33,756 nt of DNA from an uncultured Actinomycetota bacterium (GCA_964455605.1 CAYVWW010000001.1:1-33756), one strand, 5' to 3'; positions 1-33,756 are shown, counted from the stretch's first letter. Numbers and translations are program-made. Notes: generated by a model from the letters alone, not told the origin.

Positions 1-356
1 TCTCCTCCAATAACTATATCACCTGGACAGACATACGACTCAACCAGTATCTGGTGGCATATTCCTTTTCCAACTTCACTGATTCTTGAACCCGTACCGG
101 ATGCAAAATCTCTTAATATATTATGTGAATGTGAAAGTTCTTTTCTCGGACTTGGCGCTGAATGGTCAATAAAAAAAATAGATTTTTCAGGTTTTTTTAC
201 ACTACTGAAACCCATTTTCTTAAACTGGCTCACCGCAAGAGGTCCTGTACCGTCCTGCGACATCACAACATCCACATCAACTACGGCAATCTCGCCTGCT
301 TTTAATTCCCTGCCAGCATGCTCACTTATAATTTTTTCCGATATCGTCTTATCCAA
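1..356 (-). CDS. Aconitase-family dehydratase large subunit (LeuC/HacA type, 3-isopropylmalate or homoaconitate dehydratase); N-terminal part only, continues beyond the window edge
   Basis: Not in the ORF track because it is open at the window edge. My minus-strand translation from TTG at 356-354 reads (M)DKTISEKIISEHAGRELKAGEIAVVDVDVVMSQDGTGPLAVSQFKKMGF..IFFIDHSAPSP..GKGICHQILVESYVCPGDIVIGG. This matches typical LeuC/HacA N-termini. A GGAGG RBS sits at 365-361, and the gene lies 14 nt downstream of the preceding stop. Confidence 0.8.
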   Translation of the reverse strand, partial: MDKTISEKIISEHAGRELKAGEIAVVDVDVVMSQDGTGPLAVSQFKKMGFSSVKKPEKSIFFIDHSAPSPRKELSHSHNILRDFASGTGSRISEVGKGICHQILVESYVCPGDIVIGG

Positions 357-369
357 AAATCCTCCTACC

Positions 370-1551
370 TTACTCAGTATCCGCATCTTCCAGTTTCTTT
401 TTTTTATTCTTATTCTTTTTTACATAATCGTTATATATATACATCAGTTCCTTATCAAAAAGAGGCCTTTTCAAATCTATGGACATTTCCCTCGACATCG
501 CAAGTAAATCAGCTGCCTCCTTATCAGTAAGGTCTATGTTGAACTCTCTAAATTTATGAAGAATGGTATGGGATCCCGAGTGCTTACCTACGACAAGCTG
601 TCTTGTCAAACCAACTTCCTTGGGATTAAATACCTCATAATTTTTCGGATTTTTTATAACACCATCCGCATGTATCCCCGATTCATGAGCGAATACATTT
701 GTCCCGACGATCGCCTTCCATATAGGGATTGCACGCGATGAGGACCTTGCGACATATTCCGCAATTTCCCTGAACTTTGATGTATCGATACCGAGTTCTA
801 TATTTTCAAGGTATTTCAAAGCCATCACAATTTCCTCCATAGCAGCATTACCGGTGCCTTCCCCAAGTCCCCCCACGCTGGCTACCAGACTTGAAGCGCC
901 GCCTCTTATACCCGCCATCCCATTGGCGGTTGCCATACCAAAGTCATTATGATTGTAAACCTCAATGGGAATACTCACGGCACTTGTTATCGTACTTATA
1001 AGCAAAAAAGTCCTGAAAGGATCAAGCCGGCTCACCGTATCACAAATTCTAAACCTGTACGCACCCTTTTTTTCCGAAATAGATATTAACTTTAACAGGA
1101 ACTCAAGATCAGTACGCGTGGCATCCTCTGTACTTATTATGAAATTAAGCCCATTTTTCCGGGCAGTCTTTATAGCCTGCCTTAATTTGTCTACGACCCA
1201 TGTCCTGTTTTTCTTATATTTTTCCTTAATGTGAATATCAGAAGTAGAAATATTTATAACCACATTCTTCGCTCCACATTCTGCCGCATAATCAAGATGC
1301 CCCGGTTCCGCTTCGCAATAAACAAAAAGCTTTGCACCGAAATCTTCACTCAGCACATCCTTGATTGTCTCCCTCTCAAAAGATCCAAGGGCAGGCGTAC
1401 CTATCTCGATTTCAGGTATGCCTATTTCAGCAAGCATCCCTGTTATCCTTATTTTTTCATGTTTTGAAAAAACCACGCCTGCGGTTTGTTCTCCGTTTCT
1501 AAGGGTGGTATCTATAATATTTACATATTTTTCACTTTTAGCTATTGCCAT
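370..1551 (-). CDS. Homocitrate / 2-isopropylmalate / citramalate synthase family protein (DRE-TIM, HMGL-like; no LeuA regulatory domain); paralog with degenerate metal-site motifs
   Basis: 393 aa. Carries FAHESGIHADG, GKHSG and HNDFGMATAN. The barrel motifs are altered: DTTLRNGEQ (Asn for Asp), EVYNHND (Tyr for the first His of HxH) and GLGEGTGN. The ATG overlaps the upstream stop as TAATG. Confidence 0.85.
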   Translation of the reverse strand: MAIAKSEKYVNIIDTTLRNGEQTAGVVFSKHEKIRITGMLAEIGIPEIEIGTPALGSFERETIKDVLSEDFGAKLFVYCEAEPGHLDYAAECGAKNVVINISTSDIHIKEKYKKNRTWVVDKLRQAIKTARKNGLNFIISTEDATRTDLEFLLKLISISEKKGAYRFRICDTVSRLDPFRTFLLISTITSAVSIPIEVYNHNDFGMATANGMAGIRGGASSLVASVGGLGEGTGNAAMEEIVMALKYLENIELGIDTSKFREIAEYVARSSSRAIPIWKAIVGTNVFAHESGIHADGVIKNPKNYEVFNPKEVGLTRQLVVGKHSGSHTILHKFREFNIDLTDKEAADLLAMSREMSIDLKRPLFDKELMYIYNDYVKKNKNKKKKLEDADTE

Positions 1552-2765
1552 TATTTACCTCCCTTTTTGGCCGTAGTCTTTGCGACCTTTTTATTTTTAT
1601 ACGACTTATAGGTCTCAATTATTTCACTATCAAAAAGAGCTCTCTTGAGAGACACCGACTTATTCCTAACTATTTCTGCAAGTTCTTCGGCATCGTTTCT
1701 ACTTATTTTTATACCAAGTGAATCTAATTTATAGATTACTGTGTTTACTCCCGAGTATTTCCCGAGTATTATTTTTCTTTCCAGACCAACATCCTTGTCG
1801 CTGAACAATTCATAGGTCTCAGGATTTGCAAGAACACCGGAAGCTTTGCTTTCTGACTCATAAACAAATAAATTGCCTCCAACAATAGGTTTCCAGGTAG
1901 GAAGTACCCTGTTTGAAGCTCCTGCAACATATTCGGACAGCGACCTTAAATATTTAGTATCAAATCCCATATCAATGCCTTCAATATATTTTAAAGCCAT
2001 AATAAACTCTTCAAAAGCAGCATTTCCCGCTCTCTCTCCAAGACCGTTTACCGTCGTATTAACATAGGTCGCGCCTGCCTTAATACCTGCTATCGCATTT
2101 GCAATAGCCATACCGAAATCATTATGTGTGTGCATCTCAATATCTATCCCTATTATATCTATTATCGTCTTCACCCTTATGAAAGTCTCGAAAGGATCAA
2201 GAAGACCAAGAGTATCGCAATATCTCAATCTGTCTGCACCGGCGTCCCTAGCAGTCCTTGCAAAGGACAGAAGAAACTCCATATCCGAGCGCGAAGAATC
2301 CTCTGCATTAACCGAGACATAAAGATTATATCCTTTTGCATAATCAACACATTCCCGGACGCTTTCCAGCACCCACTCCCTGCTTTTCTTGAGTTTTTGT
2401 TCGATATGTATATCGGAAGAAGATATGGAAATAGCTACCGCATCAACACCGCACTCAACTGAAGCATCTATATCTGACTTAACAGCCCTGTTCCAGCCAA
2501 GTATGCTGCAGCCAAGACCGAGCGAAGCAATTTTTTTAATTGCTTCCTTCTCTTCTCCCCCCATCGTAGGTATACCAGCTTCTATCTGATGAACCCCTAT
2601 CTTATCGAGCATTTTTGCTATCTGTATTTTTTCTTCATTGGCAAATACAACTCCCGCAGTCTGCTCCCCATCTCTTAAAGTAGTGTCGTCTATCTTTATG
2701 TCTTTTGGATTGATTTTTGTACCCGCCTTCTGAGAAAATTCAGTGAATAAGTCTATTCCTTTCAT
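1551..2765 (-). CDS. Homocitrate / 2-isopropylmalate / citramalate synthase family protein (DRE-TIM, HMGL-like); paralog with intact barrel motifs but a degenerate GIHxD loop
   Basis: Carries DTTLRDGEQ, EMHTHNDFGMAIAN and TVNGLGERAGNAA. Where the family consensus has HESGIHxDG and GKHSG, this protein has FVYESESKASG and GKYSG. The ORF track starts at GTG 2774. I prefer ATG 2765 (MKGIDLF) because AGGTGA lies 5 nt upstream of it. Confidence 0.85.
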   Translation of the reverse strand: MKGIDLFTEFSQKAGTKINPKDIKIDDTTLRDGEQTAGVVFANEEKIQIAKMLDKIGVHQIEAGIPTMGGEEKEAIKKIASLGLGCSILGWNRAVKSDIDASVECGVDAVAISISSSDIHIEQKLKKSREWVLESVRECVDYAKGYNLYVSVNAEDSSRSDMEFLLSFARTARDAGADRLRYCDTLGLLDPFETFIRVKTIIDIIGIDIEMHTHNDFGMAIANAIAGIKAGATYVNTTVNGLGERAGNAAFEEFIMALKYIEGIDMGFDTKYLRSLSEYVAGASNRVLPTWKPIVGGNLFVYESESKASGVLANPETYELFSDKDVGLERKIILGKYSGVNTVIYKLDSLGIKISRNDAEELAEIVRNKSVSLKRALFDSEIIETYKSYKNKKVAKTTAKKGGK

Positions 2766-2962
2766 AACTGTCACCTCTTGACACCAATAAATATTTAAAA
2801 AGTTTAAAAAATTTATGAAAAACCATAAATTTTTATAATTTTCGTTACAATTATAACATTTTTTTAAAAAACATTATAATTTTTGCAAAAAATTTTGATA
2901 ATTTATAAAAATACCTTATTTTTTATATTTTTTTCCTTATTTTACTTAAAAAAAGCAGTAAT

Positions 2963-4213
2963 TTAAGAACTCTCACTACTCTTTTTGAATCTTAAAAATA
3001 AAAGCATAACGGATGCAACCATAGAAATTGCAGCTCCTGTCAGGAACGCCGCCCTGAAATTATATGCATTCCAAATAAACCCAAATACCACGGAAGCAGG
3101 AAGAGCTGCAATACCTATAGACAGATTATAAAATCCATAGGCGGTACCAAAACTTTTTTCAGGCACGATATCAGCTATAAGGGCTCTTTCGGCCCCTTCT
3201 GTCAGCCCGAAATATAATCCATAAACTACAAATAAAATATAAATAAGATAATCTTTATTTACATATGCAAAACCAAGATATGTAAGGAAATAAACAAACC
3301 AGCCCGATAAAATCATTATTTTTCTCCCTATTTTATCGGACATATAACCTCCCAGAGTGCCAAAAATGGCTTTGGATATATGCAAAATAGCCCATAAAAG
3401 GGGGATAACTGTTATCTCTATACCGAATTCCGACGCTCTTAGAAGTAAAAAAGCATCAGTTGAATTCCCAAGGGTAAAAATTATAATAATTACAATAAAT
3501 AGAGTAAACCTTTTACCAAGTTTCTTAAAATCAGAAAATTTTATCATTCCTGTTTTAGCATTTTCTTTTATAACAGGACTACCTTCCCCTATTTTACTCT
3601 TGATTTCAGCTGCATTCCTTTTGCTTTTTATCCCGAATATAACAAGCAGCACAGCAATAGCACCAGGCACTAGAGAAAGTAAAAAAACATTCCTGATGTC
3701 CACCGTAAAAAAATAAATAAGGATACTCGCAATAACCGAACCGAGCACTGCCCCGCTGTGGTCCATAGCACGCTGGAACCCGAAAGCAAAACCTCTTCTA
3801 CCTGCAGGCGAGTACCCCGCTATCATAGCATCCCTCGGAGATGTCCTTATGCCCTTACCTACCCTGTCAGAGAATCTCAAGAAAAGCAGCATGCCCCATG
3901 AGTTTATAAACCCGATAAGTGGTCTTAAAAGATTCGATAAGGCGTATCCTCCTACCACGAAGGGTTTTCTCTTATTAATTTTATCAGAAAAGTATCCTGC
4001 AAATAGCTTTAGAATGCTACTCGTACTTTCAGCAATTCCTTCAAGTACGCCAAGAAATGCAGAGCCTAACCCAAGGACCGATTTAATAAACGAGGGAATC
4101 AGGGGATATATCATTTCCGATGATATGTCGTTGAAGAGACTTACCGCTCCAAGGATATATACATTTTTAAACTGGCCATTACTTCTTTTATTTTTCTTTT
4201 TAGCACTGATCAA
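2963..4213 (-). CDS. MFS-type transporter
   Basis: 416 aa and multi-pass hydrophobic, about 12 TM by eye. Has an MFS motif-A-like loop (FSDRVGKGIRTSPRDA) and an N-terminal FNDISSEMIYPLIP segment. Apparent TTG start. Confidence 0.75.
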   Translation of the reverse strand: MISAKKKNKRSNGQFKNVYILGAVSLFNDISSEMIYPLIPSFIKSVLGLGSAFLGVLEGIAESTSSILKLFAGYFSDKINKRKPFVVGGYALSNLLRPLIGFINSWGMLLFLRFSDRVGKGIRTSPRDAMIAGYSPAGRRGFAFGFQRAMDHSGAVLGSVIASILIYFFTVDIRNVFLLSLVPGAIAVLLVIFGIKSKRNAAEIKSKIGEGSPVIKENAKTGMIKFSDFKKLGKRFTLFIVIIIIFTLGNSTDAFLLLRASEFGIEITVIPLLWAILHISKAIFGTLGGYMSDKIGRKIMILSGWFVYFLTYLGFAYVNKDYLIYILFVVYGLYFGLTEGAERALIADIVPEKSFGTAYGFYNLSIGIAALPASVVFGFIWNAYNFRAAFLTGAAISMVASVMLLFLRFKKSSESS

Positions 4214-4383
4214 ATTCTTTATTGCTTTTAAATTATTTTAACTGTTAATACAATATCCTTCTTTTTAGTAACTAATCCGGCCGGGAGAAACACCCACCTA
4301 TTTCAAAATTAATAAAAAAATTACCTTTCAATGCCTTTAACCGGATTTAACTATCCAGAAATATTTTTTTTCAAAATAATAAG

Positions 4384-4614
4384 TTAGCTGCTTCTCTTAA
4401 ATTCATAAATCAGTAAGATTAAAGAGATTAAAAAAACAACCAGAAGAGCTCCTCCAAGAATATAGATATTCTGTTCTGCCAGAAAGCCGATTACTTTATT
4501 TGATACCTTGGCCCATTCAAAGAGGTTCAAAAACTTGTTTACCGCAACCAGAATAGAAAGCGCAATTACTTTTAACAGTACTATAACAACTACGACACGA
4601 TTGAACTTATTCAT
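4384..4614 (-). CDS. Small hypothetical membrane protein (2 predicted TM helices)
   Basis: 76 aa ORF with two hydrophobic stretches. No family recognised. Confidence 0.45.
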   Translation of the reverse strand: MNKFNRVVVVIVLLKVIALSILVAVNKFLNLFEWAKVSNKVIGFLAEQNIYILGGALLVVFLISLILLIYEFKRSS

Positions 4615-4794
4615 AATTTACCTACCTTTTGTTTAAATTTAAATGATTTTATATGCTGTTTTAATTTTCCGTATCTAATATAATATATATATTATAATTT
4701 AAATTTAAACAATTATCATTTATACATATTATTCACACAATTACAATTTTTTTAAAGTAATATATATAAACTTACAATAAATAAGACAGTAGAT

Positions 4795-5655
4795 ATGAAA
4801 AGTTTTATTAACACAACCAGATTAATAGTCGTATTCTTATTCATTTTCATGTTACTCTTTGATTCCTATGGATGTAAAACAAACTACCCTTCCGAAACAA
4901 CACCGGCAGATTCATCAGAAACATCCGGAGAATCACATACGGATATAACAGATGCCGAAAAGGAAAACGAAGAAGAAAATCTTGAAGATGAAGACGCCGT
5001 AGAAGAAATTACTGAGGACGAAATAGAAAACGAAATTTTCGCTACATTAAATAATTTCTTACAATCGGTAAAAGAAAATAAAGAATATGGCTTTTTTGAT
5101 AGCTACACCAGAGAAATGGTTGGTAGCGAAGAAGAATATCTGAATGGTTTAAAATCAGATTTATACTATATCATAAAAGAATCGCATTCAGCCTGGAAGA
5201 AACTTGAATTTAAAGACCTCCTGCTTGTTGATGACAGGGCAATAATAACTGTTACAGGCGACAGGAGTGCTGAAGGAACGGAATACATTGATGAAGAGGT
5301 AAAATTTAAATTCATAAAAGAAGATGGAACCTGGAAGATTGATGCCTATTATCCACTGGATATATTCGTAACACCCCTGAGTCCTGAACCAGAGAGCGCT
5401 CTAAGTTCTTCCGAAATAGACATACTCGAGATTTCTATAAAAATAAAGTCTTTTTTCGCAATCAATTCTATAAATTTAGAACTTAACGATTTTGAAAAAA
5501 GCCTGGCGCCCGGAGAAGAAAATCCTTACGAACCCGAAATAAGTACTGACGTACCAAAAAACTATCTATCAGATGGCTTAAATGAAATACATATTTCTAT
5601 CAATACCGTAGCCCAGACCACTGAAGACTTTAGCTGGAAATTTACCCTGGAGTAA
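4795..5655 (+). CDS. Putative lipoprotein with an acidic linker and an NTF2-like (DUF4878-like) domain
   Basis: Signal peptide followed by Cys (LLFDSYGC). Asp/Glu-rich linker. The segment FKFIKEDGTWKID resembles small NTF2-like lipoproteins. Confidence 0.65.
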   Translation: MKSFINTTRLIVVFLFIFMLLFDSYGCKTNYPSETTPADSSETSGESHTDITDAEKENEEENLEDEDAVEEITEDEIENEIFATLNNFLQSVKENKEYGFFDSYTREMVGSEEEYLNGLKSDLYYIIKESHSAWKKLEFKDLLLVDDRAIITVTGDRSAEGTEYIDEEVKFKFIKEDGTWKIDAYYPLDIFVTPLSPEPESALSSSEIDILEISIKIKSFFAINSINLELNDFEKSLAPGEENPYEPEISTDVPKNYLSDGLNEIHISINTVAQTTEDFSWKFTLE

Positions 5656-5811
5656 ACGCTACAATCCGCCCCTATTTTTTTCATAGCTTTTTATCATATA
5701 AAATATATAATTGTTATCTAATTGTCCGCGCGTGTAAAAACAGTTAAGACAATAAGCGCGGATATATATTTGTTTAAAGTTTTAATGAATATAAAATACC
5801 GGAATAATAAA

Positions 5812-6246
5812 ATGTTTTTTGTAAAAAATTATAAACGTAAAAAAAGCCGTTTCCGTAGCGTAATCGACCCGGAAACAAATGTCGATGGTACGATTTATTC
5901 TCCAGGATCAATTAAAATTGAAGGTGGAGCAACAGGAGAAATCATATCCAGGAAAGAAGTCGTAATCGGTCAGAATGGAAAAGTAAGAGCAAACATAAAA
6001 GCAAAAAATATAATAATAGATGGCAATTTCGTCGGTAACATTATTCTGCTCGGGGAAGCCAGAATAACTTCTACAGGGAAACTATTCGGCAATTTGATTC
6101 AAAGATATACCTCCCTGAGTATAGAGCCAGGAGGACTTTTTAGGGGTAAAAACATTCTCACAGATAATAAAGAAATATTTAACATAAATGATAAAAAAAT
6201 AGTTTCCAATATCAAAATTAAACCAAGAAAAATATTTGAATATTAG
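5812..6246 (+). CDS. Bactofilin (polymer-forming cytoskeletal protein, DUF583 family)
   Basis: Beta-helix repeat pattern GSIKIEGGATGEIISRKEVVIGQNGKVRANIKAKNIIIDGNFVGNI..ARITSTGKLFGNL. The ORF track begins at TTG 5722. I prefer ATG 5812 (MFFVKNYKRKKSRF), which gives a bactofilin-like basic N-terminus. Confidence 0.8.
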   Translation: MFFVKNYKRKKSRFRSVIDPETNVDGTIYSPGSIKIEGGATGEIISRKEVVIGQNGKVRANIKAKNIIIDGNFVGNIILLGEARITSTGKLFGNLIQRYTSLSIEPGGLFRGKNILTDNKEIFNINDKKIVSNIKIKPRKIFEY

Positions 6247-6333
6247 ATACCCATTGATAGAAACCGCTAACTTTCAGAAATCCCGGTATATAAAATAATA
6301 AGTATGCTTCAGTATATCTTGCTATTCCAGAAC

Positions 6334-6834
6334 CTATAATTTCATATTATCTTCTATGTCACCAAGCTGAAATTCTCCCGTATCATTCTCCCTGGGTATC
6401 TCTACTTCTTCAACGGCTTCTTCTTTTGATTTTACCTTCTTCTTATCCTTTCCTGCTTCCTGCGTTATTCTTGTAACCTTACCGCTAAAAATACCTCCTT
6501 CTTTTATAACCAGCGAATCTGTTTTTATATTGCCATCAACCACACCTGTTTCCGTAATTTCAACTTTACCCGTACCTTTTAGATTCCCCTCGAATTTACC
6601 GATAATCCTGGCATCGATAGTTGTAACATCTGCGCTTACGGATCCTTCTTTCTGGATCACTATCTGACCGTCTACTTTCAGCTCTCCTATTACCTCGCAA
6701 CCAACCTCTATTGATTGAGAAATATCAAACTTGCCTTCTACCCTTGCTTTATTACCTACGATAGTCAGTAATGTTCTTGGCTCTTCACCTTCCGTAATTC
6801 CTTTCTCGCCTGCATCCCTGCCTGAAAAAACCAT
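6334..6834 (-). CDS. Bactofilin (polymer-forming cytoskeletal protein, DUF583 family) with an acidic/basic C-terminal tail
   Basis: IVGNKARVEGKFDISQSIEVGCEVIGELKVDGQIVIQKEGSVSADVTT..ARIIGKFEGNLKGTGKVEITETGVVDGNIKTDSLVIKEGGIFSGKV. An AAGGAGGGAGC RBS precedes the ATG. The start lies 31 nt downstream of the ParA-like gene. Confidence 0.85.
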   Translation of the reverse strand: MVFSGRDAGEKGITEGEEPRTLLTIVGNKARVEGKFDISQSIEVGCEVIGELKVDGQIVIQKEGSVSADVTTIDARIIGKFEGNLKGTGKVEITETGVVDGNIKTDSLVIKEGGIFSGKVTRITQEAGKDKKKVKSKEEAVEEVEIPRENDTGEFQLGDIEDNMKL

Positions 6835-6865
6835 GCTCCCTCCTTATTTTCTATAAAATATTTTA

Positions 6866-7717
6866 TTAGCTAAAGCCGTTTATTGCTTTTTCAACCTTCG
6901 AAAATAAATTTATAATATCCCTTGACGCCTCAGTATTCGGAAATGATATAAAAACAGGTTCTTTGTTAAGAGAAATTGACTTTTGATAATCCACAAGATA
7001 TCTTATTCTTTGATCAAATATAGTCAATTTTTTCCCATAACTATTGTAAAGCTCTTCTATCATTTGCTCCGGGAGTTTACTTCTCTTTTCAAACGCATTG
7101 ATTATGATACCGGCAATTCTTACATTAACTTTATATTTTTTCTCAAGATTCTCGACTATTTTCCTTAAATAGTCTATATCCAGTATGGAGAACATCTCGG
7201 GCTTTATAACCGCAATAATATTCTGCGCATAAATAATCGATGTAACAGAAAGAAGCGAAAAATTAGGCTGGGAATCTATCACCACGTAATCATAATTATT
7301 TTTACTAATATTTGTGTCCAGTATCTTTCTTATCAGCATATTCCTGTAAAATGCCCTGTAAACTTTTTGCTCACTTAAAGACCTCTGTAATAAATAATCC
7401 GTAAGGAATTCCTCTACAAGCGAAATATTGTTAGAAGAAGGTAGCAAATCGATATTGCTGTTAATTTTTGTAGTATAATCCTTAAGATTTATATTCTTGC
7501 CCTTCAGATAGTCAATCATGAGATTGTCCATATTCTTTTTATCTTCAGCCATTTCAGCAACCTGTATGCCAAACGCCTGGGCAAGATTAGTCTGAGGGTC
7601 AAAATCCATGAAAAGCACTCTTTTATTTTTTTTGCTGGCAAGATACCAGCCAAAATTATAGCAGATAGTTGTTTTTCCTGTTCCACCCTTGGTATTAAAA
7701 AAAACAATCTTTTCCAT
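6866..7717 (-). CDS. ParA/MinD-family P-loop ATPase (deviant Walker A), orphan (no ParB adjacent)
   Basis: IVFFNTKGGTGKTT contains the deviant Walker A with signature Lys. FMDFDPQTNL and YVVIDSQP are Walker B-like. 283 aa. Confidence 0.85.
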   Translation of the reverse strand: MEKIVFFNTKGGTGKTTICYNFGWYLASKKNKRVLFMDFDPQTNLAQAFGIQVAEMAEDKKNMDNLMIDYLKGKNINLKDYTTKINSNIDLLPSSNNISLVEEFLTDYLLQRSLSEQKVYRAFYRNMLIRKILDTNISKNNYDYVVIDSQPNFSLLSVTSIIYAQNIIAVIKPEMFSILDIDYLRKIVENLEKKYKVNVRIAGIIINAFEKRSKLPEQMIEELYNSYGKKLTIFDQRIRYLVDYQKSISLNKEPVFISFPNTEASRDIINLFSKVEKAINGFS

Positions 7718-7794
7718 TTAAGCCACTCTAATTTATTATAAAACGAGATATAAATTACTTATGTATGAGAAACTGTTAGAAAAATCTGCCATAT

Positions 7795-7812
7795 CTTTTA
7801 ATCGATTAAAAG
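7795..7812. promoter_or_regulatory. Perfect 18-bp palindrome CTTTTAATCGATTAAAAG upstream of the ParA-like gene (candidate operator or 5' UTR hairpin)
   Basis: Self-complementary on direct reading. It lies about 80-95 nt upstream of the start at 7717 and downstream of a TATAAT on the minus strand near 7847-7852. Confidence 0.25.
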
Positions 7813-7959
7813 CACCAGATGCAACAATTTTTTATATTTATTACATTATAGTAATGTTTCAGTTTAAATAAAAGAATTAATATGCATTTATCAAAATAAC
7901 GCTATAGAATACAGAACTAATTATAAAAAATTCCTGATTCACACCTTTTTATTAAAAAA

Positions 7960-9411
7960 CTAGCCCTTTAAAACTCCAAGAGGCCTCAATCTTGCCACTT
8001 TTTTTGATATCCCCGCGTTATGCGCTATATCGACCACCTCATTTACATCCTTGTATGCCTGGGGAGCCTCCTCTGCCAGTCCCTGCATGCTACCCGCCAT
8101 AACTATAATTCCCTTCTTTTCAAAAAGCTCTTTCTTCAGCACGCTCCCCTGAACGACTTTCTTCGCCTTTGTCCTGCTCATAAGCCTTCCTGCTCCATGG
8201 CACGTGGAACCAAAACTCTCAGTCATTGCTTTTTGTGTGCCAGCAAGTATGTACGAATAGCGCCCCATATCGCCTGGAATTATTACCGGCTGTCCAATAT
8301 CTTTATACTTTTCCGGAATATCCCTGTGTCCCGGGGGGAATGCCCTTGTAGCTCCTTTTCTGTGCACGCAGACTTTTTTTACAGCACCATCGATATTATG
8401 CTCTTCAATCTTCGCTATATTATGAGACACATCATATATAAGATTTAAGCCCAATTTTTCCTGGGATTTGCCAAAAGACTTTTCCAGGACTTCCCTTGCC
8501 CAGCTGGCAAGACACTGCCTGTTTACCATGGCGTAATTAACGGCACATATCATTGCCCTGTAGTATCTCTTACCTTCTTCAGAATTTAAAGGAGCACATG
8601 CCAGTTGCCTGTCCTTGAGGTCTATCCCGTAGTTTGCGCTTGCCTGCTGCATCACTCTTAAATAATCGCTTGCTACCTGGTGCCCGAAACCCCTTGAGCC
8701 AGAATGTATCATAATGGTTACACCACCTTCTTCAAGATCCATGCAATCCGCAGCTTTCTTATCATAAATTTCATCTACCGCCTGGATCTCAAGGAAATGG
8801 TTACCTGACCCGAGAGTCCCTACCTGTTCAAGGCCTCTTTTCATTGCTGATGAGCTTATAAAATCGGTATTGCCGCCTTCCATGAACCCGCCTTCTTCTA
8901 TAAATAAGCTGTCCTCTGCCCAGCCGTAACCATTCTTAATTGCCCAATTAACACCTTTTTTTAACAATTCGGTTAGCTGGCTTTCTGAAAGTCTTATCTT
9001 TCCTCCTCCACCAACCCCCTTGGGTACGCTATATGATAAAATCCTCATAATTTCTTCAAGCTTGCCCTTTATATCCTCGTAACTTAAATTACTCCGCAAT
9101 ATCCTTACGCCGCAGGATATATCAAAGCCTACGCCTCCAGGCGAAATAACTCCATCCTCCTGCCCGAAAGCAGCTACTCCCCCTATAGGGAACCCGTAGC
9201 CATAATGTATGTCAGGCATAGCGAAAGAAGCTTTTATAATACCCGGAAGCGTGGCAACATTTATCACCTGGTCCAGAGTTCTCTCTTTTACCGCGTTATC
9301 CAGAAAATTTTTATCTGCAAAAACTATTCCCGGGACCCTCATACCATATTTTTCATCTTTTTCTATTTCCCACTTATAGTCACTTATTTTTTTAATGTTA
9401 TAACCGCTCAT
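7960..9411 (-). CDS. rtcB: RNA 3'-phosphate/2',3'-cyclic phosphate-5'-OH ligase RtcB
   Basis: 483 aa with GSGNHFLEIQ, HSGSRGFGHQ and TCHGAGR (the His that becomes guanylylated). Confidence 0.95.
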   Translation of the reverse strand: MSGYNIKKISDYKWEIEKDEKYGMRVPGIVFADKNFLDNAVKERTLDQVINVATLPGIIKASFAMPDIHYGYGFPIGGVAAFGQEDGVISPGGVGFDISCGVRILRSNLSYEDIKGKLEEIMRILSYSVPKGVGGGGKIRLSESQLTELLKKGVNWAIKNGYGWAEDSLFIEEGGFMEGGNTDFISSSAMKRGLEQVGTLGSGNHFLEIQAVDEIYDKKAADCMDLEEGGVTIMIHSGSRGFGHQVASDYLRVMQQASANYGIDLKDRQLACAPLNSEEGKRYYRAMICAVNYAMVNRQCLASWAREVLEKSFGKSQEKLGLNLIYDVSHNIAKIEEHNIDGAVKKVCVHRKGATRAFPPGHRDIPEKYKDIGQPVIIPGDMGRYSYILAGTQKAMTESFGSTCHGAGRLMSRTKAKKVVQGSVLKKELFEKKGIIVMAGSMQGLAEEAPQAYKDVNEVVDIAHNAGISKKVARLRPLGVLKG

Positions 9412-9428
9412 CTGAAACTCCCCCTCCG

Positions 9429-9887
9429 CTAAACATCGAAAATAACCCTTCCCTTCCAGTTCCCGCTTTCTTTGTCTTTACTTACTTCGAGTTTATGATA
9501 AGTTGCCGCTTTAACGCCAGCCCTTAATTTATGCCTTTGCAGGTCCATATGCTCGCCATATATTTCTGCCTTCAGCATCATGCTTCCGTCTTTTTCCTTA
9601 ATTTCTGCTATCCTGAAATCTGAAAATAACATATTGTTAACTTCATAAAGGTAAACCAGCCTATCAAGCCATGATATAACAAGGTCTTCATAATCGGCAT
9701 TTTTCACACTGACTGTAACAGTCTTTTTTACTACCGGCTTGATAGTTTTCAAATCACACATAATAGAAAACATTCCAGCTGCTGCATTCTCAAAAAGCTG
9801 CTCCAGTCTGCTACCATAAAAATCAATCCCGATATCAGAAAGATGCTCTATGTAACTGTATTTTTTTATGTTTATTTTATTTTTCAT
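9429..9887 (-). CDS. Archease (RtcB activator)
   Basis: YIEHLSDIGIDFYG (family consensus EHTADIG), GVKAATYHKLEV and the C-terminal VIFDV. The stop lies 17 nt upstream of rtcB. The ORF track starts at GTG 9893; I prefer ATG 9887. Confidence 0.9.
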   Translation of the reverse strand: MKNKINIKKYSYIEHLSDIGIDFYGSRLEQLFENAAAGMFSIMCDLKTIKPVVKKTVTVSVKNADYEDLVISWLDRLVYLYEVNNMLFSDFRIAEIKEKDGSMMLKAEIYGEHMDLQRHKLRAGVKAATYHKLEVSKDKESGNWKGRVIFDV

Positions 9888-10081
9888 GCCCACCCTTATA
9901 AATTTTTACAGGCGTTCAAGTTTACCAAATATTATTTAGACCAGTTTTCGCATACAGGTTAGCCGGAATATCTTTTACCGCAGATACAAAACACGGAACC
10001 TCTGCTTAAGGGAAAATATTCTCATTAAAAATCAAAATGAAATTCAGGCAAAATAATTAATTGAAAACCTCTTGCCGCAAA

Positions 10082-10522
10082 TCATTTACACCTGTAGAGT
10101 CCTATAAGCTCCGCCTTTTCGATAATCTTGCCCCTCATTTCCCTTTCTATATCTGCTGCCCTTTCGGAACTATCGATATCAAGTTCAGAGTTTAAGGCGT
10201 AAAGCTTAAAAAAATACCGGTGCGTCCCAGAAGGAGGACATGGCCCACCGTATCCCGAGCGACCAGAGTCGGTTAGTCCCTCTATCGAATCATCGGGGCA
10301 GCTATTTTTGGGGATTTCAGTGATACCAGGGTTTATATTCCATACCGTCCAGTGAACCCAAGTGCCTGCAGGCGCATCGGGGTCGTCAACAATTAATACC
10401 AGACTCTTAGCATTTTTAGGGACATCTATTATAGACAGAGGGGGACTCATATCTCTGCCATCGCAGGTGTATTCCGCCGGTATTAAACCATTATTCTCAA
10501 AAGCAGGGCTTTCAATTTTCAT
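10082..10522 (-). CDS. YbhB/YbcL-family PEBP (Raf kinase inhibitor-like) protein
   Basis: DDPDAPAGTWVHW and GYGGPCPPSGTHRYFFKLYAL. The ORF track starts at 10579. I prefer ATG 10522 (MKIESPAF), which is preceded by GGGAGG at 8 nt. Confidence 0.9.
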   Translation of the reverse strand: MKIESPAFENNGLIPAEYTCDGRDMSPPLSIIDVPKNAKSLVLIVDDPDAPAGTWVHWTVWNINPGITEIPKNSCPDDSIEGLTDSGRSGYGGPCPPSGTHRYFFKLYALNSELDIDSSERAADIEREMRGKIIEKAELIGLYRCK

Positions 10523-10790
10523 AAGAACACCTCCCGCACTTTTTAAACTTTTTTTACCCTTACATTTGAATATTATCACTTTTCATAAGCGATTTGTAGG
10601 TTACAGGAAGCATAACAAATAAAGAAATAAATAGTATAAATATTTATCTAAATCATTCCTACTGCAGGTGAATACAAAACATTTTTTTAAAACCCTTTTA
10701 ATTAAAATTCATAATAGGTATAGATTATGATAGAATGAATTTTGTTATTATCACTCTAAATAAAAAAAACGGGAAGCGCGGACACAGTTA

Positions 10791-11180
10791 ATGGATAAAG
10801 AAATATTAGATAAGCTAAATAAAAAATCAAAAGAGATTAATTCACTTAAGACCTTAAGCAACAGGGATTTTAAATTCAAGACCTGGCACGCAAGTACCAT
10901 AAATCTTTTGAAAATGCTTCCCAGGGATTTTATAAATGAAATAAACAATTTTAAGAAGCTATCCTTTTCAGATACCGGTTACCACCGTGGAGGAGGCCCA
11001 TTCAATCCGCTTGATAACACCAGGTATCTGGAAGACCTTGATAGCGCCAGCAAAATACTTAAAAAAATTATACCTGTAAAAAAAGAAAGTAAAGAAAAGA
11101 AATCCTCTGGAGCTAAAAAAGATACCACCCCAAAAAAAGAAGTAAAAAAAACTAAAAAAGAAACCGTAACTAAAAAATAA
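10791..11180 (+). CDS. Hypothetical protein with a Lys-rich C-terminal tail
   Basis: 129 aa ORF. Coding-like N-terminal 90 aa, then KKESKEKKSSGAKKDTTPKKEVKKTKKETVTKK. No family recognised and the RBS is weak. Confidence 0.5.
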   Translation: MDKEILDKLNKKSKEINSLKTLSNRDFKFKTWHASTINLLKMLPRDFINEINNFKKLSFSDTGYHRGGGPFNPLDNTRYLEDLDSASKILKKIIPVKKESKEKKSSGAKKDTTPKKEVKKTKKETVTKK

Positions 11181-11186
11181 AAGGTA

Positions 11187-12533
11187 CTAATTCTCTATCC
11201 TTGGATTTACCCATACTGCCCAGTCCTGGCCTGAAGAAGCTCCTGCTTTGACACCAATAATTATCTCTCCAGATTGGCCTACAAACGGGCTCAAGTCAAG
11301 ATTCAAGCTATTTAAAGCTCCGTCATAATTAGCGGGGTACCCACTGACACTTGTAATATAATGAACTACATATGAAGTGTCTCTAAATACAACAATAAAA
11401 CCAGCACCATCGGTTCCTGTTGCGCCACCTATAAAGCCTATTTCTGCTTTAAATCTCGCTCCTTCCGGTATTTCTAATATATCTCCGTATTCCCCACCTA
11501 TGAAACCGTAGCTTACCCACCTGGGATGAGTTTCAAGAACCTTAGTGTATGTGTTGTTGTCCTCTAATTTTATATTAGTCCTATAACATGCAAATCCACG
11601 GGGGTCCTCTAATCCCACATCCCACAGATGATCGTCTCCTACAGCATTATACCAATTTGCACCCGGTGCTTCTTCTAACATGTCATAAAGAAAATGCACA
11701 TATATATTTTCAGACTTGCTGGCTTCCCCGCCCTTTCCATCAGATACCGTAACTGTAACCTTATAGTCTCCACATGTTGAAGGAGTGGTCCAGTTAATAT
11801 TCTGCGCATGTAAATCATCTATCGTGCCACCAGTGACAGTCCAGTTATATGTTAGAGTATCTCCATCCGGGTCAGAAGCGCTAACACTTAATCCATATTT
11901 CCTATTTATATATTTAGTACCCATTACGGTTATCTCTGATATTTCAGGCAGATTGTTTGGTATCGGGCATCCCCAGCTTAAGGCAATAGAATCCTCCGCA
12001 GTTCCTTCCGAATTGGTAGCAGTAGCAGTAAGAGTATATGTTTCGGAGGGGTCACTTAAGTTGACCTGCGCTTTCTTACTTCCCCATGCACCGCCGCTAT
12101 CATCCTTGCTCCACTCAATTGTAGGAGCGGGAGTTCCCGTAACATTCGCCTGGACTCTGTAGTAGCATAAACCATCGGCAGGCGTTGGTCCTTCATATAT
12201 TTCCAGAGTTATGGTAGGGGCTTCCTTTTCTATTTCTTCTCCTTCTTCTTCACCGGCCTCTTCTGCGTTTCCTTCTTCTCCAGATTCCTCTTCAGCTTCT
12301 TTTCCCTCTTCTTCTCCCTCTCCGGCTTCTTCTGCTCCCTCTTCTTCTGTTCTCCCCTCCTCTGATTCTTCCTTATCTCCAGAGTCTTCTTCCACCCCTT
12401 CTTTTTCTTCTGAAGTTTCCATCCTGCACTGGTTGGATATTATTGAGGTTCCAAAAACAAACACTACTGCCAGGGCAGCAACAAGCACTACAGAAATTAT
12501 GGTTATCGTTATATAAAGTTTTCTTTTATTCAT
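11187..12533 (-). CDS. Membrane-anchored surface protein: N-terminal TM helix, Glu-rich linker, two Ig/PKD-like domains, C-terminal beta-rich domain of unknown family
   Basis: Hydrophobic N-terminus ITITIISVVLVAALAVVFVF. About 65 aa of E/G-rich low complexity. SASDPDGDTLTYNWTVTGG..YKVTVTVSDGKGG is PKD-like. Confidence 0.75.
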   Translation of the reverse strand: MNKRKLYITITIISVVLVAALAVVFVFGTSIISNQCRMETSEEKEGVEEDSGDKEESEEGRTEEEGAEEAGEGEEEGKEAEEESGEEGNAEEAGEEEGEEIEKEAPTITLEIYEGPTPADGLCYYRVQANVTGTPAPTIEWSKDDSGGAWGSKKAQVNLSDPSETYTLTATATNSEGTAEDSIALSWGCPIPNNLPEISEITVMGTKYINRKYGLSVSASDPDGDTLTYNWTVTGGTIDDLHAQNINWTTPSTCGDYKVTVTVSDGKGGEASKSENIYVHFLYDMLEEAPGANWYNAVGDDHLWDVGLEDPRGFACYRTNIKLEDNNTYTKVLETHPRWVSYGFIGGEYGDILEIPEGARFKAEIGFIGGATGTDGAGFIVVFRDTSYVVHYITSVSGYPANYDGALNSLNLDLSPFVGQSGEIIIGVKAGASSGQDWAVWVNPRIEN

Positions 12534-12756
12534 TGCATAACTCTATAAAATAAATATTTTTAATATACATAAGAAACGCCAGCTGATATATATAATATTA
12601 AATATTCTTTTGTTTTTTATATAACTATTAAAAAATAATTACAACTTTATAAAAATTATATAAAAAAATTACTATAAGCTATGTAGAAACCTGAGGGGTT
12701 TCTTAAAAGTATTCCGTCCTGGATATTAATTTATATCAAAAATTTTAATTTAGAAG

Positions 12757-13017
12757 CTAAATGTTATATATGTTTTTTTTATTACCAACTTTAATAACGA
12801 GAATAATAAGGTTGTTTTTACCAATGTCCATTATAACCCTGTAACCGGTGATTCTTAATTTGTAACCTGGATCGCCAACTAACTTGGTGATAAAAGCTTC
12901 GGGTCTTATTCTTATTCTCTCAAGCGAAGAAATAATTCTTTCCTGAATATTTCTTTCCAGTTTCATAAGTTGTTTTTTGGCTTTTAAGGAGAATATTATT
13001 TCATACAATAAAATCAC
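12757..13017 (-). CDS. RelE/ParE-superfamily type II toxin (mRNA interferase-like), with no cognate antitoxin gene
   Basis: YEIIFSLKAKKQLMKLERNIQERIISSLERI..LVGDPGYKLRITGYRVIMDI..NLIILVIKVGNKKNIY matches the RelE/StbE layout. The start is GTG 13017 or TTG 13008. Confidence 0.75.
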   Translation of the reverse strand: MILLYEIIFSLKAKKQLMKLERNIQERIISSLERIRIRPEAFITKLVGDPGYKLRITGYRVIMDIGKNNLIILVIKVGNKKNIYNI

Positions 13018-13072
13018 CGGATATCTATTTTATATCTAGCTTTCTTTTTAATTTTCACCATTTATAATTAAT

Positions 13073-13102
13073 ATTATACCAGGCGCTATAGCTTACTATA
13101 GC
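13073..13102 (-). promoter_or_regulatory. Extended -10 promoter (TGGTATAAT) plus two CTATAGC repeats 11 bp apart, upstream of relE
   Basis: The minus strand reads GCTATAGtaaGCTATAGcgccTGGTATAAT. A 15-codon ORF starts about 12 nt downstream. Confidence 0.4.
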
Positions 13103-13226
13103 ATTCTATAATCTAATTATTCATGTTGTTATTAATTGACAGAATTGCAATGTATATTTCATTTATATAGAAATATCTGGTATTCATTGAAAAGCTAAAA
13201 ATAAATTAGCTCGGATTTTTATCATT

Positions 13227-13334
13227 TGGCTGGCCCGGGTAGTGAAATTTCGAACCGGATTATAAAGGAATTAATAAATTTGAAAGACCTGTTTAGTAAT
13301 TAAATAATATTATATTTTACTGGCTACCCGCCAA
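13227..13334 (-). pseudogene. Decayed tRNA-Gln-like relic (acceptor 5' end and D-stem start, AT-rich filler, T-loop, 3' end ..CCAGCCA)
   Basis: The minus strand reads TGGCGGG-TA-GCCAG...CCGGTTCGAAATTTCACTACCCGGGCCAGCCA. There is a GGTTCGAAA T-loop and a U1/A72/G73/CCA-type end. The T-stem does not pair and the element is about 108 nt long, so it is not a functional tRNA. Confidence 0.3.
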
Positions 13335-13451
13335 ACACAATGTTAGAGTAAGGTGTATAAGCTTAAATAAAAAATATTTTTATACCTGAATTAGGCTTAT
13401 AGAATATGGGCTATACTATCTTTATCTTAGTTCCTATTTCCAGAAGAAAGT

Positions 13452-14618
13452 TTACTTCTGCCAGTTGTGCCAAAGGTCATCGTTAATTCCATTACCGACA
13501 CCTTTAATAAAAACCTCCAGCCTCTCATCCTTATTTTTTCCAACAGCATAACTATTGGAAATACCAAGAACAGGTGGTTTGCCCATATTATGCCAGCTGC
13601 TCCAGGGACCTTTTTTTGATTCCGTTTGATACCTATACCAAATAGAAGATTCGAAGCTAATAGCGAATACCACAAGACAACCGTTACTATCACGTTCTGC
13701 AATAGGTTCATGCATTAATGGTACATTTCCTGGTTTCCCAAGACTATCCCAGTTTATCCAGGGGCCTCTACCAGGTTTTGGTTGATATCTATGCCATAAT
13801 GAACCTTTGCTGTAGTCTTTACCATTAAAATAATCTACAGCAAATACTTCCAAACGTCCATCACTATTCTGCCCCACCGCTACCGGTATTAAGTTAAGAG
13901 AGGTATTTGTGGGATTACCCATTTTACCCCAGCCAATCCATGGTCCTATACTGGGCTTGGATTGATACATATGCCATAAACTGCCCTTTGTAATAAAAAT
14001 TTCCAAACGGCCGTCACTATTTTGGCTTACTACAGCAGGCAGGTTAGTTAATGAATTAACACCTTTTGGTTTACCCATACTTGCCCACTTACTCCAGGCC
14101 CCTTTATTGGGTTTTTGCTGCCAGATATGCCAGATACCTTCTATATTTGAGGGCCAAACGGCTCCTGTAGCAAAGACCTCCAGTCTGCCATCACTATTTC
14201 GACCTACACCAATTCTATTAATTTTTACACTTTTGGAAGGTGCTCCTAAGTTATTCCAGGCAGCCCAAGGTCCTTTACTGGGTTTTGATTGAGATATGTG
14301 CCAGAGTTCACCTCCCATGTAAGGAGAGGTACCTACAGTATAGCCAGTTGCAAAAACCGCCAGACATCCATCTTGATTATTGAATACAACAGGATTATCA
14401 AAGTGTGAAATGCTGCTTGGCTTACCCAGACTTGACCACTTAGCCCACGGTCCTTTGCTGGGTTTTAGCTGATATGTATGCCACAAGGCTCCATCTCCGC
14501 CGATGGCAAAAATTTCCAGTCTTCCATCACTATTATTACCAGCAGCAATTATATCGTCACTTAGGCCGCATTTAGGCCTACCCATACTTGCCCAACCACT
14601 CCAGATGTATTTACTCAT
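13452..14618 (-). CDS. Seven-bladed beta-propeller repeat protein, PLL/DUF346/fucose-lectin-like
   Basis: Seven repeats of N-S-D-G-R-L-E-[VI]-F..G.LWH..Q.KP..GPW..W.S.GKP. The N-terminal WSGWASMGRP strand could close the propeller. No signal peptide. I prefer ATG 14618 (GGAG 9 nt upstream) over the track start at 14627. Confidence 0.8.
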   Translation of the reverse strand: MSKYIWSGWASMGRPKCGLSDDIIAAGNNSDGRLEIFAIGGDGALWHTYQLKPSKGPWAKWSSLGKPSSISHFDNPVVFNNQDGCLAVFATGYTVGTSPYMGGELWHISQSKPSKGPWAAWNNLGAPSKSVKINRIGVGRNSDGRLEVFATGAVWPSNIEGIWHIWQQKPNKGAWSKWASMGKPKGVNSLTNLPAVVSQNSDGRLEIFITKGSLWHMYQSKPSIGPWIGWGKMGNPTNTSLNLIPVAVGQNSDGRLEVFAVDYFNGKDYSKGSLWHRYQPKPGRGPWINWDSLGKPGNVPLMHEPIAERDSNGCLVVFAISFESSIWYRYQTESKKGPWSSWHNMGKPPVLGISNSYAVGKNKDERLEVFIKGVGNGINDDLWHNWQK

Positions 14619-14840
14619 AATAAACATCTCCTTTTTTAAATCTGAACTTTTTTATAAAAAGGATATTCCCAGTACTCATATTATAGTTATTATTACAGAT
14701 TGAAATAATAATGAAAATATTTTTAGAATAAGTTACTAGATATGGCCCAGTATTGCTAAAGAAGTGGCTTTTTTGTTTTTTAGTAATTGACCCTAAAGCT
14801 AAGCATTGTCCAGATTATACATCTGAGTTAAAGTATAATG

Positions 14841-14865
14841 TGGCTGGGGAGGGAGGATTTGAACC
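14841..14865 (-). pseudogene. 25-nt fragment identical in layout to the 3' end of a tRNA-Gln (half T-stem, T-loop, acceptor 3' strand, G73, CCA)
   Basis: The minus strand reads GGTTCAAATCCTCCCTCCCCAGCCA. Compare the E. coli tRNA-Gln 3' end GGUUCGAAUCCUCGUACCCCAGCCA. The sequence 5' of it is AT-rich and not tRNA-like. Confidence 0.45.
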
Positions 14866-14920
14866 ATAAATTACTTATTAATAAATATATCAATATAAAA
14901 TATCGATATATGTCTTAAGT

Positions 14921-15008
14921 TGGTGCCCGAGGCCGGAATCGAACCGGCACGAGGAAAAACCCCAACGGATTTTAAGTCCGTTGCGTCTACCAATTCCGCC
15001 ACTCGGGC
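14921..15008 (-). tRNA. tRNA-Leu (anticodon UAA), class II with a long variable arm, CCA encoded
   Basis: The minus strand reads GCCCGAG-TG-GCGGAATTGGTAGACGC-A-ACGGA-CTTAAAA-TCCGT-variable arm-GCCGG-TTCGATT-CCGGC-CTCGGGC-A-CCA. All stems pair. Confidence 0.95.
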
Positions 15009-15035
15009 ATACCGCAAATTTGCTGATTAATATTA

Positions 15036-15980
15036 TCAAAAATCAACAAGGGTGTAAATAATACCATCCAGAATATCTCTCTCGCTTACATGAATATACC
15101 CGGCACCCATCATTCTAAGAACATCTATTACGATTGCGGTCCCTCCAATAATTACGTCCGCCCTTCCAGGGTCTATTCCCACAACCTTCTTTCTGTCCTC
15201 AAGGTTCAGTCCGCAAAGATAATCGTATATTTCCTCAATTTTTTTTAAGTCCAGTATATGCCCGTGTATCCTTTTACTATCGTATCTATCTAACCTTAAA
15301 TCGATAGCTGCAATAGTGCTTATTGTCCCACCGACTCCCATAAAGTACCCGGCGCCCAAACCCTTTATTTCCCTGATGGTATCCATTAATACTCTGCTTA
15401 TATAATTGCGCATCTCATTTAATTTCCCGCTACCAGGAATATCCGAATCCAAATACCTTTCGCTAATGTTCACACATCCTATATCGACACTCCTTATAAA
15501 ATCAATCTTAAGGCTCTTTTCCCCCAGTATGAATTCGCTGCTCCCGCCACCGACATCCAGGACCATTATTTTCGCAGAATCAGCTGTAGCAGATCCGTGG
15601 CTGTCCATTTCTAAATCCCTCACTGCACCGTAAAAGCTCAGGTGGGCTTCTTCTTTTCCGCCTACAATATCGACCTTCATTCCCAGAATTTTCTCTGCAG
15701 AAGCTATAAAATCCCCACTATTTTCCGCATCCCTCAATGCACTTGTTCCTATAGCCCTGTACTTCCTTACATTATATTCCCTGATTAATTCTTTATATGT
15801 TCTGAGGGCATCAAGAGTTTTAGAAGCCGAATTCCCGGAAATAACGTTATTTTCCCTAAGGCCGGACCCCAGGCGGGTAATTATCATCTTTCTCTTAAGA
15901 ATGGAAAAATTATTTTGGTAATAATCACTTATGAGTAACCTGGTGGAGTTGGTTCCTATATCAATAGCTGCTAGTTTCAT
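15036..15980 (-). CDS. ppx: Exopolyphosphatase / guanosine pentaphosphate phosphohydrolase (Ppx/GppA family, short two-domain form)
   Basis: AAIDIGTNSTRLL, DVGGGSSEF and VGGTISTIA are ASKHA phosphate-binding motifs. 314 aa. Confidence 0.9.
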   Translation of the reverse strand: MKLAAIDIGTNSTRLLISDYYQNNFSILKRKMIITRLGSGLRENNVISGNSASKTLDALRTYKELIREYNVRKYRAIGTSALRDAENSGDFIASAEKILGMKVDIVGGKEEAHLSFYGAVRDLEMDSHGSATADSAKIMVLDVGGGSSEFILGEKSLKIDFIRSVDIGCVNISERYLDSDIPGSGKLNEMRNYISRVLMDTIREIKGLGAGYFMGVGGTISTIAAIDLRLDRYDSKRIHGHILDLKKIEEIYDYLCGLNLEDRKKVVGIDPGRADVIIGGTAIVIDVLRMMGAGYIHVSERDILDGIIYTLVDF

Positions 15981-16037
15981 TTATTATAATAGTATATAAC
16001 TGTTTACTTAATCTGCTGCCTGTGCCCCGGCACATGC

Positions 16038-16463
16038 CTACTCATTTTCTATATCGTTATAATAGAAAATCCTCATATTCTCCCACAGGTCATAATCCTG
16101 ATATTCACCATTATATGAATCACCGCTACTTTCAGAATCCCTTCCCTGCTCATCATCCTCTATGACTACAGACACGTTAGTTCCCTCGCCGGTTGTCATA
16201 TTAAATTGCTTTCTTGCTTCAAGTTCTATGGCTTCCTCTCCATATAAACTTTTTTCCAGTGCCAGAAGCCCGATATTCTCATTCCTGTACCAGTTAAGTC
16301 TATCTTTTAGCTCTACCAGCTCTTCCCTTCTTTCGACAATCTCCTTTATCTGGTTTATCGATGTTAGAGCTACAACCGCTATAAAAACCAGGAATACCGC
16401 AATTGAAATATTTATTTTTACTTTTCTGGAAAACCTGCTAACTATTTTAACATTGTTACCCAT
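16038..16463 (-). CDS. Septum formation initiator (FtsB/DivIC-like) with an acidic C-terminal tail
   Basis: N-terminal TM anchor, then a coiled coil (EELVELKDRLNWYRNENIGLLALEKSL..EAIELEARKQFNM). Confidence 0.7.
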   Translation of the reverse strand: MGNNVKIVSRFSRKVKINISIAVFLVFIAVVALTSINQIKEIVERREELVELKDRLNWYRNENIGLLALEKSLYGEEAIELEARKQFNMTTGEGTNVSVVIEDDEQGRDSESSGDSYNGEYQDYDLWENMRIFYYNDIENE

Positions 16464-16706
16464 ATTATTTACTATTTTTTATTGCTTTAATCATTTCTGC
16501 CATATGCTCTATATTTACACTTCACCCTTAACCCTGCTTAATTAAACCAAGTATAGCATATGTTATAATAATACCAACCCTTATGAATTCTGGTTATATT
16601 TTATGAATTAAACCAGAAAAAATAAAGATGTTGTCTTTAAAGAGTAATTTTATTAAAATATCAAGCTATATATTTATATTATTCTGTAATTCAATTTTAA
16701 AATACA

Positions 16707-18053
16707 ATGAAAGATATACCTTTATTCTCCTCCAGGACGCAAAACAAGATTGCGCAACAGGTACTTCTGGGATTCTTAACAGCCATAATACTCGGATCGC
16801 TTATCCTTTTAATTCCGCAGATGACACAAAAGGGAGAAATCAGATATATTGATGCTCTTTTTACTTCGACTTCGGCTATCTGCGTTACAGGGCTTATAGT
16901 GCAGGATACGCCGACATTCTTTACAGACCTGGGAAAAATTATAATCCTGATAATGATACAGATAGGCGGATTGGGCATTATGACTGTCGGTTCTATTTTC
17001 GGATTGATCCTGGGCAGGAAAATACATATCAAGGATAAATTTTATATCAATACCAGCTTTGGTTCAAAGCAGAACTTTAGCGCAGCCAAATTTTTTATGG
17101 TAATAGCTGGGACCACCTTTACGATAGAGTTTATTGGATTTTTAATAATGACTGCTATTTTCCATTTTAAGCACCTGTACACATTTAAAACATCTATGAC
17201 TTTTAGCTTATTCCACACGATAAGCGCTTTTAATAATGCGGGTTTTTCCCTTTATTCCAACAGTCTTGAAAGTTTTAGCGGTGACATACCGCTTAACCTG
17301 ATATTTATTATACTAATCATACTTGGAGGAATAGGCTTCCCCGTAATTTCAGAGATAATTACCTTCAGGAGAATAAGACGTTTGTCTCTCAGCACAAAGG
17401 TTGTTTTCATAGTAACCGGTTCCCTTATACTAACCGGGGCAATAATATTTTTTCTTCTTGAATTTGACAATGCTGAATCAATTTCGGGCATGCCATTATC
17501 TACAAGGATTGCCGCCAGTTTCTTCCAGTCAATAACAGCAAGAACAGCCGGTTTTAATACCGTAAATATAGGCAAACTTAATCCAGCTACCCTGTTCTTT
17601 CTTACTATCCTTATGTTTATTGGCGCTTCACCAGGCGGAACAGGTGGCGGTATTAAAACAACTACTTTTGCTACAGTAGCTGCAGCCGGCATGAGTTCTC
17701 TAAGGGGGAGAAATTACGTCCTTTTTTTCAAAAGGAGACTCCCCTCAAGTTTTATATACAGAGCTCTGACGCTTACCCTTGCAGCAATAGTATTAATTAT
17801 AATCTCAACAATCGGGTTGCTTGCATTTGAAGAGTTTTCTTTAAAAGAAGCTTTCTTTGAAGTAGTATCGGCATTTGGTACGGTAGGGCTATCTACTGGC
17901 ATAACACGTGCACTCTCAATACCAAGCAAGATAATATTGATACTGACTATGTTTATTGGTAGAATTGGTATCAGCACCCTGTCTGTGGCTATTGCCATAA
18001 GGAGTGTTATAGACAAAATGACATATCCTGAAGAAACAATAAGTATAGGATAA
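16707..18053 (+). CDS. ktrB: K+ transporter membrane subunit (KtrB/TrkH family)
   Basis: 448 aa and polytopic, with four pore-loop-like motifs (CVTGL, IGGLG, NNAGFS, GASPGGTGGGIK, GTVGLS). Confidence 0.9.
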   Translation: MKDIPLFSSRTQNKIAQQVLLGFLTAIILGSLILLIPQMTQKGEIRYIDALFTSTSAICVTGLIVQDTPTFFTDLGKIIILIMIQIGGLGIMTVGSIFGLILGRKIHIKDKFYINTSFGSKQNFSAAKFFMVIAGTTFTIEFIGFLIMTAIFHFKHLYTFKTSMTFSLFHTISAFNNAGFSLYSNSLESFSGDIPLNLIFIILIILGGIGFPVISEIITFRRIRRLSLSTKVVFIVTGSLILTGAIIFFLLEFDNAESISGMPLSTRIAASFFQSITARTAGFNTVNIGKLNPATLFFLTILMFIGASPGGTGGGIKTTTFATVAAAGMSSLRGRNYVLFFKRRLPSSFIYRALTLTLAAIVLIIISTIGLLAFEEFSLKEAFFEVVSAFGTVGLSTGITRALSIPSKIILILTMFIGRIGISTLSVAIAIRSVIDKMTYPEETISIG

Positions 18054-18057
18054 CAAA

Positions 18058-18720
18058 ATGAAGAAACAATTTTTAGTAATAGGATTGGGAAGATTCGGAG
18101 CAAGTGTTGCAAGTACACTTACCGAGTCAGGACACAGTGTCGTTGGCATTGACCAGTCTGAAGAAAGAATCCAGAGAGTTTCTGAACAGATAGCAGATGT
18201 AATAAAGTGCGACGCCACAGATTCAGATATACTGGAATCTATGGGCATCTCTGACTATGAAGCAGTTATCGTTTGCATAGGTGAAAAGTATATACAGAAT
18301 TCAATACTTGTAACCCTTTTGCTTAAAGAAAAAGGAGCTAAAAAGATAATTGCAAAAGCAGGTACAAGAACACAGGGGCGAGTCCTCTCAAAGGTTGGAG
18401 CAGATATTATAGCTTACCCGGAAAAAGATATGGGAGAGAGAGTTGCCCAGAGTCTTGTAAGCTCAAATATTATTGACTTCTTAAGGGTCAGCCCCGATGT
18501 AAGCATAGTCGAAATACCAACACCGGATTTAATGGTAGGAAAGAATCTGGTAGAACTGAATTTAAGAAAAAAATATGGCGTGACCATAATTAGTTTGAAG
18601 AATAAGAAAAATGAAATAATAGCCCCTCCGGATATTAATTACAAATTCCAGAAAGATGATGTCCTTACATTAATCGGTGAGAATAAGCTTCTTAAAAAAC
18701 TGAGATTTACGGAAGACTAA
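18058..18720 (+). CDS. ktrA: K+ transporter peripheral NAD/ATP-binding subunit (KtrA/TrkA, RCK domains)
   Basis: VIGLGRFG Rossmann motif and a C-terminal TrkA-C-like segment. 220 aa. Lies 4 nt after ktrB. Confidence 0.9.
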   Translation: MKKQFLVIGLGRFGASVASTLTESGHSVVGIDQSEERIQRVSEQIADVIKCDATDSDILESMGISDYEAVIVCIGEKYIQNSILVTLLLKEKGAKKIIAKAGTRTQGRVLSKVGADIIAYPEKDMGERVAQSLVSSNIIDFLRVSPDVSIVEIPTPDLMVGKNLVELNLRKKYGVTIISLKNKKNEIIAPPDINYKFQKDDVLTLIGENKLLKKLRFTED

Positions 18721-18764
18721 AAAAGTAAAAAACGATTATCCCGGCAGTATTTTTGATTCATTGC

Positions 18765-20228
18765 CTATTTAACTTCTCTGACACTTATAAGATTTGTGCT
18801 ACCCGGCTTGTTTACCAGAACACCTGCTGTAATGACAACCCTATCTCCCGGCTTTATATATTTAAGCTTTTTGGGGGCATTAATAGATTCGTCAATCATT
18901 ATATCAATATTCTTAGCTTTCATGGTCTTAACAGGAATTACACCCCAGCTAATCATAAGCTGCCTTACCACCCAGTCATTTGAGCTTGCCCCTATTATAA
19001 TGCTGCGTGGTCTGTTCTTTGAGACTTGCCTTGCAGTATGGCCGGAGTCGGTAGAAGTAATAATTGCTTTCACATTAAGTATGGTGGCAATTTCAACAGA
19101 TGCAAAACTTATCGCATCTGTAATGGTTTCATGGTAAATTCCTTTTTTCTTTCTCTCAATTGCACTATTTCGTGCCAGCATCTCATAATCCAGGGAAGCT
19201 TCAGTTTTCTTTATTATTTTGGCCATCATTCCAAGAGACTCCATGGGATACTTGCCTATGGCGGTTTCTCCGGAAAGCATAACGGCATCCGAGCCATCTA
19301 TGATAGCATTTGCCACATCACTTACTTCAGCCCTTGTTGGGCGCGGATTTCTTATCATGGAATCAAGCATCTGCGTAGCTGTTATAACTGGCTTACCTGC
19401 CATATTGGCTTTAGTTATAAATTCCTTCTGTAGGTGCGGTATATCCTCGGCATTAATCTCGATACCAAGATCCCCCCTGGCTACCATAATAGCATCTGCC
19501 GATTCCAGAATATCATCAAAGTTGCGGACCGCTTCATGTTTTTCTATTTTAGCTATGACCATTACGTGGCCATTTTTTTTCTTTATCCTCTCCTTAATCT
19601 CTTCCACATCGCGGGAATCCCTTACAAAAGACTGGGCTATAAAATCAACATCAAGCTCCAGGCCCAGGTCTAAGAATTTAATATCTTTTTCAGTAACCGA
19701 GTCTATGCTTATCGTTACGCCTGGTAGATTTATACCTTTATATGACCCAAGCGGACCTCCGGTTACGACTTCGCAAACAGCGAATTTTTTAGCCTTATCA
19801 ACCTTCACCACCCTGCACTCAATTAGGCCATCGTCAATAAAAATGGGTTTGTTTTCCTTAATGTCTTCTATAAACCTACCATAATTAACAGTTATTATAG
19901 TTTCATCATCGGGATAGCCCAAACTACTTATATTCTCAGTGGTAAAAATGACTTTTTGCTTCTTTAAAAGGTCAATTTTATACCCCAGCTTGCCGATCCT
20001 TATCTTCGGTCCCTGCAGGTCCAGCATTATAGCTGTAGTTTTACCATACTTTTTAGAAATCTTCCTTATCTTGCCAACAAGCTCGGTAACTTCATCCCGG
20101 TTGCTATGCGAAGTATTTATCCTGGCTATATCCATCCCGCCTTCTATCATCTTTTTTAGAATCAGCTCATCTTTCGTTGCAGGACCGATGGTGCAGATTA
20201 TTTTAGTTTTTCGAATAGCATCTTTCAT
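18765..20228 (-). CDS. pyk: Pyruvate kinase
   Basis: KTKIICTIGPAT and IMVARGDLGIEI. 487 aa. Confidence 0.95.
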   Translation of the reverse strand: MKDAIRKTKIICTIGPATKDELILKKMIEGGMDIARINTSHSNRDEVTELVGKIRKISKKYGKTTAIMLDLQGPKIRIGKLGYKIDLLKKQKVIFTTENISSLGYPDDETIITVNYGRFIEDIKENKPIFIDDGLIECRVVKVDKAKKFAVCEVVTGGPLGSYKGINLPGVTISIDSVTEKDIKFLDLGLELDVDFIAQSFVRDSRDVEEIKERIKKKNGHVMVIAKIEKHEAVRNFDDILESADAIMVARGDLGIEINAEDIPHLQKEFITKANMAGKPVITATQMLDSMIRNPRPTRAEVSDVANAIIDGSDAVMLSGETAIGKYPMESLGMMAKIIKKTEASLDYEMLARNSAIERKKKGIYHETITDAISFASVEIATILNVKAIITSTDSGHTARQVSKNRPRSIIIGASSNDWVVRQLMISWGVIPVKTMKAKNIDIMIDESINAPKKLKYIKPGDRVVITAGVLVNKPGSTNLISVREVK

Positions 20229-20237
20229 TACATTTTT

Positions 20238-21077
20238 TTACGAAAGTTTATTCTTTGCAATTTTCCAGAGTTTATCTTTTTCTTTCAGCGGTAGCTTCTT
20301 AAAATCCATGTTATTTTCTTCCGCATACTTTTCCATAAAATCAAACCTTTTTATGAACTTCTTACTTGACTCGCGCAGGCTTTCCTCGCAATCCACACCG
20401 GCATGCCTCGCAAAATTTACTATGGTAAAAAGGATATCCCCAATTTCTTCAGAAATATATCCTTCGCTTTTTTTACTTAACTCTTTTTTTAACTCTGCAA
20501 GTTCCTCTTCAATCTTATCAAACACACCAGCTCTATCATCCCAGTCAAAACTCAATCTTGAAGCCCTGTTCTGTATTTCATAAGCTAAATGTAAAGAAGG
20601 AAGCGATTTTGGAATACCGCTGAATATGGAATCGGACTTTTGGGCTTCTTTCTTTCTTTCCTTTTTTTTAATCTCTTCCCAGTTTTCCAATATCTCCCTG
20701 CTATCTTTTACTACAGCTTCCCCGAAAACATGAGGGTGCCTTCTTACAAGCTTACTTATAATTCCACGTAAAACTTCCTTTATATCGAATATATTACTTT
20801 CAGCTGCAATCTGGCTATGGAAGACAACCTGGAGAAGCAAATCGCCCAGCTCCTCCTTAAGGGCAGTAAAATCCTCATCCTCTATGCTCTCAACCGCCTC
20901 ATATGTTTCTTCTATCAGATTTTTTTTGATGGTTTTATGATTTTGCTCCCTGTCCCACATGCAACCACCAGGAGACCTGAGTTTTATCATTACATTCAAA
21001 AGAATATTAAAAAGCTTGCTGCTATCATCTATCTTATCTATATTCCTGATATCTTCTTTATCTAATCGGAATTCCAT
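20238..21077 (-). CDS. mazG: Nucleoside triphosphate pyrophosphohydrolase MazG
   Basis: CMWDREQNHKTIKKNLIEETYEAVESI plus a second EEL.ELK..L repeat domain. TAATG overlap with the upstream gene. Confidence 0.9.
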   Translation of the reverse strand: MEFRLDKEDIRNIDKIDDSSKLFNILLNVMIKLRSPGGCMWDREQNHKTIKKNLIEETYEAVESIEDEDFTALKEELGDLLLQVVFHSQIAAESNIFDIKEVLRGIISKLVRRHPHVFGEAVVKDSREILENWEEIKKKERKKEAQKSDSIFSGIPKSLPSLHLAYEIQNRASRLSFDWDDRAGVFDKIEEELAELKKELSKKSEGYISEEIGDILFTIVNFARHAGVDCEESLRESSKKFIKRFDFMEKYAEENNMDFKKLPLKEKDKLWKIAKNKLS

Positions 21078-22090
21078 TATTCCTCTTCCCCGCCAATATC
21101 GACAAGATTGCCCTTTATATCTCCCGTGTACCCTATATCGGCCTTATCCACCAGAGACAAGATAAATCCTTCCCATTCAGCCATTTTAGATGAACTTAAA
21201 AGAAATGCTCTTATCGATTCACTAACATCTTCGAATTCCTGTATATATTCCTCTTTACAGTCGTAGACCTTTATAATATGAAACCCGAATTCCGTTTCTA
21301 CTATTCCGCTTACTTCACCTTTTTCAAGAGAAAACAGCGCTTCCTCAAATTCTTCAACCATCTGCCCCCTGGACACATAACCGAGATTCCCACCATTCTG
21401 GGCAGTGCCAGTATCATCGGAATACTGTTTTGCAAGTTCCTCAAAGTCCTCGCCCTCTTCTAATTTTAGCTCTATCATCTCTATTTTTTCCCTCGCTTCC
21501 GTTCTCCCTTCTTCGCTTTCACTTTCCACGGAGTCCGCGACCTTCCATGGGAAAATAGCCAGGATATGAGCGGCTTCGACACTTTCAGGAACTAAAAAAT
21601 CAGTGTCTTTGTTATCCTGATAATACTTTTCTACATCATCATCTGATACTTCGACATCTGCTATAACTTCATCGTAAACTTTTTTGATCATTAAATTGCT
21701 TTTAACTTGATATTCAAGGAACTCCCTATCTATTCCTTTTTCTTTCAGACCTTCCTCAAATTCTTTCTCCGATCCAAAACTTTCAATCTCTTGCTGAATA
21801 AGTCCATCAACTTCTCCATCGGTTACGGCTATATTGTTTTCACTGGCATATTTTTCAATCAGCTTTATAACTATATATGAATCAATCGCATTAGCTTCCA
21901 GTTCTTTCAATTGCTCTTCGCTGGAATATGATTCCCCGTTTTCGTCCAGACTTTTTAAAAGATTGACATAACTATCGATCTCTTTCTGATTTATCTCGAT
22001 CCCATCAACAGTAGCCACAGTTTTATTGCAGCCCACAAAAAGCAGAACCACTAAAAATAATATAAAAATAAATACAACGCTGCGCTTCAA
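21077..22090 (-). CDS. PrsA/SurA-like peptidyl-prolyl isomerase lipoprotein (parvulin domain)
   Basis: Lipobox LLFVGC and parvulin core AAHILA..FGFHIIKV. TTG start with a GAAGGAAGG RBS. Confidence 0.85.
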   Translation of the reverse strand: MKRSVVFIFILFLVVLLFVGCNKTVATVDGIEINQKEIDSYVNLLKSLDENGESYSSEEQLKELEANAIDSYIVIKLIEKYASENNIAVTDGEVDGLIQQEIESFGSEKEFEEGLKEKGIDREFLEYQVKSNLMIKKVYDEVIADVEVSDDDVEKYYQDNKDTDFLVPESVEAAHILAIFPWKVADSVESESEEGRTEAREKIEMIELKLEEGEDFEELAKQYSDDTGTAQNGGNLGYVSRGQMVEEFEEALFSLEKGEVSGIVETEFGFHIIKVYDCKEEYIQEFEDVSESIRAFLLSSSKMAEWEGFILSLVDKADIGYTGDIKGNLVDIGGEEE

Positions 22091-22127
22091 GCTTGACCTT
22101 CCTTCTATAAATAATATTTAATAGTTA

Positions 22128-25100
22128 TTACATAAAGCATATTATATCATTAAGATTATTCAAGACTAAATCAAAATTAATATTTTTATCAATTTTTTTC
22201 ATTATCACTGTTTTATTGGCAGGTTCATATAATAAATTACTGTTTTTAACACTCATTTCCCTTGCCCTGCCTGTGTCCATATTTATTCTCTTTAAATAAA
22301 TACCCTTATTTTCATGAAATGTAATCTTTTCTATCCCTGATTTCTTCATCAGATACTTTATTTTTGAAATATTTAAAAGATTATCAACAACCGGTGGCAT
22401 ATCCTTATGCCTATCAACCAGCTCCTTTTTGATTTTATCTATCTCATCAAGGCCATCTGCATTCCCCAGGATCCTGTAAATATTCATCCTTTCATTTTCA
22501 TTTCCAATATAGCTACCCGGTATATATGCACTAACCGGAAGCTCAATCTGTACATCTATGTCCTCCTCTACTTCCCTGCCTTTTAGCTTGTCCACCTCTT
22601 CCCTTATTATCTGGCAGAACATATCGAACCCTACACTGTTTATATGGCCATGCTGCCTCGCCCCAAGTATTTCGCCTGCACCCCTTATCTCAAGGTCCCT
22701 CATCGCAATATTATATCCAGAGCCAAGTTCGGTATACTCGGACATAGTTTTAAGTCTCTGGAATGCCTGTAAATTCATGCTCCTTCTCCCAGGATAGAAA
22801 AAATACGCATACGCTATCTCGGATGACCTGCCCACTCTACCTCTTAACTGGTACAGCTGCGAAAGACCAAAAAGATGGGAGTTTTCAACAATAAGCGTAT
22901 TTACATTCTCGATATCCATTCCAGACTCTATTATAGATGTAGTAAGCAATATGTCATATTTTTTATCTATAAAATCCCTCATCAACCTCTCTATCCTGCT
23001 GCCTTCCATCTGTCCATGAGTCAGCGCGATTTTGGCCCGTGGGAGAATCTGCTTAAGCTGGGTTCTTTTATTTTCTATACCGGATATCCTGTTATATACA
23101 TAATATACCTGTCCTCCCCTGGCAAGTTCCCTCTCAAGAGCTATTTTTATAACCCTGTAGTCAATTTCCCCTACAAAAGTATTCACCGGGCTCCTTCCTT
23201 CAGGATATGTTTCTATAAGGACCATATCCCTTATTCCGGTTAGCGACATATATAAAGTTCTCGGAATGGGAGTTGCGCTTAAAGTCAGTACATCTACTTC
23301 TTTTTTCAATAGTTTTATCTTTTCCTTGCTGTTAACCCCGAACCTCTGCTCCTCATCTATTATTATCAGGCCAAGGTCTGCCGGCTTTAAATCCTCCTGC
23401 AAAATACGGTGTGTCCCGATTATCATATCTATTTTACCTTCGCTGAAATCTTTTATTATCTTTTTTTGTTCCCTTTTTGTTCTGAACCTGCTTAAGACTT
23501 CCAGGATGACTGGATAATTTTTATATCTCTGGCTGAAATTGTAATAATGCTGGTCAGCAAGTATCGTAGTCGGGACAAGCAACAGCACCTGCTTGCCATT
23601 CTCTATAGCTTTAAAAGCTGCTCTTATAGCCACTTCCGTCTTGCCAAATCCCACATCCCCGACTATCAGGATATCCATTGGCTCCGGTCTTCCCATAGCA
23701 TCTTTAACATGATTAATCGCCTTAACCTGGTCAGGAGTTTCCCTGAAAGGGAACGAATTTTCTATTTCCCTCTGCCAGGGGCTATCTTCAGGAAACGCAT
23801 ACCCGCTGGCGGATTTTCTCTCCGCATATAAATTAGCGAGATCAATGGCAAGTTTTTGGACAGACTTCCTTACCCTCTTTTTAATACCTTCCCATTGCCT
23901 TGAAGTAAGCGAGGTTATTGCAGGCTCTACCGAACCGATATATCTGCTAACGCGGTCTGCCTGCCACGTGGGGACATACAATTTATCATTTCCTGCATAC
24001 TCTATCAGAAAATATTCCCTCTTGAATCCCCCTATCTGCTTTGAGACAATATCAATATACTTTCCGATCCCATGCGTCTTATGAACTACATATTCTCCCT
24101 GTTTAAAATATTCATGTTCTTTGCTGCCGAGAGTTCCTTTGCCCCGGGCCTGTTGCATTTGCTCATAAATATCAAGCTCCCCATATAATGATATTTCTCT
24201 GGAGCGGAAACCTCTACACAGGCAATTTTCAGATATATTTACAACTCCCGGCTCAAGTAAATCATGTCTAGGGACCTTTCCGATTTTAAAATGATTGTAG
24301 GAAACAGCATTATTCAAAAGAAGTTCCTCTATTTTTTTAACTCTCTCCTCTGAACTTACAGATATTATAACTTTTCTTTTACTCTTCAGGTCACTTTTAA
24401 TATTGCCCACAAACTCCATAGAGCTTCCATAATTCTTTTTCTGCCTTTGCACCCACCCTATGCTAAACTTATCCCTACCAGAATCATTTCTTCCCCCGGA
24501 TATTAAATTCAACTTCTTTGAAAAAACTCCTTTATCAAGAAAGTCTTCATTTGTAAGATAAAAATCTTCGAGGACTTTTTTTTCATTTACAAGGATGTCT
24601 TTATCCCTTTCAAAAATTTTTTTAAGAATATCCAGATCACTTTTTATTTTTAAGTAAATTTCTTCCGGGTCGCATAATATAACAGAAAAATTCGGGAATT
24701 CTTGTCTCAATAAATCTACAAGCGACAAATTTCTTCCGGAAGGTTTTCGACCGCCACTACCCTCTATTTCCCAGAGGTTTGAAAACGGGAATATAGATTT
24801 ACTTTTTAAATCCTTTAAAGGTTCCTGATTTGCAACATCATAAAAAAACATTTTTTCAACTTCATCACCGATGAAGTCAACCCTAACGGAATAGTCACAG
24901 GTCACATCAAATATGTCTACAATTCCACCTCTTACGCTGTACTCCCCACGGTCATAAACCTTATCCACTCTTTCGTAACCTATAGATTCAAGCTCAGATA
25001 TTAATTTATCCCTTCCGTACTCAAAACCTGTGGATATCTTTATGCTTTTTTTTATTTCACTAATTTTTGAAGGAGATATTTTGTTCATAAGGGAATTGCT

Positions 25101-25493
25101 TGTAGCTATTATTAGAAATTTTTTATCCTGCCCATCTTCAATCAAACTCCTTACAACCTTCAGTCTCTGCGTAAGATTCCCCGGCGGCGTAACCTTGTTT
25201 TTGTAAAAAATACCATTTCCCATACCTGGAAATCTAAAAACCTCTACTCCGTGAATAATGCAACCTATCTCACGCTCCAATTCGGCGGCACCATCCATCG
25301 TCGGTGTGATTACCAGAAGAGGCTGTTTAAAAAAAATGTAGAAAGCGCTTATTATAAAAGGCCATATATTCTCATCCGCGATTAGCGTCGGAAAGCCAGC
25401 AGCCACATCCCCACTCCTGGCTCTGCTTATCTTCTCGTATTTCTCCAAAAATTCCAGCCACTGCTTATTCTGTGAAAAAAATTCTAAAAACAT
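22128..25493 (-). CDS. mfd: Transcription-repair coupling factor Mfd
   Basis: 1121 aa with GDVGFGKTEVA, DEEQRFG, SATPIPRTL and RGRVGRS. Confidence 0.97.
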   Translation of the reverse strand: MFLEFFSQNKQWLEFLEKYEKISRARSGDVAAGFPTLIADENIWPFIISAFYIFFKQPLLVITPTMDGAAELEREIGCIIHGVEVFRFPGMGNGIFYKNKVTPPGNLTQRLKVVRSLIEDGQDKKFLIIATSNSLMNKISPSKISEIKKSIKISTGFEYGRDKLISELESIGYERVDKVYDRGEYSVRGGIVDIFDVTCDYSVRVDFIGDEVEKMFFYDVANQEPLKDLKSKSIFPFSNLWEIEGSGGRKPSGRNLSLVDLLRQEFPNFSVILCDPEEIYLKIKSDLDILKKIFERDKDILVNEKKVLEDFYLTNEDFLDKGVFSKKLNLISGGRNDSGRDKFSIGWVQRQKKNYGSSMEFVGNIKSDLKSKRKVIISVSSEERVKKIEELLLNNAVSYNHFKIGKVPRHDLLEPGVVNISENCLCRGFRSREISLYGELDIYEQMQQARGKGTLGSKEHEYFKQGEYVVHKTHGIGKYIDIVSKQIGGFKREYFLIEYAGNDKLYVPTWQADRVSRYIGSVEPAITSLTSRQWEGIKKRVRKSVQKLAIDLANLYAERKSASGYAFPEDSPWQREIENSFPFRETPDQVKAINHVKDAMGRPEPMDILIVGDVGFGKTEVAIRAAFKAIENGKQVLLLVPTTILADQHYYNFSQRYKNYPVILEVLSRFRTKREQKKIIKDFSEGKIDMIIGTHRILQEDLKPADLGLIIIDEEQRFGVNSKEKIKLLKKEVDVLTLSATPIPRTLYMSLTGIRDMVLIETYPEGRSPVNTFVGEIDYRVIKIALERELARGGQVYYVYNRISGIENKRTQLKQILPRAKIALTHGQMEGSRIERLMRDFIDKKYDILLTTSIIESGMDIENVNTLIVENSHLFGLSQLYQLRGRVGRSSEIAYAYFFYPGRRSMNLQAFQRLKTMSEYTELGSGYNIAMRDLEIRGAGEILGARQHGHINSVGFDMFCQIIREEVDKLKGREVEEDIDVQIELPVSAYIPGSYIGNENERMNIYRILGNADGLDEIDKIKKELVDRHKDMPPVVDNLLNISKIKYLMKKSGIEKITFHENKGIYLKRINMDTGRAREMSVKNSNLLYEPANKTVIMKKIDKNINFDLVLNNLNDIICFM

Positions 25494-25667
25494 TTTCGCG
25501 CCCTATGTCCAAATCTTAAATTCACTTATACTAATGATTATATAAAAAATAAATAAAATTTATTATTCCATACATGGTTGAATATCTTAAAATTCAGGAC
25601 AATTCTTTTATTAAAAGGTATTATCCTCATTGATTTCCTGCTGAAAAACCTGGGTGGTGGATCTTTA

Positions 25668-25691
25668 AAAACCCCTGCTTTCGAGGGCTTT
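25668..25691 (-). terminator. Weak intrinsic terminator candidate downstream of pth
   Basis: The minus strand reads GCCCUCGAAAGCAGGGGUUUUU, a short CCCU/AGGG stem followed by a U-run, 26 nt after the pth stop. Confidence 0.35.
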
Positions 25692-25717
25692 TATAAAAAA
25701 CGGATATGTGACCTGAA

Positions 25718-26275
25718 TCAGTTATATTTATTCATAGCGCAATCGATGCCTCTTATAATATAATCACCAATAAAATCAACCGACTTCTCTATAAATAGCC
25801 CGACTTCTTCTTTCTCTTTTTTGCTAAACTCTTCAAGGACATAATCGGAAGCATCTTTCCTTCCGGTAGGCCTGCTTACTCCAAAACGCAACCTGTCAAA
25901 ATTATGGTGCCCCAGGCTTTCTGCTATTGATTCCAGACCTTTGTGGCCCGCAGTGCCTCCACCTTTCTTAAATGCAATTTTACCGAAGCTTATGTCAATA
26001 TCATCATGTAATACCAGCAATGATTTTATCTGGTCTCCATAATAATTATGAAACAAAACAACTGCCTGGCCGCTGTTATTCATAAATGTTTGTGGTTTAA
26101 TGATTATTATTTTGTGTTCTTCGTAGGATAATTCTACAACCATGGACATAAACTTCTGGTAACAACTTTTTCTCTCAATGCTATCAGCAAACCTGTCAGC
26201 TATCCTGAAACCAATATTATGTCTGGTCCATTCATAACTTTTACCGGGATTACCAAGTCCAACAATTAAAATCAT
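25718..26275 (-). CDS. pth: Peptidyl-tRNA hydrolase
   Basis: MILIVGLGNPGKSYEWTRHNIGF and GTAGHKGLESI. Confidence 0.95.
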   Translation of the reverse strand: MILIVGLGNPGKSYEWTRHNIGFRIADRFADSIERKSCYQKFMSMVVELSYEEHKIIIIKPQTFMNNSGQAVVLFHNYYGDQIKSLLVLHDDIDISFGKIAFKKGGGTAGHKGLESIAESLGHHNFDRLRFGVSRPTGRKDASDYVLEEFSKKEKEEVGLFIEKSVDFIGDYIIRGIDCAMNKYN

Positions 26276-26280
26276 AATAA

Positions 26281-27003
26281 TTATTTTTCGCTGGAGCTTT
26301 TTTCTTCTGAATGCCCTTTGCCTTCCTCGGGTTCCTTTTCTTCTTTGCCCTTGCCAATTACTTCCGGTTCCATGGCTTCTTCAGCTTCTTCTTCTTCTTC
26401 TTCTTTTTCTTCTTCTTTCAGCTGTGTCGGGTGTATTATCGAAACAACAACTTCTTCAGGGTCATTTAAAACTTTTATCTTATCCGAAACATTAACATCA
26501 GAAACTCTTACTATCGAGCCCATATCCAGCTCTGCTATATCATACTCAATATAATCGGGAATATCTGTCGGCAGACACGAAATATGAAGTTCCCTTAAAC
26601 CGTGCTGCAAAACGCCGCCCTTTTCCTTGATACCTATCGCTATGTCTTCATTCATTATATGGATAGGAACGGAAGTCTCAATATCTTCTTCCATCTTAAT
26701 TCTTAAAAAATCAATATGCAACAATTCTCCTGTAATCGCATCTTTCTGGAATTCCTTAACTAAAACTGTTTCTTTGCTGCTTTTGCTCTCACCATCTATC
26801 TTTAAATTAAAAATAGCGCTATATATGTTCTTACCTTTTACAACATCACGGAATTCTTTTTCTTTAATTTTTATACTTATGGGGTCTTTTTTTAAGCCAT
26901 ATACAATTGCAGGTACATAATTACCAGCTCTCAACTTCTTTGAAACCTTGTTTTTAATTTCTTTTTCTTCTCTCTTCTTGACTCCAATAGCTATATTTCC
27001 CAT
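26281..27003 (-). CDS. rplY: 50S ribosomal protein L25 / general stress protein Ctc, with a long acidic C-terminal extension
   Basis: LRAGNYVPAIVYG, plus synteny between prs and pth. The C-terminus is EEEKEEEEEEAEEAMEPE... Confidence 0.9.
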   Translation of the reverse strand: MGNIAIGVKKREEKEIKNKVSKKLRAGNYVPAIVYGLKKDPISIKIKEKEFRDVVKGKNIYSAIFNLKIDGESKSSKETVLVKEFQKDAITGELLHIDFLRIKMEEDIETSVPIHIMNEDIAIGIKEKGGVLQHGLRELHISCLPTDIPDYIEYDIAELDMGSIVRVSDVNVSDKIKVLNDPEEVVVSIIHPTQLKEEEKEEEEEEAEEAMEPEVIGKGKEEKEPEEGKGHSEEKSSSEK

Positions 27004-27035
27004 TTATTACTACACCTTACCTTCTAATTTACAAT

Positions 27036-27998
27036 CTAAACCAAATTTTCGCCCTTAAACAATTCACTTACAGAATTGCAATGATAAACTTTTTTTATCG
27101 TTTTTGCAAGAAGGGGTGCAATCGAAAGAACCTTTATTTTTTCATTCTCATTTTTTATTGGAATGGTATTGGCTACAACTATTTCATCCACTTTTGAATC
27201 TTTCAACTGCTCCATAAAGTTACCCGAAAAAATAGCGTGGGTCGCGCCAACATAAATTTTAGATGCTTTGTGTCTTATAAGCATATCAATAGCTTTAAAA
27301 AGCGTGCCACCTGTATCAATTATGTCATCGAATATTATAGCCTCCATACCCTCCACATCTCCTACCATATGCTCTATTTCGGCAATGTTAGGGGCAGGTC
27401 TTCTTTTATCCAGTATTGCCAGTGGAAAATGGAGTATCTTTGCAAAAATACTTGCGCGTTTCACCCCTCCAACATCGGGGCTCACAACTACACCATTTTT
27501 AATATCTTTTCCTTTAAAGTATTTTGCTATTATGGGTATGGCAGTTATATGGTCTACGGGAACATCGAAGAAACCCTGTATTGTCGCAGAATGCAGGTCC
27601 ACAAGTATCGCCCTATCCATTCCTGCAACGGAAAGAAGGTCAGCAAATAATTTCGCAGATATGGGTTCCCTCCCTTCAGACTTCTTATCCTGGCGTGCAT
27701 ATCCATAATGTGGAATGACGGCATTTATCATCCCTGCAGAAGCCCTTTTCAGGGCATCTATCATTATCAGCAACTCCATTATGGTATCATTTACCGGCTC
27801 ACAGCAGGTCTGCACTACGAAAACATCAGCCCCTCTAACACTTTCATCAAACTTGATATAGATTTCACCATTTTTAAACTTTGTCCTGGTAACTTTCCCT
27901 ACGCTTATACCAAGCTCCTCCGCAATCCTGTCCGCAAGGGCAGGGTAGGAAGAACCCGAGAAAAGCATCATTCTCTTATAATCTTTTCCTTTTGCCAT
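27036..27998 (-). CDS. prs: Ribose-phosphate pyrophosphokinase
   Basis: GADVFVVQT, VDLHSATIQGFF and FDDIIDTGGT. Confidence 0.95.
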   Translation of the reverse strand: MAKGKDYKRMMLFSGSSYPALADRIAEELGISVGKVTRTKFKNGEIYIKFDESVRGADVFVVQTCCEPVNDTIMELLIMIDALKRASAGMINAVIPHYGYARQDKKSEGREPISAKLFADLLSVAGMDRAILVDLHSATIQGFFDVPVDHITAIPIIAKYFKGKDIKNGVVVSPDVGGVKRASIFAKILHFPLAILDKRRPAPNIAEIEHMVGDVEGMEAIIFDDIIDTGGTLFKAIDMLIRHKASKIYVGATHAIFSGNFMEQLKDSKVDEIVVANTIPIKNENEKIKVLSIAPLLAKTIKKVYHCNSVSELFKGENLV

Positions 27999-28025
27999 TC
28001 TTTTATAACTCCTACTTTAAATTAT

Positions 28026-28799
28026 TTATTTTAATCTTGCATCCTTGCTTACTCTATCCTTCATAATATTTTCCAGCTCAAAAAGCTGTCGCCTGTTATT
28101 AACACCCGCGACTTCTTTATAATCAGAAATTTCAAGACAGCTAACTTTTTCCCCACCCTTTACCAGCATTTCAATAATGTCAGTAAGATAGTGCTCCTTC
28201 TGGTTATTTTCAGTACCAATCCTGCCAATGTTTTCAAATAATACTTTCGTATCAAAGCAATAAATGGATGAATTTATTTCGGTTATCTTTTTTTCTTCAG
28301 GTGTAGTGTCTGCATCTTCTATAATTTTTATTATAATTCCCTTTTCATCTTTTATCACCCTTCCGTAACCAGCGGGATCCGGGACCGAAGTGGTAACAAT
28401 ACCCGCGCTGCTTTTTGACCCGGCCGTATTTTCCAGTAACTTTTCTATAGTTGAAGAACTTATCAAGGGAGTATCGGCCGAAAGAATAAGGGTATATTTG
28501 CCCAGGCTTTCCCGTTTAGCCATTGCCATGGAAACAGCATGGGCTGTTCCAAGCTGTTTTTCCTGCACTATGATTCCCACTTCCGGGAAATTTATATTTA
28601 CATAATCGACTATTAGCTCTCTTTTATATCCGACAATTATGAAGGTATTTTTGGGGTTTAGCTCTTCTATCGTAGATAAAATATAATATAGTATTGGCCT
28701 GCCCATAAGCTCGTGTAGAACTTTGGGAATTTCCGATTTCATCCTTTTGCCCTTACCGGCAGCGAGAACTATTACGCTTAAATCTCCGGAAAGATTCAT
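28026..28799 (-). CDS. glmU: GlmU-like N-acetylglucosamine-1-phosphate uridyltransferase domain protein (lacks the C-terminal LbH acetyltransferase domain)
   Basis: VIVLAAGKGKRMKSEIPKVLH, QLGTAHAV and GVNNRRQLFELE. 257 aa, ending within the inter-domain helix. It sits in the conserved glmU position upstream of prs. Confidence 0.8.
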   Translation of the reverse strand: MNLSGDLSVIVLAAGKGKRMKSEIPKVLHELMGRPILYYILSTIEELNPKNTFIIVGYKRELIVDYVNINFPEVGIIVQEKQLGTAHAVSMAMAKRESLGKYTLILSADTPLISSSTIEKLLENTAGSKSSAGIVTTSVPDPAGYGRVIKDEKGIIIKIIEDADTTPEEKKITEINSSIYCFDTKVLFENIGRIGTENNQKEHYLTDIIEMLVKGGEKVSCLEISDYKEVAGVNNRRQLFELENIMKDRVSKDARLK

Positions 28800-28877
28800 T
28801 TTTATAAGGTTTCCATAAGATAAATTTATATTAAATAACGTTTAGATTGTAACACAAAAAGTGCATTTATCTAAATA

Positions 28878-29180
28878 CTAATCTATGAATTCGCCACCGC
28901 TTATATCCCTTGAAATAATATTGAAGCCGGGCCCTAAATAAATACTTACATAGATAAGATTGTTGCATTTCTCTCCCAGTATTTCTTTTCTCAATAAATA
29001 CTCTGCCCCGGCCGGCCCTTCTTCCTCATAAACACGGGATATATCGCTGTATTTCCTTGCCCTGACCGTTATTTCTTCCCCGCACTTACCGCACCTGACC
29101 TTGAAAATAACGAAGCCAGAGGCGGAATCTCCTGCTGGCATTTTAATAAAATTTTTTAATTTATCCCAGAAACTCCCCAC
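28878..29180 (-). CDS. Hypothetical protein with a possible zinc-ribbon-like CxxC
   Basis: 100 aa, GTG start after AGGA. Contains CGKCGEE and a later lone EKC. No family recognised. Confidence 0.45.
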   Translation of the reverse strand: MGSFWDKLKNFIKMPAGDSASGFVIFKVRCGKCGEEITVRARKYSDISRVYEEEGPAGAEYLLRKEILGEKCNNLIYVSIYLGPGFNIISRDISGGEFID

Positions 29181-29288
29181 CTGGATTCCTTTCGCACTTT
29201 TACAATATCCTTCCTAACAAATATTCTACCCTAATAAGTCCTATTCTTTAAATGTTTTAACAAATATCTTTTTTAAAAAAAGATTTAT

Positions 29289-29843
29289 TTATCCGTTACG
29301 ATTAGCTACGTTATGGCTTTTATTATTCTTTTCAAGGTCAAGAAGAAATTTTTTTATTTCACTTCCCCCCTTAAACTCACCCGGGGAACCGTCGCTTCTT
29401 ATAACTCTGTGGCATGGAACTATCATAAGCAACGGATTTCTTTTTAGCGCCGAGCCAGTCAGTCTCCAGGCGCCTCTGTAACCAGCCATTTCAGCCAGCT
29501 CCTTATAACTTACCGTTTCCCCATAACCTACCGAAATTAATTTCTTCCATATTTTTTTCTGGAACCTGGTGCCAGCAATGAATTCAACATTTAGACCCGT
29601 ATTTTTTGACTTTCCTTTAATATAACCGCTGATTTTTCCCTCAATAAGGGCAGATTTTTTAGAATTAATTCTGACCTCTTCCGGGCTCCCGCAATCATTT
29701 TTGGTATTATCTAAAAACTCCAGGAAATCTTTCCTTTTATTTCCCAGATATATAACAGCGGTGCTACCAGCTTTTTCCCTCCACATATAATACATCTTTC
29801 CTATAGAGGTCATAAATTCAGATTTATTTATATAAAACGGCAT
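29289..29843 (-). CDS. ogt: Methylated-DNA-protein-cysteine S-methyltransferase
   Basis: Active-site PCHRVI and NPLLMIVPCHRV, with a helix-turn-helix segment YGETVSYKELAEMAG. Confidence 0.9.
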   Translation of the reverse strand: MPFYINKSEFMTSIGKMYYMWREKAGSTAVIYLGNKRKDFLEFLDNTKNDCGSPEEVRINSKKSALIEGKISGYIKGKSKNTGLNVEFIAGTRFQKKIWKKLISVGYGETVSYKELAEMAGYRGAWRLTGSALKRNPLLMIVPCHRVIRSDGSPGEFKGGSEIKKFLLDLEKNNKSHNVANRNG

Positions 29844-29865
29844 AGTGCCACCAAAAAAATACCTT

Positions 29866-30063
29866 TTATTTCTTAGTTTTCAGCCTGACAAAATTTTCTA
29901 TCGACCTGTCATAAGTTTTTTCCGCCTCGTCATCAAAATAGCAGGCAGGGAGCTCCCCCAGCCTCCTGTGATAGGCGATACACTCACAGCAAATACCCTT
30001 TCTTGGGCAGGGTTCATAAGTACAATTACATCTCTTAAGATTTTCTTCTTTGTTGCATTCCAT
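29866..30063 (-). CDS. Small Cys-rich protein (conserved hypothetical; 8 Cys, 1 His)
   Basis: 65 aa: [44 protein letters not shown] prefer it over the overlapping plus-strand ORF 29845-30093, which looks non-coding in composition. Confidence 0.6.
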
Positions 30064-30194
30064 ATTAAATATTTCCCCTCTGATTTTAATTAACCTATAA
30101 ATTGTATTTATATAATTAGATTTAAGATTCTAAATTCCTTATTGCCCGACCTAAGTTCATAAAGCTTCGTTTCATAGGAAAAACCAACTTAATA

Positions 30195-30758
30195 TTAAAA
30201 CTCGATACCATTCTTTGCTTTTATTCCCCTGTTAAATGCATGTTTTATTTCTCTCATCTCAGTAACTGTATCAGCAATCTCTATAACTTCTTCCGGGGCA
30301 TTCCTCCCTGTCAGCATTATATTGAGCTTCTCCGGTTTATTCTTTAAAAGACTTACCACGTCCTTAACCTCCAGGAGCCTCATACTGGTAAGATTATTTA
30401 TCTCATCCAGAACTACCAGGTCATATATTCCACTGTTAACCTTATCCCTGGCATACTCGAAAGACTCGCGCGCATTTTTAAGCTGTTTTTCCCTATCTAT
30501 CATCTCTCCGTCTTTAAACTTTACAAATCCCATCCCGAGCTGCTCTATCTCAACAAGGGGTTTCAATTTTTCCAGGCTTTTGACCTCCCCTGATATCCAT
30601 GAACCTTTTATAAACTGCAGAATTAAAACCTTAAGATTCCTGCCGGCGGCCCGTAAAGCCAGCCCCATCGCCGCAGTGGTTTTTCCCTTGCCGTCACCTG
30701 TATTTACAAGAATCAGCCCTTTTTTAAACTTTTTTTGGGGATTTATTTTTTTATCCAT
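30195..30758 (-). CDS. cobO: Cob(I)yrinic acid a,c-diamide / cob(I)alamin adenosyltransferase (CobO/BtuR type)
   Basis: ILVNTGDGKGKTTAAMGLALRAAG and LDEINN. 187 aa. Confidence 0.9.
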   Translation of the reverse strand: MDKKINPQKKFKKGLILVNTGDGKGKTTAAMGLALRAAGRNLKVLILQFIKGSWISGEVKSLEKLKPLVEIEQLGMGFVKFKDGEMIDREKQLKNARESFEYARDKVNSGIYDLVVLDEINNLTSMRLLEVKDVVSLLKNKPEKLNIMLTGRNAPEEVIEIADTVTEMREIKHAFNRGIKAKNGIEF

Positions 30759-30823
30759 TGCCAGATATTTCTCCTTTTAAATCCAGTAAATATTATATTT
30801 ATTATAAACTGTTAACCACCATT

Positions 30824-32464
30824 TTATAGTTCATTATTAAGAATACTATAAAATAAATCCATATCCATATTTTTCCTGAATATATCTGCAAGCTTTTTAT
30901 ACTGGTTATCCCTGAATTCTGCATATGATGGTACCCGCTCTCTTTTTCTATTGCCTGATTTCATATTATTCTTTCTTCTTAGAATGTTTAAAACGAATTC
31001 CCTCATGCCATCATTATCAAAAATACCATGAATGTAGGTCCCAATCGCTATTCTATCGTTAGCGCCATCAAAGTCTATAAACCCGTCATAAGTGGCCGTT
31101 CCATTATTCCCGCCAGGCAGAACCCTGAAAAGCGGTATTAATTTCTGCAAACTTCCGGCGCTAGCACCGGACCTCCCCATATGTATTTCGTAACCTTTCA
31201 TTGCGCCGGCAACTTTTTTAGCCAAACCGCCGGACAACCTCTTAAAATCATTGCGCAGCAATAAGTCCCTGTTAATTTCAAACTCCACCTGACTGATAAT
31301 TTTATCCTGGCGGAAATCTGTATCCATATCAATAAGACCGAAACCGTTTATACTTCCAGCATTTTTTGATTCGCTTGCCAGTATGTCGGTTATTTTCCTT
31401 CCCAGCATCTGGAACCCACCGCAGATGCCCATAACTACGGCTCCCTTATGGTATTGTTCTCTTATTTCCTTTTCAAGTCCGGATTCCCTTAAATATAGAA
31501 GGTCCCCGACTGTGCTCTTGCTGCCGGGTATTATAATCATATGGGGCTTTAATTTTTTCAGCTCCCTGCTGTCTTTTACATATACCAGACTTACTTCCTT
31601 TTCCAGTTCAAAAGCATTGAAATCCGTAAAATTAGAAATATGGGGAAGGTATACGACAGATATTATTATCTTCCCTTCTTCATTATTAGCGCTATAATTC
31701 GCCAGGTTATCTTTCCTTAGTTCTTCCCGCTCTATATTCACGGAATCCTCTTCTTCAATATATATATCTTTAAAGAATGGAATGGTCCCTAGAACCGGGA
31801 TATCCAATTTTTTAGCTATGTAGTCGTTGCCAGGTTTTAAAAGACTTATGTCTCCCCTGAACTTATTTACAAGAAATGCCTTTATATGTTTCCTGTATTT
31901 ATTAGGGAGTAACTTTACCGTACCATAAAAGCTGGCAAAAACTCCTCCCTTATCTACATCTCCCACCAGTATTACATTAGAACCGGAAATCTCCGCTACG
32001 CGCATATTTACGATATCGTTTTTTAGAAGGTTTATTTCCGCAGGGCTGCCTGCCCCTTCAATTACGACATAATCAAACTCCTTTTTCAAATCATCCAGAA
32101 TCTCTTTTATCCTGCTTAAATAAAAAAATTTCTTTTTATCATATTCAACCGCGCTCATATTCTTAACCACTTTTCCCATAAATATTATCTGCGCCCTTGA
32201 GTCCGCAACGGGCTTAATAAGTATGGGATTCATATAGACCTGCGGCTCCAGCCCGCATGCTTCCGCCTGGACCGCCTGTGCCCGGCCCATCTCTTCTCCC
32301 GATGCAGTCACGTATGAGTTCAGTGCCATATTCTGTGATTTAAAGGGGCACACGCTGTATCCATCCTCTTTTAGAATCCTGCATATCGCTGCAACAGCAA
32401 CACTTTTCCCAACATGCGAGCCCGTGCCCTGTACCATTATAGATTTTGGTCTTTTTTTGTTCAT
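30824..32464 (-). CDS. cobQ: Cobyric acid synthase
   Basis: IMVQGTGSHVGKS, and a GATase domain with GICGGFQMLG and YIHGIFDN. 546 aa. Confidence 0.93.
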   Translation of the reverse strand: MNKKRPKSIMVQGTGSHVGKSVAVAAICRILKEDGYSVCPFKSQNMALNSYVTASGEEMGRAQAVQAEACGLEPQVYMNPILIKPVADSRAQIIFMGKVVKNMSAVEYDKKKFFYLSRIKEILDDLKKEFDYVVIEGAGSPAEINLLKNDIVNMRVAEISGSNVILVGDVDKGGVFASFYGTVKLLPNKYRKHIKAFLVNKFRGDISLLKPGNDYIAKKLDIPVLGTIPFFKDIYIEEEDSVNIEREELRKDNLANYSANNEEGKIIISVVYLPHISNFTDFNAFELEKEVSLVYVKDSRELKKLKPHMIIIPGSKSTVGDLLYLRESGLEKEIREQYHKGAVVMGICGGFQMLGRKITDILASESKNAGSINGFGLIDMDTDFRQDKIISQVEFEINRDLLLRNDFKRLSGGLAKKVAGAMKGYEIHMGRSGASAGSLQKLIPLFRVLPGGNNGTATYDGFIDFDGANDRIAIGTYIHGIFDNDGMREFVLNILRRKNNMKSGNRKRERVPSYAEFRDNQYKKLADIFRKNMDMDLFYSILNNEL

Positions 32465-32473
32465 AAAATTAGC

Positions 32474-33751
32474 TTACTGTAAATATCTAAGTATCCTGCC
32501 TGCAGTTTTTGCCACTACTGCTCCCTGGCTTATAATCTCATTATAAAGCTCCAGTGCCTTTCCACCGGTATGGTCCCTATCTTTTATGTGCTTCTCGTCG
32601 ATTATTATCACTTTTTTATTTAACTCCATTGCTTTTTTAACTGAAAACAGATTTGATAAATTGCCGGGGCCAAATTCCACACAGGGAAGAATAACCACGT
32701 CACTTGATTTTATAAATTGAAGATTTTTTTCCTGCGAATCAGGGCTTATTGGCGAGAATGGGGCTTCCGCTACATAAGGAATCTCCAGCATCCGGGCAGT
32801 ATCCATATCGCTATCAAGCGTATTAACCACGCCACACGACACTTTATAACCATTATTATAAAGGAGACTGATTACCGGCGAAGCCGCTCCCCCGCCTCCT
32901 ATTACATGCGCCTTAACATCTTTCTTTCCCGGCTTGCCCGCCATCTCCAAATCTATCTCCGGATTAAAAATTGGGCTGATATAAAATTTGCCTGTTACGG
33001 GATTCCTTCCCACGAAAACATCGCTCCCGAAAACGTTTTTAATACTTGCCCTGTTTAATACATCTTCCACCCTGCCAGCCCCATAGACCCTTCCTTCTTT
33101 TAGAAGCAATATTTCACCGCCACTCTGAAATGCAAGATTTATGTCATGAAAAATCCCTATTATTGTCTTGTTCTCCCTGCGATTCAGTTCCATAAACAAA
33201 TTCATAAATTCAATCTGGAAGTTGATGTCAAGATGGGAAGTCGGCTCATCAAGAAGTAAAAGGGGGCTGTCCTGGGCTAATGCCTGCGCTACGACTACCC
33301 TCTGTTTCTCTCCACCGGATAGTTGATTAAACTTCCTTTTTGCAAAAGATAGTATTTCTACCTTTTCCATCGCTTCATCAACTTTAGCAAAATCTTCTTT
33401 CTTCTCTGATTCAAATCTTGAAATATAGGCGTGCCTGCCCATCATAACCATCTCACTTACCGTAAAGTTAAAACCGGGATTCGCATACTGTGGGACCACG
33501 CCCACTATTTTTGCAATCTCTTCAGGGCCCATATTTCTTATATCCCGCCCTTCCAGCTTAATTTTTCCCTTATAATCGCTCTTCACTCCACTAATGAGGT
33601 TGACAATCGTGCTTTTACCCGCTCCATTGGGCCCGAGAATTGAAACGAAACTACCCTTTTCTACATCGAAACTTATGTCATCAATGACTTTTTTACCGTT
33701 ATATGAAAAGTTTAAATTTTTTACAGAAAGTATTTTTTTATTCCTGTCCAT
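32474..33751 (-). CDS. ABC transporter ATP-binding protein (FepC/BtuD-like chelate or cobalamin importer ATPase) fused to a C-terminal domain of about 155 aa with unknown function
   Basis: GPNGAGKST, LSGGEKQRV and LLLLDEPTSHLD lie in residues 1-260. Residues from about 270 to 425 (HVIGGGGAASPVISLL..VVILPCVEFGPGN..KKVIIIDEKH) are an extra alpha/beta-looking domain. Confidence 0.85.
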   Translation of the reverse strand: MDRNKKILSVKNLNFSYNGKKVIDDISFDVEKGSFVSILGPNGAGKSTIVNLISGVKSDYKGKIKLEGRDIRNMGPEEIAKIVGVVPQYANPGFNFTVSEMVMMGRHAYISRFESEKKEDFAKVDEAMEKVEILSFAKRKFNQLSGGEKQRVVVAQALAQDSPLLLLDEPTSHLDINFQIEFMNLFMELNRRENKTIIGIFHDINLAFQSGGEILLLKEGRVYGAGRVEDVLNRASIKNVFGSDVFVGRNPVTGKFYISPIFNPEIDLEMAGKPGKKDVKAHVIGGGGAASPVISLLYNNGYKVSCGVVNTLDSDMDTARMLEIPYVAEAPFSPISPDSQEKNLQFIKSSDVVILPCVEFGPGNLSNLFSVKKAMELNKKVIIIDEKHIKDRDHTGGKALELYNEIISQGAVVAKTAGRILRYLQ

Positions 33752-33756
33752 GTTAC

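Follow-up and report, generated by a model that had tools for sequence, protein, structure and literature searches.

The DNA stretch analysed here (33,756 nucleotides, hereafter the window) carries two adjacent genes whose proteins are labelled homocitrate synthase in public records. This raises the question whether the locus specifies two enzymes or the two subunits of a single one, and which condensation it performs. A sequence-only reading of the same DNA had predicted a heterodimer with one live active site, assembled from paralogues that have lost complementary motifs.

Gene pair and surroundings

The gene pair and the regions adjoining it are laid out as follows:

1551..2765, minus strand: gene A, 404 amino acids from an ATG start; HMGL-like/HCS_D2 synthase paralogue with the barrel set intact and the trans loop degenerate (ORF and translation, Pfam)
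370..1551, minus strand: gene B, 393 amino acids; HMGL-like/HCS_D2 synthase paralogue with the barrel metal site degenerate and the trans loop intact (ORF and translation, Pfam)
1549..1553, minus strand: TAATG stop/start overlap of A and B, with GGAGG just upstream (sequence read)
2766..2962, minus strand: AT-rich intergenic region upstream of A; probable operon promoter region, with a sigma-70-like site at 2901-2873 (consensus match, not above shuffled expectation)
1..356, minus strand: start of the large subunit of a HacA/LeuC-type dehydratase (TTG at 356, AGGAGG upstream), which runs off the window (translation)

Both genes are full length and in tandem, as had been read from the sequence before and as is borne out by the open reading frames, the Pfam matches, and the overlap itself, in which the TAA stop codon of A shares bases with the ATG of B. 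This overlap suggests translational coupling; short gaps or overlaps between A and B occur in orthologous pairs as well. A second start candidate for A (GTG at 2774) lies within the Shine-Dalgarno sequence AGAGGTG, making the ATG at 2765 the likely start, and a protein called on a public NCBI contig is 100% identical to the 404-amino-acid form. Upstream of A, promoter and terminator scans gave background levels and no regulatory RNA was found by Rfam; candidate repeats in the AT-rich spacer were dismissed, as they look like low-complexity matches.

The two proteins align without gaps over 369 residues (46% identity). Both contain PF00682 (HMGL-like; E-values of 1e-81 for A and 7e-69 for B) and PF22617 (HCS_D2), and the domain layout of DRE-TIM Claisen-condensing enzymes, an HMGL-like barrel followed by a post-barrel accessory domain, is present in each. 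Single-chain AF2 models of A and B confirmed the fold, with low confidence in the decisive loops; the monomer model of B had a pLDDT of 82.5 and Foldseek TM values of 0.83-0.84 to 6E1J and 6KTQ.

Residues kept and lost

The residue numbering used for S. pombe HCS (SpHCS) was compared with the alignment, and the residue identities matched at 14 of 14 positions. Residues N19, Y199, and H201 of B align with SpHCS Glu44, His224, and His226 and with B. juncea MAMS Asp90, His288, and His290, and both K307 of A and H294 of B align with the catalytic SpHCS His321' and MAMS His388. In MAMS, Asp90, His288, and His290 bind the metal and His388 is the general base, roles that were tested by mutagenesis (PMC11532901). 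The equivalences drawn earlier for the metal-binding residues and for the catalytic loop acting in trans are thus upheld by the alignment to SpHCS and MAMS, and translation and codon positions placed each motif quoted in that reading where it had been reported. The residues concerned are the following:

2670..2675, minus strand: A Arg31-Asp32 in LRDGEQ; invariant Arg and metal-ligand Asp kept, corresponding to SpHCS R43/E44 and MAMS R89/D90; invariant in 34 pairs
2124..2132, minus strand: A His212-Thr-His214 (HxH); both metal ligands kept (codons, alignment, 34 pairs)
2031..2033, minus strand: A Arg245 of GLGERAGN; kept (codons, 34 pairs, column scan)
1836..1868, minus strand: A residues 300-310, FVYESESKASG, replacing FxHESGIHxDG; Tyr302, Glu305, and Lys307 for His, Gly, and the general-base His
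1495..1500, minus strand: B Arg18-Asn19 in LRNGEQ; metal-ligand Asp to Asn (codon AAC, 1495-1497), Arg kept
1297..1314, minus strand: B Glu80 and His85, replacing family-conserved Arg93 and Asp98 (A numbering)
1030..1032, minus strand: B Ser174; Gly of DTxG to Ser
949..957, minus strand: B Tyr199-Asn-His201; YNH for HxH, the first metal His to Tyr
856..858, minus strand: B Gly232; Arg of GxGERxG to Gly
661..693, minus strand: B residues 287-297, FAHESGIHADG; intact trans loop, with His294 as predicted general base for the barrel of A

Protein A reads LRDGEQ (D32), CDTLG, HTHND (H212, H214), GLGERAGN (R245), FVYESESKASG (Y302, E305, K307), and GKYSG, and therewith has the arginine and the metal triad (R31, D32, H212, H214) but no general-base histidine. 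Protein B reads LRNGEQ (N19), CDTVS (S174), YNHND (Y199, H201), GLGEGTGN (G232), FAHESGIHADG (H289, H294), and GKHSG; of its metal site (R18, N19, Y199, H201) only the arginine and the second histidine are left, and the general-base histidine and the tyrosine on which it stacks are present (H294, Y305). Together, the pair holds the arginine and the metal triad once, not twice. The decisive loss in A is that of the second histidine of HESGIH, plus the change of Gly to Glu, and not that of the first histidine; a tyrosine at the latter position is tolerated by stand-alone enzymes. The Glu80 and His85 substitutions of B are an addition to the sequence-only reading, which did not contain them. That reading also overstated GKHSG as a family consensus, as it is a typical feature of the NifV/Re-citrate-synthase-like subgroup alone; in solved relatives, this column reads DKYTG, SRLTG, or GKLSG, and its conservation is below 85%, so that the change from GKHSG to GKYSG carries little weight.

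Conservation, co-occurrence, and selection

The complementary motif pattern was invariant in 34 distinct orthologous pairs. Among 49 family-conserved columns, A has lost positions 302, 305, and 307, all of them in the loop and none shared with B; B has lost positions 93, 98, 187, 212, and 245 (A numbering), all of them in the barrel, plus D32N. The invariance in 34 pairs and this clean split of the losses indicate that the pattern is not due to chance. Within the same pairs, H289, G292, I293, H294, D296, and G297 of B were invariant, and the motif Y-E-x-E-x-[KR] was kept in all A-type proteins, the remaining loop positions being variable; position 307, a K in this protein, is either K or R among the orthologues, and Y318 is replaced by F in 6 of the 34. 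The replacement loop of A is hence a conserved motif rather than the result of random decay.

A census of A-type genes, made by scanning DNA for the pattern of the A-type loop, addressed whether the two paralogue types co-occur, a check that had been proposed together with the heterodimer. Downstream DNA could be read for 58 A-type genes, each of which was directly followed by a B-type gene on the same strand, and A was found upstream in 17 out of 18 B-type loci, the exception being cut by the contig end; no case against pairing was found among the A-type genes examined. The survey covered at least 44 distinct pairs from three bacterial lineages, and hundreds more A- and B-type sequences occur in metagenomes. 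Two family members with an altered loop and no adjacent paralogue (P0124/L059 and P0134/L060) were considered as counter-examples and set aside, as their loops are not A-type and one keeps the first histidine, the quick alignment on which this is based being uncertain. Similarly, Bathyarchaeia singletons were rejected as A-types, since they keep the second histidine.

Both the A and the B clade were monophyletic (100/100 bootstraps), and the topologies of the two ran in parallel, indicating that the genes are inherited as a pair; clostridial singletons grouped with A in 62 of 100 bootstraps. Throughout 561 genome comparisons, barrel identity was 88.8% for A versus 76.9% for B (this direction in 100% of the comparisons), and C-domain identity was 71.2% for A versus 87.4% for B (direction in 99%), so that the barrel of A and the C-domain of B are the best-conserved halves. 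Purifying selection acts throughout (omega of 0.034 for the A barrel, 0.056 for the B barrel, 0.076 for the A C-domain, and 0.048 for the B C-domain).

A putative heteromeric synthase

These data make it likely that A and B belong to a single heteromeric Claisen-condensing synthase, of which they are the two subunits and in which one active site is live. The mixed dimer that the sequence-only reading had put forward is strengthened by the co-occurrence, the reciprocal constraint, and the residue mapping; the physical dimer and the activity of only one of its sites are what we infer from these. HCS dimers consist of barrels and accessory domains, and the accessory domain of IPMS, bearing His379, rests on the partner chain's catalytic domain (PMC9860122). 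A dimer of A and B would likewise be domain-swapped, each chain's C-terminal accessory subdomain capping the TIM-barrel site of the other chain and donating the general-base histidine to it. The live site would then consist of the A barrel (Arg31, Asp32, Glu155, Thr185, His212, His214, Arg245) and the B loop (His294, stacked on Tyr305), with A as the catalytic-barrel subunit and B as the loop donor. The mirror site, formed by the B barrel and the A loop, would be short of two metal-site residues, of three other conserved residues in the barrel, and of the catalytic histidine, and would be catalytically dead and retained as a folded scaffold. As an A-A dimer would lack the base and a B-B dimer the metal site, only the mixed dimer is expected to be active in this lineage.

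Alternatively, A and B may be independent proteins, A working as a homodimer that is active by means of a different base (Lys/Arg307, Tyr302, or Glu155) in place of the trans histidine and B being non-catalytic, with some unconnected role in binding or regulation. This is very unlikely, in spite of A alone passing the NifV equivalog cutoff, some altered-loop family members lacking an adjacent paralogue, and the residual activity of MAMS H388N (29-42x down), as the H388A, H388Q, H388D, and H388E variants of the latter enzyme are dead (PMC11532901). Moreover, the alternation of Lys and Arg at position 307 among the A-types would be odd for a base, and the remainder of the A loop and the A C-domain are the least conserved parts while the B loop is invariant, which is the opposite of what independence predicts; the adjacency in 58 of 58 cases and the co-phylogeny argue against it too. 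The idea of B as a decaying duplicate, a functionless pseudogene in the making, has practically no chance of being right and runs counter to the purifying selection found for B (omega of 0.056 for its barrel and 0.048 for its C-domain). Six conserved residues are indeed gone from the B barrel, which evolves faster than that of A, but the open reading frame of B is intact in all genomes examined, its catalytic loop is invariant, and the two genes are probably translationally coupled.

A refinement of the heteromer with one catalytic site holds that the second site now serves allostery or effector binding, with B chiefly regulatory. The B substitutions (N19, Y199, G232, S174) and the A loop motif are invariant in the 34 pairs, and the B barrel retains Arg18, Glu142, Thr172, and His201; this invariance and the omega of 0.056 show that the 'dead' site is strongly constrained, and it could keep a binding role. 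A precedent may be HCS, the end product of which, lysine, is stated to inhibit the enzyme by binding to the active site (PMC9860122). We nevertheless consider an effector site unlikely, since the B barrel evolves faster than that of A in every comparison, no particular ligand suggests itself, and one Humimicrobiia lineage (L075) has a still more degenerate B (GDNAS and YTKND), in which Thr172 and His201 have been lost as well, as expected for a dead site.

Comparison with known systems

A literature search revealed no pair of DRE-TIM Claisen-condensing synthases that complement each other's active site. The same logic is found in trypanosomatid deoxyhypusine synthase and in heterodimeric ABC transporters with a degenerate ATP site, the active sites of which lie at a subunit interface and in which complementary losses in paralogues leave one site live and the other dead; as neither fold nor chemistry is related to that of A and B, this is an analogy only. 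Within the family, the fungal isopropylmalate synthases Leu4 and Leu9 of S. cerevisiae reportedly form hetero-oligomers. The K. lactis pair is treated in PMC7418496. As proposed for A and B, paralogues associate here into mixed oligomers; unlike A and B, each fungal subunit is complete and active, and the role of hetero-oligomerization is to adjust feedback regulation, an active site being formed without it. The nifV-omega and nifV-alpha genes of C. pasteurianum reportedly encode, going by the title of the work of Wang, Dean, Chen, and Johnson in J Bacteriol 1991, the N- and C-terminal portions of NifV, thus a split gene. Here too, two adjacent genes would serve one synthase and barrel and C-terminal functions would reside on separate polypeptides, but the two cases are not equivalent, as A and B are both full length with both domains, each carrying a vestigial copy of the function of the other.

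Operon context and probable function

The orthologous loci of the Humimicrobiia have the gene order A-B-HacA-HacB-IDH-like dehydrogenase; in Anaerolineae-like loci, the pair does not adjoin HacAB or IDH genes. The dehydrogenase scores about 400 bits with isocitrate dehydrogenase (IDH) models versus about 180-190 with LeuB. All dehydrogenase scores and the equivalog scores of the dehydratase are below the NCBIfam curated cutoffs, the dehydratase subunits reaching the cutoffs of the broader subfamily models alone (hacA_fam, LeuD/DmdB). The nearest singletons are Clostridium genes (about 50% identity) followed by a gene for a fused aconitase, in the same layout as the characterised Re-citrate synthase operon of C. 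acetobutylicum (CA_C0970-0972, CitA being CA_C0970; PMC4669385). The clostridial Re-citrate synthases (C. kluyveri; CitA of C. acetobutylicum) belong to the same family (HMGL-like barrel plus HCS_D2), and the operon logic is alike, namely a synthase, an aconitase-type dehydratase, and an isocitrate-type dehydrogenase; the singletons are putative counterparts of CA_C0970. The clostridial enzyme differs in that it comes from a single gene with an intact set of motifs, instead of two paralogues with complementary defects, and is accompanied by a fused aconitase of 645 amino acids, instead of the two-subunit HacAB/LeuCD-type dehydratase found here.

Context and similarity thus suggest that the enzyme is probably a Re-citrate synthase (EC 2.3.3.3), a type that forms citrate from oxaloacetate and acetyl-CoA with Re-face stereochemistry, rather than a NifV. 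Citrate would be the most likely product, to be converted by the HacAB-like dehydratase and the IDH-like dehydrogenase into 2-oxoglutarate, with homocitrate as the second possibility. In the latter case, 2-oxoglutarate and acetyl-CoA would be condensed by a homocitrate synthase, followed by homoaconitase and homoisocitrate dehydrogenase in 2-oxoadipate/lysine-type chemistry or, less likely, the product would serve as NifV homocitrate for nitrogenase. Besides the name in public records and the hacA_fam and LeuD/DmdB matches of the dehydratase, this somewhat unlikely function is favoured by TIGR02660 (nifV_homocitr), which is the best NCBIfam match for both proteins, A scoring 471.6 and thus narrowly passing the cutoff of 462.9 and B scoring 439.0, below it. 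The domain architecture is indeed shared with NifV, but NifV is a single-gene enzyme with other pocket residues, and no nif genes were found among the genes of the 33.7-kb window or downstream in related loci. Similarly, the few annotated genes that flank the pair in related loci did not include any of the LysX/Z/Y/J/K type. Also, the SpHCS ligands of the 2-oxoglutarate C5 carboxylate (H103, R163, S165) are replaced by W91, S151, and N153 in A, the pocket of the A barrel is the same as in the aconitase-linked clostridial singletons at 22 out of the 23 positions sampled and unlike that of NifV-like representatives, and the dehydrogenase has its top score with isocitrate dehydrogenase models.

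Order of losses

In Anaerolineae-like and Thermoleophilia pairs, the A loop is already dead and the metal ligands and the arginine of B are intact; the B barrel of the Thermoleophilia is partly altered (CDSL[SA]). This intermediate state came to light because one representative with canonical motifs stood for the whole B clade in the representative library. It indicates that A degenerated before B, and that the B barrel followed later, in the Humimicrobiia only. The mirror-image degeneration claimed earlier therefore stands as far as the losses are complementary, as found in the 49-column scan, but was not a symmetric, one-step event. Duplication was followed by loss of the loop in A at a time when B was still complete, and the then redundant B barrel decayed later in the Humimicrobiia. 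More speculatively, and with rather low probability, the pair is the outcome of a stepwise ratchet from a homodimer with its active sites between the subunits to an obligate heterodimer, the stages of which are all still alive (Clostridium singleton, Anaerolineae, Thermoleophilia, Humimicrobiia), and the Asn/Tyr/Gly/Ser pocket of B together with the Y-E-x-E-x-K/R loop of A forms a new site devoid of metal that binds a ligand or acts as a latch, thereby regulating or stabilizing the single catalytic site. It is predicted that B alone is active in Anaerolineae-type pairs and not in those of the Humimicrobiia, and that A alone is inactive everywhere.

Significance

The current labels, two 'homocitrate synthase (NifV)' genes, imply nitrogen-fixation or lysine chemistry, whereas the present data suggest the two subunits of one enzyme. 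If true, the IPMS/HCS/CMS family would thereby gain its first natural heteromer that is based on active-site complementation, and the DRE-TIM superfamily, if the dead site were a regulatory or latch site, its first half-of-sites-by-design synthase. The pair would offer a natural system for probing the trans histidine and half-of-sites behaviour, for which engineered mixed dimers have been required so far (PMC9860122), and an unusually complete series of intermediates from a paralogue to an indispensable pseudoenzyme partner. For the anaerobic Actinomycetota that carry it, the pair probably represents the entry step to the oxidative branch of the TCA cycle.

Organization of the tandem synthase genes

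Two paralogous genes (A and B) coding for HMGL-like/HCS_D2 synthases were located at the edge of the window, followed by the first of three further operon genes:

1551-2765, minus strand: gene A, 404 amino acids from the ATG at 2765
370-1551, minus strand: gene B, 393 amino acids
1549-1553, minus strand: TAATG overlap of the stop codon of A (TAA) and the start codon of B (ATG), with GGAGG upstream
356-1: start of a HacA/LeuC-type large-subunit gene, visible at the window edge

A GTG codon at 2774 falls within the Shine-Dalgarno sequence AGAGGTG and is therefore unlikely as the start of A; in a public 38.9-kb NCBI contig, a 404-amino-acid protein was called that is 100% identical to A. Both proteins contained the HMGL-like barrel (PF00682) and the HCS_D2 post-barrel domain (PF22617), and they were 46% identical over a gapless alignment of 369 residues. 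Translation and codon coordinates placed every motif listed in the sequence-only reading where it had been reported. The spacer (2766-2962) between a gene for an MFS transporter (2963-4213, minus strand; also upstream of the pair in the related loci L006 and L008) and gene A was about 85-90% A+T and dense in imperfect direct and inverted repeats (units TTATAA/ATTTTT), with one sigma-70-like site at 2901-2873; an Rfam search of this spacer gave no match.

Reciprocal loss of active-site residues

A and B were placed on the structures of the homocitrate synthase of S. pombe (SpHCS; 3IVS) and the B. juncea enzyme MAMS (6E1J) via HMMER alignments, the 3IVS SEQRES index being the residue number plus 5. 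With this offset, 14 of 14 residue identities reported for the SpHCS structure fell on the right letters, validating both numbering and alignment. In MAMS, an essential metal is held by Asp90, His288, and His290; Arg89 is likewise indispensable, and Thr257 contacts the substrate as a binding residue. The role of general base falls to His388, on which Tyr399 stacks: H388A, H388Q, H388D, and H388E have no activity, and that of H388N is reduced 29-42-fold (PMC11532901).

Residues of proteins A and B at positions aligned with MAMS
Essential Arg (MAMS Arg89): A R31; B R18
Metal-binding Asp (MAMS Asp90): A D32; B N19
First metal-binding His (MAMS His288): A H212; B Y199
Second metal-binding His (MAMS His290): A H214; B H201
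Substrate-binding Thr (MAMS Thr257): A T185; B T172
Gly after the substrate-binding Thr: A G187; B S174
MAMS Glu227: A E155; B E142
General-base His (MAMS His388): A K307; B H294
Stacking Tyr (MAMS Tyr399): A Y318; B Y305

N19 and Y199 of B thus mapped to metal-ligand positions, as had been proposed, and K307 of A to that of the general base. The trans loop of A, a C-domain segment predicted to complete the barrel site of the partner chain, was indeed altered, but as MAMS His388 aligns with H294 of B, the catalytic histidine, and hence the key loss, is the second His of HESGIH. GKHSG, previously regarded as a family motif, had to be dropped, since the solved relatives read DKYTG, SRLTG, and GKLSG at that place; its change is unimportant for the interpretation.

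To examine reciprocity, 1.84 billion cluster representatives were searched; among the best 150 of them, 49 columns were conserved in at least 85%. In 34 distinct Humimicrobiia pairs, A had lost exactly three of these columns, each within the trans loop (302, 305, and 307), and B exactly five, each within the barrel (93, 98, 187, 212, and 245), none being lost in both. The changes Arg93 to Glu and Asp98 to Asn or His in B extend the earlier list; D32N, in a family column of Asp or Glu, was found in B too.

Conservation of the four parts of the pair (mean identity over 561 Humimicrobiia genome comparisons; dN/dS from 27 close genome pairs)
A barrel: identity 88.8%; dN/dS 0.034
B barrel: identity 76.9%; dN/dS 0.056
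A C-domain: identity 71.2%; dN/dS 0.076
B C-domain: identity 87.4%; dN/dS 0.048

The barrel of A was more conserved than that of B in 100% of the comparisons and the C-domain of B more than that of A in 99%, with the same direction of asymmetry in other lineages. Judged by these values, the parts predicted to build the live site (A barrel and B C-domain) are the most constrained, while the putatively dead parts (B barrel and A C-domain), although relaxed about two-fold, evidently remain necessary as folded protein.

Distribution and order of events

The organism is a member of an uncultured actinobacterial lineage, named Candidatus Humimicrobiaceae/Humimicrobiales in source records. A scan for B, with one genome per species, retrieved 18 loci from this lineage, with A immediately upstream of B in 17 of them and the remaining locus cut by a contig end. 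Scanning the same collection with the DNA pattern of the loop of A (K.I.G.N.F.YE.E) retrieved A-type genes in three groups, namely Humimicrobiia, Thermoleophilia/Gaiellales, and Anaerolineae (Chloroflexota). The partner was immediately downstream on the same strand in 58 of the 61 distinct A-type ORFs, i.e. in all those with readable downstream DNA (the other three had less than 1200 nt of it in the fetched locus), and no case contradicted the expected co-occurrence. Within the loop, Y302, E303, E305, and K/R307 of A were conserved in all three lineages and the intervening positions varied; the replacement loop, too, is not random.

The partner differed among lineages. Its barrel was substituted (N, Y, G, and S) in Humimicrobiia; in Thermoleophilia, metal ligands and Arg were retained and DTxG had become DSL[SA]; in Anaerolineae-like pairs, it was fully canonical. 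The A and B clades were each monophyletic (100 of 100 NJ bootstraps) with parallel internal topologies, and the pair was therefore inherited together. With canonical singletons (family genes without paralog) as outgroups, the dead barrel of B represents the derived state. The order of events, as read from these sequences, is duplication, loss of the loop of A, and loss of the barrel of B. The complementary degeneration proposed earlier thus stood, with losses that came one after the other and not at the same time; partners in Anaerolineae and Thermoleophilia keep the metal ligands.

In L075 (4882-7304; uncultured Actinomycetota, Humimicrobiia, CAYMPQ010000016.1), B had decayed further (GDNAS for CDTVS, YTKND for YNHND), even Thr172 and His201 being lost, and the HESGIHADG loop of B and the A partner were both normal. 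In L095 (4820-8000; uncultured Anaerolineales, CAYORF010000002.1), a third, canonical member of the HCS/LysS type (LREGEQ, HGHND, FTHKAGIHAKA) was present immediately upstream of the pair, resulting in three consecutive synthase genes.

Predicted heterodimer

In IPMS, the isopropylmalate synthase, the accessory domain bearing the catalytic histidine packs onto the barrel of the partner chain, and homocitrate synthase is a dimer of barrels with accessory domains (PMC9860122). An A-A dimer would be without general base, and a B-B dimer in Humimicrobiia without metal site. An A-B heterodimer would possess one complete site, formed by the barrel of A and the His294 loop of B, the mirror site (B barrel and A loop) being dead. 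Sequence, family architecture, and comparative data together indicate that A and B are probably obligate partners in a heteromer that has a single composite site, which upholds the original proposal after correction of GKHSG, the key His, the order of losses, and the function. AF2 monomer models had good barrels (pLDDT 80-82) and low-confidence loops, as expected where segments pack on a partner; the model of B superposed on 6E1J and 6KTQ with TM 0.83-0.84.

Product of the pair

In the Humimicrobiia operon, A and B were followed by genes coding for a HacA/LeuC-type large subunit, a HacB/LeuD-type small subunit, and a dehydrogenase, for which isocitrate dehydrogenase models gave about 400 bits, homoisocitrate dehydrogenase models about 350, and LeuB about 180-190. 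Such an operon speaks for a tricarboxylate (citrate or homocitrate) as the product and against isopropylmalate and citramalate. The nearest singletons were Clostridium genes (about 50% identity, all motifs canonical), followed by a gene for a 645-amino-acid aconitase and in one case also one for isocitrate dehydrogenase. This layout is the same as that of CA_C0970-0972, shown biochemically to encode Re-citrate synthase, aconitase, and isocitrate dehydrogenase (PMC4669385). Furthermore, the barrel of A equalled the Clostridium singletons at 22 of 23 sampled positions, and was unlike both the NifV-like representatives and the residues with which SpHCS binds 2-oxoglutarate. No nif genes occurred anywhere in the 33,756-nt window. 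The absence of nif genes, the Clostridium aconitase layout, and the barrel match favour Re-citrate synthase, which the pair probably is rather than NifV; homocitrate synthase, compatible with the tricarboxylate operon, comes second and is rather unlikely.

In public records, A is listed as a 'homocitrate synthase' and B as a 'homocitrate synthase family protein'. Names were inconsistent for P0321 and P0057, one A-type protein being a '2-phosphonomethylmalate synthase' and one B-type protein a 'homoaconitate hydratase'; 'homocitrate synthase family protein' and 'homocitrate synthase (NifV)' accounted for most of the other names, and the majority of the proteins listed were unnamed.

Other degenerate family members

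P0236, an HMGL-like/HCS_D2 protein about 34% identical to B (L056, 1-1150; GCA_038562245.1, JBCFAQ010000257.1), had a barrel that has decayed much further (LLACTR, CDSNG, QTNNQ, GLGANTKT) and a perfect loop (FRHESGIHADG/GKHSG), and may be an independent 'loop-donor' pseudoenzyme. Its gene was at a contig edge, with the upstream side out of view, and was followed by genes for a sigma-54 activator and an MTTB-family methyltransferase. Singleton HMGL-like genes of Bathyarchaeia MAGs (L074, L084, L089, L101, L116, L120, and L128) form a distinct degenerate subgroup with the loop F[SA]YE[AGV]EEH[IV], in which Tyr takes the place of the first His and Glu that of Gly, the second His being retained; L084 and L101 additionally read LSEGVQ and QCHND, so that the invariant Arg is missing, as is the first of the metal-binding His residues. 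Altered trans loops without adjacent paralog, their alignment being uncertain, occurred in L059 (978-2114; JGI 3300081534) and L060 (2223-3317; Logan SRR22746143). One of these (FDHESEIPSAV, GKHTE) was situated between genes for succinyl-CoA ligase alpha and Si-type citrate synthase; the other, with an apparently shortened loop, had a nif/anf-like context (AnfO, ammonium transporter, P-II).

Other genes in the window

4795-5655, plus strand, upstream of the bactofilin genes: acidic protein of 286 amino acids, signal-peptide-like N-terminus, no Pfam match
5722-6246, plus strand: bactofilin
6334-6834, minus strand: bactofilin
6866-7717, minus strand: ParA/MinD-type ATPase, adjoining the bactofilin genes
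7960-9893, minus strand: RtcB RNA ligase (483 amino acids), archease gene (154 amino acids) directly before it
14921-15008, minus strand: a single tRNA-Leu(TAA); no other RNA gene was detected in the window

Archease and RtcB are a known activator pairing. Two stretches of the RtcB of the related locus L018 matched an intein-containing RtcB model, below the model cutoff.

Comparison with known systems

A full-text literature search for heteromeric or heterodimeric homocitrate, Re-citrate, and isopropylmalate synthases (IPMS) found only hetero-oligomers of fungal IPMS paralogs, in which, unlike in A and B, both subunits are complete enzymes. The nifV-omega and nifV-alpha of C. pasteurianum are reportedly a single gene divided in two, one part coding for the N-terminal and the other for the C-terminal portion, whereas A and B are two full-length paralogs. 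Complementary pseudoenzyme paralogs with an active site at their interface occur in families not related to this one, for example in trypanosomatid deoxyhypusine synthase and among ABC transporters in which one site is degenerate. As the principle is already known, the A-B pair would be no new category of enzyme; what makes it valuable is that the comparative evidence is clean, that intermediates have survived, and that it can be tested directly.
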